From: Candidatus Cloacimonadales bacterium
GTDB lineage: Bacteria; Cloacimonadota; Cloacimonadia; Cloacimonadales; JAIOQZ01
Length of the DNA stretch: 64,000 nt
Reading direction: 5' to 3'
Assembly (NCBI GenBank): GCA_963662655.2
Contig: CAXXTU010000002.1
Span: 352,001 to 416,000, forward strand
Shown: in pieces, positions 1-64,000 of the stretch
Layout of the letters: every line of letters starts with the position of its first letter
How positions within the stretch are numbered: position 1 is the stretch's first letter
The notes under the pieces: model-generated
The model's database searches: none
What the model was told of the DNA's origin: nothing
What the model saw: the letters and a program-made list of their open reading frames with translations, nothing else
Translations under genes and position numbers: made by a program

Positions 1-611
1 GTCAGTGTTGCAGATCCGCCACGGGCCGAGATAGCTGCCTGATTGAAAAATTCAAGTTCAGCACGTCCAGCCGACACAGCATCGTAGTAACCCTTCGTTA
101 GATCAGTCAGGCTCTTGATACCCTTTTCTTTACCAATCTGCAGAAGCCAGGAAGAAACCTGTCGGAGCTCTTCTTTCGTCATACGCAGCATCGTGTTCGT
201 GTTGGTCATGCCCGATTGAAAATCGGTGAAGATGCTGATCGGCCTTTCAAGAACCCGGTACATGTCCATCGCGGCCTGACGCGCACCCCGATAGGCGTTG
301 CCGAGATCGGAGAGCGTACCGAGCATGCCTTTATTCGCTTTCTGACCTTTCTTTCCGGTCTTTTCGGTCTCGTCGCCGAGGTCTTTGACGCTCTTCTGCG
401 TATCCTTGGCTGCATCATCAACGTCCTCGAGATCGCTCTGAACCTGATCAAAGACATGCTCCAGCGCCGACAGGTCAGGCTTGGCCATCAGACCTTTCGC
501 AATCGCATGGAACTGGCGAGAGAACTCTTGACCAATGGTAAGAGCCCCCGCGAGCCCGTCCTTGAAAGGCTTCAGGTCGATATTGATGGGAACGTTGATG
601 TTAGTCGGCAT
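1..611 (-). CDS. Phage tail tape measure protein, N-terminal part (runs off window; absent from ORF track)
   Basis: Own translation from ATG 611: MPTNINVPINIDLKPFKDGLAG...FTDFQSGMTNTNTMLRMTKEEL...LTKGYYDAVSAG...FFNQAAISARGGSATL, open to position 1. Resembles TP901-type TMP core; lies directly after the tail chaperone. Confidence 0.85.
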   Translation of the reverse strand, partial: MPTNINVPINIDLKPFKDGLAGALTIGQEFSRQFHAIAKGLMAKPDLSALEHVFDQVQSDLEDVDDAAKDTQKSVKDLGDETEKTGKKGQKANKGMLGTLSDLGNAYRGARQAAMDMYRVLERPISIFTDFQSGMTNTNTMLRMTKEELRQVSSWLLQIGKEKGIKSLTDLTKGYYDAVSAGRAELEFFNQAAISARGGSATL

Positions 612-1064
612 TCTCGCGATAACCCTCTATCATGATGCAGTAGCGCAGATAGCACTCTGCGAAGGTGAATTTGTTGAAATCATCATGGGTCAGACCGGCG
701 GTTCTCAAGCTCATTTCGAGCCGTTCGAACTGGTGCTCTGTGGATCCCCCAGCTTGGATTCGAAATTGGCGAGCAAGGGTTTGAACTTCTGCCAGCTGGT
801 GATGATATTGGTAAAAAAATCACCGAGCACCTCAAAGCTCTGATCCAGACCGGCTTGCTCGATCGGTACACCCAGCAGGATTTCGATGATTTCAACGTCC
901 GCTCTCGAATCGTAAACCAGTTCGATGAGCCCGAGTATCCCGAGCCCTGCAAAATCTTCGACATCATCCATGTTTTTGAGTTTCGATAAGGTCTCTTTCA
1001 GCTTTTCGTTCTTCAGGAAAACGCCGAATACACGGCGAAAGGTGTCGTATGTGAGTTGTTTCAT
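601..1064 (-). CDS. Tail assembly chaperone -1 frameshift product (gpGT-like), about 154 aa
   Basis: The -1 frame is closed by TGA at 822-820, opens at the slippery site and stays open for 70 codons to TAA 603-601, overlapping the TMP start. Confidence 0.7.
711..1064 (-). CDS. Tail assembly chaperone (lambda gpG-like), 117 aa
   Basis: Acidic helical protein immediately upstream of the tape measure; contains in-frame T-TTT-TTT slippery heptamer at 819-813. Confidence 0.75.
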   Translation of the reverse strand: MKQLTYDTFRRVFGVFLKNEKLKETLSKLKNMDDVEDFAGLGILGLIELVYDSRADVEIIEILLGVPIEQAGLDQSFEVLGDFFTNIITSWQKFKPLLANFESKLGDPQSTSSNGSK

Positions 1065-1450
1065 TGTTTCTCCTTGTAAAGCCAGCTGACTTGCGGTTTT
1101 GAATTATCGATATCCACATGGATGAAGTTCTTGCCGATGCCGATGCGACGAAATCCCGCCATGACGACACCGACCAACACCTTCAGGCGAGTGGTTGAAT
1201 CAGGTGTGTAAATGTCAGCGGCCACGCCTTTGAGGTGTGGTGAGTTTGTTGCAGGCTTGCATGTCGAGACAGCGGCATTGTGTTTCTCACAGCGGCTTGC
1301 AGACGTGATTCGATAAGCGCATCCGGAGATTCCACGTGCCGTGTCGAGCATCCGGACAAGCTCGGGATGTGGGTTGCTGTGGCCGCATCCGCACTGACAG
1401 GCGAATTCACTTGGCTTGAAGTGCGTTATGTTCTTCCAGTTCAGTGACAT
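1061..1450 (-). CDS. Endolysin, peptidase M15A family (Zn peptidase)
   Basis: HFKPSEFACQCGCG start; ITSASRC..HN, SPHLKGVAADI and GIGKNFIHVD motifs. Confidence 0.88.
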   Translation of the reverse strand: MSLNWKNITHFKPSEFACQCGCGHSNPHPELVRMLDTARGISGCAYRITSASRCEKHNAAVSTCKPATNSPHLKGVAADIYTPDSTTRLKVLVGVVMAGFRRIGIGKNFIHVDIDNSKPQVSWLYKEKQ

Positions 1451-1509
1451 CGTTCCCCCTATGAAGGTTGGTCGCCCAGTTGCCTAGGCGACCCATCGTT
1501 ATTCGTTGA

Positions 1510-1686
1510 TTATGCGCTAATTACGCCAGCATTGATGAAGAGCTGGCGGATAAATTCGATGACTTTGTCATCGACTTTGTTTTCCGTTTTCTCGACCTGT
1601 TCTTCCAGGAGTTCGAGAACGGCATCGACTGCCATCTCCAACGGAAGTAATCTCCAGGCTGCTTTCAGTATGTTTTTCCAATTCAT
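1510..1686 (-). CDS. Small lysis-region protein, 58 aa (below ORF-track cutoff)
   Basis: AAGGAG RBS then MNWKNILKAAWRLLPLEMAVDAVLELLEEQVEKTENKVDDKVIEFIRQLFINAGVISA; overlaps the 3' end of the upstream gene in another frame. Confidence 0.7.
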   Translation of the reverse strand: MNWKNILKAAWRLLPLEMAVDAVLELLEEQVEKTENKVDDKVIEFIRQLFINAGVISA

Positions 1687-1933
1687 GTGATACTCCTTGG
1701 GGTGATTGGGATGTTTGCATTTGTGGAATGAAAAAGAACACCTTCACGGCCATCGTGATGAGCAATATGAAAACGGCCCAACTCAGACGAAGGGTCATCG
1801 TCTGGCGATCCTCTACGCGCGAAAGGCGTGTCGTGATCGCATTCTTGCTGCTGCCGTTTCCGAAGAGCTCTTTATGGCAGGCGTTCACCTTGTTTTCGAT
1901 GTCTTGATGCGCTGTGCAGTCTTTACAGCCCAT
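1568..1933 (-). CDS. Holin-like single-TM membrane protein
   Basis: Start ATG 1933 with AAAGGA RBS; coiled N-terminus then one hydrophobic helix (LSWAVFILLITMAVKVFFFI); upstream of the endolysin. Confidence 0.5.
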   Translation of the reverse strand: MGCKDCTAHQDIENKVNACHKELFGNGSSKNAITTRLSRVEDRQTMTLRLSWAVFILLITMAVKVFFFIPQMQTSQSPQGVSHELEKHTESSLEITSVGDGSRCRSRTPGRTGRENGKQSR

Positions 1934-1943
1934 GATTCTTCCT

Positions 1944-2720
1944 TTAGGCATTTGCTATCAGCAGTTCCGTTTTGCGTTTCAGTTGTCCGGATAGTGAGTA
2001 GGTGGTTTCGAGTTCTTCGATGTTGTAATCCTTGTACATTTCACGAATAGCCGGGTGATCGTTGTACGACAGCAGCCACTTGCCTTTGATCGTCTTCAGC
2101 TGCTCGCATAGTTCGTCATGAGCAGTGAAAGACTCGATTCCGTCCCTTTCATACAGGCTTTCCAGCTCGTAATACGGTGGATCGAGATAGAAGAAAGTGC
2201 CGGGCTTGTCGTAGTGTCTGATCAGCTGCTTGAAGTCCTGATTCTCGATGATCACATTGCGCAGTCTGTCCGTTGCCTTCAAGACTTTCTCGGTGTCACG
2301 AAGCGGAAGCATGCTCGTATGCCCACGTACCGCGAATGTGTTTCCCAACGATCCGAACGAGCAGGCAACCTTGTAGTAGAATTGCACTGCCCGTTCAAGA
2401 TCGGTGGTTGGCTGAGACCGGAGGAACTCGTGAAACAGCTCTCGTGATGCTATCAGTCGTTTGAGCTCTGCCGTGAACGCCTGCGGGTGTCGCTGGATGT
2501 AGCGCCAGAAATTGACCAGGTCACCGTTGAGATCGTTGTATATCTCGCGGTATTTCTGGCGAGAGTCGAGTCTCCAGTCCTTGGGATCGTCGCTCTTGCC
2601 AAAGAGAACCCAGCCAGCCCCACCGAACACCTCGCAATAGGTGTCGTGTCGTGGCATTCGCTCAATAATGGATTTACGAAGAAGTCTTTTGCCACCGACC
2701 CATGCAATAATCGAGTTCAT
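1944..2720 (-). CDS. dam: DNA adenine methyltransferase (Dam/D12 class), orphan
   Basis: WVGGK, YCEVFGGAG, YNDLN and catalytic DPPY motifs; family-typical start MNSIIAWVGGK at 2720 (the ORF-track extension to 2909 crosses a structured leader). Confidence 0.9.
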   Translation of the reverse strand: MNSIIAWVGGKRLLRKSIIERMPRHDTYCEVFGGAGWVLFGKSDDPKDWRLDSRQKYREIYNDLNGDLVNFWRYIQRHPQAFTAELKRLIASRELFHEFLRSQPTTDLERAVQFYYKVACSFGSLGNTFAVRGHTSMLPLRDTEKVLKATDRLRNVIIENQDFKQLIRHYDKPGTFFYLDPPYYELESLYERDGIESFTAHDELCEQLKTIKGKWLLSYNDHPAIREMYKDYNIEELETTYSLSGQLKRKTELLIANA

Positions 2721-2774
2721 AGTGTGGGAGTCCTTAATAGATTGGTCGGTAGGAATGGGTGTAGAATCTATGAA

Positions 2775-2928
2775 GGGTGCCACGTTCTCCGCCAAGAACA
2801 CCAATAGCAGTGTCACGACCACGAGGGTCGTAAAACGTGACACCCAATGTGTCAGATTTGATGCGCTATTGATTTGCGTTCTTGGCGGGAACTCGGTTAA
2901 AATTTTCATATTGATAATTTCCTGTCAA
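2775..2928 (-). promoter_or_regulatory. TTGACA promoter element plus structured 5' leader of the methylase gene
   Basis: TTGACA at 2928-2923; nested inverted repeats 2784-2799/2878-2892, 2802-2808/2865-2871, 2810-2817/2836-2843 and a competing pairing 2775-2784/2836-2845. Confidence 0.6.
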
Positions 2929-2935
2929 GCCCTGA

Positions 2936-3478
2936 TTAAGCAGCGTCAGGGATGTCTTTCATTGGGATGACGGTGTTTTTCGTTGTTCCGCTGAATTCGC
3001 TCGATAGAACCATCGTCCACAAGCCGAATGCCTCAGTAGACCAGGCGACCGACCAGGTCATTCCGTTCAGGATAAGCGCCTGGCTCTTGTCTTCGTTAAC
3101 GCATACAAGGGTGAGGATGGTTCCATTCTCACTGACGCTCTCGAGGAATTCCTTCTTTTCCTGACTGATTCCGTTGATCGTGATATCGGCAGTCGTGGTA
3201 CGTTTGGTCTCGAATTTGTGGTGCAGCGTTTTGGCTGTTTCGGTCTTGGAATCGAGCTTGACCGGCTTCTCAGCGAGCAGACCGAGCTTCTCGAAGCTGG
3301 CCGTCAACTCAGTGGCTAAGACGGTCTTATCAGCGAACTTGGTTTCGATATCTGCGGACGTATAGCTGCCTGCTCCGATGTGACATTCTTCGAGCTTGAG
3401 AACAGCTATCTGCTTGCTCAGATCGCCCAAGTCCCCGGAGGTCATTCCGTCAGGAAGCGTTGGTTTTGTTACTGCCAT
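2936..3478 (-). CDS. Probable major tail (tube) protein, 180 aa
   Basis: Size, Thr/Ser-rich beta-strand pattern, strong GGAGG RBS, position after the capsid gene; no diagnostic motif recognised. Confidence 0.5.
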   Translation of the reverse strand: MAVTKPTLPDGMTSGDLGDLSKQIAVLKLEECHIGAGSYTSADIETKFADKTVLATELTASFEKLGLLAEKPVKLDSKTETAKTLHHKFETKRTTTADITINGISQEKKEFLESVSENGTILTLVCVNEDKSQALILNGMTWSVAWSTEAFGLWTMVLSSEFSGTTKNTVIPMKDIPDAA

Positions 3479-3489
3479 TTGTTACCTCC

Positions 3490-5241
3490 CTACTCTTCCG
3501 GCTCTGGCTCGACGAGATGGAACACCAGCGCGAAGCCGTTGACGTACGTGATTCCTGCGCGCAGGCGCAGATAGAAGTGCCATTTCCAGTCAGAGCCGTG
3601 ATGCTCCTTCTTCAGTTCTACATCGGTCCGAACGCCGAGTATGATGAACTTGGCCAGACCTGCGACGATATAGTTATCCGGCAAAAGTCGCTCTTTGACC
3701 GGGATACCACCGTAGGACAACTTGCCTCCTTCCATGAGGAGTTTGTCGCCGAGTTGTGTCGGACGGGCCGCAATCTCAGCGGCGATCCGGATGTGATCCT
3801 TATGGCTTACATAGATGACGAATCCTTCTTTTTCCTCAAGCATGTCGTCACTGAATGTAAGCAGAACCTGTTCGAAGCGCTTTGACCATGTGTCATAGGT
3901 TGTTGGATTGACGTCCGTGATTGCCGAAGCGTCGGAAGCCTGTACGATGACACCATCAAGAGCCGCAAGCGCTGGAGTCGCAGAATCGCGATCACCCTTA
4001 AACAGAAGCTTGCGCAGTGCCTTCTCGGCCTTCCCGGCGATGACCTTCTCGACGTATGCTCCGAAAGCTTCCTCGCCGTACTTGTCTTTGTAGAACTCGA
4101 CCGTTTCCTTGCTGAGCGTGATCTCAGCCGTGAGGATACCGGTAGGACAGGAAATGTCACCTGTCGAGATTGCCTGTGCGGTTGGTGAGCCATCGAGCGA
4201 GTTGGTGAATACGAGGTCATCGATGAGACCGGCATCGATCTTTTCATCTTTCTGCAGCAGTGTTACTGTAATGTCCGAAAGAGTATCGCTGGGATTGGAT
4301 GCGATCACTTCGTCAATGAAAAGACCTGCCATATTTTCAGTCAGGATGTTCATTGGCTGACCGGAATCGACATTGGCGATACTCTTATAGAGCTCGCGCT
4401 TTTCGGCCTTGATGACGATTTCGATACCCTTGATTTTCACGGTTCTGTCGGCCACTGTTCCCCCGGGCTCGCCATGAAGTGATTTCGATATTGCTTTGCT
4501 CACCTTGTCTCCCATGTTTTCAACTGCGGCGCCAAGGCGGTTGATAGCATCATCTAGCTTGGCATCCGATTGCGATCCTTCTGCTTCGGCGATTTGCTTC
4601 TCGATCTCACTGATCGCCGCATCGAACTCGTCGCCTTTCGCCTTGTCCTTGAATCCCTTGAGCATGTCCTTGAGGCTATCGACCTTGTGGGCGAGTTTCG
4701 CGAGTTCTGGGCTGGAACTGTTTTCGTCATCTACGTGCCCGTAGATCGATACACCGTTGAATTGTTTCTTCTTCACCTTCTGCCAGTATGGTGAAGCGAG
4801 ATTGTCGAACTTGATTGTTTGAACCCATGAGCCGATCTTTGTGTCGGGGTAGTGCTCATCATCCTTGGCCTTGAGAATGGAATTCTCCGCCACATAGCAG
4901 TCATCAATGGGTTTGAAATTGTGGTTGATGTCGTTCTTTCCGACCATGCCCTTCCGGGAAAAGTGGTCACATGCTTTTTGAATTTCTTCTTTGGTACAGG
5001 TGTCGCCTTGGGCGTCAACCGTATCCGGCTCCATCACGGTCACATAGAGCCTGCCTTGGTCGTCTGATTTGAACTTGGCCGTACTGCGAACATAAGCGTG
5101 CTGCTTGCCATTTTGTGATTTGGCGATAGCGCCCTTCTGATTGGCAGGCATCACCTCATCGAACAGCAGCGACACAAGGTCAACATCCACATTGCTCATC
5201 TGTCCCTTCATGACAGTTCTTCGTTTGCGGAATAGATTCAT
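3490..5241 (-). CDS. XkdF-like prohead serine protease fused to scaffold linker and major capsid protein
   Basis: LYVTVMEPDTVDAQGD...EEIQKAC, DINH, GSW and FNGVSIYG resemble PBSX XkdF-type proteases; coiled-coil middle; capsid-like C-terminal ~290 aa; no separate capsid gene in the module. Confidence 0.78.
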   Translation of the reverse strand: MNLFRKRRTVMKGQMSNVDVDLVSLLFDEVMPANQKGAIAKSQNGKQHAYVRSTAKFKSDDQGRLYVTVMEPDTVDAQGDTCTKEEIQKACDHFSRKGMVGKNDINHNFKPIDDCYVAENSILKAKDDEHYPDTKIGSWVQTIKFDNLASPYWQKVKKKQFNGVSIYGHVDDENSSSPELAKLAHKVDSLKDMLKGFKDKAKGDEFDAAISEIEKQIAEAEGSQSDAKLDDAINRLGAAVENMGDKVSKAISKSLHGEPGGTVADRTVKIKGIEIVIKAEKRELYKSIANVDSGQPMNILTENMAGLFIDEVIASNPSDTLSDITVTLLQKDEKIDAGLIDDLVFTNSLDGSPTAQAISTGDISCPTGILTAEITLSKETVEFYKDKYGEEAFGAYVEKVIAGKAEKALRKLLFKGDRDSATPALAALDGVIVQASDASAITDVNPTTYDTWSKRFEQVLLTFSDDMLEEKEGFVIYVSHKDHIRIAAEIAARPTQLGDKLLMEGGKLSYGGIPVKERLLPDNYIVAGLAKFIILGVRTDVELKKEHHGSDWKWHFYLRLRAGITYVNGFALVFHLVEPEPEE

Positions 5242-5250
5242 ACTGCCTCC

Positions 5251-6438
5251 TTATTTATTCCGATTTGTTTGAAATAGCTTTTCGTCTTCGCTCATGAATG
5301 CGTCTGTCAGCACACCGAAATCGATATCGCTTGTCTGGAGCCCCCAGGTGAATTCTCGATTGAACTCTTTCACAAGGGCGGTTGCGATCCGGTTCTGTAG
5401 CGGTTTCACGACGAATTTATAGAACATGATCATATCTGAATTGTTGTCGCCTCCGAGCTGGCCTGATACGAGCTGAGACACAAGCCTGGCGGGGACACGG
5501 TGGTATGCGAAAATCCCTTCACGCAAATCCTTCTTCAGCTTGATGAAGCTTCCGTCCTTGTCTTGCTGGCGGAGCGGCTCGAGGCGGATGTGGACATTTT
5601 CTTTCTCAACTTCGAGCAAGATGCTTGCGTGTGATTTCTTGTTGCCGGTTGCCTCTTTCATGGCGTTCTCGATCGCTGCAAATGCGTCCTGCTCGACGAC
5701 GTTTCCCTCGTCGTCCACGATCGTGTTATCACGCAATGAACCGCCTTCGATGATGATGAAATAGTCGATCAGGAGCCCGTTCTTGAAGTTGTTGTAATCA
5801 AACGTCTTGATCTCGCCCAGAATCTCTGCGTTGATCGCGATCGGGATACTTGAGAGCCCCCAGCCATTCGAGTTGTGAACCGGCCTCTTGATGTGGATGA
5901 CATCTTTGTTATCGAATAGCGTGCGCTTGTTGTTGCGGTGCTGAATGTAGTCCGGCTTGAAGAATCCGTGGTCGTCGTACTTCTCCACGAGAATCACTTC
6001 AGGCGGGAGAATGCGCTCGATGCCAACCCACTCGCCTTTTACGTTTCGCATCTTGAGCAGAAAGGCATTTCCACAAGCAGCATGGTATTTGACGGCCTCG
6101 CTGAGCATAGAATTGAGGCTTTCATTCCCTGGGAACTCGGCTGAAGCGATCCACTTCTTGAGATTGGCGTTCGTGGTTTCGACCTGCATGATTGCAGAGT
6201 CCTTGAGCGCTTCACAGCATCCGAAATGGTATTCGTCGATATCGAGTAGTTTTAGGAGCTTGGACATCGAATAGGGTGCATGAACTAGCTTGGCCTTCTC
6301 ATCAGCCTTGGAAATCGTTTTTGATCCAATCCAGGCCATCTTGCTGAGGTCAATCGTATCAGCCACATAATGCTCTTCTACCAGCTCGCGAGCAGAGGAA
6401 ATACCAACAATGTTAGAGCCAATTTTCCGCACGATCAT
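5251..6438 (-). CDS. Phage portal protein (PBSX/P2-like)
   Basis: CGNAFL, DVIHIK...WGLS, NNFKNG, IFAYHRVP and FYKFVVKPLQ motifs. Confidence 0.88.
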   Translation of the reverse strand: MIVRKIGSNIVGISSARELVEEHYVADTIDLSKMAWIGSKTISKADEKAKLVHAPYSMSKLLKLLDIDEYHFGCCEALKDSAIMQVETTNANLKKWIASAEFPGNESLNSMLSEAVKYHAACGNAFLLKMRNVKGEWVGIERILPPEVILVEKYDDHGFFKPDYIQHRNNKRTLFDNKDVIHIKRPVHNSNGWGLSSIPIAINAEILGEIKTFDYNNFKNGLLIDYFIIIEGGSLRDNTIVDDEGNVVEQDAFAAIENAMKEATGNKKSHASILLEVEKENVHIRLEPLRQQDKDGSFIKLKKDLREGIFAYHRVPARLVSQLVSGQLGGDNNSDMIMFYKFVVKPLQNRIATALVKEFNREFTWGLQTSDIDFGVLTDAFMSEDEKLFQTNRNK

Positions 6439-6818
6439 ATCACGTACTCCAGGTTGAGTTTGGCGACTCTGACACGTCTCGAATCGGCAGTGGCATCGCA
6501 GTACTCACATCCAACAATGTCCCGATCAATAGCCTTGATTAGATTCGTACGGAAGGTCTCTTTCATGGTCATGATTGCGATATCCGGATCTTCGACACCG
6601 TCGATTTTAATGAGCAGATAGATCGCAATCTGGAGCTTCAAACTGTTATACGTTCGCAGTGAAGGGTTGACACCTTCATCGCCTTCGAGAATTACCATTG
6701 CTGCAGGGAAATCGAAAGGAACTTTGTCCTTGCGGAAATAGACTCGCGCTTCAGGAATCTCGACCTTGGCCAGAATTGCCACAATTTGGTTGCGGAGCTC
6801 AGTGTACTGCGCGGTCAT
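6435..6818 (-). CDS. Probable tail terminator/neck protein
   Basis: 127 aa, third of three overlapping small genes; DFPAAMV motif reminiscent of tail-completion proteins. Confidence 0.45.
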   Translation of the reverse strand: MTAQYTELRNQIVAILAKVEIPEARVYFRKDKVPFDFPAAMVILEGDEGVNPSLRTYNSLKLQIAIYLLIKIDGVEDPDIAIMTMKETFRTNLIKAIDRDIVGCEYCDATADSRRVRVAKLNLEYVI

Positions 6819-7297
6819 AGTACAACCTCAATGCTGTCGAGCTGATCGAATATCCATTCCTTTTCGTTCTCGATGACTTCAGCGAAAACGTTTCGTTCCT
6901 CGATGCCTCGCGCTTTTATCTTGAACTGGATGATTCGGGCCATTTCATCAATCGTGAGTTCTTTTTTGGTTTTCTTATCCACCCAATCCAGCTTCTTACG
7001 CTCAACCCATGCCTTGAGCGGCTCGAGCGGTGTCCAGGACGGAACCTTTCCACCGAGAACAAAAGGCTCGTGCGCGACATTGGAACCGACAGCCAGCCCG
7101 ATCGAATTACCCTTGCGAGTTACCCGGTACTCAACCCCACGATAGAAGTCACCCTTATCGTATGGCCCATCGTCGAGAATCTTCTTCTTGGCTTTGGCCA
7201 CGATCACGTTGCCGATCATGTGCGCTCGCTCTGTCATGGCAGCATAGATGGCGCGATAGATTTCCTTCATGGTGTTATTCATCGTCGTCATCTCCAC
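6815..7297 (-). CDS. HK97 gp10-like neck/tail-completion protein
   Basis: PYDKGDF, VGSNVAHEPFV.GG and PLEPLKAWV...I..RGI pattern. Confidence 0.65.
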   Translation of the reverse strand: MEMTTMNNTMKEIYRAIYAAMTERAHMIGNVIVAKAKKKILDDGPYDKGDFYRGVEYRVTRKGNSIGLAVGSNVAHEPFVLGGKVPSWTPLEPLKAWVERKKLDWVDKKTKKELTIDEMARIIQFKIKARGIEERNVFAEVIENEKEWIFDQLDSIEVVL

Positions 7298-7757
7298 TGA
7301 TCACGCTGGCCCGGGTGCCACGAATGGATTGAGAGCCGGTCAGAAGTTCGCGATAACGGTTCTTGCCGGTGAGATTGAAGTAATCGATGATTTGTGTGAG
7401 AGCTCGGAGTTCGAGAGACTTCTTGAACGAAGCGATATCTTTGACCGTGAGTAGCTCTGCTGCCTGGTCGTCGATGCCTGTTGACTTGATGATGCCCGTG
7501 CCGATCGTCTTGATGTTGATGAATTCAAGGACGGATTCGAAGAGGATAAACGAGTATGCGTAGCGAAATGCGGAAGCAAGAGCGGAACCCGGAGTCTCAC
7601 TTGTCGCTTCATCGTAATGCGTTTTTTCAACATGATTACGAAGATACGATATTGCAGCTGCAGAGTGAGCGCTGAGCGTGCTTTCAATATTGCCGTCGAT
7701 GGGCAAATTTACAATTGTTCTTACATCTGCTGCACTGACCGGAATCGCTGCTGCCAT
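7275..7757 (-). CDS. Probable head-tail connector protein
   Basis: 160 aa helical protein starting PVSAADVRTI; heads the neck-gene trio; GAGG RBS. Confidence 0.45.
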   Translation of the reverse strand: MAAAIPVSAADVRTIVNLPIDGNIESTLSAHSAAAISYLRNHVEKTHYDEATSETPGSALASAFRYAYSFILFESVLEFINIKTIGTGIIKSTGIDDQAAELLTVKDIASFKKSLELRALTQIIDYFNLTGKNRYRELLTGSQSIRGTRASVISGDDDDE

Positions 7758-7786
7758 TTGGCTACCTCACATCGTTTAATGATGCG

Positions 7787-7815
7787 AGTTTGCAGCAGCA
7801 TTAGAGGGGTGTCAA
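7787..7815 (-). promoter_or_regulatory. Putative sigma70 promoter for the structural genes downstream of the defence cassette
   Basis: TTGACA-17 nt-CAAACT, about 30 nt upstream of the 7757 start. Confidence 0.4.
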
Positions 7816-7921
7816 AAACGCATGGGTACATTTGACACAGTATTTTAAGGGAGTGATATTTTTTTCACATACGGTAATTACGAGAAATGATAATAGAATA
7901 GGCAATCACTGAGAAATTCAG

Positions 7922-9661
7922 TTACTCAGAGATTTTGAAGTCCTTCTTTACTCCTAAAAGTTTTCCTTCATCAGTTTCGTCAGTTAGTTCCAGAACAGTG
8001 TTATTGTGTATTATCTTGGCAGTTTTGTCCTTTCCAAGAACTGATTCTACCTCGGCTATTTGGTTTTGGTTTAAAGTAGCGATATACTGATGATCCGAAC
8101 CATGAAATGTTTCAAAAGCAATCTCGAACATATCCGCTTTCTGCCTTTCGTCAACACCATCAAAAATTCGATTATCATGAAAGATGAAGTCAATCTCATG
8201 ATTCTCTCCTTTAAATAATAGTGTTGTATCATAGCAAAATATCTTCACATTATTAATTCCATCTGATCCGTCAGACTCAATTTTTGCGTCTATTCGGAAT
8301 TGTAATTGATTATCACCTTCTAAGACATTAATGGTTAATCCTGCAGTACTAGACGGGTAAAATCTTTTCGCCAGGCTCCTGAAGTATTTTGACTTCAAGC
8401 TGAAGTTTTTCTCATTCTCAATTAAATACTCTCTAGCTTGTTGAACCCCTTCAATAAGTTCTTGATCAAATACTGATTTCTTCTTGTCGTATGAATTCAA
8501 TAGTTCTCTATATTGCAGAAGCTTTTCTCTCTCAATCTCAAGTTCTGAGCATCTGTCCTTGATGTTCATTAGAACATCCAAGGCTTGATGAACATTCAAA
8601 TACTGCAGGATTCCATCAAGTTCATTTTTCAATGCCTTGTACTTCTGCTTTTCTTCACTTAGATTGGTTATGTGATCCTTCTTCTGTGATTGAAGCCTAC
8701 TCTTCCGATTTTTCAGAAGAGTACTCATGAATTTGTCAACCTCACTCAATGAAGTTCTTAATGCATCAGGAAAATACACCTGCGTTTCATTGTATATTCT
8801 TTCCATTTCTCGTGCATCAAGATCCGCAGGTTTTTGTATGCTCTTCTCGATATTGGCAATTTTTCTTTTTAGGATTTCAATATCATTTTTCTTGGCTGAA
8901 AGCCTCTCAACAAGATTGTTTTCCTTATCTTTCATATTATCATAGTCATCTGCAACCTTCAAGTTATGAATATCATGCCTTAGCTTCTCAATTTCCTCTT
9001 CAAGTTCATCTATCTTGATGTCCATATTCTTGCCGCCACCAAAAAAGCCTTGCAATAATGGATCTTTCTCAATGTTTCTCTTGAGCTTTTTTACATCTTT
9101 AAGGTCATTGATCAGTTTTAATCTAGAAGCATATAATATAGGGTCAATACCTAAAAGAAAGCCATTATAGAGTCCTGTTTGGTAAATGGATTTTGCTTTG
9201 CTTGGGGCATCAAATGAAGTATACGCTGCTCTATTATAGCGAATGAAGAAGGGCAACAGGGCACGAAAAGACAAGTATCCAATCTTCTTGGGTATATCAA
9301 AAGCCAAAGTTTCTATTTTCGTTGTAAAATCGGAGATGCTCATTGTTTTACCGTTTAAAATGATATTGCCTGGATCGGAATTAGATCTTCTGGATATATA
9401 GTGCTTATCATTGACATTAAACTCTAAAATGAAATCCCAATCGGGTAATACGTCTATGAACTGTTTGTAGGGTGTCGTACTTGCACCAAGACAATAATGT
9501 ATAAGATAGACGATTAATGATTTTCCGATACCATTATAGGTTCTGTCTCGATCTTTGCTATCAGGATTCACTTTTTGCCCGACGATAAAAGTTAAACCGC
9601 TTGGATTGAATTTCACCTCGTTAAAGCTTTTTTTGTTTGATGATAGCTTCAGTAGTTTCAT
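7922..9661 (-). CDS. lmuB: Lamassu LmuB / ABC-three-component SMC-like ATPase (DUF2326 type)
   Basis: Walker A variant NGIGKS, long coiled coil, DGSDG signature, FIFHD Walker B, QYIATLN; AT-rich. Confidence 0.85.
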   Translation of the reverse strand: MKLLKLSSNKKSFNEVKFNPSGLTFIVGQKVNPDSKDRDRTYNGIGKSLIVYLIHYCLGASTTPYKQFIDVLPDWDFILEFNVNDKHYISRRSNSDPGNIILNGKTMSISDFTTKIETLAFDIPKKIGYLSFRALLPFFIRYNRAAYTSFDAPSKAKSIYQTGLYNGFLLGIDPILYASRLKLINDLKDVKKLKRNIEKDPLLQGFFGGGKNMDIKIDELEEEIEKLRHDIHNLKVADDYDNMKDKENNLVERLSAKKNDIEILKRKIANIEKSIQKPADLDAREMERIYNETQVYFPDALRTSLSEVDKFMSTLLKNRKSRLQSQKKDHITNLSEEKQKYKALKNELDGILQYLNVHQALDVLMNIKDRCSELEIEREKLLQYRELLNSYDKKKSVFDQELIEGVQQAREYLIENEKNFSLKSKYFRSLAKRFYPSSTAGLTINVLEGDNQLQFRIDAKIESDGSDGINNVKIFCYDTTLLFKGENHEIDFIFHDNRIFDGVDERQKADMFEIAFETFHGSDHQYIATLNQNQIAEVESVLGKDKTAKIIHNNTVLELTDETDEGKLLGVKKDFKISE

Positions 9662-9897
9662 TTTTTCTCCAGAATGCCTTCAGTCTCTATTATTACTCCG
9701 AGTGAATACAAGAAAGACAATGCAAGGAGCATGTAATCAAAGGTATGTATATGAGTTCCTTTGTTTCTTCGACAATATTTCTGATAAGCAATCCATAATG
9801 AATCCAAAGACATTGGCTTCTTTAATAGTGATAGTATGATAGCTCCAAAGCCAAGTAAAGATTCCGATCTTGAGATATGCTTAGCCGGGACTAACAT
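9658..9897 (-). CDS. lmuC: Lamassu LmuC / ABC-3C middle component, 79 aa
   Basis: MLVPAKHISRSESLLGFGAIIL...DSLW...LALSFLYSLG pattern; overlaps both neighbours. Confidence 0.8.
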   Translation of the reverse strand: MLVPAKHISRSESLLGFGAIILSLLKKPMSLDSLWIAYQKYCRRNKGTHIHTFDYMLLALSFLYSLGVIIETEGILEKK

Positions 9898-10801
9898 GTT
9901 GGCTCCTCGAAGACATCACAGGTCTCGAAGTACTTCGCAAGTATGACAATAACATGTGCTACGTAGTTCTTGTCATTTTTGGGGGCAACAGAATAAACTA
10001 GTGCCCAAAACAAATCACGACCAGAATACTCGTCGCATAACTGACGGTACTTCTTCTGAACTTCATCTCTTAATTTCGTAGAATTGAATTCGGCTAGATT
10101 TCTGAGATAGTAATCAAGCTGACTAACGTATAAAAAACTGCTTTCAAGTAGCGTTTCTGCATCACTACCAGCCAATCCATTGAATAACATCTTTTCTTCC
10201 CACGGAGGTACCGTTAACCTTTCATCTCCTGTGGGTTTTGGTGGCTGTTCACTGAGGTATTTGATAACTTCTGAAATAATGGAGTATTCCAATCTTGTCA
10301 TATCATTGAAATTTGGATAAGAAACAATTGAGTAAATTTGATCCTCTGTAAGATGATCAAAGAGGATATTTTCTAAATCTTTTGCTTGTATAACACTGGC
10401 GTCTCTTAGATTGTTATCAGTCCTAATTCCTTCAATACACCTGTAAATATCTGGGTGAACACCTTTGTACTTATCATTCACAACGAAGTGGTATTCGTTT
10501 ATATCACCGATATCTTCTCGGTTTTTTTTAAGCCCAGAGAAATCCTCTCTTGCTTTTTTCGCTGCTTCATAATACTTCGTTTCTAACTCTTCTGGGGCAT
10601 ATACTTGATAGAAGATTCCTTTTGAGCGGATGTATCCATCATTCTTTCTGTCTCCAATATTACCCCAAGGTTTGATTGAAACAAAATCTTGTTCGAAGTA
10701 ATACATGATTTTCTCGAACAAATCTTGGAATTTTTTCCATCTGCTTCGTGTATCAGCAAATGGAATAATTTCCTTGCAAAACCACTCTCGACTGCATTCA
10801 T
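9891..10801 (-). CDS. lmuA: Lamassu LmuA effector: restriction-endonuclease-like domain + ABC-3C C-terminal domain, split by a 1-nt frameshift at 10731-10736
   Basis: GAAGGA RBS and ATG at 10801 give MNAVESGFARKLFHLLIHEADGK, which joins FQDLFEKIM..GDRKNDG..YQVYAP only after a -1 shift in an A6 run; C-terminus YFETCDVFE. Confidence 0.78.
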
Positions 10802-10836
10802 TTCGTAATCCTTCAAACATCCAACAATTTATTCTC

Positions 10837-10865
10837 CCTTTATGTTCTTCAATAGGCTCTGTCAA
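10837..10865 (-). promoter_or_regulatory. Putative promoter of the Lamassu cassette
   Basis: Perfect TTGACA at 10865-10860, about 60 nt upstream of ATG 10801; -10 is weak. Confidence 0.4.
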
Positions 10866-10901
10866 GTTTTTTGCCAGCAATTTTCTTCCGAAACAGATCT
10901 A

Positions 10902-11771
10902 TCAATCAATCACCGTCTCCGTCCTGCACTTCCAGTGAAACGGCGGAAAGGGCGTATGCGCTCCGGAGACTCCGATGGGTTCGTCCTTCTCATTCCTGAT
11001 GATCTGGGAGTCCTTGACCCAGGGAGCCAGGGCTTTCAACTGCTCCCTGGCTGATTCGATATTGTCCAGGTCGATCGCCATCATTTGGTTACGTACCTGA
11101 ATGGCATCGGCGAGCGGGTAACGCTTGTTCTGAGAGATAAGGGCGTAGCATATCTCGGACGTTCGATCGTCCATCGGGTTGATCAGCCTGTAATGAGTCG
11201 CCCCAGCCTGCTGATACCCCTCCAGACGCCCGAATTCACGCACACGTAGCGCTGTGTGTTCTGCAAGCCCCTGCCAGTAGTATGCCGATTGTTTGCCCAG
11301 GTCTTGAAACTCGATTTTGAGCCGGTCTGCAAGCATCTCTTGCGTATATCCTCTTCTCATTGCATCGGTCAAAGCATCGGTGAACTTACCCGAAATATCA
11401 GCGTTGAAATGCTCTCCCACCCAGAAGACGCTCTGCTCGGTGAACGTGTTGACCAGTCCTTGCTGCTCCAGCCCGTAGATACCGATAGAGATACCCGAAC
11501 CGACCTGCTTCTTGACGTCCTTCAAACCGAACTCGAACGATTTCTGGATGAAGGTCTTCGTGTCCTTGTTAACCTCAGCAGCAAAGTCCTGGCCAAGGTT
11601 CGAATTGATGATCTCGATGACCTTGTTGATGGTCTTCTCGTTCATCCGATCACCCTGGGGAATGTCCGCCAGAGCCTGTATCGAGAACCTGGCAGCCTCT
11701 TTGATTTCCTTCTTCCAGGCGTTATTGAGCACCTTGTAGTACTCGTACATCAACGTGTCGAATCGGTTCAT
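10902..11771 (-). CDS. Phage minor head protein (Mu gpF / SPP1 gp7 family)
   Basis: DDRTSEIC and C-terminal PPFHWKCRT motifs. Confidence 0.85.
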   Translation of the reverse strand: MNRFDTLMYEYYKVLNNAWKKEIKEAARFSIQALADIPQGDRMNEKTINKVIEIINSNLGQDFAAEVNKDTKTFIQKSFEFGLKDVKKQVGSGISIGIYGLEQQGLVNTFTEQSVFWVGEHFNADISGKFTDALTDAMRRGYTQEMLADRLKIEFQDLGKQSAYYWQGLAEHTALRVREFGRLEGYQQAGATHYRLINPMDDRTSEICYALISQNKRYPLADAIQVRNQMMAIDLDNIESAREQLKALAPWVKDSQIIRNEKDEPIGVSGAHTPFPPFHWKCRTETVID

Positions 11772-11832
11772 CTTGTGTCCTTTGTCACTTCATTCCATTG
11801 CCCTCCCGCGGGAGGGCTCAGGGATGAGGTGG

Positions 11833-12429
11833 TCAGGCTTTGCTGAAATTGAGATTGATGAGCCGCCAGGGATCATCCAGGCTGTCACGTTCGTACACGT
11901 TGACGTATGTCCTGGTCGAGCTTATCCGAAGGGCTTCGTCAATCAGCTCCATTGCTTCTTTCCACAATGGATTCTTGTGGCTGTACTTCTTCAGCGACAG
12001 AAGCTTGGTCTTGGGTATCGATGATTTCCCCGAGCCGAAGATATCGCTGATGAGCTCTTTCAGAAGCGGATCGGAATCTTTTGTCAGCGTACCGATGAAA
12101 TCCTCGAGCTTCTGCTTTGCGAGCTGGATCTCCGGATCAAACGTGACCATGTCGCGGTTGCGGATCTCCACCTTCTTCAGTTCGTCAAAACTGATCAGCT
12201 CTTTGTTGCCCTTCCATGTCTCATCATACTGCTCTGCGAGCTTGTCCAGGTAGCCGCCCACATCGTTTGTGATGCGTTGCTTGTCCTGCTTGATTCTCTC
12301 ATTGAGTCGATGTGCGCGATCAATGGATCGCTGCACGATGTTGTTGCGCTTTACAAGTTCAGGATCAAGAATGCTCACTGGATATTCTCGTCCTTTGGCA
12401 TCGGTAAGCACTTTGACTGTCTTTGCCAT
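11833..12429 (-). CDS. DUF3164 family protein (typical of Mu-like phages)
   Basis: TDAKGR..P, KGN..L.SFD...KV, FD..IQLAK, W.EAMELI..A and Y..VYER pattern. Confidence 0.8.
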   Translation of the reverse strand: MAKTVKVLTDAKGREYPVSILDPELVKRNNIVQRSIDRAHRLNERIKQDKQRITNDVGGYLDKLAEQYDETWKGNKELISFDELKKVEIRNRDMVTFDPEIQLAKQKLEDFIGTLTKDSDPLLKELISDIFGSGKSSIPKTKLLSLKKYSHKNPLWKEAMELIDEALRISSTRTYVNVYERDSLDDPWRLINLNFSKA

Positions 12430-12459
12430 TCGTAGCTCCTTTATCGTATTTGATTGTGG

Positions 12460-13543
12460 TCAATATCTCAGTGTCCGGACACGAAATCGATTTCTGCCGA
12501 TGTCGTATTCGTTGAATCGTTCCAAGCAGCCAGCTACAGCGTCACAGCCGTCGATGTAGCCCTGGGGATAGGTGAGGAACTGGCTGATCAGTTTGGGGGT
12601 GTCCTGCCCGTCAGGGAAAAGCAGTTTGCCGCTCTCGATAATGGTATCGAGACGCTCGATCCGCTTGTTCTTGTTCTCTTTGTTGTTGATTCTGCGGAAG
12701 TGGTGCGAGATGGGCGTCAGACCGGTATCATGAGCCCAGCGATCGAAGTCTGCCAGGATGCGATCCTGACCGAAAACGGTCTCGATCGAGGGCCTGAATA
12801 TCGCTCCGAACTGTTTGCTACGATGCAGGAATGTCTCGTAAAGGTACTGGAAGTAGCTCGAGCTCTTCGTTTGCCGAACCCATACGTCGATGATATAGAA
12901 GTGATTGCCGTCCCATCCTGCTGTTATCACAGCCTTGTACGCGCCTTTCTCGCCCCAGGCTGGATCCGAGTACAGCCACACCTGCGTGAAGGGATCGTTG
13001 TCGTTCGAGTGCTTCTTGAACCACTCATGCTTGAAAATGTTGCCCTCGATGACGGGCTTGCCCAGCATCTCACGCTGATAGCCAACGTTGCCCAACTTTT
13101 TCCGAAGTGCTGGCAGGCTTGCGGTGGGATACTGCTCTTCCCACACTGAATTCCCATTCTCATCTTCAACCGGGTACCGGAGAAGAATCCCTGACTCCGC
13201 TTCAATGTGTTTCACGTCGCCCGGATCAAACCCTTGGTGATCCTCTTTGATCTCATCGATCAGCTTGTCCTGGTACTGACAGATCGCATAGTTCGGATGT
13301 ACCAGGTTACCCAGCCAGATGATTCGTCCACCGCCCTGGGGATTCAAGGAGCCACCAATCTCCTGAATGATCTTGTCCATCTTACGATGACCGATTGATT
13401 GATTGCCTTGATTCTTGTCCTGGTCGATGTCATCACAGACCACAAGCCCAGGTCGCAAAGCCGTTCTGGGATTCACGGTACCGCGAATTGACTGGAGAAC
13501 AGACCTTGCCCGGATCCGGGTCTTGTTCCGGAGAAAGAAGTTC
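12460..13543 (-). pseudogene. Terminase large subunit, 5'-truncated by ISL3
   Basis: Walker B RPGLVVCDD, GN coupling motif, nuclease DPA and DGCDA present; Walker A region absent; the first 18 codons of the track ORF come from the IS end. Confidence 0.88.
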
Positions 13544-14890
13544 GGCACTGTTGCAAACTTAGTGGGTAAGTCGGAAAAAAGATAGAGAGGAATCACCCGA
13601 TCTCGTACAATCTCCTAATCACCACAACAAGGAGATAGAGATGAATGATCCTCTCAGAAAACAAGTCTGTAAAACGTTGTTGGCTTTGCAAGGTTATTCT
13701 GCCGACCAGATAATCGAAGGTACGTATCAAACTTATCCATGCATTGAAGTCCATGTTCGAAAGGAAGATGAGCCACGTTGTCCTACATGCGGTATTGTGG
13801 GAACAGTTTATGATCATCGAGTCCGCAAAATTCTTCATGCATCCATATCCTGTCGTCCCGTAGTACTTGTGCTGACGCTTCGCCGGATCAACTGCGCTCA
13901 GTGTGGAGTGAAAACTGAACAACAGGATATTGCCGAGGGTCTCAATCGACACTCTAAAGACTTCGGCAATAAGGTTCTCCAGTTCACGCTTCGTTCAGAC
14001 AATGCTTCTGTAGCACGGATATTCGGTGTGGATCGGAGTACGATTTATCGAATCGACAAAATTGAGTTATCCAAGTTGGAAAAGGGTTATAGAGGACGAG
14101 TTCCGAATGTCGATCAGATTGCAATTGACGAGATTGGTTATAAGCGAAGGCATAAGTATGCAACGGTTATCACAAACCATGAGGACGGGCGTGTGATCGA
14201 CCTGACAATGGGCAAATCGAAAGAAAGTGCGAAGGAGTTGTTTCGAAAATACGAACGACGACTCCGCTGGATTGATACCGTAACAATGGATTTCAGTGGT
14301 TCATATATCGGCGCTGTTTCCGAGTGTTGGAGTGCCGATATGATCGTATTTGATCGTTTCCATTTCAGCCGCCTGGTCAACAGAAAAGTGGAAGAAGTAC
14401 GACGAGAACTTCAGAGAGATTTTGAATCTGACAAGTTGCGTCAGAGCAAGAAACACGACCGGTGGTTGGTTTTGACCAGAAAACACAATCACAAAGAAAA
14501 CCATCAAGCCCGACTCAAGAAACTGGAGACGCTAAATCATCCCCTTTACGAAGCCTATTTGCTCAAAGAAGATTTACTATCGATTTTCGAAGACGATATT
14601 ACGCAAGAAGAAGCGAAGCCGATGATTGAAGAGTGGTGCAGAGTTATTCAGAAAACCGTCTTCGAGCCACTGAAGGCACTTGCAAGAACGATTATGAAGA
14701 GATTGCATATTGTGTTGAACTGGTTCAAGCATAGAATCACGAATGCCAAGGCAGAAGCGGTTAACAACGTCATTCGAACCATTATAAAGAGAGCGTATGG
14801 ATACAAGGACTTCTCATACTTCAGATTGAAGGTTCTGCAATGTTGCGGATATCTGAATACCCATTCACCCACTTAATATGCAACAGTGCC
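13544..14890 (+). mobile_element. ISL3-family insertion sequence, 1347 bp
   Basis: Terminal inverted repeats GGCACTGTTGCA-AACTT-AGTGGGT and GGCACTGTTGCA-TATTA-AGTGGGT; no flanking direct repeat. Confidence 0.92.
13641..14876 (+). CDS. ISL3-family transposase, 411 aa, apparently intact
   Basis: CPTCG...CAQC zinc finger, AIDE, VTMDF, FDRFH, TNAKAEAVNN..KRAYGY; AAGGAG RBS. Confidence 0.95.
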   Translation: MNDPLRKQVCKTLLALQGYSADQIIEGTYQTYPCIEVHVRKEDEPRCPTCGIVGTVYDHRVRKILHASISCRPVVLVLTLRRINCAQCGVKTEQQDIAEGLNRHSKDFGNKVLQFTLRSDNASVARIFGVDRSTIYRIDKIELSKLEKGYRGRVPNVDQIAIDEIGYKRRHKYATVITNHEDGRVIDLTMGKSKESAKELFRKYERRLRWIDTVTMDFSGSYIGAVSECWSADMIVFDRFHFSRLVNRKVEEVRRELQRDFESDKLRQSKKHDRWLVLTRKHNHKENHQARLKKLETLNHPLYEAYLLKEDLLSIFEDDITQEEAKPMIEEWCRVIQKTVFEPLKALARTIMKRLHIVLNWFKHRITNAKAEAVNNVIRTIIKRAYGYKDFSYFRLKVLQCCGYLNTHSPT

Positions 14891-15487
14891 TAATATAATA
14901 CCTGTGAACCCACCTACATTCGTACAGCCATTGACTTCGCCACTGAAATGACAACTATCTACCATTGTATACATGCTCATGAGTCCAACCAATCCACCAA
15001 CATTATTTTCCCCAGTAACACTGCCTGTAACTTTACAATGTGTAATCTCTGTTACCCAACACATGCCAGCCAGGCCGCCTGATTTGTTGTTCCCCATAAT
15101 TTCTACATTCAATAATTTCACAAAAGATATTTCAGCCCTCTCTGTCTTTGCGAACAATCCAGTATTGACTGAAGTATTTCTTCGGATGCAAATATCCTCA
15201 ATTGAGTGATTCTGACCGTTGTAGATTCCTTTGAATTCTCCATCCGTTCCGATAGGAAGAAAGCCTTCTCCTCCGTTCCAGTTCTCGGTATCGGAGGCGT
15301 CGATGTCGGCGGTTTGAATGAAATGGCTCTCCCATGACTCGGGCGTAGTGCTCAACCAGAGGAGGTTGTCGAGGGTTGCGATCTGGTAGGGAGAATTCTC
15401 CGTTCCGGAACCTTCCGGCTGAACGCCGTCGGCGAATGCAATCGATGTGCTGAGTAGAAGCATGCAAAATACAATCAGAGTACGCAT
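14891..15487 (-). pseudogene. Secreted GLUG-motif protein, 3'-truncated by ISL3
   Basis: Signal peptide MRTLIVFCMLLLSTSIAFA, GSGT..SPYQI, PIG...F.G.YNG and repeated VGGLVG motifs; frame ends inside the IS right end. Confidence 0.82.
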
Positions 15488-15593
15488 ATATCCTCCCATT
15501 TGAAGCACAAATGTTTAACAATGCAAAAAATGTTCCTATAATAAGTCAAAAATGGTTGGCCATTAGGTAAACAATTTCCGTTGCTTGATACAG

Positions 15594-15618
15594 AAAAAGC
15601 CCCGCGGAACGCAGGGCT
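15594..15618 (-). terminator. Intrinsic terminator after the CoA-disulfide reductase gene
   Basis: AGCCCTGCG-TTC-CGCGGGGCT-TTTT on the minus strand. Confidence 0.7.
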
Positions 15619-15639
15619 AACAAGATTCAATAGGATTAC

Positions 15640-17338
15640 TTATTTCTTCAAGCCAAACGGCCAGGCCATAAGTCCGCCTTCGAGGACGCGGACGTTCGTG
15701 TAGCCCAGTCCACGAAGAATGCAGGAGGCTTCATAGCCACGCAGTGATATCTTGCACCACGTGATGATGGGGGCGTCTTTATCCTGCGGAAGTTTATCCG
15801 TCATCTGGCGGAGTTTTCCGAGCGGGATGAGCGTTTCCCCTGCATCCAGGCGCATCTGCTCGTATTCGTCCGGACCACGGACATCGAGCAGGAACGGTTT
15901 TTCTTCGTCATTTTCGATGATCGCTTTGAGTTCCATGGAGCTGATTCCGTCCATGCGTTTGAGGAGCTTGTTCTCTAGAACGTGAACCGCCGTGATGAAT
16001 CCATCCAGTGCCTGAGAGAAAGGCGGGGCGTAGGGGAGATCGAGGTTCACGAGCTGATGGACGTGCATGCAGTTGTGCAATGCCATTGCGCCGATTGCGA
16101 GGCGTTTGGAGACGTCACCGGGGCCTGCGGCTTGCATACCGAGGAGCTTACCCGTGGATTTATCGGCCACCAGCTTGATGATGAGGAGCTTACCACCCAT
16201 GAAGCCGGGTTTGTCCGGCGCTGCGTGTATGGCTGTCATGATATTGCTGTAGCCTTCGGCGCGTGCGCGTGACTCGGAGAGTCCGACGCTGCCGACGGTG
16301 TAATCGAAAACCTTGCAGATACCGGTCATGATCGCGCCCGGGTATTCCGTGCGGTTGCCAAGAACCATGTTCTGGGCGGCAACGCGACCCTGGAGGTTGG
16401 CGGCGTCGCCCATGGGCCAGTGGATTTTATTGAACGTTACCAGGTCGGTGATTTCAACGCAATCGCCTGCCGCGAAGATATCGTGATTGCTGGTCTGCAT
16501 GAAGTTGTTCACGCAGATCGCGCCTTTGACGCCGAGCTTCAGGTTGGCAGTCTTTGCCAGCTCGTTGTTCGGCTTTACGCCGATCGATACGACGACGAAA
16601 TCGGCTTCGAGCGCTTCACCGTTATCGAGTTTCACACCGCTGACTTTGCCTTCGCCGAGGAATTCGGTGGCTGCAACGCCGGTGATGACCCGCGCACCCT
16701 TTTGGTGGAGGTGATTTTGCACGATGAGCGCCATTTCTGGATCGAGGAATGGCAGGATGTAGGGAAGCTTCTCGACAACAGTTACCTTGATTCCCGCAAG
16801 CGCGAACGCTTCCGCGGTCTCGATGCCGATCAGTCCACCGCCGATGATAACGGCCTTCTTGATCGAATTGCTCTTCACCTTTTCCTTGATGAAAAGGGCG
16901 TTGTTGATATCGTGAAGGGTCGTGACGTTCTCCAGATCGATACCCTTGATGGGCGGTTTGATCGGAGATGCGCCCACGGCGAGCATGAGCTTGTCATAAG
17001 GCAAATCTTCCGTTTTTACCGTCTGCCAGCGAACGTACCGTCACCTGCTTCTTTTCGGGATCGAATCATGATTGCCTCGGTGTTCGTTCTCGCGATTACC
17101 TTCTTGGCGTTCTTGAAAAAATGATTCGTCGCGGGGAGCTCCAGTCGGAGTGCAGACGAGTTTCTCCTTTTCGTCGAACATCCCACCGATGAAATAGGGA
17201 TATCCGCATGAAGCCATCGACATATATGACCCTTTCTGAATAAGGGTGATCTCTGCGCCTTTCGTCCAAGCGACGAATCTTCGCTGCGGTTTTGGGGCCT
17301 GCAGCCGCTCCGCCGATAATCAGATACCGTGTTGCCAT
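15640..17338 (-). CDS. CoA-disulfide/persulfide reductase with C-terminal rhodanese domain (about 564 aa), with four +1 frameshifts in its 5' part
   Basis: IIGGAAAG FAD motif, S..SCGYPY redox Cys, GGGLIG, AAGDC, YAPPFS, rhodanese DVR...CKISLRG; extra bases near 17261, 17118, 17064 and 17015. Confidence 0.88.
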
Positions 17339-17357
17339 ATTTCCTCCTTTATGAACC

Positions 17358-17386
17358 ATCGTGCAAAACGGACCAATTTCTGTCAA
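17358..17386 (-). promoter_or_regulatory. Putative sigma70 promoter of the reductase gene
   Basis: TTGACA-17 nt-CACGAT ending 20 nt upstream of ATG 17338. Confidence 0.5.
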
Positions 17387-17482
17387 GCATGCGCATTCCC
17401 CTCTTTAGCCGTCAAATGATTCGTGCGTTATTAAAGAAAATAAGGTTTTCCGTGCGTGACATAGAGTTTTCTGCCCGATCCA

Positions 17483-17591
17483 GCGCGGGGCGGCGGGTGT
17501 GCTGCGCACACGGTTCGTTCACTTGATAACATGCCCGAGTTATCAAGTGAACGAACCAGGGAAGCCGGAGGCTTCCGCCGCCGCCCCGCGC
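17483..17591. repeat. Perfect cloverleaf palindromic element
   Basis: 14-bp closing stem enclosing hairpins of 6, 19 and 7 bp, all without mismatches. Confidence 0.85.
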
Positions 17592-17633
17592 GGGAGCAAG
17601 TCACATTTAACGTCGGTTACCGGGGCCCGGGGT

Positions 17634-17667
17634 AAAAAAAAGCTCTGGATGGCTTATCCAGAGCTTT
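17634..17667 (-). terminator. Intrinsic terminator after the ABC permease
   Basis: AAAGCTCTGGAT-AAGCC-ATCCAGAGCTTT running into a T8 tract. Confidence 0.85.
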
Positions 17668-17684
17668 AAAGAGGCACGTGTATT

Positions 17685-20033
17685 CTATTCGTACATCAGG
17701 GTTTTTGACGGATTCATCCGTGCGACCATGATCGATTGATACGCCACGGTGCTGAGGGCGATCAGGATCGACATGAGGCTTGCGAGGATGAAAATCCATA
17801 CGCTGATATCCGTATGGAAGGCGTAGTTCATGAGCCACTTTCGCATGGCGAGCCATGCAAGCGGAATGGCAATCACATTGCCGATGACGACCCAGCGAAT
17901 GAAGTCGAGTCCCAGGAGCACGATGACGTTTCCAATCGAAGCCCCAAGCGTCTTGCGAATGCCAATTTCCTTTGTCCTTTGCATGGTCATGAACGATGCA
18001 AGTCCGAAAAGACCCATGCACGAAATGACCACTGCAAGAATCGTGAAGGTAAGGAACAGCCATCCGATATTGATCGTCTGCCTGAAGTAGTAATTCAAGT
18101 GCTCGTCAAAATACATCATCTCGAACGGGTAATCGGGACTGATCTCGTTCCAGTGCTTCTCGATGCGTTCGATCGCATCTCCCTGGTCACCGGGACCAAG
18201 CCGAACAAAGAGCTTATTGAATGTTGTCGGATATCGCCAGAAGAGAGCCGGCTCGATCTCGTTGCCAAAACCGTGGAAGATGAAGTCTTCGCATACTCCG
18301 ACAACAGGCCCCTTCATGCCCCATAAAGTGATCTGCTGTCCGATGGGATTCTCGTACGGCATCAGCTTCGCCATGCTTTCATTGATAACGAAGTGAGCGT
18401 CTTCCACACCTTTTTCAAAAGGAATCTCCTCGCCCAACACCAATTTTATCCCAAACGTCTTGAAGTAATCGTAATCCGGGAACGCGGTATTGATCAAAAA
18501 CGTCTCATCGGGGGATTTACCCTCCCAATCGACACTGCTCGTGGATGATCCGATATTGGAAGGCGTTTCGCTTCCGCTCGATACTGCTACAACTCCTGGA
18601 TCGTCCTTGAGCTTGTCTCGCATGAGTTCCACAAGCTCTACCTTTCCGCGTGGAAGCTCAACGATGATTACGTTCTCCTTATCGTACCCCAGGTCCTTAT
18701 TCTGTAAATAGCGAGATTGATTGTAGATAACAAGCGTGGATATGATCAGTCCGATGGACAGGGCAAACTGGAGGACAACCAGCAGTTTGCGCAGGAATGA
18801 CTTGCTGGATCCGATGCGCGCCCCCTTGAGCGTTACCACGGGCCTGTACGAAGACAACGCGATCGCCGGATACAGGCCTGCAATGCCCCCGATGATAACG
18901 ATAAATCCGATTACAGCAGGGAAGAAGAGCGGATTCGAGAAGGGATTCTGCATCGAGAAACCGGAGCGCTGATTAAAGAAGAAGATAAGCATCGAAGTCA
19001 TCGCCAAGGCGAAGACCAGAGCGATGAGGACGGTTAGATACGATTCCACGTAAAATTGGGCGACTAGCTGTGCTTTTCGGGCCCCAGCCACTTTGCGCAG
19101 GCCTACCTCGCGTGCCCTGAGCGCAGATCTGGCCGTCGAAATGTTCATGAAGTTGATGCATGCAATGAGGATAATGAAGATCGCGATCACACCGAAAATA
19201 CGGATATATTGCATCTTCAGTTCGCTGCCATCCAGATTGTAAAGGGTCATGTCCCGCAGCGATTGCAGATGAAGCGTTACGACCGATCCCTCGTTGTTCT
19301 GTTTGACAACATCTCCGATGGCTTTCGAAACGTTCTCGGGGGATGCTCCGGGCTTGAGCAAGGCGTAAGTTCTGAAGCTGTTGTAAGCCCAATCTTCGAC
19401 CATTGCATTGGAAAAGTTTGTTACATCTGAAAAGGGGAAAATGAAGTCCACGTCGTACATCGCATCGTCAGGCTGCTCCGCAAACACTCCCGCGACCTGT
19501 GCCTCGTAATCCTTATTCACTTTAAATACCTTGTTCAGAGGATTCTCGTCACCGAAATACTTCCTGGCTGCCTTCTCCGAAATGACAACCGTGTTGGGCG
19601 CGGTCAGCGCTTGGACCTTCTGGCCTTGGATGAAGTTGAAGCTGAATATGTCGAAAAAAGTCGGCTGGGCGCAAATGATGTTGTTTTCCATGAAAACGAG
19701 ATCGTTATACTGCACGGGATATTTCTGCCATACATTGGAAAGTACCGCTGCTTTCTCGATATCGGGATTGATCTCTTGCAGTTTGCTCGCGAGAGGTCCG
19801 GGAGTCGCTGTGGTGTAGAATGTGTCGCGACCGTTGTAAGCTTGAGCTTCATATACCATGTAGATGCGGGAATAATTCTCGTTGAACGCGTCATGGTTCA
19901 ATGTCTGCCAGATCCATGATCCGATAATGATCGATATTGCAAGACCGAAAGACAATCCTAAAATATTGATCGCGGTGTAGAACTTGTACCGGAACAGATT
20001 GCGGACTGCGATCTTCAGGTAGTTTATAAACAT
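17685..20033 (-). CDS. MacB/FtsX-family ABC transporter permease (duplicated), no adjacent ATPase
   Basis: MFINYLKIAVRNL, IACINFMN..R.REVGLRK..GA and RTKEIGIRK.LGAS motifs. Confidence 0.93.
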   Translation of the reverse strand: MFINYLKIAVRNLFRYKFYTAINILGLSFGLAISIIIGSWIWQTLNHDAFNENYSRIYMVYEAQAYNGRDTFYTTATPGPLASKLQEINPDIEKAAVLSNVWQKYPVQYNDLVFMENNIICAQPTFFDIFSFNFIQGQKVQALTAPNTVVISEKAARKYFGDENPLNKVFKVNKDYEAQVAGVFAEQPDDAMYDVDFIFPFSDVTNFSNAMVEDWAYNSFRTYALLKPGASPENVSKAIGDVVKQNNEGSVVTLHLQSLRDMTLYNLDGSELKMQYIRIFGVIAIFIILIACINFMNISTARSALRAREVGLRKVAGARKAQLVAQFYVESYLTVLIALVFALAMTSMLIFFFNQRSGFSMQNPFSNPLFFPAVIGFIVIIGGIAGLYPAIALSSYRPVVTLKGARIGSSKSFLRKLLVVLQFALSIGLIISTLVIYNQSRYLQNKDLGYDKENVIIVELPRGKVELVELMRDKLKDDPGVVAVSSGSETPSNIGSSTSSVDWEGKSPDETFLINTAFPDYDYFKTFGIKLVLGEEIPFEKGVEDAHFVINESMAKLMPYENPIGQQITLWGMKGPVVGVCEDFIFHGFGNEIEPALFWRYPTTFNKLFVRLGPGDQGDAIERIEKHWNEISPDYPFEMMYFDEHLNYYFRQTINIGWLFLTFTILAVVISCMGLFGLASFMTMQRTKEIGIRKTLGASIGNVIVLLGLDFIRWVVIGNVIAIPLAWLAMRKWLMNYAFHTDISVWIFILASLMSILIALSTVAYQSIMVARMNPSKTLMYE

Positions 20034-20213
20034 AGCTACTGCCTTCTGTTTTTACCAAATTGATTCTGCGTTTCTCATTTTGTAAAGGAATATTTAAAGA
20101 GAACGGGTTGTAATCATACAATTCATCACGAGCATGAATTTTTTCCTATGCAATTAGCATCCGGCGTTTCATTATTGCCGGTAAATAGTACTCGCGGTGT
20201 GAACCGATAATAC

Positions 20214-20242
20214 TTGCTTGATCTCAGTCGGTAAGGTATAAT
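20214..20242 (+). promoter_or_regulatory. Sigma70 promoter of the ADH-kinase operon
   Basis: TTGCTT-17 nt-TATAAT. Confidence 0.6.
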
Positions 20243-20372
20243 ATAGTATATGCCTTACGGGCGAGGTGTGATTTCAATCCGTAGTTATCCGAAATGAATC
20301 AGTTGATGATGGTCACGCGAACGCTTGCATCGGAATGTTAAGCAAGTCCTTACGGAAACAAAGGGGGAGCCG

Positions 20373-21533
20373 ATGACAGACTTGTTGCAATTGAGAAAAT
20401 TCGTTGCACCCGAGATCATTTTTGGTGCGGGAGCCAGGAGACTTACCAGTCGTTACGCTCAACTGCTCAGCGCCTCGAAAGTGTTTGTCGTTACCGATAA
20501 AGGTGTGATGGATGCCGGTTGGGTGGACGAAATCCTGAGAGATTTCGAGAAAGACAACATCGATTATGAAATATTCTCCAACGTTTCGCCCAATCCTCGC
20601 GCAAAACAAGTTCTGGAAGGCGCAGCAGCTCTCGAAAAAGCCAGGTGCAACCTGATCGTTGCCATCGGTGGGGGAAGCCCCATGGACTGTGCCAAGGGGA
20701 TCGGCATCGTCTATTCGCATGGAAAGGATATCATCGATTTCGAAGGCGTTGACAAAATCAGAAAGCCGATTCCCCCTCTGATTTTCGTTCCCACGACAGC
20801 CGGTACTTCATCCGATGTTTCTCAGTTCACAATCATCAATCGCGAGGATGAGCAGCGGAAGATAGCGATCGTGAGCAAAGCGCTTGTGCCTGATGTTGCG
20901 CTGATCGATCCGGAAACGACAACGACCATGAATAACTATCTGACGGCCTGTACGGGTGTCGATGCGCTGGTCCACGCGATCGAGGCGTATGTATCGGTAG
21001 GTTGTGGGCCATTGACGGATAGCGACGCGCTGGAGGCGATCAAGCTGATCTGGAGACACCTGCCGGAGCTTCTCCACAACCCCGATAACGTGTTCCTGCG
21101 AGAGAAGGTTATGCTTGCAAGCATGAAAGCTGGGCTGGCGTTTTCGAATGCGGGACTGGGCGCAGTTCATGCGCTGGCGCATAGCCTGGGCGGTTTTCTC
21201 GACTTGCCCCACGGCGAGTGCAACGCGATGCTGCTGGACCATGTCGTTGATTTCAACTACATGCAGCGCCAGGTTCGTTACAGGAAGATAGCGAAAATGA
21301 TGGACATAGAAATAAATGATATGGACAGTCAGGAGATTCGGAAAAACCTGCTCTCGAGAATCAGATGGCTGAGGAAGGATGTCGGGATAACGGAAACCTT
21401 GGGATCGCGCGGAGTGAAGAAAGAGGACATACATGTGCTCTCGGAAAAGGCAGCGAAAGACCCCTGTATGCTGACGAATCCTCGCAAGGCAACTCTGAGC
21501 GAAATCGAATCGATATATAACGAAGCATATTAA
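20373..21533 (+). CDS. ercA: Iron-containing alcohol dehydrogenase-like regulatory protein (ErcA-like)
   Basis: LRKFVAPEIIFGAG N-terminus, GGGSPMD, DALVHAIE, HALAH, PHG; GGGGAG RBS before ATG 20373; precedes the kinase. Confidence 0.8.
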   Translation: MTDLLQLRKFVAPEIIFGAGARRLTSRYAQLLSASKVFVVTDKGVMDAGWVDEILRDFEKDNIDYEIFSNVSPNPRAKQVLEGAAALEKARCNLIVAIGGGSPMDCAKGIGIVYSHGKDIIDFEGVDKIRKPIPPLIFVPTTAGTSSDVSQFTIINREDEQRKIAIVSKALVPDVALIDPETTTTMNNYLTACTGVDALVHAIEAYVSVGCGPLTDSDALEAIKLIWRHLPELLHNPDNVFLREKVMLASMKAGLAFSNAGLGAVHALAHSLGGFLDLPHGECNAMLLDHVVDFNYMQRQVRYRKIAKMMDIEINDMDSQEIRKNLLSRIRWLRKDVGITETLGSRGVKKEDIHVLSEKAAKDPCMLTNPRKATLSEIESIYNEAY

Positions 21534-21553
21534 TGGTTTGATATGAGGTATCA

Positions 21554-24500
21554 ATGAGCAAACGCCAACATGACGATGATATGAAAACGGAAGAAAGAGA
21601 ACAGACGCAGAAACTGGAAGGATTACTTGGCCTCGGGCAATTCTCGGCGCACAAGAGCTATTATCCCGAACTTCAAAAGAAGATCGATGAGCTGGAGCGT
21701 GAGAAACACAAGTACAAACGGATTTTCACGGAAGCTCTCTATGGAATCTTCCAGACGGATCAAGACGGCAAGTTGATTATCGCCAATCCTGCTCTGGCAT
21801 TGATCTGCGGTTATGATTCACCCGAGGAGATGCTCGAAATGGGGGACATCTCAACGCAGTTATTCGTAGATGAGAAGGAAGCGCAGCGCTTCTTCAAGGA
21901 CGTGGCCGAAGAAGGTTCCCTTGAGTTATGGGAAACAGCGTTTCGCGATAAAAACGGTCGGGTTATCGACGTTTCGCTTAGCGCCTCCATCATTGATACG
22001 GGTGAGCAATCGGCAATTGAAGTGTTTGTTCAGGATATCTCCGAGAAGAAACAAGCCGAGAGAGAGCTTAGAAGAAGCGAAGAACGGCTTCGCACGACCC
22101 TTGATTCAATCGGGGACGCGGTTATCGCTACCGATACGGACGGACGTGTCATCCGAATGAATCCGGTTGCCGAGGAATTGACAGGCTGGCCGTTCACCGA
22201 AGCGAAGGGCCAGAGGCTCGAGGAAGTATTCAACATCGTCAATGCGAAAACCAGAGAATCTGTTGAAAACCCGGTCGTGCGGGTGATCCGTTCCGGCAGG
22301 ATCGTGGGGCTCGCCAATCATACGCTGCTGCTCTCAAGAGATGGAAGCGAGTATCAAATTGCGGATTCGGCTGCCCCGATACGAGATACGAACGGGGAAC
22401 TTCACGGTGTCGTGATGGTGTTCAGGGATGTTACCGAAGACTATCGACTGAGGGACCAGCTCGAGGCAAACGAGGCTTTTCTGAACGACGTGTTCAACAG
22501 CATTCAGGATGGTGTGAGCATTCTCGATAATGACATGAATATCATTCGGGTCAATAAAATGATGAACACCTGGTACAAAAAACATTTTCCTCTCGAAGGG
22601 AAGAAGTGCTACACGACCTATCACCACATCGACCAACCGTGTGAGGATTGCCCCTCGATTCGGTGCCGTGAGAGCGGGAAGACGGAAAGTAACGTTGTCC
22701 GGGGAATGCCGGGCTCAGAAATTGAATGGGTTGAGCTTTTCAGCTACCCGATAAAGGACAAGGAAACTGACCGGGTCGTTGGCGTCGTCGAGTTTGTACA
22801 CAATATAACAAATCAGAGACGGGCGGAAGATGAATTGAGCCGCATTTTCAAGATGTCTCTCGACATGATTTGCATCGCGGATCTGGACACGACGAATTTC
22901 CTGAAAATCAATCCGGCATTCACGAGAATTCTGGGCTACGATGAAAATGAATTGCTGAATCATCCATTTATCGAATTCATCCATCCAGACGATGTTCAAA
23001 CCACGCTGGAAACCATGGAGCAGAAGCTGAAATCAGGTGAGGATGTCGTCGATTTCAGTAACCGCTATCGCTGCAAGGACGGCTCTTATCGCATGCTTCG
23101 CTGGGTGTCTCACCCGGATATTGTTCGCGGGGTAATGTATGCCAGCGCCCACGATATAACCGATTTCATCGAGCGCCAGGAAGCAATCGAGAGGAGCGAA
23201 ACGAAGTTCAGAAGTATCATTGAATCCACGCCTTTGGGTATTCACCTGTTTTACCTCGACGACAAAGGGATTATCCGGTTCGAAGATTGCAATAGCGCAG
23301 CAAAGAAGATACTCGGTTTCGATCATGCCGACTTGATCGGGCTTCCTATCGATGAGGCTGTGCCGATGTTGAAGAAGAATCCTCTTATGGAGAAGTACTA
23401 TAGAACAATCACGGAAGGTGTTTCGATGGAATTCGAAAACGAGTTCATCGATTACAACCAGAAAAAACATATTTTCTCCGTCAACGCGTTCCAGACGGAA
23501 CCCTTGAAAATGGCCGTCGTTTTCCAGGATATCACGGAAAAGAAAAAAGCGGAGGCAGACCTCAGGGAAAGCGAAGATCGTTTCCGCTCGATCACCGAGC
23601 AAATAAGCGACATGATCTACCTAACAGATGAACGTGGAATCATCAAGTACGTGTCTCCCGCATCGGTGTTGATATTCAACATGGAGCCGGAAGAAATGAT
23701 CGGCCATCCGTTTACGGACTTCCTGGCTCCTGAATCGATTGAAGTAGCGGTGAGTTCGTTCAAGGAATCAATGTCCGGAGGAGTGTCTTCCGAAAATCTT
23801 GAATTGAACATGCGACGCAAGGGCGGAACCATTTTTCTCGGAGAACTGACTGGTAAGCTTTATCAGCATAGTGTTACGAAAGGTAATATCGGGGTAATCA
23901 GGGATATCAGCGATCGGAAAAAAGCGGAACAGAGCCTCCGGGAGAGTGAAGAGCTGTTCAGGACATTGTATAACAATTTACCGGGCGGAATGGTTCTCAT
24001 TGATGAAGATTACCGGATCGTGAACGTGAACAAGAGAACTTGTGAAATAACCGGTTATACAAGAGATGAGCTTGTCGGGCAGCTTTGCGATATCATTTGC
24101 CCCAAAGGCTCCATATCAAAGAAGTGCCCCATTTGGGAAGTCGGCCAGGAAGGCTTCGAGGGAATGGATACGTTCATCAAATGCAAGGATCAGACGTTCA
24201 ATCCGATACTTAAGAACGCCCGTAGAGTCATGGTGAACGGGAAAGAGCATATTCTGGAGGTATTCCAGGATATTCGCGAACAGAAGGAGATTGAGGGTGC
24301 GCTCCGCGAGAGCGAAACCCGCATGCGGAGTATCTTCAGGGCTGCTCCGGTGGGAATCGGAATCAGCTCCGAGAGAATTATTCAAACCGTGAACGATCGT
24401 TTTGAGGAAATAACCGGTTACACGAGGGCGGAGATTGTTGGGAAGAATACTCGGTTCCTGTATGCTTCGGAACATGACTACCGGAAGTCAAACGAAATGG

Positions 24501-26212
24501 GACAGGTTCTGATTCGGAGTGAAGGGATCGGAACCGTGGAAACCAGGTTCCTGCACAAGGATAACCGGATTATCGATGTATTGCTGGGCATTGCTCCGTT
24601 GAACCCGGAGAATCTATCGATGGGCGAAACGTTTACGATTCTCGATATCACCGACAGGAAAAAAGCTGAGGCGGAAATCCGGTTGCAAGCGCTCGTTCTC
24701 AGCCAGATCAGGGATTGTGTGACCGTAACGGACCTCACGGGGAAAATTACTTACGTGAACGAGGCGCAATCCAAAGAGATGGGGCGTCCCCGTGAAGACT
24801 TTATCGGCAGCTCTGTAAGGCAGTTCAGCGAGAACACGGAAAAGGGCATAAGCCAGGAAGAGATTATCAGCAAAACGCTGGAGGACGGAAACTGGGAAGG
24901 ACGGGTGTATAATTATAACTCCGATGGAAAAGAAGTGATCATGGATACAAGAACCCAGCTTGTGTACGACGAATCCGGCAAGAAGTTCGCGATGTGCGGT
25001 ATCGCAACGGATATTACGGAACGCCTGGAGCTGGAAAGAGAACGCGAGAAACTCCAGGAGCAATACTATCAGGCGATGAAACTGGAATCGATTGGTCGAC
25101 TTGCCGGTGGCGTTGCGCACGACTTGAACAACCTCCTGACTCCTGTGCTCGGGTACGGTGAATTGCTGATGCTGGAAGAGTTCCCGGATATTGAGACCCG
25201 CGAATCGGTTCGCCAGATCGTAAATGCTGCTACGCGAGCGAAGGATCTCGTTAGTCAGCTTCTTGCTTTCAGCCGGAAGCAAACATTGCGCTTCGAGCTT
25301 GTCGATGTGAACAGCCTCGTGAAGCGATTCGAGAAGCTATTGAGAATGACGATTCGCGAAGACATAAAGATGGATATCCAGCTGAGCGATCAAGCCTTGT
25401 TTGCGGAAGGGGATATCGGGCAACTGGAGCAGGTTGTCATGAACCTGGCGGTGAATGCGCAGGACGCGATGCCTCACGGTGGGCGCCTCAGTATTTCGAC
25501 GAGTCAGGTATCTCTGGAAGAACCGTATATTACGGCACATGAGCCGATTGACTCGGGGAAGTACATTGTGCTCTCAGTTTCCGATTCCGGGCATGGAATG
25601 GATAAGGAGACGCAGAAACAGATTTTCGAGCCGTTCTTCACGACGAAGAACAAGCACAAGGGAACCGGCCTTGGCCTCGCTACGGTGTATGGCATCGTGA
25701 AGCAGCACGAAGGCGGTATCATGGTGCGGAGCGAGATGGACAAAGGCACGACCTTCGAAGTTTACCTGCCTCTGGCAAGGGGATCGGTCGAAATATTGGA
25801 AGACGATTCTTCCCCGGCAAGTCATTCGTTTGGAGGAGCGGAGACCATTTTGCTCGTGGAAGACGACGAACAGGTGTTGAAGCTGGCGGAATCCATCCTG
25901 AAGCACCACGGTTACATCGTGATCAAGGCCTCGAATGGCGTAAAAGCGCTGGAGAAGCTCAGCATGATCGAGAACAAGATCGATTTGCTGGTGACCGATG
26001 TCGTTATGCCCGAGATGAACGGGAAACAGCTTTACGACGAAGTAATCGAAAGAATACCGGATATCAGGGTGCTGTTCATGTCCGGCTACACGGACGATGT
26101 GATTGCCACCAGGGGCATTCTGGATTCGGGGCTCCACTACATCCAGAAACCATTTACCGTACAGTCGCTCGCGGCACGGGTCCGCGAAGCTCTGGATGAG
26201 CATTCGGAATAG
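21554..26212 (+). CDS. Cytoplasmic hybrid histidine kinase: about 9 PAS domains-HisKA-HATPase-REC, ErcS-like N-terminus
   Basis: LLGLG..S.HKSYYPEL leader; AHDLNN H-box; NA.DAM, DSG.GM, FFTTK, GTGLGL; receiver LLVEDD...DVVMP...KPF. Confidence 0.93.
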   Translation: MSKRQHDDDMKTEEREQTQKLEGLLGLGQFSAHKSYYPELQKKIDELEREKHKYKRIFTEALYGIFQTDQDGKLIIANPALALICGYDSPEEMLEMGDISTQLFVDEKEAQRFFKDVAEEGSLELWETAFRDKNGRVIDVSLSASIIDTGEQSAIEVFVQDISEKKQAERELRRSEERLRTTLDSIGDAVIATDTDGRVIRMNPVAEELTGWPFTEAKGQRLEEVFNIVNAKTRESVENPVVRVIRSGRIVGLANHTLLLSRDGSEYQIADSAAPIRDTNGELHGVVMVFRDVTEDYRLRDQLEANEAFLNDVFNSIQDGVSILDNDMNIIRVNKMMNTWYKKHFPLEGKKCYTTYHHIDQPCEDCPSIRCRESGKTESNVVRGMPGSEIEWVELFSYPIKDKETDRVVGVVEFVHNITNQRRAEDELSRIFKMSLDMICIADLDTTNFLKINPAFTRILGYDENELLNHPFIEFIHPDDVQTTLETMEQKLKSGEDVVDFSNRYRCKDGSYRMLRWVSHPDIVRGVMYASAHDITDFIERQEAIERSETKFRSIIESTPLGIHLFYLDDKGIIRFEDCNSAAKKILGFDHADLIGLPIDEAVPMLKKNPLMEKYYRTITEGVSMEFENEFIDYNQKKHIFSVNAFQTEPLKMAVVFQDITEKKKAEADLRESEDRFRSITEQISDMIYLTDERGIIKYVSPASVLIFNMEPEEMIGHPFTDFLAPESIEVAVSSFKESMSGGVSSENLELNMRRKGGTIFLGELTGKLYQHSVTKGNIGVIRDISDRKKAEQSLRESEELFRTLYNNLPGGMVLIDEDYRIVNVNKRTCEITGYTRDELVGQLCDIICPKGSISKKCPIWEVGQEGFEGMDTFIKCKDQTFNPILKNARRVMVNGKEHILEVFQDIREQKEIEGALRESETRMRSIFRAAPVGIGISSERIIQTVNDRFEEITGYTRAEIVGKNTRFLYASEHDYRKSNEMGQVLIRSEGIGTVETRFLHKDNRIIDVLLGIAPLNPENLSMGETFTILDITDRKKAEAEIRLQALVLSQIRDCVTVTDLTGKITYVNEAQSKEMGRPREDFIGSSVRQFSENTEKGISQEEIISKTLEDGNWEGRVYNYNSDGKEVIMDTRTQLVYDESGKKFAMCGIATDITERLELEREREKLQEQYYQAMKLESIGRLAGGVAHDLNNLLTPVLGYGELLMLEEFPDIETRESVRQIVNAATRAKDLVSQLLAFSRKQTLRFELVDVNSLVKRFEKLLRMTIREDIKMDIQLSDQALFAEGDIGQLEQVVMNLAVNAQDAMPHGGRLSISTSQVSLEEPYITAHEPIDSGKYIVLSVSDSGHGMDKETQKQIFEPFFTTKNKHKGTGLGLATVYGIVKQHEGGIMVRSEMDKGTTFEVYLPLARGSVEILEDDSSPASHSFGGAETILLVEDDEQVLKLAESILKHHGYIVIKASNGVKALEKLSMIENKIDLLVTDVVMPEMNGKQLYDEVIERIPDIRVLFMSGYTDDVIATRGILDSGLHYIQKPFTVQSLAARVREALDEHSE

Positions 26213-26288
26213 GAAATTTGTCAGGGATCGTTTTGCTCGGTTCTCCTCTGAAGATGCGGGTGAGTAGTTAGAAATTTCTCACGCGAAC

Positions 26289-26550
26289 ATAATCGTTTGG
26301 TCCTTCGACTCAATGAGAGATACGTGTTTTCTTCGCAAAACACACAGCATCAGGGTGACAAACGATTATTACAAAGATAGTTATCACCTGTTTCCCTTCG
26401 GGTCCCTTCAGTTGTAGGTTTAAGAAACAAGGAACCTGGATTCCACACAGTGACACTAATGTTTTACAACCGTTTGGGATGATTTAAATTATCCTCCGTG
26501 TCACCCTGAGTTCCGCGAAGCGGTGCATCGAAGGATACACGGTTGAAAAC
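26289..26550. repeat. Inverted pair of REP-like hairpin elements
   Basis: TCCTTCGA(26301)...TCAGGGTGACA(26350) mirrored by TGTCACCCTGA(26499)...TCGAAGGA(26528); 11-bp stem 26289-26299/26359-26369. Confidence 0.65.
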
Positions 26551-26686
26551 GACGCGGAATTATCATCTTCAGTAAATCGGACAAGCCAATTTACGGAAAG
26601 TTCATGTTGACAACCTTGCGCGCACCATTTGGATGATATCGATAATGATTATCAACAAGGATATTGAATAGATTTCAGGGGAATAA

Positions 26687-29644
26687 ATGATCGACAAGCA
26701 GCTTATCGAATTCTATACGCGTTTCAAATTCGGTGAAGACAACTTTCACAACCTCATGCATAAACGCATCCGCAGTGTCCTCCTCATTGCAAGCTATTAC
26801 GACGCCTATATCCTCGAACAGGACGGACGCTTGTCCGAGCAGATAGTGGGCGAATATCGTCAGCTCGATTTGAGCATGAGTCCGATGATAACCACCATGA
26901 TGCCGAGTGAAGATATCGACGCAGCGCTGGACGAGAACGAGTTCGACCTGGTGGTCATGATGATGAGACTGGATGCGAAAGAGGTCTTTAATATAGCCGG
27001 ACGCATCAAAGACCGGGATCCCGCATTACCGATCGTGCTTCTTCTCAACCGTGAGTCGTACAACATGGCGCTCTTCAGACGGTCGGACATCGGTCTCTTC
27101 CGGGATTTCTTCTTGTGGATGGGAGACGCTCGTCTCTTTGTCGCGATGATCAAGTCCATCGAGGACGAGAGGAATGCCGATTACGATACGGTGAACGGGA
27201 ATGTGCGGGTGATTTTGCTTGTCGAAAATTCCACCTACCAGTATTCCAATGTCCTCCCGAACCTATACGCCGAGATCATGACCCAGACGCAGCGATTGAT
27301 TCTTTACGAGAACAACGATGTGAACAAGCGGCTATTGATGCGTACGCGCCCTAAGGTCATTCTCGTCCACAATTACGACGATGCCATCGAGATGTACAAG
27401 AAGTACCGTGAATTCCTGCTGTGCGTGATGTCGAACGTCAACATGAAGCGCGGGGACAAGTTCGATCCCAAGGCTGGATTGCGTCTATTGCGCAGAATTC
27501 GTAGCGAGAACCCGAATCTGCCGTTGCTTCTGATGTCGGTCGACCGAGCCAATCTCAAGTACGCGGATCAATTGCACGCGGCGTTTCTGGATAAAAATTC
27601 GCAGCGTTTCAATATTAAGATGAGACGCTTTATTACTCATTTCCTGGGATTCGGGCCGTTCATGTTCAGGCTGGAGAACGGGCACGAAATCAGCCGGGCT
27701 TCGTCGCTGGAGGAGTTCGAAAACCAGCTTCGGACCATACCGAATGAATCGCTGTTGTTTCACTCGAGGCAGAATCACTTTTCCACGTGGCTTACTGCAC
27801 ACGGCTATTATCACGTGGCTCAGGAGATCCTTACAATCACTCCCGACGACTTCGGCAGCACGGACGAGCTTCGTTCTTATCTGGTCAATGTCTTCGACGA
27901 CATCCGCTTCAAGCGAAATCGCGGGAAGGTGATCAACTTCGACGTGGAAAGCCTCGATACCGGCGACCGGATCGTGTTGCTTTCGCAGGGGTCCCTGGGG
28001 GGAAAGGGGAGAGGTCTCGCCTTCTTGAACGCACTACTGACGACGTTGAATCTCGAAAAAGAGTATAACAAGGTCAGCATAACCATTCCCAAGACGGTTA
28101 TCGTTGGTACGGACGAGTTCGATCGGTTCGTTGAGGACAACGGCATCCACGAGACAGCCCTGAATGCGACAAGCGAGGACGTGGTGCGGATTTTCAAGAA
28201 TGGGAACCTGAGCCGGAAAATGATGGATCGCCTGGATCTGTTCCTCCGGAAAGCCGTTTATCCACTGGCGGTGCGCTCGTCCGGGCTTCTGGAAGATTCA
28301 CAGTCGCAGCCGTTTGCAGGTGTTTATGATACTTACATGCTTCCGAACAATGATCCCGATATCGGTGTTCGGTTGGAGCAATTGGCAAGCGCGATCAAGA
28401 TGGTTTATTCGTCGCCGTTCCGCAAGGATCAGCGGAACTATATCGAGAGCATCAATTACAAGCTTCAGGAAGAGAAGATGGCGGTGGTTATTCAAGAGGT
28501 CGCCGGCAAGGAGTATATCGAAGGAGTCCATTTCCCGCTGATATCGGGCGTTGCTCAATCGCATAATTTCTATCCGGTCTACACGGAGCCCGAAGACGGT
28601 GTCGCGCATATCGCTGTCGGGCTGGGAAGAATCGTGGTGGAAGGTGAGAAGACGTTCCAGTACTGCCCGGCTAAGCCAGGCATCGACGTGCTGAGAATCG
28701 AAGACATCGTCGAGAGCAGCCAGGATGAATTCTATGGGCTGGACCTTTCGCAGAAGGCATTCGACGTATGCCTGGGGGAGGATGCAACGCTTCGCCGGTT
28801 GACAATTTCCAGCAAGCTGAAGGAGAGCGTTTTTCTGCCGGTAACATCGGTGTACGATTACCAGCGCAAGCAATTCCTGGATGGTAAATACATTCAGGGA
28901 CCGCGTGTGATAACTTATCGTAATCCCATTCGATATGGGGATTTTCCGCTCTCGGGAATTATCAGCAGGATCCTTGATTTGGGAGAAGCAGCGCTAGGCG
29001 TACCGGTGGAGATCGAATTTGCCGTCGATTTACAGGGCCGGAGAGGGAAGCCGGTCTTCACGCTTCTGCAGATCCGACCGCTGTTCGTCCAGAAGGACGC
29101 GCTGGAGATCAATCTGGATCAACTGGATCGCGATCGGTTGATCGTGCTCTCCACGCAAGCGCTAGGCAACGGGAGTATCGAGGGAGTCCACGACATCGTT
29201 TACCTCGATGTGAACAAGTTCGATGTGACGCGCACTGTCGAGATGAAGGACGAGCTTGAAAAGATCAATCAACTGCTGAAGGAACAAGACCGCAACTATG
29301 TCCTGATCGGCCCAGGGCGCTGGGGATCGAGCGATCGATTTCTCGGGATCCCCATCAAATGGACGCATATCGACATGGCGAAGGTTATCATTGAAGCCGG
29401 GCTGCCGAATTTCCAGGTAGAGGCGTCGCAGGGGAGTCATTTCTTTCATAATCTTGTCGCGCTTAATATAGGCTATTTCAACGTCCCGTATCGTTCTGGA
29501 GAGAGTTTCATCGACTGGGAGAGGATTGGCCGGTGCGATGTGGAGCGGTCCTGGAATTATTTCAAGCTCATTCATAGAGAGAAGCCGTTCAGGGTCATGA
29601 TGGATGGCCGGAACCGCAGGGGAATCGTGAGTCTGGGAGAGTGA
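26687..29644 (+). CDS. Receiver-like domains fused to PEP/pyruvate-binding (PPDK_N ATP-grasp) domain
   Basis: LGGKGRGL, AVRSSGLLED..FAG.Y.T, MAVVIQE, GLG..VVEG, EIEFA..LLQIRP; two REC-like N-terminal units. Confidence 0.85.
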   Translation: MIDKQLIEFYTRFKFGEDNFHNLMHKRIRSVLLIASYYDAYILEQDGRLSEQIVGEYRQLDLSMSPMITTMMPSEDIDAALDENEFDLVVMMMRLDAKEVFNIAGRIKDRDPALPIVLLLNRESYNMALFRRSDIGLFRDFFLWMGDARLFVAMIKSIEDERNADYDTVNGNVRVILLVENSTYQYSNVLPNLYAEIMTQTQRLILYENNDVNKRLLMRTRPKVILVHNYDDAIEMYKKYREFLLCVMSNVNMKRGDKFDPKAGLRLLRRIRSENPNLPLLLMSVDRANLKYADQLHAAFLDKNSQRFNIKMRRFITHFLGFGPFMFRLENGHEISRASSLEEFENQLRTIPNESLLFHSRQNHFSTWLTAHGYYHVAQEILTITPDDFGSTDELRSYLVNVFDDIRFKRNRGKVINFDVESLDTGDRIVLLSQGSLGGKGRGLAFLNALLTTLNLEKEYNKVSITIPKTVIVGTDEFDRFVEDNGIHETALNATSEDVVRIFKNGNLSRKMMDRLDLFLRKAVYPLAVRSSGLLEDSQSQPFAGVYDTYMLPNNDPDIGVRLEQLASAIKMVYSSPFRKDQRNYIESINYKLQEEKMAVVIQEVAGKEYIEGVHFPLISGVAQSHNFYPVYTEPEDGVAHIAVGLGRIVVEGEKTFQYCPAKPGIDVLRIEDIVESSQDEFYGLDLSQKAFDVCLGEDATLRRLTISSKLKESVFLPVTSVYDYQRKQFLDGKYIQGPRVITYRNPIRYGDFPLSGIISRILDLGEAALGVPVEIEFAVDLQGRRGKPVFTLLQIRPLFVQKDALEINLDQLDRDRLIVLSTQALGNGSIEGVHDIVYLDVNKFDVTRTVEMKDELEKINQLLKEQDRNYVLIGPGRWGSSDRFLGIPIKWTHIDMAKVIIEAGLPNFQVEASQGSHFFHNLVALNIGYFNVPYRSGESFIDWERIGRCDVERSWNYFKLIHREKPFRVMMDGRNRRGIVSLGE

Positions 29645-29652
29645 GCCTTGAT

Positions 29653-29835
29653 GTTCGTTGCACCTTCGCCCAATCGCCCTCTCCGCCGTGGATATACCAC
29701 ATCCAGTTATCCACTCTCGTTGTTTCGCTTCGTGAAAGAGTTTCGTTCGAAGAAATCGTATTGACTATGCAAAGCCGAAAATTGGATGTGGAACACCACG
29801 TCTGCGAGGGCGATTGAACGAATCTGCTAACGAAC
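29653..29835 (-). repeat. Long imperfect hairpin, homologous to 62248-62373
   Basis: Stems 29653-29659/29829-29835, 29671-29681/29806-29816 and 29697-29705/29783-29791. Confidence 0.75.
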
Positions 29836-29971
29836 TCGTTGTAAAGGGTGAGTACGTGTTTGCAGCAACGCGTTATTTAATTTCATGGCTTTTTTACAAA
29901 TGTATTGACAGGAAATACCCCTAACCAATTCCTTACCTTCAAGTTGTGAATTAAATAAAAACGGAGGAAAA

Positions 29972-30250
29972 ATGCCGAATCATAAGTCATGTGAAAAACG
30001 GTTGCGTCAGGACAAGATGCGTGGAGCCCGTAACCATTACGTAAAAAATACGATACGCACACTTTCGAAAAAGATGTTGAGCGACATCAGTGTCGAAGAG
30101 AAAAAAGAACTCATGCGGGATCTGTTTTCCCAGCTTGATAAAGCTGCGAAGAGAAATATCATTCACAAGCGCACCGCATCTCGCCGCAAGTCACGTCTTG
30201 CCAACTATTTCAAAAAAGTGATGGCTGAGCAAGAGCAGAAAGCCGAGTAG
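29972..30250 (+). CDS. rpsT: 30S ribosomal protein S20
   Basis: MPNHKS..KR.RQ...DKAAKRNIIHK.TASRRKSRL; GGAGG RBS; TTGACA upstream at 29905. Confidence 0.97.
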   Translation: MPNHKSCEKRLRQDKMRGARNHYVKNTIRTLSKKMLSDISVEEKKELMRDLFSQLDKAAKRNIIHKRTASRRKSRLANYFKKVMAEQEQKAE

Positions 30251-30289
30251 TATTTCGACGGAACTAATCATCGAGATGAGATCATATAC

Positions 30290-30316
30290 AGGCAGGCGTA
30301 ACAGCCTGCCTTTTTT
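30290..30316 (+). terminator. Intrinsic terminator after rpsT
   Basis: AGGCAGGC-GTAACA-GCCTGCCT followed by Ts. Confidence 0.85.
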
Positions 30317-30469
30317 CACACATGACCATTTCCGCTTTGAAGATTAATGAAACAGTGAGATAATGGATGCGGAACTGGTCTCAAGGAACGATTTCCCGAT
30401 CGGCCATTTTCATTTGGCGGTTCTTTAATCGGGACATCGAATAAATACGATTACAGGACGAAAAATAGA

Positions 30470-31408
30470 ATGCTTGGATTTATTAAATCATTGAAGAAGC
30501 GCCTTGCCAAAACGCAAAATCAATTCATCGGCAAGATCGCCGAGACCATACGCTTACGTGGAAAAGTAGACGAAGAGTTGATGGAGGATCTGGAAGAGGT
30601 TCTCATTCAGGCGGATGTGGGCGCCGACCTCAGCATGGACATCATCGATAAGCTCAGGGAGTACGTCAGGTTGCACAAGGAGAAGGATCCAGCGGAGGTC
30701 GAGAAAGCGTTGATCCGAATCATCAGCGAGATATTGATCGAAGAATACGCGGATGAAGACGTTGAGCACCCCATAGGCTCGACCAAGCCGTACGTGATTC
30801 TCTTCACCGGCGTGAACGGCGTGGGTAAAACGACGACAATCGGCAAGCTTTCGGCGCGGTATGTCCGGGAAGGCAAGAAAGTGTTGCTGGTAGCGGGGGA
30901 CACCTTCCGCGCGGCGGCGATCGAGCAATTGGGCATCTGGGCGGACCGAGCGAAGGCGGAGATCGTCCGGAGCGAGCAGGGAGCCGATCCGTCATCGATC
31001 GTGTACGACGGTTTGATGGCCGCGAAGACGCGCGGATTCGACGTCGTACTGATCGATACCGCAGGTCGCCAGCACACCAAGGTGAACCTGATGAGCGAGT
31101 TGGGTAAAATCGACCGCACGATCAAGAAGGTGATCCCTGACGCCCCGCATGAATCAATCCTGGTGGTGGACGCCACGACGGGTCAGAACGCGATCACCCA
31201 GGCGAGGATGTTCAACCAGGCTTCGAAGCTCTCCGGCCTTGCGCTAACCAAGCTGGACGGAACGGCGAAGGGCGGAATCATCCTTGGAATCAAGCACGAG
31301 CTGGATATCCCGGTGCGCTTCATCGGAGTTGGTGAGCAGATCGACGACCTGCGCGATTTCAACGCGGAGGAGTTCTCGCAAGCGCTTTTCGGTACGATTG
31401 AAGATTAA
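30470..31408 (+). CDS. ftsY: SRP receptor FtsY
   Basis: GVNGVGKTTT, DTFRAAA, DTAGR, TKLDGTAKGG, GVGE. Confidence 0.97.
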   Translation: MLGFIKSLKKRLAKTQNQFIGKIAETIRLRGKVDEELMEDLEEVLIQADVGADLSMDIIDKLREYVRLHKEKDPAEVEKALIRIISEILIEEYADEDVEHPIGSTKPYVILFTGVNGVGKTTTIGKLSARYVREGKKVLLVAGDTFRAAAIEQLGIWADRAKAEIVRSEQGADPSSIVYDGLMAAKTRGFDVVLIDTAGRQHTKVNLMSELGKIDRTIKKVIPDAPHESILVVDATTGQNAITQARMFNQASKLSGLALTKLDGTAKGGIILGIKHELDIPVRFIGVGEQIDDLRDFNAEEFSQALFGTIED

Positions 31409-31475
31409 GCTTTACAAAGACGACGAATAGCGTAAAATTCATCATACACTTTCAGTGGAATAACGAGCGAGGTGG

Positions 31476-32960
31476 ATGATGAAAAGGATGATCACGCTTT
31501 TAATGGCTCTTTATCTCGTAACGTTGTGCGGACAAAGCGACTACGAGAAATGGGCGCAGCAGCAGTCTCAGGAAATGCAGCGCTACATGAGCGAGCAGGA
31601 CGCTGCATTTACCGATTTCCTGGAAAAGGAATGGACGGCATTTCAGGCATCGACGGGCAAGAAGCGGTTCGAGCAGCCCAAGCCCGTAACGCCTCCTGAG
31701 GTCGAACCTGCGCCTGAACCGGATTTCCCGGATGAAATCGCTATCGACTCGATTCCACTCCCGCAGCCGGATAAAGAAATCAAACCTCTGATCGTCGCTC
31801 CGGTGCAGGATGCGTCGGGCAACGTCCGGATGCGTTCTTTCCTTGATCGGGAGGATGTTCCCGAGATCGAGGAACAGGCCGTGACCATCGATTTCTACGG
31901 CATCTCCACAGCGGTACGGATCGACAAGGACAAACTCGCCTCTGCTGTACATTCAGCCGGAAAGGATGCCATTGCAGGCTTCTGGAAGGATTCGGCCGCC
32001 GGCATCGACGGAACCCCGTTGGAGGATGCTCAGGCTATCCGAAGCTCACTCGAGCTGAACGACTGGGCGTACATCCTGTACCTGAAGAGCCTCGGTAACA
32101 AGCTGTACCCCGATTCTCCCAACAGCGTTGCGCTGCTGACCTGGATGTTTCTGATCAAATCCGGTTATAAAATAAAGATCGGCTACGACGGCGATAGCGT
32201 CTTTCTCATGATCCCCTGCGATCAATCGTTGTATGGATTGTCCTACATCGAGATGGACGGATTTACCTACTACGCGGTAACTTTCACCGCGCACGAGCCC
32301 GAAGAAATCTACACCTATCAGGGGGAGTATCCGGCCGCGGAGCGATTGATCGACCTGAGGCTTGAGCGCGCGCCTGAGTTTACCGACACCGTTGGACAAA
32401 GAGAGCTCCGTTTCAACTGCGACGGCAGGGAGATCGCAATTCCCGTCGCTTACAACGAATCCGCAATCGCTTTTTATCGCGACTACCCGGCAACCGACCT
32501 CGCGGTTTACTTCGACACGCCACTCACCGTGGAATCGGAGCAATCGATCGTAAGCAAGCTGAAACCGCTTCTGGAAGGAAAGAGCGAAGGTGAAGCGCTC
32601 AATCTGCTCTTACATTTCGTGCAGACCGCTTTCGCCTACAAGACGGATCAGGACCAGTTCGGTATCGAAAAGAGCTTTTTCCCGGATGAAGCCTTCCACT
32701 ACCCCTATTGCGATTGCGAAGATCGCTCCGTGCTGTTCGCGCGCCTGGTGCGGAATCTCCTGGGGAGGAAGGTGATCGGATTGAACTACCCGGGGCATAT
32801 CGCCACGGCCGTACGGCTGGAGAGCGAGATCCCCGGAGACTCTATTGACTACATGGGCGAGCGTTACCTCGTGTGCGATCCCACCTACATCAACGCGAAT
32901 ATCGGCTCTGCCATGCCGGAATTCAGGGATGTCCAGCCCAAGGTGATCGCACTGAACTAA
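31476..32960 (+). CDS. Secreted protein with transglutaminase-like Cys-His-Asp domain
   Basis: Signal peptide; DCEDRSVLF, YPGHIATAV, CDPT. Confidence 0.7.
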   Translation: MMKRMITLLMALYLVTLCGQSDYEKWAQQQSQEMQRYMSEQDAAFTDFLEKEWTAFQASTGKKRFEQPKPVTPPEVEPAPEPDFPDEIAIDSIPLPQPDKEIKPLIVAPVQDASGNVRMRSFLDREDVPEIEEQAVTIDFYGISTAVRIDKDKLASAVHSAGKDAIAGFWKDSAAGIDGTPLEDAQAIRSSLELNDWAYILYLKSLGNKLYPDSPNSVALLTWMFLIKSGYKIKIGYDGDSVFLMIPCDQSLYGLSYIEMDGFTYYAVTFTAHEPEEIYTYQGEYPAAERLIDLRLERAPEFTDTVGQRELRFNCDGREIAIPVAYNESAIAFYRDYPATDLAVYFDTPLTVESEQSIVSKLKPLLEGKSEGEALNLLLHFVQTAFAYKTDQDQFGIEKSFFPDEAFHYPYCDCEDRSVLFARLVRNLLGRKVIGLNYPGHIATAVRLESEIPGDSIDYMGERYLVCDPTYINANIGSAMPEFRDVQPKVIALN

Positions 32961-32991
32961 ACTTTTGCATCCCGAAAAGAATGGAGGAACG

Positions 32992-35718
32992 TTGAACACC
33001 ATCCGGCTCGATTTCCACACCGATCCGATCTCCCGCGCGATCGACGACAATTTCAATACCCGAACGATTATCGCCTTCACGCACCGAAACAACCTCGTTC
33101 GAGCGCAAAAGATCGTTCAGGAGCGGGATCCATTCGGTCTGCTGAGACTGACCACCCTCGATAAGCTCATGGACGAATGCGAAGTGAGCGACACACCAGT
33201 TTTACGCCCGGAGCTCAGGCCGTTCTACCTTTACAACGCACTCACACAGGCTGACAAGGATGATCTGAGGATTTCGTCGTTCCGCTCCGCTCAACCTTTC
33301 ATCAAGAGATTCTTCACCCTCATGGGGGAGTGGAAGGAGGCGCAGCTTTCACTGGATATCGACTGGGAATTGCTCTATGAAAGCTGGTTCTCCGACGATA
33401 CGGAGTTCTGGCAGAAAGCGCTGTGGGAGCGTGTGCGGTCGATCAGAGACGGTTACCGAGAATTGCTTGCAGAACATCAGCTTACGGACAGGTTTTTTGT
33501 GGTCGGATATCGCAAACCAAATGACTTGCATCAGTACGATAAGGTTGTCGTCGTCAATCCCCTGCACATCTCGCGGCGGCAGCGCAGAATCCTCGATGAG
33601 CTTTTTCCCGATGTTACGATCCTGCGCAAGGCGAGTAAAAGCTGGATGAGGGACGGGGATATCGACTGGAGCAAGGTCGCTTTCGAATCGATCGGCGAAG
33701 AGTTGTCCGTGGAAGTGGAAGTAATGGAGCGCAAGGACGAGGTTTCCCTCCAGCTTGCGCTTGCGGACAAGCTGAACCGCGAAAAATTCCTGATCATCGA
33801 CAACAGGATCGACGATACGGCGTTCTACAGGTTTTTCAAGCCTGGAATACTCCAGATGGAGACGGCCAGCCCTGTCGCGCTGGATCCGCATTGCCGCTAC
33901 CTTGCCAATGTGGTGGACATCCTTTCGTCGCTTGTATGGCGGAACGATGATCCGGTACCGCTTTTCCCCGCGCATCTGCTTGTCCAGGCGTTGGAGTGCG
34001 ATCCAGCCGTAATCGAGGCGGATGTGCGAGATGGGTTGATCGAGCGTATTAAGAACGAGTCCCTGCAAGCGATTCCGCTGGATTTCAGCATCCTGCAGGA
34101 GCCATTGACAAGCAGTTTCCTGATAAGGCTTTACAACGATCTCGCAGCCGTCCGTAATCTGAGGACAGCGAAAGATCTCTACCAGTACATTCTCGCGTTT
34201 GCCTCGACCAGATCCGGCAGGATCGGGGAGAGGACGCTGCGGATATTTCTGGAGACCGCCGGGATTTTCAAGGCAATCGACAGGCAGGCCGATTTCAAGG
34301 GCGAAATGCTGCTGGACGGATTCCTGCAAATGCTTGAATCGAAGTCGATTCACGAGTACCGCGAGGGAGGGCAGGCTCGACTCCTCAAGCTCCCGGACGC
34401 AGACAACATACAGGCCTGGAGGCAGATCGTTTTCATGCAGATACAGGAGGGCGTCCTACCCTCGAACAAGCCGCCGGATTTCCTTTTCACGGACGCGCAA
34501 CGAGTGCGCCTGGGGCTGACGACAAGCGAAGATGCGCGCCTGCAGGACCTGTATCGGTTCATCTGCTTGTGCGCGGGAGCCCGGCGTATTGTTCTGGCCT
34601 ACCGAAACGACCTCGACGCCAATTTGCATTGCAGCAGCTTCGCGGAATCGCTAATGCTGTGGAAAGGCTCGAAGCTCGTCGGCAATACCGGGCAATACGA
34701 ATTCTCCGGTGACTACGGCGGATACGCGCAAGCGCTCTATGGTGTTCAACCCCGGAAGAAGCAGACGACGGGCACTCTCTCGATTCCACTCGAATCGATT
34801 CTGGAGGGTAATCCCCTACCGCTCTCATTTTCCGGCCTCCAAACGTTGAAAGACGATCCCGCGGCGTTTTGTCTGCGGCACCTGATGCGGCTCGAACCTC
34901 TGGAGATTTCCAGTGATAACAGCTTGGGAAATCTGAATTTCGGAAATTTGGTTCACGAGGTGATCCAGAGCCTCTTCAGGGCCTTCGACAGACAGATCGA
35001 GCAATCGCCCCAAACAGACCCCGCACTGGACGAGTTGCATCTGAACGCGGAGATCGACCGGCGGTTCGACTGGATCATGTGGGACAAGAAGCAATTTTAC
35101 TACAAGATACCGTGTGGATACAGTCGCACGTACTTCAACGAAATTCTGCTGCCTTACCTCCGTGCCTCGATCGTGGATTTCGTCGTGCAATTCCTCGGCG
35201 TTATGGGCGTTGCAACCATGCGGAATTTGAGATTTTTTACGGAACGGAAGGCCCCACTCGATGGGCGATTCCACAACCCGGAGCTTATGCTGAACATCGC
35301 GGATGATGTGACGGGTGAGGATAAATCGCTCGCGCTGCGACTCAACGGACGGGCCGATCTTGTGGCGCACAGCAAGACAAACGACCACTTCTGGATCGTT
35401 GATTTCAAGACGACAAAGAGTGACTCGAGTAAATATGGAAGTGGCTTGTCGTCTTATCAAACCAGCTTTTACACGAGGCTGTTCTTTCTGGAAAAGGATT
35501 CCGGCGTTCTATTCGACAACGTCCGCTCCATGTTTTACTTCGTGATGGACAGCACGTTGAAGGACTTTCCCGAAGCTTCCTGGGATGGACTCTCGGAGAT
35601 CATCGAGAACATTGTGAGGCCCGTCGTGATAAACGGTTGCTTCACACAGGCGGGTAAGAAAACCAGAGCGAATGAGGCCTACCTTGGTCTGTACGGTGAA
35701 ACGGAGAAGACAAAATGA
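32992..35718 (+). CDS. addB: AddB/RexB-like PD-(D/E)xK nuclease subunit
   Basis: QEGVLP, LSFSGL, GNLVHEVI, GRADL, IVDFKT; TTG start after GGAGGA; overlaps the helicase gene. Confidence 0.75.
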   Translation: MNTIRLDFHTDPISRAIDDNFNTRTIIAFTHRNNLVRAQKIVQERDPFGLLRLTTLDKLMDECEVSDTPVLRPELRPFYLYNALTQADKDDLRISSFRSAQPFIKRFFTLMGEWKEAQLSLDIDWELLYESWFSDDTEFWQKALWERVRSIRDGYRELLAEHQLTDRFFVVGYRKPNDLHQYDKVVVVNPLHISRRQRRILDELFPDVTILRKASKSWMRDGDIDWSKVAFESIGEELSVEVEVMERKDEVSLQLALADKLNREKFLIIDNRIDDTAFYRFFKPGILQMETASPVALDPHCRYLANVVDILSSLVWRNDDPVPLFPAHLLVQALECDPAVIEADVRDGLIERIKNESLQAIPLDFSILQEPLTSSFLIRLYNDLAAVRNLRTAKDLYQYILAFASTRSGRIGERTLRIFLETAGIFKAIDRQADFKGEMLLDGFLQMLESKSIHEYREGGQARLLKLPDADNIQAWRQIVFMQIQEGVLPSNKPPDFLFTDAQRVRLGLTTSEDARLQDLYRFICLCAGARRIVLAYRNDLDANLHCSSFAESLMLWKGSKLVGNTGQYEFSGDYGGYAQALYGVQPRKKQTTGTLSIPLESILEGNPLPLSFSGLQTLKDDPAAFCLRHLMRLEPLEISSDNSLGNLNFGNLVHEVIQSLFRAFDRQIEQSPQTDPALDELHLNAEIDRRFDWIMWDKKQFYYKIPCGYSRTYFNEILLPYLRASIVDFVVQFLGVMGVATMRNLRFFTERKAPLDGRFHNPELMLNIADDVTGEDKSLALRLNGRADLVAHSKTNDHFWIVDFKTTKSDSSKYGSGLSSYQTSFYTRLFFLEKDSGVLFDNVRSMFYFVMDSTLKDFPEASWDGLSEIIENIVRPVVINGCFTQAGKKTRANEAYLGLYGETEKTK

Positions 35719-38700
35719 TAGATATCAAACCAATCGCGCGGATCATCAAAGCCAGCGCCGGCACTGGAAAGACCTACCGCATCTCCGTCGAATACATCGC
35801 CACGCTGATTCGGATCGGACAGTACACCGGATATGCCCGGCCCGACGTCTTCCGGGAGATTCTGGTCATCACCTTCACGCGCAAGGCGACATCGGAGATC
35901 AGGGAGCGTATTTTCGAGCATCTCGATCTGATAGTGAGGCAAAAAGATGGGTATATTGATCTGATCAATAACCTGAACCTGGAAACGACGCTGGATTCCA
36001 CACAGAGAGAGTTCCTCGCGAGGGTGCTGGATACCATGAAGCAGAACAAGCATCTGCTCATGATCCGTACCATCGATGGTTTCACGCAGATGATCTTTCA
36101 GCAGTTGGTGGCCCCCGCGCTCTATCTGGAGGACTTTACGATCGTGAACGAAAACGATGAGGAAGTCTACCAGAATGTGCTCGAGCGCGTTATCGAGAAT
36201 CCCGAATCCATGCGGATGTTCCGCCAGGTTTTCCAGAAGTACATCCATCGCGGCAAGGACCTCTCGGCCTACAGGAACCTCGTAAAAAGCATACTGGAGA
36301 ATCGCTGGCTCTTCGAAAGGCCCACACTGCTTGAATCGATGGGAAAGACAACGGATCCTCCCGCTTCCTACGAGCTTTACAAACGGGCGTTGATCGGTTT
36401 CTTTAAGGATATCTACGAGAAGGAGGGAAAAGAAGCAATTTCCCTGCTATGCAAGAAAAGGCTAAAGGGCATCTTCGAGGCAAACGGAATCGACCAGGGG
36501 AATCTGGAGGAGGGTTTGCTCGCAGCGCTTCATCACGACGAGCTGCGTATCCACGCTGCCAAGTACGCGCCGGACAACACCTTTTTCAAGAAGCCTAATG
36601 AGATGTATGGCGAGAAATATGTCAGGGAAGTTTATACACACCTTGTGAAAGGCGTTATCGAGGAGGTGCGTAAAGAGGAGGTGGTGGTCAGGGAGATTGC
36701 TGAGATTGTCTTCCGCGAATACGATCACATCAAGATGACATCGCGGGAGTTTACCCACAGCGATATCCTCTGGTACACCTACAGCACGTTGCACCGGGAT
36801 GACCTGGGTTTCATCGATCCCGACAACGGAATGGTGACCAACCTCTTCTACGAGTTCCTCTCGCAGAAAATACGCTATCTTTTCATCGACGAGTTTCAGG
36901 ATACAAGCATCTTGCAGTGGAAGCTGCTGGAGCCTCTTCTGCACGAATACGCAAGTGGTTCCGGCGTGAAGGAATACGGAGGTTTCATCGTGGTGGGCGA
37001 CGAGAAGCAGGCGATCTACGGCTGGCGCGGCGGTGAGCGTGAGCTCCTTGATCGCATTCGGCACGTCTTTCACGGCGTTGAGGAGGAGACGCTCGACATG
37101 AGCTACCGCAGCCAGTCAGTGGTGATCGACTTCGTGAACCGCTATTTCGGGCTCATCAGCAGGTGCCTCGAAGAGTTGGAGTGGGCTTACAACGACGTTC
37201 GCCACCTGCCGAAGAAAACAGCGGGATACGTGCAGGTCGATTTCGACAATTACAGCGCACGCTCCAAGGATGACCCGCGCGAGAAAGCGATGTGCTATCA
37301 GGACTTCGTGAACAAGGTTATCGCTCCCGCCATATCTCCTGAGTCCAAAATGCCGATACCTGCGGGAAGTGCTGCGATCCTGGCGCGATCCAACGCCGAT
37401 CTGAACTCGATTGCGAGAGCCTTGGACGAGGCGGGAATTCCATACATCCATGAATCCAGTGAAGCGCTTTCGGAGCACCGCCTGGTGAAGCCGTTGATCC
37501 ATTTACTGCGCTACCTAGCCTGGTTCGATTACCTCGATCTGCTCATTTTCCTGCGCTCGGACTACATCCAGCTTGATAACGAGCGGCTCAACCGACTCCT
37601 TACGTGGTACAGGAAGCACAAGGATACCCAGGCGGAGCACGATGCCGGATTCTTTACAAACGCGGTTGAATCGATAACCTGCGACGAGCTGAAGAGCCTT
37701 GCCGCGTTCCTGACGAATCATCAAAACCCACAGACGTTGTTTCCGGCGCTGGCGGAAGTTGTGGCGGAATTTGGGTCAACGACCTGGAATCCTGTTGATC
37801 AGCGGAACCTGACGCGTTTCTTGCAGGCGGTGGTGCAGTATGATCAAGCGAAGAGCGATACCGGAACCGGCGTGTATGGATTCTTGAATTACCTCGAGAA
37901 GAACGCAGGTGACGACGGCTTGCGCCAGGTGGGTCTGGATGAAGGCGACGCGATTCGCTTGATGACGATCCACAAGTCGAAGGGATTGCAGTTCGAAACG
38001 ACGTTTGTGTTCATCGACTTTTCGAAGCGCTCCAGCAGCGCGGGTTTGCTTGAGCTGCACGCCTATTATCGGATGTCCGAGGACTCCGCTTCTCCAACGG
38101 AGCTTGTTCTGTGCAACAGCGAGTACGATTCGCTGCTGAAGAACTGCCTGACGGGGGTGAGGGGATTTCCGTACGAAGCGATCGCGAAGATGATGGAGCA
38201 CAGGAAGTATGCAATTTTCGCTGATGAAATCAACGCGCTGTACGTGGCTCTCACGAGAGCGAAGAACAACCTGTTCGTCTACGCTGCCCTGGAGGCGGCG
38301 GATTTCTCGAAGGGGCTCAAGGATGCTGAGAAAGACCCTTACAAGTTCAAGTACCTTTTTGCGCTTCTCCACACCGTTGTTTACCATCCTCTGGATTCCG
38401 GCGAGGATTTCAAGGGGAAGATAACGGTCGATCAGGTAGCGGACGTTGAGGAATCAGCACAGGAGGATCGGCAGATACGGGATGTCATGCGGAGTCTTCA
38501 TTTCAGGAATCTGATCACGGAGCCGGCGGAGGTTGATGAGCAAAAGGCGCACCAGCTCATCCGGTCGCACCGATCGGGGTCGCTTGTAACCGGCGAATTT
38601 GTGCACTTGTACCTTTCGATGATCAAGTATGGGGAAGAAGCGGAATTCGATGCTGCATGGAATACGGTGAATCGCCACTTCGGCGGGATATTCAGTCGTC

Positions 38701-39020
38701 AGGAGATGGAAGCGATCGTTTCGGAGATCGATGTGTGGGTCGAGCAGCATCCAGAGTTGTTTTTATCGCGCTGGACGCGCGTATTCAACGAGATAACGCT
38801 GTACGGCGACGACGGACAGGAATACCGTATCGACCGGCTTCTCATCGACGATGAACGGAAAGAGATTCTTATCGTGGATTACAAGACGGGCGGTATCGCG
38901 GATCCGTGGCAGAAAGAGAAATATGTAGAACTTGTGGGGAAAGCGGAACAGGGGAATTATACTATTCGATTCGAGTATCTGGAAGTGAATATGAGCGGGA
39001 TATCGTTACATGTTAATTAA
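35715..39020 (+). CDS. addA: AddA/RecB-like UvrD helicase-nuclease
   Basis: ASAGTGKT, TFTRKA, IDEFQDTS, VGDEKQAIYGWRGG, TIHKSKGLQF, YVALTRA, RIDRL..IVDYKTG. Confidence 0.9.
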   Translation: MIDIKPIARIIKASAGTGKTYRISVEYIATLIRIGQYTGYARPDVFREILVITFTRKATSEIRERIFEHLDLIVRQKDGYIDLINNLNLETTLDSTQREFLARVLDTMKQNKHLLMIRTIDGFTQMIFQQLVAPALYLEDFTIVNENDEEVYQNVLERVIENPESMRMFRQVFQKYIHRGKDLSAYRNLVKSILENRWLFERPTLLESMGKTTDPPASYELYKRALIGFFKDIYEKEGKEAISLLCKKRLKGIFEANGIDQGNLEEGLLAALHHDELRIHAAKYAPDNTFFKKPNEMYGEKYVREVYTHLVKGVIEEVRKEEVVVREIAEIVFREYDHIKMTSREFTHSDILWYTYSTLHRDDLGFIDPDNGMVTNLFYEFLSQKIRYLFIDEFQDTSILQWKLLEPLLHEYASGSGVKEYGGFIVVGDEKQAIYGWRGGERELLDRIRHVFHGVEEETLDMSYRSQSVVIDFVNRYFGLISRCLEELEWAYNDVRHLPKKTAGYVQVDFDNYSARSKDDPREKAMCYQDFVNKVIAPAISPESKMPIPAGSAAILARSNADLNSIARALDEAGIPYIHESSEALSEHRLVKPLIHLLRYLAWFDYLDLLIFLRSDYIQLDNERLNRLLTWYRKHKDTQAEHDAGFFTNAVESITCDELKSLAAFLTNHQNPQTLFPALAEVVAEFGSTTWNPVDQRNLTRFLQAVVQYDQAKSDTGTGVYGFLNYLEKNAGDDGLRQVGLDEGDAIRLMTIHKSKGLQFETTFVFIDFSKRSSSAGLLELHAYYRMSEDSASPTELVLCNSEYDSLLKNCLTGVRGFPYEAIAKMMEHRKYAIFADEINALYVALTRAKNNLFVYAALEAADFSKGLKDAEKDPYKFKYLFALLHTVVYHPLDSGEDFKGKITVDQVADVEESAQEDRQIRDVMRSLHFRNLITEPAEVDEQKAHQLIRSHRSGSLVTGEFVHLYLSMIKYGEEAEFDAAWNTVNRHFGGIFSRQEMEAIVSEIDVWVEQHPELFLSRWTRVFNEITLYGDDGQEYRIDRLLIDDERKEILIVDYKTGGIADPWQKEKYVELVGKAEQGNYTIRFEYLEVNMSGISLHVN

Positions 39021-39302
39021 TTAATAACGGCGCTGGAAATTGCTTCTCGGGCGAGGAGCTCTTTCGCGTGCACCGTCAACTTTCAGGTTTCTTCCACCGA
39101 ACATGGAATCGTTCAGTGCGGTAATTGCGGCCTGCGCACCCTCATTGTCCATCTCGACAAAACCGTAGCCTTTCTTTTTGCCGGTTTCGCGATCAACAAC
39201 GAGTTTAACAGATTCGACGCTTCCGTATTGACCAAACAGTTCTTCGATTTCTTCTTCGCTAGTTTGGTACGGTAAGTTGCCGACATACAGTTTTTGACTC
39301 AT
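39021..39302 (-). CDS. RRM RNA-binding protein, 93 aa
   Basis: RNP2 LYVGNL and RNP1 KGYGFVEM; AAGGAG RBS before ATG 39302. Confidence 0.95.
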   Translation of the reverse strand: MSQKLYVGNLPYQTSEEEIEELFGQYGSVESVKLVVDRETGKKKGYGFVEMDNEGAQAAITALNDSMFGGRNLKVDGARERAPRPRSNFQRRY

Positions 39303-39709
39303 TCGTAGTCTCCTTGTAGGGTAAGTATCTGGGTGATTCGCAGGATGACTATAGAAAAATTTCATAAGGCAATTGTATGCTTTGCGGCAATTACCGATGA
39401 AAGACTATAGGCTCCTGGAGATCTACGACATCCCGCTTTTCAATGAACTAAGTTGCAATAAATAATAGTGTAAAATCCTGTCTATATTTTTTTTTTATTT
39501 CTTTTGAAATTCTCTTAAGGGTAAGTGCCTTTATTGTCGGATGAGGATGCTTCCAAAACCCGTCGGCGTTACTTTATCGTTGACCTAAAAGCGATATGAT
39601 AGTATATTAGGAATTGAATCATAATATTTTCGCAATGAAACTTACAAGACATGGAGTTTTCACTGTGAAACAGGTCATGAGTATCTTTTTCAGTATATCA
39701 GGAGCTTGA

Positions 39710-40990
39710 ATGAAGACATTTTACATCGAGAGTCTCGGTTGTCCTAAAAATCTTGTGGATAGCGAGCGTTTCACCGACATAGCGCTTCGGTACGGTTACA
39801 CGCGAACATCGGATATCCACGAAGCGGATATGATATTGATCAATACATGTGGCTTCATTCTCGATGCAAAACGCGAATCGATCGATACAATTCTGGAATA
39901 CAACGAGATCAGGAAACCGACGTCGTTCTTCGCCGTAACCGGCTGCCTGGTCAGACGCTATCTGGATGCTTTGCAGTCGGATATTCCGGAGGTCAACGCA
40001 TGGGTGGATCTGAAGGATTTTTCTTCGTTCGAGAGGATTTTCACCGAAGAGACCGAGCTTGAATTGCCCAACCGGCACTTGTTGACGCCTCCTCACTACG
40101 CGTATCTACGTATCAGCGACGGTTGCGAGAACTATTGTACGTATTGCGCGATCCCATCGATCCGGGGGAAGCTGCTCAGCGAGCGTATCGAGGTTCTAGT
40201 CAGAGAAGCAAGGACGCTTGCCGATTCCGGTGTGAAGGAGCTCATCATCACCGCGCAGGATGTTGCACAGTACGGGCTGGATATCTACGGGGAATCGAAG
40301 CTGGTGGAACTCCTTTGGGAGCTGGAGAAGATCGACGGAATTCAGTGGATTCGTCTGATGTACCTTCATCCGGCGCATATTACGAAGAAATTGATTATCG
40401 CGATCTCGGCCATGCCTAAAGTGAACCATTATCTCGATATTCCTTTGCAGCACGTCAGTGATCCTGTTCTCAAGGCGATGAACAGGAAAACAACCAGCGA
40501 ACAGCTCGATCTGCTGATACGACGAATCAGAACCATCATCCCCGATATAGCGATCCGCACGACTTTCATCACAGGATTTCCCGGAGAAACGGTTACCGAC
40601 TTCAAGAAACTGGAGTCGTTTATCCGAGAGAAGCGCTTCGATCGCCTGGGTGTGTTCTCATACTCCGAGGAAGAGGGAACGCCAGCGTCGAATCTGGAAC
40701 CCAAGGTTACACTGAAGACGGCAGAGAAACGCAAGGACGCTCTCATGGAGATTCAGCAGGAGATATCCACAGAATTGCTGGAAGAAAAGGTAGGCAAGCG
40801 GTTGGAAGTGATCATCGATGATTACGCTGAAGACGAGGGATTTCTATACGAGGGAAGAACGCGTCAGGATGCGCCGGAGATCGATGGCGTGGTGTATATC
40901 ACCGCGGGGAAAGCGAAGCCTGGCGATATTGTGACGGTCGAGATTATCGATTCCTGGGAGTACGACCTTGTCGGACGGATTGTTGAGTGA
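39710..40990 (+). CDS. rimO: Ribosomal protein S12 methylthiotransferase
   Basis: SLGCPKNLVDSE, NTCGFI, CENYCTYC.IP, APEIDG TRAM domain. Confidence 0.95.
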   Translation: MKTFYIESLGCPKNLVDSERFTDIALRYGYTRTSDIHEADMILINTCGFILDAKRESIDTILEYNEIRKPTSFFAVTGCLVRRYLDALQSDIPEVNAWVDLKDFSSFERIFTEETELELPNRHLLTPPHYAYLRISDGCENYCTYCAIPSIRGKLLSERIEVLVREARTLADSGVKELIITAQDVAQYGLDIYGESKLVELLWELEKIDGIQWIRLMYLHPAHITKKLIIAISAMPKVNHYLDIPLQHVSDPVLKAMNRKTTSEQLDLLIRRIRTIIPDIAIRTTFITGFPGETVTDFKKLESFIREKRFDRLGVFSYSEEEGTPASNLEPKVTLKTAEKRKDALMEIQQEISTELLEEKVGKRLEVIIDDYAEDEGFLYEGRTRQDAPEIDGVVYITAGKAKPGDIVTVEIIDSWEYDLVGRIVE

Positions 40991-41196
40991 AATGCGTTCG
41001 GGAGAGAAGCGGTCCCCTCGACGATTGAAATGGGATTTGCTGAAGAAACTCACCCGTCATTGATGCAATCAATGCCACCCTCTCTTATACTAAGAGAGGG
41101 GCAGAAGTAGCGCGATGCGCTGCATCGCGGATCATTTTGGGCAAATCCCCTTCCAATCGACGAGCGCCCACCCACCCTGGTTGCGAACGCATTTCA
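40988..41196. repeat. Multibranched palindromic element between convergent genes
   Basis: 13-bp outer stem, 9-bp inner stem and three hairpins of 7, 10 and 8 bp, each with a 3-nt loop. Confidence 0.8.
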
Positions 41197-41241
41197 GAGC
41201 AAGTTCTCGGATTCTTTCAGGAGAAGTGGATTCGATTGAAT

Positions 41242-42015
41242 TTACTTGAGAAGGGATAGCGCCCAGTCGAATACGCCGAGCAATTTGAGGCTTCCCAGCA
41301 CGACTGACACAATCAGAATGAGCCGGATGATTTTCTCGCCTCGTTTAACCGCCGAACGAACGCCAAGCCATGCTCCGATGTAGTTGCCGATCGAGAGAAC
41401 AATACCGAACTTCCACATGATGGTACCGGATATGGCGAAGATGCATACGGAACATACCGTATAGAACAGAACGATGGTAACTTTCAAGGCGTTTGCGCGG
41501 ACCAGATCGAGGTTCTCGATCAGGTTGAGCGATGCCAGCAGAATGAGCCCGACTCCCACCTGAATGAATCCTCCATAAAACCCGATTGCGATGAATATGA
41601 GGCTTTCGATCCACGGCGAGAAGCTTTTTTGCGTATCCTTCATCCTGGGTGGCTTGATCATGAGAATGACGATACCGATGAGGATGATGGCGAGGATGAT
41701 CTCGAAAGTGCGGCTGCTGATATTGACGGCCCACATCGTTCCGAGGAAGGAACCGATAATCGCGGAGAGCAGGATGTGCCAACGACCTTTGATCTCGATG
41801 AGGTTGCGCCTTTTGAAATGGTGAACGCTCGATACGTTTTGTGCGAAGATCGCGATGCGGTTGGTAGCGTTGGCGACATTGGCGTCCATTCCGATAAGGG
41901 TAATCAGGATGGGAAGCACCAGAACGGAACCGCCTCCGGCAAGCGTATTGATAAATCCTGCCAGGCCTCCGGCAAAAAACAGCAAAGTGTATGTGATTAT
42001 TTGATGTTCACCCAT
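41242..42015 (-). CDS. TauE/SafE (TSUP) family membrane transporter
   Basis: AGFINTLAGGG, ANATNR, GFYGGFIQ.G.G, ANALK. Confidence 0.9.
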   Translation of the reverse strand: MGEHQIITYTLLFFAGGLAGFINTLAGGGSVLVLPILITLIGMDANVANATNRIAIFAQNVSSVHHFKRRNLIEIKGRWHILLSAIIGSFLGTMWAVNISSRTFEIILAIILIGIVILMIKPPRMKDTQKSFSPWIESLIFIAIGFYGGFIQVGVGLILLASLNLIENLDLVRANALKVTIVLFYTVCSVCIFAISGTIMWKFGIVLSIGNYIGAWLGVRSAVKRGEKIIRLILIVSVVLGSLKLLGVFDWALSLLK

Positions 42016-42053
42016 GCAATCGAAAAAAAGGAATTAGCTGAAACTGGCAAGAA

Positions 42054-43805
42054 TTATCTCCCTTTGCGCAGGAATACCGGGATCAGGTCGGAGCGTTTGG
42101 CCTGCTTCAGGGCTTCCTGAACGATCTTGCGATTCTCTGGGAGAAACCACTGCAGGAGCGCTTTCATGAGCCTGATTTCCCTGCCTTTTGGTATGTGGAC
42201 TTTCTGATTGGTGGATGGATCGACGCCGGTGAAGTACATGCATGTGCTACGCGTCATGGGTGTCGGGGTAAACTGTTGGATCTGCCTGACGTGCAGGTTG
42301 TTCCTGTTCAGCCAGAGAGCCAGTTCCACGGTGTCCTGAAGCTCTTCTCCCGGATGCCCCGCGATGAGATAGGGCAGGACGTATTGCTTCTTTCCTGCGT
42401 TGCGCGACTGCTCCTCGAAGACCGAGCAGAAGGCGTCGTACGGCTTGTTCCCTGGTTTGTTCATGTGCTTGAGGACGTTGGTCGAACGGTGCTCGGGTGC
42501 GAGCTTCAGGTGTCCGCCGGTGTATTTCTTCGCCAGTTCACCGATGAACCTGCGGTCTTTCAAGGCCAGGTCGAAGCGGATGCCGGAAGCGATGAAGAGG
42601 TTTTTCACGCCCGGAATGTTCGCGGCGCTGTTGAGCAGATTCATATACTCTCGGTGGTCCGTGATCAGAAATGGGCACACATCCGGCACCAGGCACGACG
42701 TGCGCTTGCAGTCGGCAGGGAAACCGCGCTTGCAGGCGAGACCGTACATGTTGGCGGTCGGGCCACCGATGTCGGTGATAGTCCCGCGGAAATGCTTTTC
42801 CTTCGCCAGGTTGCGGATTTCTTCCATGATCGATTCGCTACTGCGTGATCGGATGGCGCGTCCCTGGTGATACGCCAGCGCGCAGAAATTGCATCCGCCG
42901 AAGCAGCCCCGGTGCGCGGTGATAGAGTGCTGTATTTGCTCGAATGCCGGGATCCGCTCACCTTTATATATCGGATGAGGCTGATGGGAAAACGGCAGCC
43001 GGTACAACGCGTCCAGCTCCTCGGTGGCGAGAGGCTCCGAAGGCTGATAGTGCACGAGCTTTCTTCCCGCGAATTCCTGAACGAGGGTGTGCTCCTTGAA
43101 ATGCCTGTCGAATTCCTGAAACAGTTTCAGATAGCCTTCGGGCGATTTCGATTGTTCCCATGTGGGCAGCAATATCCCGTCGATATCCCCATTCGAAGGG
43201 AGCGACACAACCGTTCCCGGTATGCCATCCAGGGAGGTGCCGTTGTGAATGCGCTGCGCGATTTCGATGATCGCTCGCTCGCCCATTCCGTACACCAGGA
43301 TGTCGGCTCGCGCCTCGGGGAGAATGCTGTTGCGCACCTTCTCCGTCCAGTAGTCGTAGTGGGGGATACGTCTCAGTGATGCCTCGATGCCGCCCAGGAC
43401 GATGGGTGCGTCCTTAAAGATTCGCTTGATTGCCTGCGCATACACGATTGTTGCCCTGTCAGGGCGTTTGCCACCGACATTCCCGGGGGTATAGGCGTCG
43501 TCGGAGCGAGGCTTGCGCATGGCCGTGTAGTTCGCCACGAGCGAATCGACATTGCCTGCCGTAACACCGAAGAAGAGTCGCGGCTGCCCGAGCTGCGTAT
43601 AATCGGCATCGTTCTGCGGTTGCGCGACGATTCCGGTACGGAAACCGTGGTGGATCAGCCAGCGTGCCAGCAGCGCTGCGCCGAAGGAGGGATGATCCAC
43701 GTATGCGTCGCCCGAAACGATGATCACGTCGAGCGCGTCCCAGCCGAGCTTGTTCATCTCGGCGCGGGTCATGGGAGGAAATGGAGGCTGCGTTATCTTC
43801 TGCAT
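42054..43805 (-). CDS. ygiQ: YgiQ-family radical SAM protein
   Basis: [53 protein letters not shown]. Confidence 0.93.
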
Positions 43806-44056
43806 GGGATTAGAAAAAACGGATGGCCGGAATCGTCAATGAAAATAGAGCATGAGTAATACCAAACGTGAATCAAATCACTTCTTGTGTCTCCTGCCTC
43901 TTTTTGTTTCTCTGAATAGATGAATCACGAGATAGAATACACACGAATGTATAAAAATGGTTTACTTTACGGATTAAGAGAACAATTATACTGGAGAATG
44001 TCGATACACTTGACATATTGCTACTGAAAAGCAAGATTACCAAGGAGGTGTTAATC

Positions 44057-44680
44057 ATGTACAGAATGGACCAACAATATCTCAAAATCAAGTATTTTCG
44101 TTTTAAGCAAGCCCTTGATATAATATGTAAGATATCAGACAATCCTTCAATAATCAAGAGTGTAACAGGTCATGGAGAAACTCCGTATAATAATATTGAT
44201 TGGATGGAGCTTAAGGCCAGTAATAATATTATTTATTTTGTCGCCATTATTTCCGCATTTGAGGAGCTGTTGTCACAAATAATCAGGGAGTGTGGAGAGA
44301 AACATAAGAGAAGCAAATTGAGGAGAAAAAGCATTCGAGAGATAACAGAATTAACGTTTCAGCATCTTGTGCCTGATGGTTTCTTTTGCTCTGAAAGCTG
44401 GAAACTTATTGGTCGGTATTGGCAAATACGAAATGCAATTGTACATAACGGAGCAGATGTTGATCTTGTAAATGATGAAGTAAGAGCGTTTGTGAAGGAT
44501 AGTGAATCATTTAACGAGAAAGTTCGAATCGAAACAACTAATGGTTAAGTAACAAAAGTAACAAGCAGGTTATTTGTTACGGACCATCAATGCTTGATAG
44601 AGTTAATGAAAACAATATCAGAGATAGCTGATATACTAGTTGATAGTATTGTTAAGTGTGAATTTGAGAATAGCAGATAG
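44057..44680 (+). pseudogene. AT-rich HEPN-like protein with an in-frame TAA at 44546-44548
   Basis: AGGAGG RBS; SAFEE and RNAIVH (R-x4-H) motifs; the same frame stays open for 43 more codons to TAG 44678-44680. Confidence 0.55.
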
Positions 44681-44828
44681 TTTGTGCATACTATCATTGA
44701 TCTTCAATAAGCTTCCTGGCGACCAGGAAGCTTCTGTTGATGCGGTAAGGAGGGGGCAGAAGGGAGTTGCTGCTGCCGATCTTCCATCCTGCTTATCTTG
44801 CCAATCCTCCAAATCGTGGTTCAGACAT

Positions 44829-44857
44829 GAAAACGCTCCCGATTTCTCGGGAGCGTT
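44829..44857 (-). terminator. Terminator of the hydrogenase operon
   Basis: 11-bp stem AACGCTCCCGA-GAAA-TCGGGAGCGTT with a short T run. Confidence 0.7.
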
Positions 44858-44884
44858 CATCATATTTTCACTCAACTCAATGGT

Positions 44885-46672
44885 CTAGTGATCTTCGCAT
44901 TTGAAGCTTTCGACAACTTGGCCTTTGAATTTCTCGCGTTTGTAGTAGTGGGTATGAAGCAGCTTGTGCGCCTTGTGCGAACCCGGTTTTTCGAGGAAGT
45001 CCTGATATATCTTGGCGATCATCGGGTTGTGGTGCGAGCAGCGCTTCGGCAGATCACGGTCGTCCTGGTAGAGACTCTGGCCACGGCGAGCGCGCATGGC
45101 GAGGCTGCTACCGAACGGCTGTCCGCCGCCGCCGACGCAACCGCCGGGGCAAGCCATCACTTCGACGAAGTGATATTCGCTCTTGCCGGTTTCGTCGATC
45201 TGCTTCTGGATTTTTTCCATAAGCTTGCGTGCGTTGCCGAGTCCGTGCGCGACAGCGACCTTGAGGGTCAGATCGTCGTTGATCTTCACGGCTGCTTCCT
45301 TGACGCCTTCCATACCGCGGACGGCGGTGATGTTGACATCGGGGAGGTCGTTTCCGGTTACGAGGTAGTACGCGCTACGAAGAGCAGCTTCCATAACACC
45401 GCCGGTTGCGCCGAAGATGGTCGCGGCGCCGGTGTGCTCGGAGAGCTCGAGGCACACGTCATGATGATCAGGAAGATTCGGGAAATCGATACCGGCTTCA
45501 TTGATCATGCGTACCAGTTCACGGGTGGTGAGGACCACGTCGACATCCTGGTAGCCTGAATCAGCCATTTCTTCACGCTGGCACTCGAATTTCTTCGCGG
45601 TACAGGGCATGATGGAAACGGAGAAGATTTTGGAGGGATCGATACCTTTGAGTTCTGCGTAGTAGGTCTTGGCGAGTGCGCCCATCATCTGCTGCGGTGA
45701 TTTCGCGGTGGAAACGTTGCAAGCGAGACGCGGGAAATAGGTTTCCATGAACTTGATCCAGCCCGGTGAGCAGGACGTGATACACGGAAGGTTCTTGGTT
45801 CCGGCGACGATACGTCCGACAACCTCGGTTCCCTCTTCCATGATGGTGAGGTCGGCCGAGAAGTTTGTGTCGAAGATCGAGTCGAATCCGAGCATTTTCA
45901 GCGCGGTGTACATCTTGGCGGTAGTAACGGCGCCAACGCCCATGCCCCATTCTTCACCGAGTGAAGCACGGATGGATGGAGCTTCCTGAACGACAACGTG
46001 CTTCTCGGGATCCAGAAGAGCATCCCATACACGTTCGGTGTCGTCTTTCTCATGAAGCGCGCCCGTCGGGCAGTAAACGGTACACTGACCGCAGTTGACG
46101 CATGCGCTGCTGGCCATTCCCAAGGAGAGAACGGTGTCGACGTGTGCATCGAATCCGCGTTCGGCGAACGTAAGCGCGTTCACGGTCTGAATGTCGTTAC
46201 AAACCTGAATACAGCGACCGCAGTTGATACATTTGTTTACGTCACGGATGATCGAAACGCTGCTGTAATCGACTGGCTTTTTTTCCAGGATTTTCGGGAC
46301 GGCGTTGGGATCGATATCCATGGTGTAGGCGATGCTCTGGAGCTCGCATTTTCCGTTTGCCACACAGGTGGGGCATGCGACGTCGTGGTTCGAGAGGATC
46401 ATCTCGATGACGGTCTTGCGGATGGAGCGCAGCATCTTGCTGTTTGTCTTGATCTTCATTCCGTTCCAAACCGGAGTGCTGCAAGCACGCTTCGGAGTCG
46501 GGGTGCCTTCGATCTCGACAACGCAAACACCGCAGGCGGCGGTGGGCTTCAGATCCTCGTGGTAGCACAAGGTCGGAATATTGATGCCGACTTTCTTTGC
46601 GGCTTCAATGATGGTCGTACCCTGGGGTACTTCCGCCATGATTCCATTTATTTCAACAGTTACATTGCTCAT
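44885..46672 (-). CDS. hydA: [FeFe]-hydrogenase catalytic subunit, group A (HydA/HndD type)
   Basis: N-terminal 2Fe-2S, His-ligated 4Fe-4S and 2x4Fe-4S motifs; H-cluster motifs TSCSPGW, MPCTAKKFE and EVMACPGGCVGGGGQP. Confidence 0.96.
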   Translation of the reverse strand: MSNVTVEINGIMAEVPQGTTIIEAAKKVGINIPTLCYHEDLKPTAACGVCVVEIEGTPTPKRACSTPVWNGMKIKTNSKMLRSIRKTVIEMILSNHDVACPTCVANGKCELQSIAYTMDIDPNAVPKILEKKPVDYSSVSIIRDVNKCINCGRCIQVCNDIQTVNALTFAERGFDAHVDTVLSLGMASSACVNCGQCTVYCPTGALHEKDDTERVWDALLDPEKHVVVQEAPSIRASLGEEWGMGVGAVTTAKMYTALKMLGFDSIFDTNFSADLTIMEEGTEVVGRIVAGTKNLPCITSCSPGWIKFMETYFPRLACNVSTAKSPQQMMGALAKTYYAELKGIDPSKIFSVSIMPCTAKKFECQREEMADSGYQDVDVVLTTRELVRMINEAGIDFPNLPDHHDVCLELSEHTGAATIFGATGGVMEAALRSAYYLVTGNDLPDVNITAVRGMEGVKEAAVKINDDLTLKVAVAHGLGNARKLMEKIQKQIDETGKSEYHFVEVMACPGGCVGGGGQPFGSSLAMRARRGQSLYQDDRDLPKRCSHHNPMIAKIYQDFLEKPGSHKAHKLLHTHYYKREKFKGQVVESFKCEDH

Positions 46673-46691
46673 TGACAATCTCCCTTTGTGG

Positions 46692-48254
46692 TTATGCCTT
46701 AATCCGGTTCAAGAAATCTTCCCGGAAGTTCTCAATCGCGCTTTTCACGGGCATGATCAAGGATTGACCCAATGCGCAGAACGAAGTTTTGAACATTGCA
46801 TCAGCGATGATGATCATCTGATCCAGGTCTTCTTCGGTTGCTTTGCCATTACGTACTTTCTTAACAAGCCGGGTGAGCTGCTGCGTACCGAGGCGGCAGG
46901 GGCTGCAGCGTCCGCATGATTCGTGACGGAAGAACTTGATGATCGAGTAGAGCATCTCGACCATGTCGGTGTCTTCGCCCATCACGAGGATAGCGCCGGA
47001 GCCAAGGACAGCTGCGTATTCGGCAAGGCTGTTATAGTCCATTTTTACATTCAGAAGCGAATCGGGCAGAATCACGCCGGCCGCGCCACCCACGAGGGCG
47101 GCTTTGAAGCGCTTGCCGTCTTTCATTCCGCCACCGAAGTCGTTGATGATGCTACGAAGTGTGGTTCCCATGGGAACTTCGGTCAGGCCGGGAGTTGCCA
47201 CGTCGCCAAGGATCGTGTAAACCTTGGTTCCAGGTGATTTTTCCGGTCCGATCTTGGAGTACCACTCACCGCCTTTAGCGATGATGGCGGGAACGTTCGC
47301 CAGCGTCTCGACGTTGTTGACAACGGTCGGTTTTTTCCAGGCGCCTTCGACACCCGGGAACGGCGGCTTGCTGCGCGGGATACCGCGGTTACCTTCCATC
47401 GATTCGATCAGAGCGGTTTCCTCGCCGCACACGTATGCGCCAGCGCCGATCTTGATGTCGATGTCCAGACTGAAGCCGGATCCGAAGATGTTCTCTCCGA
47501 GGATGCCGTAATCCTTGGCCTGTGCGATTGCTTTGAGTGTTCGTTCAATACAGAGCTTGTATTCGCCACGGATATAGATGTAGGCCTTGCTTGCGCCGAC
47601 AGCGTATGCACAGAGCATGACGCCTTCGAGCAATTTGTGCGGGTCGCCTTCCATGATCAGACGATCTTTGAAAGTTCCCGGCTCGCCTTCATCCGCGTTG
47701 ACAACAACCAGCTTCTCCTTGGCTTCGAGAGGAGCGGTAAAACTCCACTTGAGGCCGGTGGGGAATCCGGCGCCGCCACGACCGCGAAGACCTGACTTCT
47801 TCACCTCGTCAACGATGTCCATGGGCTTCATGCCGGTGAGGGCTTTTTCCCAGGCTTCGTAACCGCCAACCGCAAGGTATTCGTCGATGTTTTCGGGATC
47901 GATGATACCGGAGTTGTTGAGCACGATACGTTTGTCGTATGCGAAGTCGTACTGTCCTGATTCGGGTGCGTTGTAGATCAGGCGTTTCAGAGGTCTTCCC
48001 TTGAGGAAGTGCTCTTCAACGATTTCAGGGATATCTTCAGCTTTGACGTTGGCGTAGGTCGTGTTGTCCGGATAGACCTGGAAGCAGACGCCTTTTCCGA
48101 AATAGCCCAGGGGGCCGGTCTCGAGAATCGATACTTCTTCTTCCAGTTCCTTACGGGCAAGCTCGCTGCGAAGCGCGTTGAGCACTTCTTTCACGCCAGC
48201 CTGTACGGCAGATTCATCCACTCCGACGAGCACGTGTGTTCTGAAATATTTCAT
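46692..48254 (-). CDS. Diaphorase subunit 2 (NuoF/HydB-like), short, non-bifurcating-type signature
   Basis: GRGGAGFPTG, ADEGEPGTFKDR, KVY, GGAAG, ESCGRCSPCR..C; no C-terminal ferredoxin domain; N-terminal domain lacks its Cys ligands. Confidence 0.9.
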   Translation of the reverse strand: MKYFRTHVLVGVDESAVQAGVKEVLNALRSELARKELEEEVSILETGPLGYFGKGVCFQVYPDNTTYANVKAEDIPEIVEEHFLKGRPLKRLIYNAPESGQYDFAYDKRIVLNNSGIIDPENIDEYLAVGGYEAWEKALTGMKPMDIVDEVKKSGLRGRGGAGFPTGLKWSFTAPLEAKEKLVVVNADEGEPGTFKDRLIMEGDPHKLLEGVMLCAYAVGASKAYIYIRGEYKLCIERTLKAIAQAKDYGILGENIFGSGFSLDIDIKIGAGAYVCGEETALIESMEGNRGIPRSKPPFPGVEGAWKKPTVVNNVETLANVPAIIAKGGEWYSKIGPEKSPGTKVYTILGDVATPGLTEVPMGTTLRSIINDFGGGMKDGKRFKAALVGGAAGVILPDSLLNVKMDYNSLAEYAAVLGSGAILVMGEDTDMVEMLYSIIKFFRHESCGRCSPCRLGTQQLTRLVKKVRNGKATEEDLDQMIIIADAMFKTSFCALGQSLIMPVKSAIENFREDFLNRIKA

Positions 48255-48709
48255 TACTCACCTCCCCGGATTCGATCAATGATCTTTGCGACTTTTTCCT
48301 CGGTAAGATCGCCGTAAACGTCCTCGTTAATCATCATAACCGGTGCGTTTCCGCAAACACCAAGGCATGCACACAGCTCAAGTGTGAAAAGCCCGTCTTT
48401 GGTGGTCTCGCCTTCTTTGACATCCAGAACCTTCTCGAGTTGCTTGAGAATCTTCTCGGATCCCTTCAGGAAGCATGGTGGAGATTCGCAAAGACGAATG
48501 ATGTTCTTACCGCGAGGCTTTGTGCTGTACATGGTGTAGAACGTCAATACGCCGTAAATGTGATTCACGGGTACGCGAAGATATTCACTGACTTTGGCCA
48601 CCGCTTCTTCACTGATATACTGCTGAGGATGCGTATCCTGAATATCGTGAAGAATATAGATCAGGTTTTCCTTGTCAGGCGAATACTTCTTGAAGATTTC
48701 TTCGTACAT
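48254..48709 (-). CDS. 2Fe-2S subunit 2 (NuoE/HydC-like)
   Basis: TFYTMYS, CESPPC...CLGVC; stop overlaps the next ATG (TAATG). Confidence 0.9.
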   Translation of the reverse strand: MYEEIFKKYSPDKENLIYILHDIQDTHPQQYISEEAVAKVSEYLRVPVNHIYGVLTFYTMYSTKPRGKNIIRLCESPPCFLKGSEKILKQLEKVLDVKEGETTKDGLFTLELCACLGVCGNAPVMMINEDVYGDLTEEKVAKIIDRIRGGE

Positions 48710-48740
48710 ATCCACTCCTTATCTATGATTTACGTGAGGT

Positions 48741-50588
48741 CTAGTCCTCTTCTTCAACCAGCGTCTTTTTGTATTCGCGGTATTCGGGGCTGATGCCGGG
48801 AAGAAGATGCACGGCGTGAACCGGGCACACTTCCTTGCAGTTACCACATTTGACGCATGGTATCTGATCAATGATATACTTGTCCTGGCGATTTCCGGAG
48901 ATGCACTGAACCGGGCAGTTCTTCGCGCAGAGTCCACAGCCGATACACTTGTCGGTATCGATGCTGAAGTGGATCAACGGCAGGCAGACTTTCGCGGGGC
49001 AGGTCTTCTCGCGGATGTGCGCTTCATACTCGTTACGGAAGTAGCGAATCGTGCTAAGAACCGGGTTCGGAGCCGTCTGACCAAGTCCACAGAGTGACGT
49101 GGTGCAGATCGACTTACCAAGGCGTTCCAGTTCTTCGATGTCGCCTTCTTCGCCTTCGCCGCTGGTGATCTTTTCCAGAAGCTTGTGCATCTGTTTCAGA
49201 CCGAGGCGGCAGGGGGCGCATTTTCCGCATGATTCATCGACGGAGAATTCCAGGAAGAATTTAGCCACGTTGACCATACAGTTGGAATCGTTCATCACGA
49301 TAACACCGCCTGATCCCATCATAGCGCCTTTTTCCTTGAGTGATTCATAGTCGATCTTCACATCGAGATGTTCGTTGGTGAGGCAACCGCCGGAAGGTCC
49401 GCCAAGCTGAACGGCTTTGAACTTACGACCATCGGAAATTCCGCCGCCAACCTCGAAGATCAGTTCGCGAAGGCTGATGCCCATCGGAACCTCGACGAGG
49501 CCGGTGTTGTTCACGTCGCCGGTGAGTGCGAACACCTTTGTACCCTTGCTGGTCGGAGTACCCATGGAAGCAAACCAGTCGGCTCCCTTGAGGAAGATGC
49601 GAGGCAGGTTCGCCATGGTTTCCACGTTGTTGACCAGGGTGGGTTGTCCCCAGAGACCGGACTGAGCCGGGTACGGGGGTTTCGGGGTTGGCTGTCCGCG
49701 TTTTCCTTCGATGGAAGCGATCAGCGCGGTCTCTTCTCCGCAGACGAATGCGCCTGCGCCGGTGCGAACTTCCGCATCGAACGAGAAGCCGCTATCGAAG
49801 ATGTTTTCTCCAAGCAGACCGAATTCTTTTGCCTGCTCGATCGCCAGCTTGATGCGGCGGATTGCCAAAGGATACTCGGCACGGATGTAGAAGAAGCCTT
49901 TCGATGCGCCAACGGCGTAAGCGGCGATCATCATGCCTTCCAATACCCTGTGCGGGTCGCCTTCGAGCAGCGAGCGGTCCATGAACGCTCCCGGGTCGCC
50001 CTCGTCGCCATTACAGATGACGTACTTGGGATCGCCTTGTGCGTTCAACACGTGCTGCCACTTGATGCCGGTGGGGAATCCACCGCCGCCACGGCCACGC
50101 AAGCCGGATTCTTTAACGAGATCGACAGCTTTCTGCGGGGTCATGCCGGTCAACACGTTTCCGAGCGCTTCATATCCGCCCAATGCTATGTATTCCTCGA
50201 CTTTTTCGGGATCGAGGTACCCGCAATTCTCAAGAGCAACCTTGATCTGCTTGCGGTAGAAGGGAATGTCTTCCTTGGTCGGCAAAACTTTCTCGTCTTC
50301 TTCAAGCATGAGCCGTTTTACGGGACGGCCCTTGATGAAATGCTCTTCGATGATCTCTTCGACGTCTTCCACCGTCACTTTGCGGTAGAAAACGCCTTCC
50401 GGATAAATCATCATGACGGGACCGTAGTCGCACGGGCCCATACATCCGGTTTCGATCAGGTTGATTTCCTGAAGCAGATTGCGTTCTTTCAGTTGATCCT
50501 TAAGCGCTTGTTTGATTTTAAGCGCACCGGCTGAAACGCAACCCGAGCCACAGCAAATCAGGACATCGATACGTTTCAGTGACATCAT
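48741..50588 (-). CDS. hydB: Diaphorase subunit 1 (HydB/HndC-like), full-length, bifurcating-type signature
   Basis: N-terminal CCGSGC...CMGPC, GDEGDPGAFMDR, KVF, GGPSGG, ESCGKCAPCR, HIREKTCPAKVC and two CxxCxxCxxxCP motifs. Confidence 0.93.
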   Translation of the reverse strand: MMSLKRIDVLICCGSGCVSAGALKIKQALKDQLKERNLLQEINLIETGCMGPCDYGPVMMIYPEGVFYRKVTVEDVEEIIEEHFIKGRPVKRLMLEEDEKVLPTKEDIPFYRKQIKVALENCGYLDPEKVEEYIALGGYEALGNVLTGMTPQKAVDLVKESGLRGRGGGGFPTGIKWQHVLNAQGDPKYVICNGDEGDPGAFMDRSLLEGDPHRVLEGMMIAAYAVGASKGFFYIRAEYPLAIRRIKLAIEQAKEFGLLGENIFDSGFSFDAEVRTGAGAFVCGEETALIASIEGKRGQPTPKPPYPAQSGLWGQPTLVNNVETMANLPRIFLKGADWFASMGTPTSKGTKVFALTGDVNNTGLVEVPMGISLRELIFEVGGGISDGRKFKAVQLGGPSGGCLTNEHLDVKIDYESLKEKGAMMGSGGVIVMNDSNCMVNVAKFFLEFSVDESCGKCAPCRLGLKQMHKLLEKITSGEGEEGDIEELERLGKSICTTSLCGLGQTAPNPVLSTIRYFRNEYEAHIREKTCPAKVCLPLIHFSIDTDKCIGCGLCAKNCPVQCISGNRQDKYIIDQIPCVKCGNCKEVCPVHAVHLLPGISPEYREYKKTLVEEED

Positions 50589-50598
50589 TCCCCCTTCG

Positions 50599-50961
50599 TT
50601 ATTCGGATGAGACTACGTATTCGGAGACGACGTTTCCGTTAACGAGATGCTCGACGACAACTTTACGTGCCTTTTCGGGGTTCATATTGCCATAAGTGAT
50701 TTTGGGCTTGCCTTCTTCGAGCACGTCAACGATTGGCTCCATCGAAGAAAGGCCCTTCTCGCCGGTCTGGGTCACAACGACGTCTTTGATCTGACGTTTC
50801 GAAACTTCCTCGAGGAAAGTTTTCATCACTTCGCGTGCGCCCATGGCAATACCGGATGTACCCATACCGACAACGACTTTCAGACGGTAATCGGCATTGC
50901 GCAGGTTCATGTCCTGCTGTGCTTTTTCCCGGATCTTTCTGAGTTCTTCCAAGGTTTTCAT
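50599..50961 (-). CDS. HydD/HndB-like thioredoxin-fold subunit with no cysteines
   Basis: MKTLEEL.KIRE, VGMGTSGIA.GA and QTGEKGLSSMEP align to the usual TCGIAAGA / TGC.G.C..EP. Confidence 0.85.
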   Translation of the reverse strand: MKTLEELRKIREKAQQDMNLRNADYRLKVVVGMGTSGIAMGAREVMKTFLEEVSKRQIKDVVVTQTGEKGLSSMEPIVDVLEEGKPKITYGNMNPEKARKVVVEHLVNGNVVSEYVVSSE

Positions 50962-51530
50962 CAGAGTTCCTCCATTTTCGTATTTGTTACGCCTTCATTA
51001 ATAATCTCGGTTAAGAAGCCGATCACGTCCGGATAGGTTATCGGAACGCCATCGAGCTCCTGTTTGATCTCTCTTGTGTCCAGTTCGAAATCCCAGGCAC
51101 CGTTGAATCCTTCCCTTCTTATATAGAACAGGAAGTCGTTCTCCGGATGCCCGATAATTGCGCCCAGCATGGTATCCGCTAGGTTACCCACCGGCATGCG
51201 ATCGATGTGGTCGAACTTGAAATGGGCTACTATCTCGGTTCCCTCGCCCGGGGCGCTGGCGACGGTAAAATCACCGCCGCAGGCTTCCGCGTTTTGCTTG
51301 AAGAGCGGAATCCCCAGCCCGATCTTTTTGATACGCTCACTCTTGGTCGTGTAAAACGGATTGAGTGCGTTCTCTACCGTCTCGCTGTCCATGCCGCAGC
51401 CATTATCTTTCACGCGGAACGATATGCGGTTCCGGGGAACGCTCGCTTTGATCTCGATTTCGACCAGCGATGCCCCAGCACGAACTGAGTTTTCGATCAT
51501 ATCAAGAAGATGGAGGGATATATCCTGCAT
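50961..51530 (-). CDS. Stand-alone HATPase (histidine-kinase-like ATPase), 189 aa
   Basis: MQDISLHLLD..ENS..AGA, DNGCGM, PFYTTK, GLGIP, HIDR.P.G; start and stop overlap both neighbours. Confidence 0.88.
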   Translation of the reverse strand: MQDISLHLLDMIENSVRAGASLVEIEIKASVPRNRISFRVKDNGCGMDSETVENALNPFYTTKSERIKKIGLGIPLFKQNAEACGGDFTVASAPGEGTEIVAHFKFDHIDRMPVGNLADTMLGAIIGHPENDFLFYIRREGFNGAWDFELDTREIKQELDGVPITYPDVIGFLTEIINEGVTNTKMEEL

Positions 51531-52015
51531 TAAGCCCTGTACTTGTCGATGATTGCTTTCAGTTTCTTGCGACTGTCGATACGGCCGTAGGTCTCTTCGC
51601 CAATCACGAAAACCGGCGCCAGGGAGCAAGCTCCAACGCAGCGAACGGCAGTGAGGGTAAAGAGGTTGTCTTCAGTGGTTTCGCCCATCTTGACTTTCAA
51701 TTCGTCTTCCAGCATCTGAACCAGGCGGTCGGCCCCCTTTACGTAGCAGGCGGTTCCCATACATACGTTAACAAGGTTTTTACCACGCGGTTTCATGGAG
51801 AAGAAGTTGTAGAAGGTCACGACACCGTAGATATGGTTGATCGGGACATCGAGACCCGTCGCAATGAATTCAATGACTTCCGGCGGTAAGTAGCCGAAAA
51901 TCTCCTGCGCTTTGTGCAAGACTTCGATGAGAGGATTGCGGATGTGCTTCTTCTCGTCGATGACGGCTTGCAGCTCTTCGTAGAGTTTGTTTTGCGGTGC
52001 AGGGTGTGCGTTCAT
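51530..52015 (-). CDS. hydC: 2Fe-2S subunit 1 (HydC/HndA-like)
   Basis: LHKAQ..FGYLP, GVVTFY, CMGTAC...RCVGAC.LAP. Confidence 0.92.
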   Translation of the reverse strand: MNAHPAPQNKLYEELQAVIDEKKHIRNPLIEVLHKAQEIFGYLPPEVIEFIATGLDVPINHIYGVVTFYNFFSMKPRGKNLVNVCMGTACYVKGADRLVQMLEDELKVKMGETTEDNLFTLTAVRCVGACSLAPVFVIGEETYGRIDSRKKLKAIIDKYRA

Positions 52016-52412
52016 GATCACTCCTGTAATTGTATTGAATGTTCTTCTTTAAATTGTTGCGGAATTTGGAGACAAGTTGCCTGTAAACGTTCGAAATGCA
52101 TACCGATTTCTGTCATTGCAACTCCTTCCATTTCGAGACTCATTTGTTTGGATAGCATGACGCTGTCAATTGAAAACTTTATACTTATGCCAATTTCTTG
52201 CGATAAAGTATAATGAGACTCAATCTCAATTAGCCGGGGCGTCGAGTAGGCGGTTGAATGTCAAGGAGATAGGGGAGGCTCATCGAAAACAAACGGCAAA
52301 ATTAATATTGCGGTAAGAGCTTGAGAAATTGTGCATTAAAACATTCTATTCATTGATGAATGTGGGCCGATCCGAGGAGCGATGGAGCGTACAGCAGAGC
52401 TGAGTCGGAGGC

Positions 52413-54095
52413 TCATTTAATCAACGTCACCTTCAGCGTGCTCAAATGCTTGTCTCCGGCGCTGAGCTGGCAAATGTAAATACCGCTGGGAAATCCTTCT
52501 GCGTTCCAGGTTACCGAGTAATACTCTCTTCCTCTGCTTTCTCCCTGTAAAAACGAGTCACTGTTTGCAGTGGGATCATTGCCATCCAAGTGTGTGAATT
52601 CGCTAGTTGGAATGGAATCGATTTTCTGCCCCTTAATGTTGTATACTGCCATATTAAGGTCTATCAGAATTTTGCTTCCCATGATATGAAAAGATACATT
52701 TGGATTGAACGGATTGGGGTAGGCTTTGACAGTGACAATGACAGGCGGAACGTGCACCGGATCAACAATACTGCTATCCTGCTCCACCAAATCCTCATGA
52801 CCGCCATAAACGAAAACATTGCCGTAATTGTTCGGGCCGGGAGGATACCCATACTCATCGCCGAATGCACCGATCGCGATATCATCGTAACCGTCGTTAT
52901 CGAAGTCGCCTACGGCACATCCCGAGCCGTAACCTTCTTCGTACGTTGAACTGCTGAAATCCTTTGTGCCATTCTGATCTCCGAGATAAACATAGATATA
53001 ACCACAAATCCCAGACATAAATACAAATGAATCCACCAGATCGCCTTTCCCGTCTCCATTCAAATCGCCATAGGCCGGAACAAAGATGGAATAGTACTCA
53101 ATATGACCAAACCAATCCCAGTGAAGGGTTGCTCCACCTCGCCATAAGCGGCAACCGGGAGAAGTGCTTCCATCCTCTGGAACATCATAGCCTGAAAGGA
53201 CAAAATCATCGTATCCATCACCATTCCAATCTCCGGCGGGATACAGTTCATACCATGAATTGGCGGGAGACAAATAATCCATACAGTAAGCGGGAATTGT
53301 ATCTTGGACCGTGCTTCCATAGAAGAAGCGATTGTGAAAACTGCAAAGTAGGGGACTACCCGGCTGCTCAATGTGATCATTCTGGAAATAATAGCTAAAA
53401 TCATCAAACCCATCACCGTTTACATCGCCCAGGCCACGGAAGCCTTTACCGTTACGGGTATAAATCCCATCCACGAAGGTCACTTTTTCGAAGCTGCCTC
53501 CGTACACGATGGAGTAGGTAAGGATATTGTTACGGCACTCGGTTATGCCTGCGTCCGAGTAACCGTCACCGTTGATGTCGCCGAGAGGGGATAAGTCCGT
53601 ATATGCCCCGCCCTCGTAACTTACTGTTTCATCTGTGTTTATTGTCTCTCCGCCAAAAAGTATATAGGGATTCACGAAAAAATGGTAACCGGACTGGTCA
53701 TGCCATCTGCCACCGTGTTTATATCCAATATCCTCACAACCATCATTATTCATGTCACCAAGATTTACAATAGCAAACCATGACGTATAATACTCAAATG
53801 TTGTGTCAACCTCTGCGGCAACAGATAGGCTAACGCTGTCTGGCAAACCTTCATCCGAACCAAAATAGATATACAATTTGCCATTATAATCAGGAAAATC
53901 CTGATTCGGAATGTACCTACTAGCTGAAACAGCCAAATCGTCAATCCCATCGCCGTTAAAATCCAGAGCCGTAACATAGTATCCGAAATAGTCGCCGGAT
54001 TGCTCCCCCTGCATCTGCCACACCACATCGAGGTGGTTAACAGTGGATAGCTGGAGACATATTGTAAGTATCAAGGCTAAAAAAATGCACCGCAT
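52413..54095 (-). CDS. Secreted FG-GAP repeat protein with C-terminal sorting domain
   Basis: Signal peptide; about seven D.NGDG.DD repeats; YPNPFNP...YNIKGQ...WNA..SGIY tail. Confidence 0.88.
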   Translation of the reverse strand: MRCIFLALILTICLQLSTVNHLDVVWQMQGEQSGDYFGYYVTALDFNGDGIDDLAVSASRYIPNQDFPDYNGKLYIYFGSDEGLPDSVSLSVAAEVDTTFEYYTSWFAIVNLGDMNNDGCEDIGYKHGGRWHDQSGYHFFVNPYILFGGETINTDETVSYEGGAYTDLSPLGDINGDGYSDAGITECRNNILTYSIVYGGSFEKVTFVDGIYTRNGKGFRGLGDVNGDGFDDFSYYFQNDHIEQPGSPLLCSFHNRFFYGSTVQDTIPAYCMDYLSPANSWYELYPAGDWNGDGYDDFVLSGYDVPEDGSTSPGCRLWRGGATLHWDWFGHIEYYSIFVPAYGDLNGDGKGDLVDSFVFMSGICGYIYVYLGDQNGTKDFSSSTYEEGYGSGCAVGDFDNDGYDDIAIGAFGDEYGYPPGPNNYGNVFVYGGHEDLVEQDSSIVDPVHVPPVIVTVKAYPNPFNPNVSFHIMGSKILIDLNMAVYNIKGQKIDSIPTSEFTHLDGNDPTANSDSFLQGESRGREYYSVTWNAEGFPSGIYICQLSAGDKHLSTLKVTLIK

Positions 54096-54119
54096 AACAC
54101 ACTCCTGTTTTGAAGAGAA

Positions 54120-54848
54120 TCAATGCGAGATAAATCCTAAAGCGACGGCAAGGAATCCGGCAGCGTTGTAGAAGCCGTGGATGATCAGTCCCGGGGTGGT
54201 GCTTTTTCGTTTCCATGCGACGTAAGGCACTACGAAAATTACCGGAAGCATGACAATCATCAGATCCGTGCCGAAAGCTGCGTGGAATCCCAGCCAGAAT
54301 AAGGCGTTCCAAATCCAGGCGCGCTCGCTTTCTTGCTTCTCCATGCGGGGCAGAAGCAGACCGCGCCACATGAACTCTTCCCCAAAAATGATCAGCAGGA
54401 AAGACGGCAGCCAAAGCAGGAGCATCCAGCGCTGGTCGGGCGTAAAGCCGTTGAAGCGGAGGAAGGGAGCTTGCATGTCAAGGATCGTCGCGCGGTACAT
54501 TTTTGCGGCGAGAATGTGATTGAGACCCATGATGATTCCGCTTGCGATCCCGATGAAAACAAGAGCTCCAGCGATCCAAAGCCAGTCTGTACGCGTGAGA
54601 GGTTTGAGGCGGAGTCGTTCCCCAATGCCGGAGGTGGATTCACGTTTCGCCGCGATCAAGGCGTGCAGGAGCATGGGCAGGAAAACGAACGCCGATCCGC
54701 AGAAGAACCACGCGAGGATGTTCATCCAGCCGAGCGTTTCGAGGAAGGGGATGCCGTAGAATGTGGCGAGAAAAAAGAGAACTCCGTAAATCGCGAAATG
54801 AAGCAGCGCGACTCGCTGCCTTATCGGCTTGATTGCACTCATCCTCAT
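54120..54848 (-). CDS. CPBP (CAAX/Abi) intramembrane metalloprotease
   Basis: EEFMWRG, FWLGFH, HGFYN; ATG overlaps the upstream stop. Confidence 0.88.
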   Translation of the reverse strand: MRMSAIKPIRQRVALLHFAIYGVLFFLATFYGIPFLETLGWMNILAWFFCGSAFVFLPMLLHALIAAKRESTSGIGERLRLKPLTRTDWLWIAGALVFIGIASGIIMGLNHILAAKMYRATILDMQAPFLRFNGFTPDQRWMLLLWLPSFLLIIFGEEFMWRGLLLPRMEKQESERAWIWNALFWLGFHAAFGTDLMIVMLPVIFVVPYVAWKRKSTTPGLIIHGFYNAAGFLAVALGFISH

Positions 54849-56989
54849 CTCCTCGAGAATTCGAATGCGTCGATGTCGTATCCGATGGAGATGTAGTAAA
54901 CCGGCTTGCGTTCTTTGTGGAATCCCACGCCGCCCCGGATCGGGCCGAGGAAGGACTTGTAGGCGAGTTTGACCCCGTAGCCCCATTCCATGTCCTCCGA
55001 GGGACGCCAGTCGTCGACCGTGCCGTATTTGGTGCCGTTCATCTGCAAGTCGAAGTAGAAATCGTACGGCAGGCTGAAACGCAGCGCGCCGGAGGTGATC
55101 TTGTAGTTGGGAGCGCTGTATTCCTTCTGATTGAAACCGATGTAGCTGTCGTAACCGCCGATGTAGAACGGATCGAATTCGACGTTCTGATCGTGAAGGT
55201 ACGCACCGTACTCGAACCGGCCAATGAACGCGACGGTGTGCTTGTAGGGGAATATATACGTGAAGCGGCCGAAGAACCGTTCGTAGGTCGCGTCGCTGTA
55301 GAAGTCGTCGGTCGAGGTGATGAATTTCATCATGATCTGCCGCCCACGCATTGGGATCATGTAGTCGTCGAGCGTCTCCGAATAGATTTTCAGGCCGGCG
55401 CCCGAGGAGCGGTAGTCGTCTTCGACGTAATCCTTGGCGGAGACGTCGCGGTAGAACTCGCGATGATACCCGTACAGATACGCCTCGATGATCGTATCGA
55501 AGGGAGCGAACATGCCGACCCCGATGTTCGACCCGAACTCTCGGGAGCGAATGCTGCCGGTCTTTTCATGCATGTCGTCATATAGGTAGAAACGTTCGTA
55601 TCGCAGGTAGGGAAACACGCGGAAGTATACACCCCAAAGTTTTCCGAAGTTCTTCACGTAATCGATATTGAATTCCTGAACGCCTCCGAGATCGAGGTTG
55701 ACGAGGAGCTTCGAGTTGCGCTGTATATAGTTGGTATATTCCAGGGTTGCGCCGAACGTCAGCTCGCTGGTGTTGTTGTATCGTGCGTTCAAGCCAAGAC
55801 GGCGTCGCTCGTTCTCCTTGACGCGGATGATCATCGCGTAGCCGTCGTTTTCCGGAACCAGAACGGGATAAATGTATTCGAAAAGTCGTGAATGAAACGC
55901 TCGATTGAAGCTGTGTTGCAGCTGCTGGAGATCGTAGCTGTTTCCCGTTTCGATGCCGGTATATTCGCGGATTTTAGAGGAAGAGAGGTAGTAGTTACCC
56001 TCAACTTCGGCACGACTGATCGTCACGGGGCCTTCAATCCTGTGTAGCGGTTCTATCCTTCGTTGCGAAGTACTGTCCATGAGTGCGACGATTCGATCGA
56101 TCTTCTCGCGAGCCGCTTTTTCTCCCGCCGCGATGATCTCCTCTGCCCGATCGAAGTCGAAGAGGGATACGTCATCCAGCTTGGGGCATATCAGCAGATC
56201 GCAGTCGTGTAAAGCCTGTTCCACACGCCAGATCATATTGATGTTCATGCTCTGGTTCAGCACATCGATAACATCGTTGAGGTCGTTCGTTGGCTTGAGC
56301 GGGGAGCTTGTTTTAACGCCGATGCAGTAGTCCACGTTTTCCAGAACCTGTATCGGCAGATTCATGACGATCCCGCCGTCCGCGCAATAGTGCCCATGCG
56401 CTTTGAAAGGAGCCAGAACCGACGGGAAGGAGAGCGTCGCGCAGAGCGCTTCGTGCAGTGCGCCGTCCCGGAAGATCACCGGCTCGCCCGTCTCGATATC
56501 CGTTGCGACAATCCGAAGTGGAATCGCGAGGGAATCGAACGACGTCACGTTCGAGTAGGGGAAGGTCAGGTTGAACAGGTTCTGAAGCAGCCGGTTGTTG
56601 CTGAGGAAGCTGCGCGGAAGCTGGGGGTTGAAGAAGTCTTCGACCCTGAAGTAGTAGTTGGCGTTGGGCCCCCAGCGTTTTTCGCCGGTGTAGTAGTCGC
56701 TTCTCGAAATGCTTCCCGTCATCATCTCCCGCCAGTCCGATCGCTCGAACAGCGCTGCGATTTCATCGGGAGTCCAGCCCACGGAATACAATGTACCGAT
56801 GAGCGCGCCCATACTGGTTCCGGCAACCATGTCCGGCACGATTCCGTATTCGTCCAGAACCTTCAGCACGCCGATATGGGCGAGTCCACGCGCGCCGCCG
56901 CCGCTCAATGCGAGGCCGATCCTCTGTTCCGCTGCGAGCTGCGCGATCATTACGATCGCAATGAAGAGTATGAGGACGGTTTTTCTCAT
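54845..56989 (-). CDS. Patatin phospholipase-POTRA-beta-barrel protein (PlpD/type Vd-like)
   Basis: Signal peptide, GGGARG, GTSMG, DGG; POTRA-like VEGN...VKE; barrel ending GPI...YYISIGYD. Confidence 0.88.
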   Translation of the reverse strand: MRKTVLILFIAIVMIAQLAAEQRIGLALSGGGARGLAHIGVLKVLDEYGIVPDMVAGTSMGALIGTLYSVGWTPDEIAALFERSDWREMMTGSISRSDYYTGEKRWGPNANYYFRVEDFFNPQLPRSFLSNNRLLQNLFNLTFPYSNVTSFDSLAIPLRIVATDIETGEPVIFRDGALHEALCATLSFPSVLAPFKAHGHYCADGGIVMNLPIQVLENVDYCIGVKTSSPLKPTNDLNDVIDVLNQSMNINMIWRVEQALHDCDLLICPKLDDVSLFDFDRAEEIIAAGEKAAREKIDRIVALMDSTSQRRIEPLHRIEGPVTISRAEVEGNYYLSSSKIREYTGIETGNSYDLQQLQHSFNRAFHSRLFEYIYPVLVPENDGYAMIIRVKENERRRLGLNARYNNTSELTFGATLEYTNYIQRNSKLLVNLDLGGVQEFNIDYVKNFGKLWGVYFRVFPYLRYERFYLYDDMHEKTGSIRSREFGSNIGVGMFAPFDTIIEAYLYGYHREFYRDVSAKDYVEDDYRSSGAGLKIYSETLDDYMIPMRGRQIMMKFITSTDDFYSDATYERFFGRFTYIFPYKHTVAFIGRFEYGAYLHDQNVEFDPFYIGGYDSYIGFNQKEYSAPNYKITSGALRFSLPYDFYFDLQMNGTKYGTVDDWRPSEDMEWGYGVKLAYKSFLGPIRGGVGFHKERKPVYYISIGYDIDAFEFSRR

Positions 56990-57738
56990 TGATCCTCGAA
57001 CTTCTTCCACTTCAGTCCGCGGTTTCCGGCAAGGATGGAGACGCGGTTGAAAATCTGGCGGAACTCGTTCGCTTCCCAGGAGCTGATGTTGGAGCGAATC
57101 ATCAGGTCTCGGACGATTCGGACTGACTTTTCGCGATCTCCCACTGAGCCGTAATGGATATCATCGAGGATGCGATCGATGAATGCGGCGCTGCGATCGA
57201 TTTCCTCGATTGGCGCGGCAGAATCGGAGATCGTATCCGTCCCTTCATCGGTGAAGGCGCGGTAGATTTCATATAAAATCACCCCGACAGCCTGCGACAG
57301 GTTGAGGGAAGGAAATTCTGGTTGCGCGGGGATGTAACACCGGAAATGGCATTGATCCGCCTCGCTGTCCTTCAGCCCGTACGTTTCTCTTCCGAACACG
57401 ATCCCGACGCGGTTCTCCGTATGTTGCTTGAGAAGCTTTCCGAGATTCTCCGGTAGCAGGTCGACGGGCTTTTTCTGCCCCTTTCTGCGCGAGATCGCGA
57501 TCAGCCGGTCGAATCCGGAGATTGCCTCTTCGAAGGTGTCGAACACCTTTGCGCTGTTGAGGATTTCCTCGGAGTGAACCGCCACGTAGTAGTCTTCTTT
57601 CTTTGGGATTTCGCCAACGACCCGGAGATCTGAGAATCCAAAATTGTTCATTGTGCGGGAAATAGCGCCCACATTACCCTTGTAAAGGGGCTCGACCAGT
57701 ATCACACAAACGTTTTTTGCCCAGGGGCATTCATTCAT
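56986..57738 (-). CDS. trmJ: TrmJ/LasT-family SPOUT RNA methyltransferase
   Basis: LVEP...GNVGAISR.M.NFG, VFGRE..GL, SLNLSQAV. Confidence 0.85.
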   Translation of the reverse strand: MNECPWAKNVCVILVEPLYKGNVGAISRTMNNFGFSDLRVVGEIPKKEDYYVAVHSEEILNSAKVFDTFEEAISGFDRLIAISRRKGQKKPVDLLPENLGKLLKQHTENRVGIVFGRETYGLKDSEADQCHFRCYIPAQPEFPSLNLSQAVGVILYEIYRAFTDEGTDTISDSAAPIEEIDRSAAFIDRILDDIHYGSVGDREKSVRIVRDLMIRSNISSWEANEFRQIFNRVSILAGNRGLKWKKFEDQ

Positions 57739-57761
57739 ATTCGTTCACTTTCAATGTTATC

Positions 57762-58208
57762 TCAATCGATATCAACTTCGATGTTCTTCTCTTTGACAGG
57801 TACGATGGGGAAGATCACCTTAAGAAAACCTTCTTCGTACTGAACCTTCGGTTCGTCCCGGTTGATGCTGATATCGGGAAAGAAAATTTTCCGCTCGAAT
57901 CGTCCCGATTCAATTTCCATCGTATAATAGTATATCTCATCGCATCCCGGGCAGGTAAAACGTTCTCCCGAGATTTTCACATATTCGCGGCTTGTGCTGA
58001 TCTGCACGGATTTCTTGTTCACACCGGCAAGATCGAAAACGACCGCAAGTTGCTTATCGTCTCGATAGACATCGCAATGGGGTTGCCAGGTCTCGTCCAT
58101 CTCGTGCGTCATGGCAACCGGGCTGGAGGCGAGTGTTGTAACTTCTCCGAGGATACGAACCATTTCTTTTTGAATATCTTTCAGGTCCTGGAATATTTTA
58201 TCCTTCAT
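57762..58208 (-). CDS. Hsp20/alpha-crystallin small heat shock protein
   Basis: WQPHCDVY, DLAGV, ISGER, EI..GRFER, YEEGFLKV; ATG 58208 overlaps the upstream TGA. Confidence 0.9.
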   Translation of the reverse strand: MKDKIFQDLKDIQKEMVRILGEVTTLASSPVAMTHEMDETWQPHCDVYRDDKQLAVVFDLAGVNKKSVQISTSREYVKISGERFTCPGCDEIYYYTMEIESGRFERKIFFPDISINRDEPKVQYEEGFLKVIFPIVPVKEKNIEVDID

Positions 58209-59188
58209 TCCTCCTCCTCCTCCTCCTTCTTTACAAGTTCGTGATAGTGCACAATATTGATATCGGGACGTCTCGATGCCTCGAACGCGCATTCTTCCGT
58301 GTTGGTGATGAACCGTTCCACGTTGTTCAAATCGTCCGTGTAGTTGCTTACACCCCAGGCGAGCAGATCCTTTTTGAGCTTGTCGTTGCGTTCGAGAATC
58401 ATGGTTTCGAGGCGCTCGATCACGAACTGGTTATCCTCGTACTTGTTTTCGGGGAGAAGGATCATGAACGTGTCAGGATGAATGAAGCCGAGGATTTCCA
58501 TAACGCGTAACCCGCCCTTGAGAATCGTGGCGATGCTGGTGAAGATGCGATCCGCCTCAACGTTGCCGTACTTACGGTAAAGGTCGTGATACTTGTTGAT
58601 CTTCAGCACGATCAGCGAGAGGTTGTTCTTGTAGCGTCTCGCCTGCGCAAAGGCGATTTCGGTTCGTTCCAGGAACGAGCGATAGACCAGCAGCCCGGTG
58701 AGCGCGTCGAACTGATTCATGCGGTCGATCAGGTTCTCCTGGGAGTGGATCTGGACAACGAGGCTGATTAGAGACGCGAAGATTTCCATCTTGGTCAGTT
58801 CGTCCTCTTCGTATTCCTCTTTGTCCATGAAGAGGAATCCCCGGAGTTCTCCGCGGTAGTGGAGTGGGAAAATCACCAGCTTCTTCACCGGCTGGTCGAA
58901 GTCGATCTCGTCGGGCTGGACATCGAGAATGGTTTCCAGCTTCTCCAGACGGTTGATCAGGGAGTGCCCCAGGCTGAACTCCGTCCTTTTCTGAAAGCTG
59001 TGACTGAGGTTTCTGCCGATTTTCAAGCGGAATGATTGCGTCATTTCGTTCTTCAGGAAGATACCGAGGCTAAGGAATTTGTATTCGGATTCCATGTCCC
59101 GGATAATCATGCTCAGGCACTCCTGAAGCGTGTTGAGCTCCAGAAGGCTTTTCATGAGCTGGTCGTATTTCTGAAGTTTTAACGGCAT
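58205..59188 (-). CDS. GAF + degenerate GGDEF domain protein
   Basis: PL...ELRGFL GAF; DALTGL, RRY...LSL, KYG..EAD; active-site position reads HPDTF. Confidence 0.8.
   Translation of the reverse strand: MPLKLQKYDQLMKSLLELNTLQECLSMIIRDMESEYKFLSLGIFLKNEMTQSFRLKIGRNLSHSFQKRTEFSLGHSLINRLEKLETILDVQPDEIDFDQPVKKLVIFPLHYRGELRGFLFMDKEEYEEDELTKMEIFASLISLVVQIHSQENLIDRMNQFDALTGLLVYRSFLERTEIAFAQARRYKNNLSLIVLKINKYHDLYRKYGNVEADRIFTSIATILKGGLRVMEILGFIHPDTFMILLPENKYEDNQFVIERLETMILERNDKLKKDLLAWGVSNYTDDLNNVERFITNTEECAFEASRRPDINIVHYHELVKKEEEEEE
58209..58226 (-). repeat. (GGA)6 trinucleotide repeat
   Basis: Encodes the poly-Glu tail of the upstream gene and abuts the hsp20 start. Confidence 0.9.
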
Positions 59189-59210
59189 AGCGTGCTCCCT
59201 TGTTGTTGGC

Positions 59211-59828
59211 TCAATTACTGAGAATGCTTTTGATCTTTGCGATGATCATATCGATCCCAATGCGGTTGTGTCCGCCCTCGGGGATGATGATATCTGCCTG
59301 ACGCTTGGTCGGTTCCACAAACTGGATGTGCATCGGGCGCACCGTGTCGCGGTATTGGGATATGACAGAGTCCAGGCTTCTGCCACGTTCGTTGATGTCG
59401 CGCTCGATGCGTCTGAGGATGCGGATGTCCGCGTCCGTATCGACGAAAATCCTGATATCCAGTTCATCAAGAACCTGGGCGTTCTCGAATATGAGAATCC
59501 CTTCGACGATGATGATTTTAGTGGGATTCCGCGGAATGGTCTGGTGTTTTCGAAGATGTTCATGGTAGTCGTAAACCGGTAGTTCGATAGGGATATTGTT
59601 CTTCAGGCTTCGAATGTGTTTCAGGAAAAGTTCCGTATCGAACGCGTCCGGGTGATCGTAGTTGATCCGGCAGCGCTGCTCGTATGGTAGGTCGGGGAAC
59701 GAACGATAATAGGCATCCTGCGGAATGATGCTGAGGTGCTCGCCAATCTCATGCTCGATGGCCGAGGCGATCGATGTTTTCCCCGAGCCGGTTCCACCAG
59801 CGATTCCGATGACGACGGGACGTTTCAT
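59211..59828 (-). CDS. udk: Uridine kinase
   Basis: GIAGGTGSGKT, QDAYY, NYDHPDAFD, VEGIL, RD..ERGR, FVEPTK..ADIIIP. Confidence 0.95.
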   Translation of the reverse strand: MKRPVVIGIAGGTGSGKTSIASAIEHEIGEHLSIIPQDAYYRSFPDLPYEQRCRINYDHPDAFDTELFLKHIRSLKNNIPIELPVYDYHEHLRKHQTIPRNPTKIIIVEGILIFENAQVLDELDIRIFVDTDADIRILRRIERDINERGRSLDSVISQYRDTVRPMHIQFVEPTKRQADIIIPEGGHNRIGIDMIIAKIKSILSN

Positions 59829-60103
59829 TTATTCGTACTCCTGTGTAGCGACGTTCATGTTAAAATAGATTATGGATTGCCGTGAAAACGTCAAGAATTT
59901 CCTTTATAATTTCATTGCGAAGATGGCTTTGCCATACTCTACGGATAAAAATTTACTATCGGATTTTAAATGAAGCGAGTAAAATCGCGATTTCCCGCAC
60001 GATTTTGGCGTTGACAGATTGAACTGAATGAAAAGTTTCGCTTTGGAATATTTCGTGCAAATTGTACGTACGAGCACGGAATCGATGACTTCGAGGAGGA
60101 ATT

Positions 60104-62188
60104 GTGAAGTTACGTCAGGTATGCATGATATTGACCTTATTGATGATAGTGAGCTCCAGCCTTTTTGCCGGTAACACGCTCGATGAGCGCACACAGGAGC
60201 GATACAAGGATTACCCGCTCTCGATACCGCACTGGATGACGGGTGAAGAGCTGGATCGAATCGATACAATCGGTAGAGATTTCTACGTTACCGATCCACC
60301 GCCTGCGCCGATCCGGCAGATTGCCGAGTTCGAGCCGATGTACGGTGGATTGATCCGCTATCCGCTGAGCATCCCGACTTCACTGGTTGTCGAGATGTCG
60401 CAGGATGCGATGGTTGTCGTGATTGCATCGAGTCAATCGCAGGCAAACAGTGCGACATCGCAGTTCAACAACGCCGGCGTGAACATGGACAACGTGGAGT
60501 TTCTGATCGCCCCAACCGATATGCAATGGACAAGGGATTACGGTCCGTGGTTCATTTTCGACGGCAACGACGACATGGCGGTCGTGAATTTCCCCTATAA
60601 CCGTCCGCGTCCAAATGACGATGACATCCCGATCGAGTATGCCGAGGCATATTCGCTTCCGTTGTATGGCATGAACATCATCCATACCGGCGGCAATTAC
60701 ATGTGCGATGGCCTGGGACAGGCTGTTTCGACCGATCTCGTTTATGAGGAAAATTCGATCTCCAACGATACGATCCACCAGTTGATCGAAGATTACTGCG
60801 GGATTACCAATTATCATGTGACCGCCGATCCGCTAGGCGATTACATCAAGCACGTGGACTGCTGGGGCAAGTATCTCGATGTGGACAAGATTCTCATCGG
60901 GCAGGTGGCGCAAAGCGATCCCCGATATGAAGATTACGAGGCAATCGCGGACTACTTCGCCAATGAGACAAGCTCGTGGGGAACTCCCTATCAGGTTTAT
61001 CGAGTGTTTTCACCGGGAGGAGACTACACCCCGACTCCGTACACCAACTCGTTGATCCTGAACAACAAGGTTTTTGTGCCGCAGTCGGGAAGTCAGTACG
61101 ATGACGACGCGATCGCGGTGTACGAAGAGGCGATGCCGGGTTACGAGATCGTCGGGATCAGCTACTCCGGCTGGTACGACACCGACGCACTTCACTGCCG
61201 CGTGCACGAGATTCCGGACGAAGATATGCTCTACGTCCATCACATGCCGATTCACGGCGAAGTCGGATCGATGCAGGACGTGGAGATTACCGCCTATGTA
61301 CACCCATACAGCGGCCAGGAGCTTGTATCCGATTCACTCCGGGTGTTTTACAAAATCGCAGGTGAGACGGAATGGCATTCAGTTGCCATGACAAATGCCG
61401 ACGATGAAAATTACACGGCAACCATCCCTGGGGCGGTTCCGAACTCGGAGGTTATGTATTACATCCGTGCGCTGGACGAAGCGGGGAAGAGTGCGAACCA
61501 TCCGTACATCGGCAAGTGGGACCCGCACACATACACAACCGGCACCGATACCGAATTCCCAGGCATCGAGTTTGATGAAATCGCCGATACACCGATCAAC
61601 GAGCTCCCGCTGAACCTTTCTGCGATCGTTACCGACGATGGCGGCGTTGAAACCGTTGAGATGCGGTACATGATCAATGCCGTTGCTCAAGTTCCGCTCG
61701 CGTTTACCCTTTCCGATTCTTTTGAATCGGTGTGGAACGCATCCTTTCATCCGGAAGATATCGAAGTGAACGACTTGATTCATTACCGGATTGCGGCAAT
61801 CGATTACGCCGGAAACGAGACGGAGATTCCCGAAAGCGGCTATTACAGCTTCACGATTGATTCGCCATCTTCGATTGACGACAACGAAGATACGCTTCAA
61901 GGCGATCTGCTGCTGGGCAATTTTCCGAATCCATTCAATCGATCTCAGAGTGAGCAAACCTCCGTTCGCTTCTATCTGGCGAATAACCAGAATGTGGAAG
62001 TCGCTGTGTTCAACATCAGAGGGCAGTTGGTGAAAAGCCTGCATGCCGGCAAGATGGATCAAGGTTATCACGATATAAGATGGAATGGTCTCGATACAAA
62101 GGGACGAGAAGTGTCTTCTGGTGTTTATTTCCTTAGAATGAAGACGTCCGGGAAATCTACGATCAAGAAAATGATTCTGTTCAAATAA
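60104..62188 (+). CDS. Secreted agmatine/peptidylarginine deiminase family protein with Ig-like and C-terminal sorting domains
   Basis: Signal peptide; AEFEP, WTRDYGP, GGN, HVD, YTNS and ALHC motifs; NFPNPFN...WNG...SSGVYF tail. Confidence 0.88.
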   Translation: MKLRQVCMILTLLMIVSSSLFAGNTLDERTQERYKDYPLSIPHWMTGEELDRIDTIGRDFYVTDPPPAPIRQIAEFEPMYGGLIRYPLSIPTSLVVEMSQDAMVVVIASSQSQANSATSQFNNAGVNMDNVEFLIAPTDMQWTRDYGPWFIFDGNDDMAVVNFPYNRPRPNDDDIPIEYAEAYSLPLYGMNIIHTGGNYMCDGLGQAVSTDLVYEENSISNDTIHQLIEDYCGITNYHVTADPLGDYIKHVDCWGKYLDVDKILIGQVAQSDPRYEDYEAIADYFANETSSWGTPYQVYRVFSPGGDYTPTPYTNSLILNNKVFVPQSGSQYDDDAIAVYEEAMPGYEIVGISYSGWYDTDALHCRVHEIPDEDMLYVHHMPIHGEVGSMQDVEITAYVHPYSGQELVSDSLRVFYKIAGETEWHSVAMTNADDENYTATIPGAVPNSEVMYYIRALDEAGKSANHPYIGKWDPHTYTTGTDTEFPGIEFDEIADTPINELPLNLSAIVTDDGGVETVEMRYMINAVAQVPLAFTLSDSFESVWNASFHPEDIEVNDLIHYRIAAIDYAGNETEIPESGYYSFTIDSPSSIDDNEDTLQGDLLLGNFPNPFNRSQSEQTSVRFYLANNQNVEVAVFNIRGQLVKSLHAGKMDQGYHDIRWNGLDTKGREVSSGVYFLRMKTSGKSTIKKMILFK

Positions 62189-62204
62189 GGCAAAATGTGT
62201 TTTA

Positions 62205-62240
62205 AAGCCCAGTCGTATATCGCCTGGGCTTCTCTTTTTT
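62205..62240 (+). terminator. Intrinsic terminator after the deiminase
   Basis: AAGCCCAG...CTGGGCTT followed by CTCTTTTTT. Confidence 0.7.
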
Positions 62241-62247
62241 AGCTCGA

Positions 62248-62373
62248 GGCGTGAGCAGGTTCGTTCGATCTCTCTTTTCAACGTGGTCTTCCACATCATA
62301 TTTTTTTTGTTCGATAGTTTCAATGATGTGGTCTTTCACGTTGAAAAGGGAGATCGGGCGAAGATGCCACGCC
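62248..62373 (+). repeat. Long hairpin, homologous to 29653-29835
   Basis: 26-bp stem 62260-62285/62337-62362 (3 G-T pairs), 5x5 internal loop, 9-bp stem 62291-62299/62323-62331. Confidence 0.8.
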
Positions 62374-62431
62374 GATTGATCAGCAATTACCAGAGAAGGT
62401 CAATACCCTCTTGATGTGTTTTGTTCGACCA

Positions 62432-62564
62432 TCGTGGAATCTTCGCTTTCCCGCCCCTCCGTCGTGTAACGACACGTCTCCGAGATTCATCCGCATTGAG
62501 TGTAGTTCTATAATACAACGTGTATCGACACGACTACGGGCAGGGAAAGCGAATCTTCTCACGA
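62432..62564. repeat. Second long imperfect hairpin in the same intergenic region
   Basis: Stems 62442-62452/62543-62553, 62461-62467/62528-62534 and 62472-62477/62518-62523. Confidence 0.7.
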
Positions 62565-62633
62565 CTCGATCCATCTTAACTGGTAATAGCAATATCTGAA
62601 TGAAACATATTTTGCGATGAACTAAATAAAGCA

Positions 62634-62662
62634 TTGACAGATAAATACAATTACATCACGAT
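62634..62662 (+). promoter_or_regulatory. Putative sigma70 promoter
   Basis: TTGACA-17 nt-CACGAT, the same hexamers as at 17386-17358. Confidence 0.5.
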
Positions 62663-62706
62663 ACGGATGCGGTTACATAAAGCTTGTAACAGCAGAGGAG
62701 GCACGA

Positions 62707-63918
62707 ATGAGGTATGTAACTCTGTTAGCCCTATTGTTTGTTTCGACAATTTGCTTTGGTTATAACTGGCAGCAGATCATCAACATCGATCGAAATGTCA
62801 ACGCTGCCGCTTACTACGTGGGGGACTACACTTACTACGGAGCATACGGTGCAGACAACATTCTTTATGTTGATAACAACGGTCTTTTGGCAAGCTATGA
62901 AGCATGCCTGCCAGTTTGGGATATTCTGGTATTAGACGAAAGCACATTTCTCTTCGTGATGGGAGACGGCTCGTATTCGGATGGGCTTTACCTGATGAAT
63001 CTTGCAACGGAGGATTTCGAAGTAGTTGACTGGATGTATTGCCCCACATTCATCGAGTACTGTGACAACAACGGTAAGTATTACTGCGGTGGTTATTCCG
63101 GACTTTGGGAATCATGGGATGGCGCAGAATGGAGCCGCGTCGAGCAATTCAATCAAATGAATTGCTACGCGATAACCTGGCGGGGCGATTACATGGCTGT
63201 AGCAACCGACGAGGCAATATACACCTCCAACAATGGGGGAGTTAGCTGGAGCGTACAGCCGTATGCCCCGAGGGTTGAAGATTTTGCATGGTCACTGGAT
63301 GGCGCTGTGCTCTTTGGGATTTTCCCCGGCGAATCGTATTCTTCCGGACTGTGGCGTTCAATGAGTCACGGCGTGAACTGGGAAGTTGTGATGTACGATG
63401 TGATGATGTCCAGCGTTCATGTAGATATCAGTGGAGAAGTATTTGTTGGTTACGATACGGGCGGCGTAGGTATCATGAACCTCCAGTTGGGGCAACCAAC
63501 CATGATCAACAGCGGTTTACCCAGCTTGAATGTCAACAATCTCACCGATTTCCCATTGTACGATTGCCCAGCCGTTCTTGCATGCACATCGGCAGGTGCG
63601 TTCGTTGTAACCGATTACTCGATGGGGGCCGATGACAGCACTGCTCCATCCATCGGAAAGGACATGAAGGTTTACCCCAATCCGTTCAATCCCGAAACGA
63701 CGATCGAACTTGATCTCCCTGTTTCTCAAAATGCCGAGGTGAGGGTCTTCAATGCACGCGGCGAAATCGTTCGCACGCTAGATAAATCAATTGGGGCGAA
63801 CAGCGTTGTCTGGAATGGCCGGGATTCCCGCGGTAAGGCCGTTGGATCGGGGATTTATCTGTTCGTTGCCGAAATCGGTGGTGATCGACTCGTTCGCAAA
63901 GCCGTCTTGATGAAATAG
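62707..63918 (+). CDS. Secreted beta-propeller-like (Asp-box) protein with FlgD-Ig-like sorting domain
   Basis: Signal peptide; S.DG..W / S.NGG.SW repeats; YPNPFNPET...WNGRD..G..VGSGIY. Confidence 0.82.
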   Translation: MRYVTLLALLFVSTICFGYNWQQIINIDRNVNAAAYYVGDYTYYGAYGADNILYVDNNGLLASYEACLPVWDILVLDESTFLFVMGDGSYSDGLYLMNLATEDFEVVDWMYCPTFIEYCDNNGKYYCGGYSGLWESWDGAEWSRVEQFNQMNCYAITWRGDYMAVATDEAIYTSNNGGVSWSVQPYAPRVEDFAWSLDGAVLFGIFPGESYSSGLWRSMSHGVNWEVVMYDVMMSSVHVDISGEVFVGYDTGGVGIMNLQLGQPTMINSGLPSLNVNNLTDFPLYDCPAVLACTSAGAFVVTDYSMGADDSTAPSIGKDMKVYPNPFNPETTIELDLPVSQNAEVRVFNARGEIVRTLDKSIGANSVVWNGRDSRGKAVGSGIYLFVAEIGGDRLVRKAVLMK

Positions 63919-63955
63919 TGCCTGAACATCCATACCTTTCATGTTATAATATTTC

Positions 63956-63984
63956 AGCCCGGGAGAAGCTTCTCGGGCTTTTTT
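63956..63984 (+). terminator. Intrinsic terminator
   Basis: AGCCCGGGAG-AAG-CTTCTCGGGCT followed by a T run. Confidence 0.8.
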
Positions 63985-64000
63985 GTTGACATCACACACC

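What the first reader, a model, noticed from the sequence alone, without database searches (positions are those of the whole stretch)
44885..52015. One [FeFe]-hydrogenase catalytic subunit with two diaphorase modules: bifurcating-type and non-bifurcating-type
Seen: a tightly packed operon hydC1-HATPase-hydD-hydB1-hydC2-hydB2-hydA, three junctions overlapping stop/start, with only one hydA. HydB1 (615 aa) has GDPGAFMDR, KVF, GGPSG, the N-terminal 2Fe-2S cysteines, the H..C..C site and 2x[4Fe-4S]. HydB2 (520 aa) has GEPGTFKDR, KVY, GGAAG and lacks all those extra metal sites. Established: these same positions distinguish beta subunits of electron-bifurcating HydABC (Thermotoga maritima type) from non-bifurcating NADH-only enzymes of syntrophs (Syntrophomonas wolfei Hyd1ABC type); the rule is predictive, not absolute. 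Inference: HydA may swap partners, giving a ferredoxin+NADH confurcating enzyme at high H2 and an NADH-only enzyme at the low H2 of syntrophic growth, or may form one dual-flavin complex. I do not know of a characterised enzyme with this layout.
Basis: partly seen in the sequence, partly recalled or inferred. Interest (0 to 1): 0.88.

Follow-up and report, generated by a model that had tools for sequence, protein, structure and literature searches.

The report
One hydrogenase, two NADH modules
This seven-gene cluster from a Cloacimonadota bacterium encodes one iron-iron hydrogenase and two different NADH-handling subunit pairs, which likely both plug into the same enzyme, so the cell would make hydrogen either from NADH alone or from NADH plus ferredoxin; nobody has tested this layout.

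Summary
Observation confirmed: hydC1-HATPase-hydD-hydB1-hydC2-hydB2-hydA, three stop/start overlaps, a 3' hairpin and one hydA. HydB1 has every bifurcating-type mark tested; HydB2 has the non-bifurcating marks. The genome has five NuoEF-type modules but four docking alpha subunits and no FdhA, so HydB1/C1 has no alpha of its own. Both modules plus HydA or FdhA occur in 44 of 53 good Cloacimonadales genomes. The tandem recurs in WOR-3, Mcinerneyibacteriota, Aminicenantes, Coatesbacteria and PVC, and all four direct module-alpha adjacencies exist. Stand-alone HydB1 copies stay under purifying selection. Best reading (0.6): both modules dock on the same HydA arm, giving co-expressed NADH-only and NADH+ferredoxin enzymes, possibly hybrids on a HydA dimer. 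A transcriptional H2 switch is unsupported. The HydB2 orthologue is in print as non-bifurcating (Losey 2020); eight paper searches found no description of the double layout, and one paper says Cloacimonadota apparently lack a ferredoxin-dependent hydrogenase. This scan noted the same cassette before on other DNA.

The parts
51530..52015 (-). hydC1, NuoE-like [2Fe-2S] subunit of the bifurcating-type module (ATG at 52015 after AGGAG; ORF open from GTG 52021)
   Evidence: (PF01257)
50961..51530 (-). stand-alone HATPase_c (GHKL) protein, 189 aa; start overlaps the hydC1 stop
   Evidence: PF02518
50599..50961 (-). hydD, 120-aa thioredoxin-like protein with no cysteine (GMGTSG and TGEKG where homologues have Cys); fused to HydB1 in G043
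48741..50588 (-). hydB1, 615-aa NuoF-like flavoprotein of the electron-bifurcating (BfuB) type with all five cluster sites
48254..48709 (-). hydC2, NuoE-like [2Fe-2S] subunit (CESPPC type) of the non-bifurcating module (ATG 48709; ORF open from GTG 48715)
46692..48254 (-). hydB2, 520-aa NuoF-like flavoprotein of the non-bifurcating type; one 4Fe-4S site and a cysteine-free N-terminal thioredoxin-like domain
44885..46672 (-). hydA, 595-aa group A [FeFe]-hydrogenase catalytic subunit with NuoG-like N-terminal Fe-S arm and His-ligated cluster motif; no C-terminal thioredoxin domain
44832..44857 (-). strong hairpin just after the hydA stop, likely terminator
   Evidence: -26.7 kcal/mol, z -7.2

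Best explanation
The cluster encodes one HydA and two complete NADH modules that likely dock interchangeably on HydA's N-terminal iron-sulfur arm, giving a predicted ferredoxin+NADH confurcating form (HydA-B1-C1, likely with the cysteine-free HydD) and a predicted NADH-only form (HydA-B2-C2), both likely made from one transcript. HydA is likely a dimer like its solved homologues, so mixed dimers with one module on each arm are expected, each arm working largely on its own. At the low H2 kept by a partner, both forms would evolve H2: B1 disposes of ferredoxin with NADH 1:1, and B2 vents surplus NADH. Above tens of Pa only B1 could evolve H2, and B2 would idle or take up H2. Shown: genes, motifs, conservation, module surplus, adjacencies. 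Inferred: docking, co-transcription, dimer, activities, direction.
For: G000 has five NuoF-like modules (the sixth hit is RnfC) and four alpha-type arms, three already beside their own B/C genes; FdhA is not found. All four direct adjacencies occur: B1-HydA (G019; its HydA nests in the same clade), B1-FdhA (G004, G007, G014, G024, G056), B2-HydA and B2-FdhA. In G031, G026, G053 and G025 the B1 module has no adjacent alpha, no FdhA and no stand-alone HydA paralogue. Stand-alone B1 stays intact, with dN/dS 0.056 (G031/G026) and 0.080 (G036/G018). In G031 it is followed by selA-selB where G007 has FdhA-selA. The same split recurs in PVC: 5 of 5 genomes have the B1 orthologue elsewhere, with no alpha hit within 1.5 kb in the three loci not cut by a contig end. 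Solved HydABC are dimers joined through a His-ligated cluster, one protomer is sufficient, and cross-talk was modelled as blocked (PMC10021017); HydA has H98/C102/C105/C111 (597-aa numbering). Equilibrium H2: 3-67 Pa for NADH alone, about 2-15 kPa confurcating. Rnf, PFOR, HydE-like and HydG-like genes are present.
Against: No binding, expression or activity data. Both modules are kept together in 44 of the 48 good genomes that have either, and their trees group the same phyla (distance rho 0.84 over 56 pairs, largely shared ancestry). That is tighter than freely optional partners need be and fits a fixed assembly. G036 and G018 have an extra stand-alone HydA paralogue that could serve B1. The Pfam search used to count alpha arms in relatives found only 2 of G000's 4, so the surplus is firm only for G000. 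Co-expressed forms would short-circuit ferredoxin to NAD+ through H2 at high H2 (inference), and no control mechanism was found.
Confidence: 0.6

Rival explanations
1. Obligate dual-flavin complex: B1C1, B2C2 and HydD assemble with HydA (or FdhA) in one fixed particle, for example an asymmetric A2-B1C1-B2C2-D. The cysteine-free HydD and the cysteine-free N-terminal domain of B2 would be structural adaptors, and conformational gating would choose the branch.
For: Both modules in 44 of 48 genomes with either; tandem order in the deepest Cloacimonadota branch sampled and in five other lineages; B2 keeps a conserved 95-aa Cys-free domain (53% mean identity), while the non-bifurcating betas shown from Losey's table are 402-434 aa; HydD is present twice in many split genomes, before B1 and before C2.
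Against: G019 has C1-HATPase-D-B1-HydA and no B2 found (93% complete). G006 has a shortened B2 and FdhA and no B1 orthologue (98%). HydD is fused to B1 in G043, which ties it to B1 and not to a bridge.
Confidence: 0.22
2. HydA works only with B2C2 (an NADH-only enzyme, as in print for Ca. Cloacimonas). B1C1D belongs to another alpha in trans: FdhA where present, otherwise the second HydA or the Nfn-like or AOR-like alpha.
For: B1-FdhA adjacency with C2-B2-HydA elsewhere, including the sister genus (G004, G007); hydA and fdhA are nearly always directly preceded by hydB2, and B2 is duplicated when both alphas are present while B1 stays single; extra stand-alone HydA paralogues in some genomes.
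Against: No FdhA in G000, and each other alpha has its own B/C; B1-HydA adjacency in G019; B1-C2-B2-FdhA and D-C2-B2-FdhA are common too, so neither module is specific to one alpha.
Confidence: 0.12
3. B2 uses NADP(H), so the two modules on HydA form an H2-linked Nfn/Stn-like transhydrogenase (NADPH versus NADH + ferredoxin) and there is no short-circuit.
For: It would remove the futile-cycle problem; related cassettes gained an NADPH-type FAD domain fused to B1 (1013-1022 aa).
Against: B2 keeps CGEET (E278, E279, T280 invariant in 41 of 41), identical to the NAD-using solved enzymes. That the second Glu excludes NADP is recalled from E. coli NuoF work and was not found in the library.
Confidence: 0.06

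Closest known systems
Electron-bifurcating HydABC(D)/Bfu family: A. woodii (PDB 7Q4V), T. kivui (8A6T), T. maritima (7P5H), A. mobile NiFe-HydABCSL (7T2R); Schut 2022 PMC9304861, Katsyv 2023 PMC10021017
   Same: HydB1 best matches 7T2R_B and 7Q4V_B with identical signature motifs; HydA best matches 7Q4V_A; a hisK and a hydD gene also lie in the A. mobile operon.
   Different: A second, non-bifurcating C-B pair lies between hydB1 and hydA; HydD has no Cys; one alpha for two modules.
[quoted passage not shown]
   Same: HydB2 has T/K/Y and no GGPSG. Losey's supplement lists a 520-aa Ca. Cloacimonas beta (YP_001741249: T, K, Y, GGAAG) as non-bifurcating.
   Different: HydB2 is about 100 aa longer than the other listed non-bifurcating betas that I saw and is encoded beside a full bifurcating module, which the passages I read do not mention.
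Hydrogenedentota BfuABC sub-types I and II (PMC11406978, in silico)
   Same: Describes a BfuB with a DPD_II/FAD tail and a non-bifurcating BfuB lacking B3-B5, nearly always co-occurring with a bifurcating type.
   Different: Treated there as separate clusters, each with its own BfuA; a shared alpha is not described in the sections read (its supplements were not read).
Hnd (HndABCD) of Desulfovibrio fructosovorans, the label given to Cloacimonadota clusters in PMC12590816
   Same: Four gene types C, D, B, A.
   Different: HndB carries a 2Fe-2S cluster and HndC lacks that domain (recalled); here HydD has no Cys, HydB1 has its own cluster, and there are two C-B pairs.
NAD-dependent FdsABG formate dehydrogenase beta subunit (PDB 6VW7_B, 520 aa)
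   Same: Same length, aligned over residues 6-514 of HydB2; a non-bifurcating diaphorase type.
   Different: HydB2 scores higher against HydB (550 bits) than against 6VW7_B (385 bits), and some orthologues keep an H..C..C remnant, which suggests descent from a bifurcating beta.

Membership tests
Bfu/HydABC bifurcating (HydA-B1-C1) | Beta subunit with all five Fe-S sites (B1-B5) | tested here: met
   Cys/His positions; Pfam; criterion; residue-to-cluster labels are by homology
Bfu/HydABC bifurcating (HydA-B1-C1) | A/E232, M234, F367, GGPSG | tested here: met
   A201, M203, F353, G396-G400 invariant in 41 of 41; criteria; identical to solved enzymes
Bfu/HydABC bifurcating (HydA-B1-C1) | Gamma subunit with [2Fe-2S]; alpha with H-cluster and N-terminal Fe-S arm | tested here: met
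Bfu/HydABC bifurcating (HydA-B1-C1) | Forms a complex and couples NAD+ and ferredoxin reduction | not testable with these tools
   needs biochemistry
[quoted passage not shown] | T/S232, K/S/A234, no GGPSG | tested here: met
   T194 and K196 invariant in 41 of 41; GGAAG, GGTAG or GGSAG
[quoted passage not shown] | Y367 | tested here: met
   KVY in the window; F in several orthologues
[quoted passage not shown] | Beta lacks clusters B2-B5 | tested here: met
[quoted passage not shown] | Ferredoxin-independent H2 from NADH | not testable with these tools
   needs assay
Hnd-type tetramer | Fourth subunit carries a [2Fe-2S] cluster (recalled for HndB) | tested here: not met
   HydD has 0 Cys; Cys kept only in the PVC and Coatesbacteria orthologues
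Nfn-Bfu/Stn transhydrogenase | Separate FAD/NADP(H)-binding domain | tested here: not met
   no Pyr_redox domain in any of the seven proteins; present in a PVC-type B1 fusion

The most novel reading that the evidence does not exclude
A widespread, old redox hub in which a bifurcating and a non-bifurcating flavin module sit on the two arms of one dimeric catalytic core (hydrogenase or formate dehydrogenase), held by cysteine-free thioredoxin-like adaptors and gated after translation by the associated ATPase/PHP signalling genes. One particle would tune the NADH:ferredoxin ratio of H2 or formate production.
Probability: 0.25. Interest if true: 0.88.

Novelty: new variant of a known kind. Interest (0 to 1): 0.7.

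Why it matters
If right, a bifurcating and a non-bifurcating flavin module share one natural catalytic subunit. That is a matched pair for asking what makes HydB bifurcate, with the alpha held constant. It also bears on published models of Cloacimonadota, which are abundant in digesters. [quoted passage not shown] Yet 47 of 53 good genomes here carry an intact bifurcating module of this cassette. Tools that type a hydrogenase by the nearest beta gene would mislabel these clusters.

Tried and rejected
Complex prediction (HydD with HydB2 and HydB1 1-345) was not available: queue full; no verdict. A single-chain model of HydB2 never finished, so no fold search was run. Metatranscriptome and metaproteome supplements of PMC13082233 could not be read; they may hold B1 versus B2 abundance. 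Promoter scan at chance level; none of the Rex-like matches (up to 2 mismatches) lies at the cluster. HydB1 as a decaying relic was rejected by dN/dS. A 228-aa Fe-S protein at C2:2719917 was rejected as a spare alpha arm: weak hit, beside a fumarate-reductase-like flavoprotein. The first tree run timed out. In the FastTree tree the three outgroup betas fell inside the B1 group with a long-branch warning, so B1 monophyly is not shown. The HydD tree is too short to date the duplications. PMC9431212 hits were to HydDB, not HydD.

Full report
Observation. The seven genes are present in the stated order on the minus strand, with three stop/start overlaps and gaps of 10, 31 and 19 nt and a strong hairpin after hydA. 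HydB1 carries all marks that Losey et al. list for bifurcating betas and matches four solved bifurcating enzymes at those motifs. HydB2 carries the non-bifurcating marks and one Fe-S site. HydA is an intact group A enzyme closest to A. woodii HydA. New here: HydD is a thioredoxin-like protein related to the N-terminal domain of beta subunits but has no cysteine, as in most orthologues. All seven genes are under purifying selection. The closest named records are Candidatus Cloacimonadales.

Own genome. There are five NuoF-like modules plus RnfC. A profile of 28 HydA/FdhA N-termini finds four alpha arms. Three sit beside their own B/C genes: a second HydA, an AOR-like protein and a 1136-aa Nfn-like protein (the last two labels are my reading of the sequence). 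FdhA is not found. One module is therefore surplus, and HydA is the only arm in its cluster.

Relatives. I hand-listed orthologues from four searches of the same 61 genomes (cut-offs B2 E<=1e-200, B1 >=900 bits, HydA >=770 bits plus one partial, FdhA E<=1e-60; two betas of 54-57% identity in G040 and G052 were not counted). Among 53 genomes at least 90% complete and at most 5% contaminated, 44 have B1, B2 and an alpha, 3 lack B2, 1 lacks B1 and 5 have none. By coordinates, 24 of the 49 genomes with both betas have them in tandem; the rest are split, some perhaps by fragmentation. The loci I fetched were chosen to show each layout and are not a random sample. They show the full tandem before HydA or before FdhA; B1 alone with D-C2-B2-HydA elsewhere; B1 before FdhA (five genomes fetched); B1 before HydA with no B2 found (G019); and one family with both modules and the alphas at separate places. 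HydD is found in 122 of 151 genomes of the phylum and is fused to B1 in G043. Against my reading: G036 and G018 also have a stand-alone HydA paralogue, and the Pfam count of alpha arms in relatives is incomplete.

Other phyla. Tandems occur in WOR-3, Mcinerneyibacteriota, Aminicenantes, Coatesbacteria and PVC. The tail of B1 varies: two 4Fe-4S, none (554 aa), or a DPD_II/FAD domain. Five of five PVC genomes tested that lack an adjacent B1 hold it elsewhere. B1 and B2 subtrees group the same phyla, which shows co-inheritance, not binding.

Mechanism. A beta of this family needs an alpha arm to exchange electrons (established for Bfu enzymes). All four module-alpha adjacencies exist and B1 survives loss of FdhA, so I infer that both modules dock on the same arm. 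Solved HydABC are dimers of self-sufficient protomers, and HydA keeps the His-ligated cluster motif, so mixed dimers are plausible. NADH alone supports 3-67 Pa H2 and confurcation about 2-15 kPa on my assumed potentials. At low H2 both forms can evolve H2, and the NADH:ferredoxin ratio need not be 1:1. At high H2 the pair would short-circuit ferredoxin to NAD+ unless B2 is restrained. How is unknown; the HATPase and the PHP and Fe-S genes upstream in many relatives are candidates only. Docking, co-transcription and activity are all inferred. The near-universal retention of both modules keeps an obligate complex alive (0.22).

Prior knowledge. PMC7311640 (passages; section 17; section 18 part 1 of 2; supplement passages) lists the 520-aa Ca. 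Cloacimonas beta as non-bifurcating; Cloacimonas occurs once per supplement file. I did not fetch that genome by name and do not claim its layout; the named Cloacimonas sp. SDB record has the tandem before FdhA (L098). PMC8892533 (passages) and PMC13082233 (passages; supplement unreadable) carry the NADH-only view forward. PMC12590816 (passages) calls the cluster Hnd. PMC8542988 (passages) noticed bifurcation-type subunits in a MAG whose locus here reads B1-C2-B2-FdhA (L084). PMC9304861 (passages), PMC11406978 (passages, section 7 part 1 of 2, section 8) and PMC10021017 (passages) define the family. Eight searches (the last on NADP specificity only) found no description of two modules on one alpha. 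The library lacks most subscription papers, so Pelletier 2008, Poudel 2016 and Dyksma 2019 were not seen. Earlier notes of this scan report the same cassette before FDH, [FeFe] and [NiFe] cores in other genomes; my reading was written before I saw them, and I did not test the [NiFe] cases.

Verdict. Real, conserved and untested; both halves are known kinds, and I did not find the shared-alpha layout in print. New variant of a known kind, interest 0.7.

Noticed in passing
G043:C68:11633-13822 (L169:5634-7823): HydD is fused to HydB1 in one 729-aa ORF.
   Followed up: partly
L118, L123, L128 (WOR-3): HydB1 ends at 554 aa, without the ferredoxin-docking 2x4Fe-4S tail, but keeps the other bifurcating marks.
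   Followed up: no
L136, L141-L143, L145-L147: HydB1 of 1013-1022 aa; the one scanned (L146) has a DPD_II/FAD-NAD(P) tail. In the PVC and Coatesbacteria loci HydD keeps its cysteines.
   Followed up: partly
L065, L067, L069 (G013, G023, G029): C1-HATPase-B1-B2'-FdhA: two betas back to back with one gamma and no hydD; a second B2 lies in D-C2-B2-HydA.
   Followed up: partly
G000:C2:2255093-2263264: Second trimeric hydrogenase operon with a Rex-like gene in front and a sensor-type Fe-S/phosphatase pair behind (labels from my reading of the sequence); its beta has CGEGSA, recalled as an NADP-type motif.
   Followed up: no
G000:C2:1187031-1192187: Bifurcating-type module in which the NuoE-like domain is fused behind an AOR-like N-terminal part and the alpha carries an AOR-like C-terminal part (labels from my reading).
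   Followed up: no
G000:C2:909293-918994: The PHP, DRTGG-like, kinase-like and Fe_hyd_lg_C genes that precede the cassette in relatives lie about 500 kb away here; the Fe-S gene has two frameshifts in this assembly.
   Followed up: partly
G000:C2:1969257-1972345: selA and selB are present although no FdhA is found.
   Followed up: no
L150-L156: A separate clade of stand-alone 579-603 aa HydA with no B/C neighbours, in G038 directly before fdhA.
   Followed up: partly
window 44018-44548 (+): 176-aa ORF with a weak HEPN (RiboL-PSP) hit, convergent on hydA.
   Followed up: no
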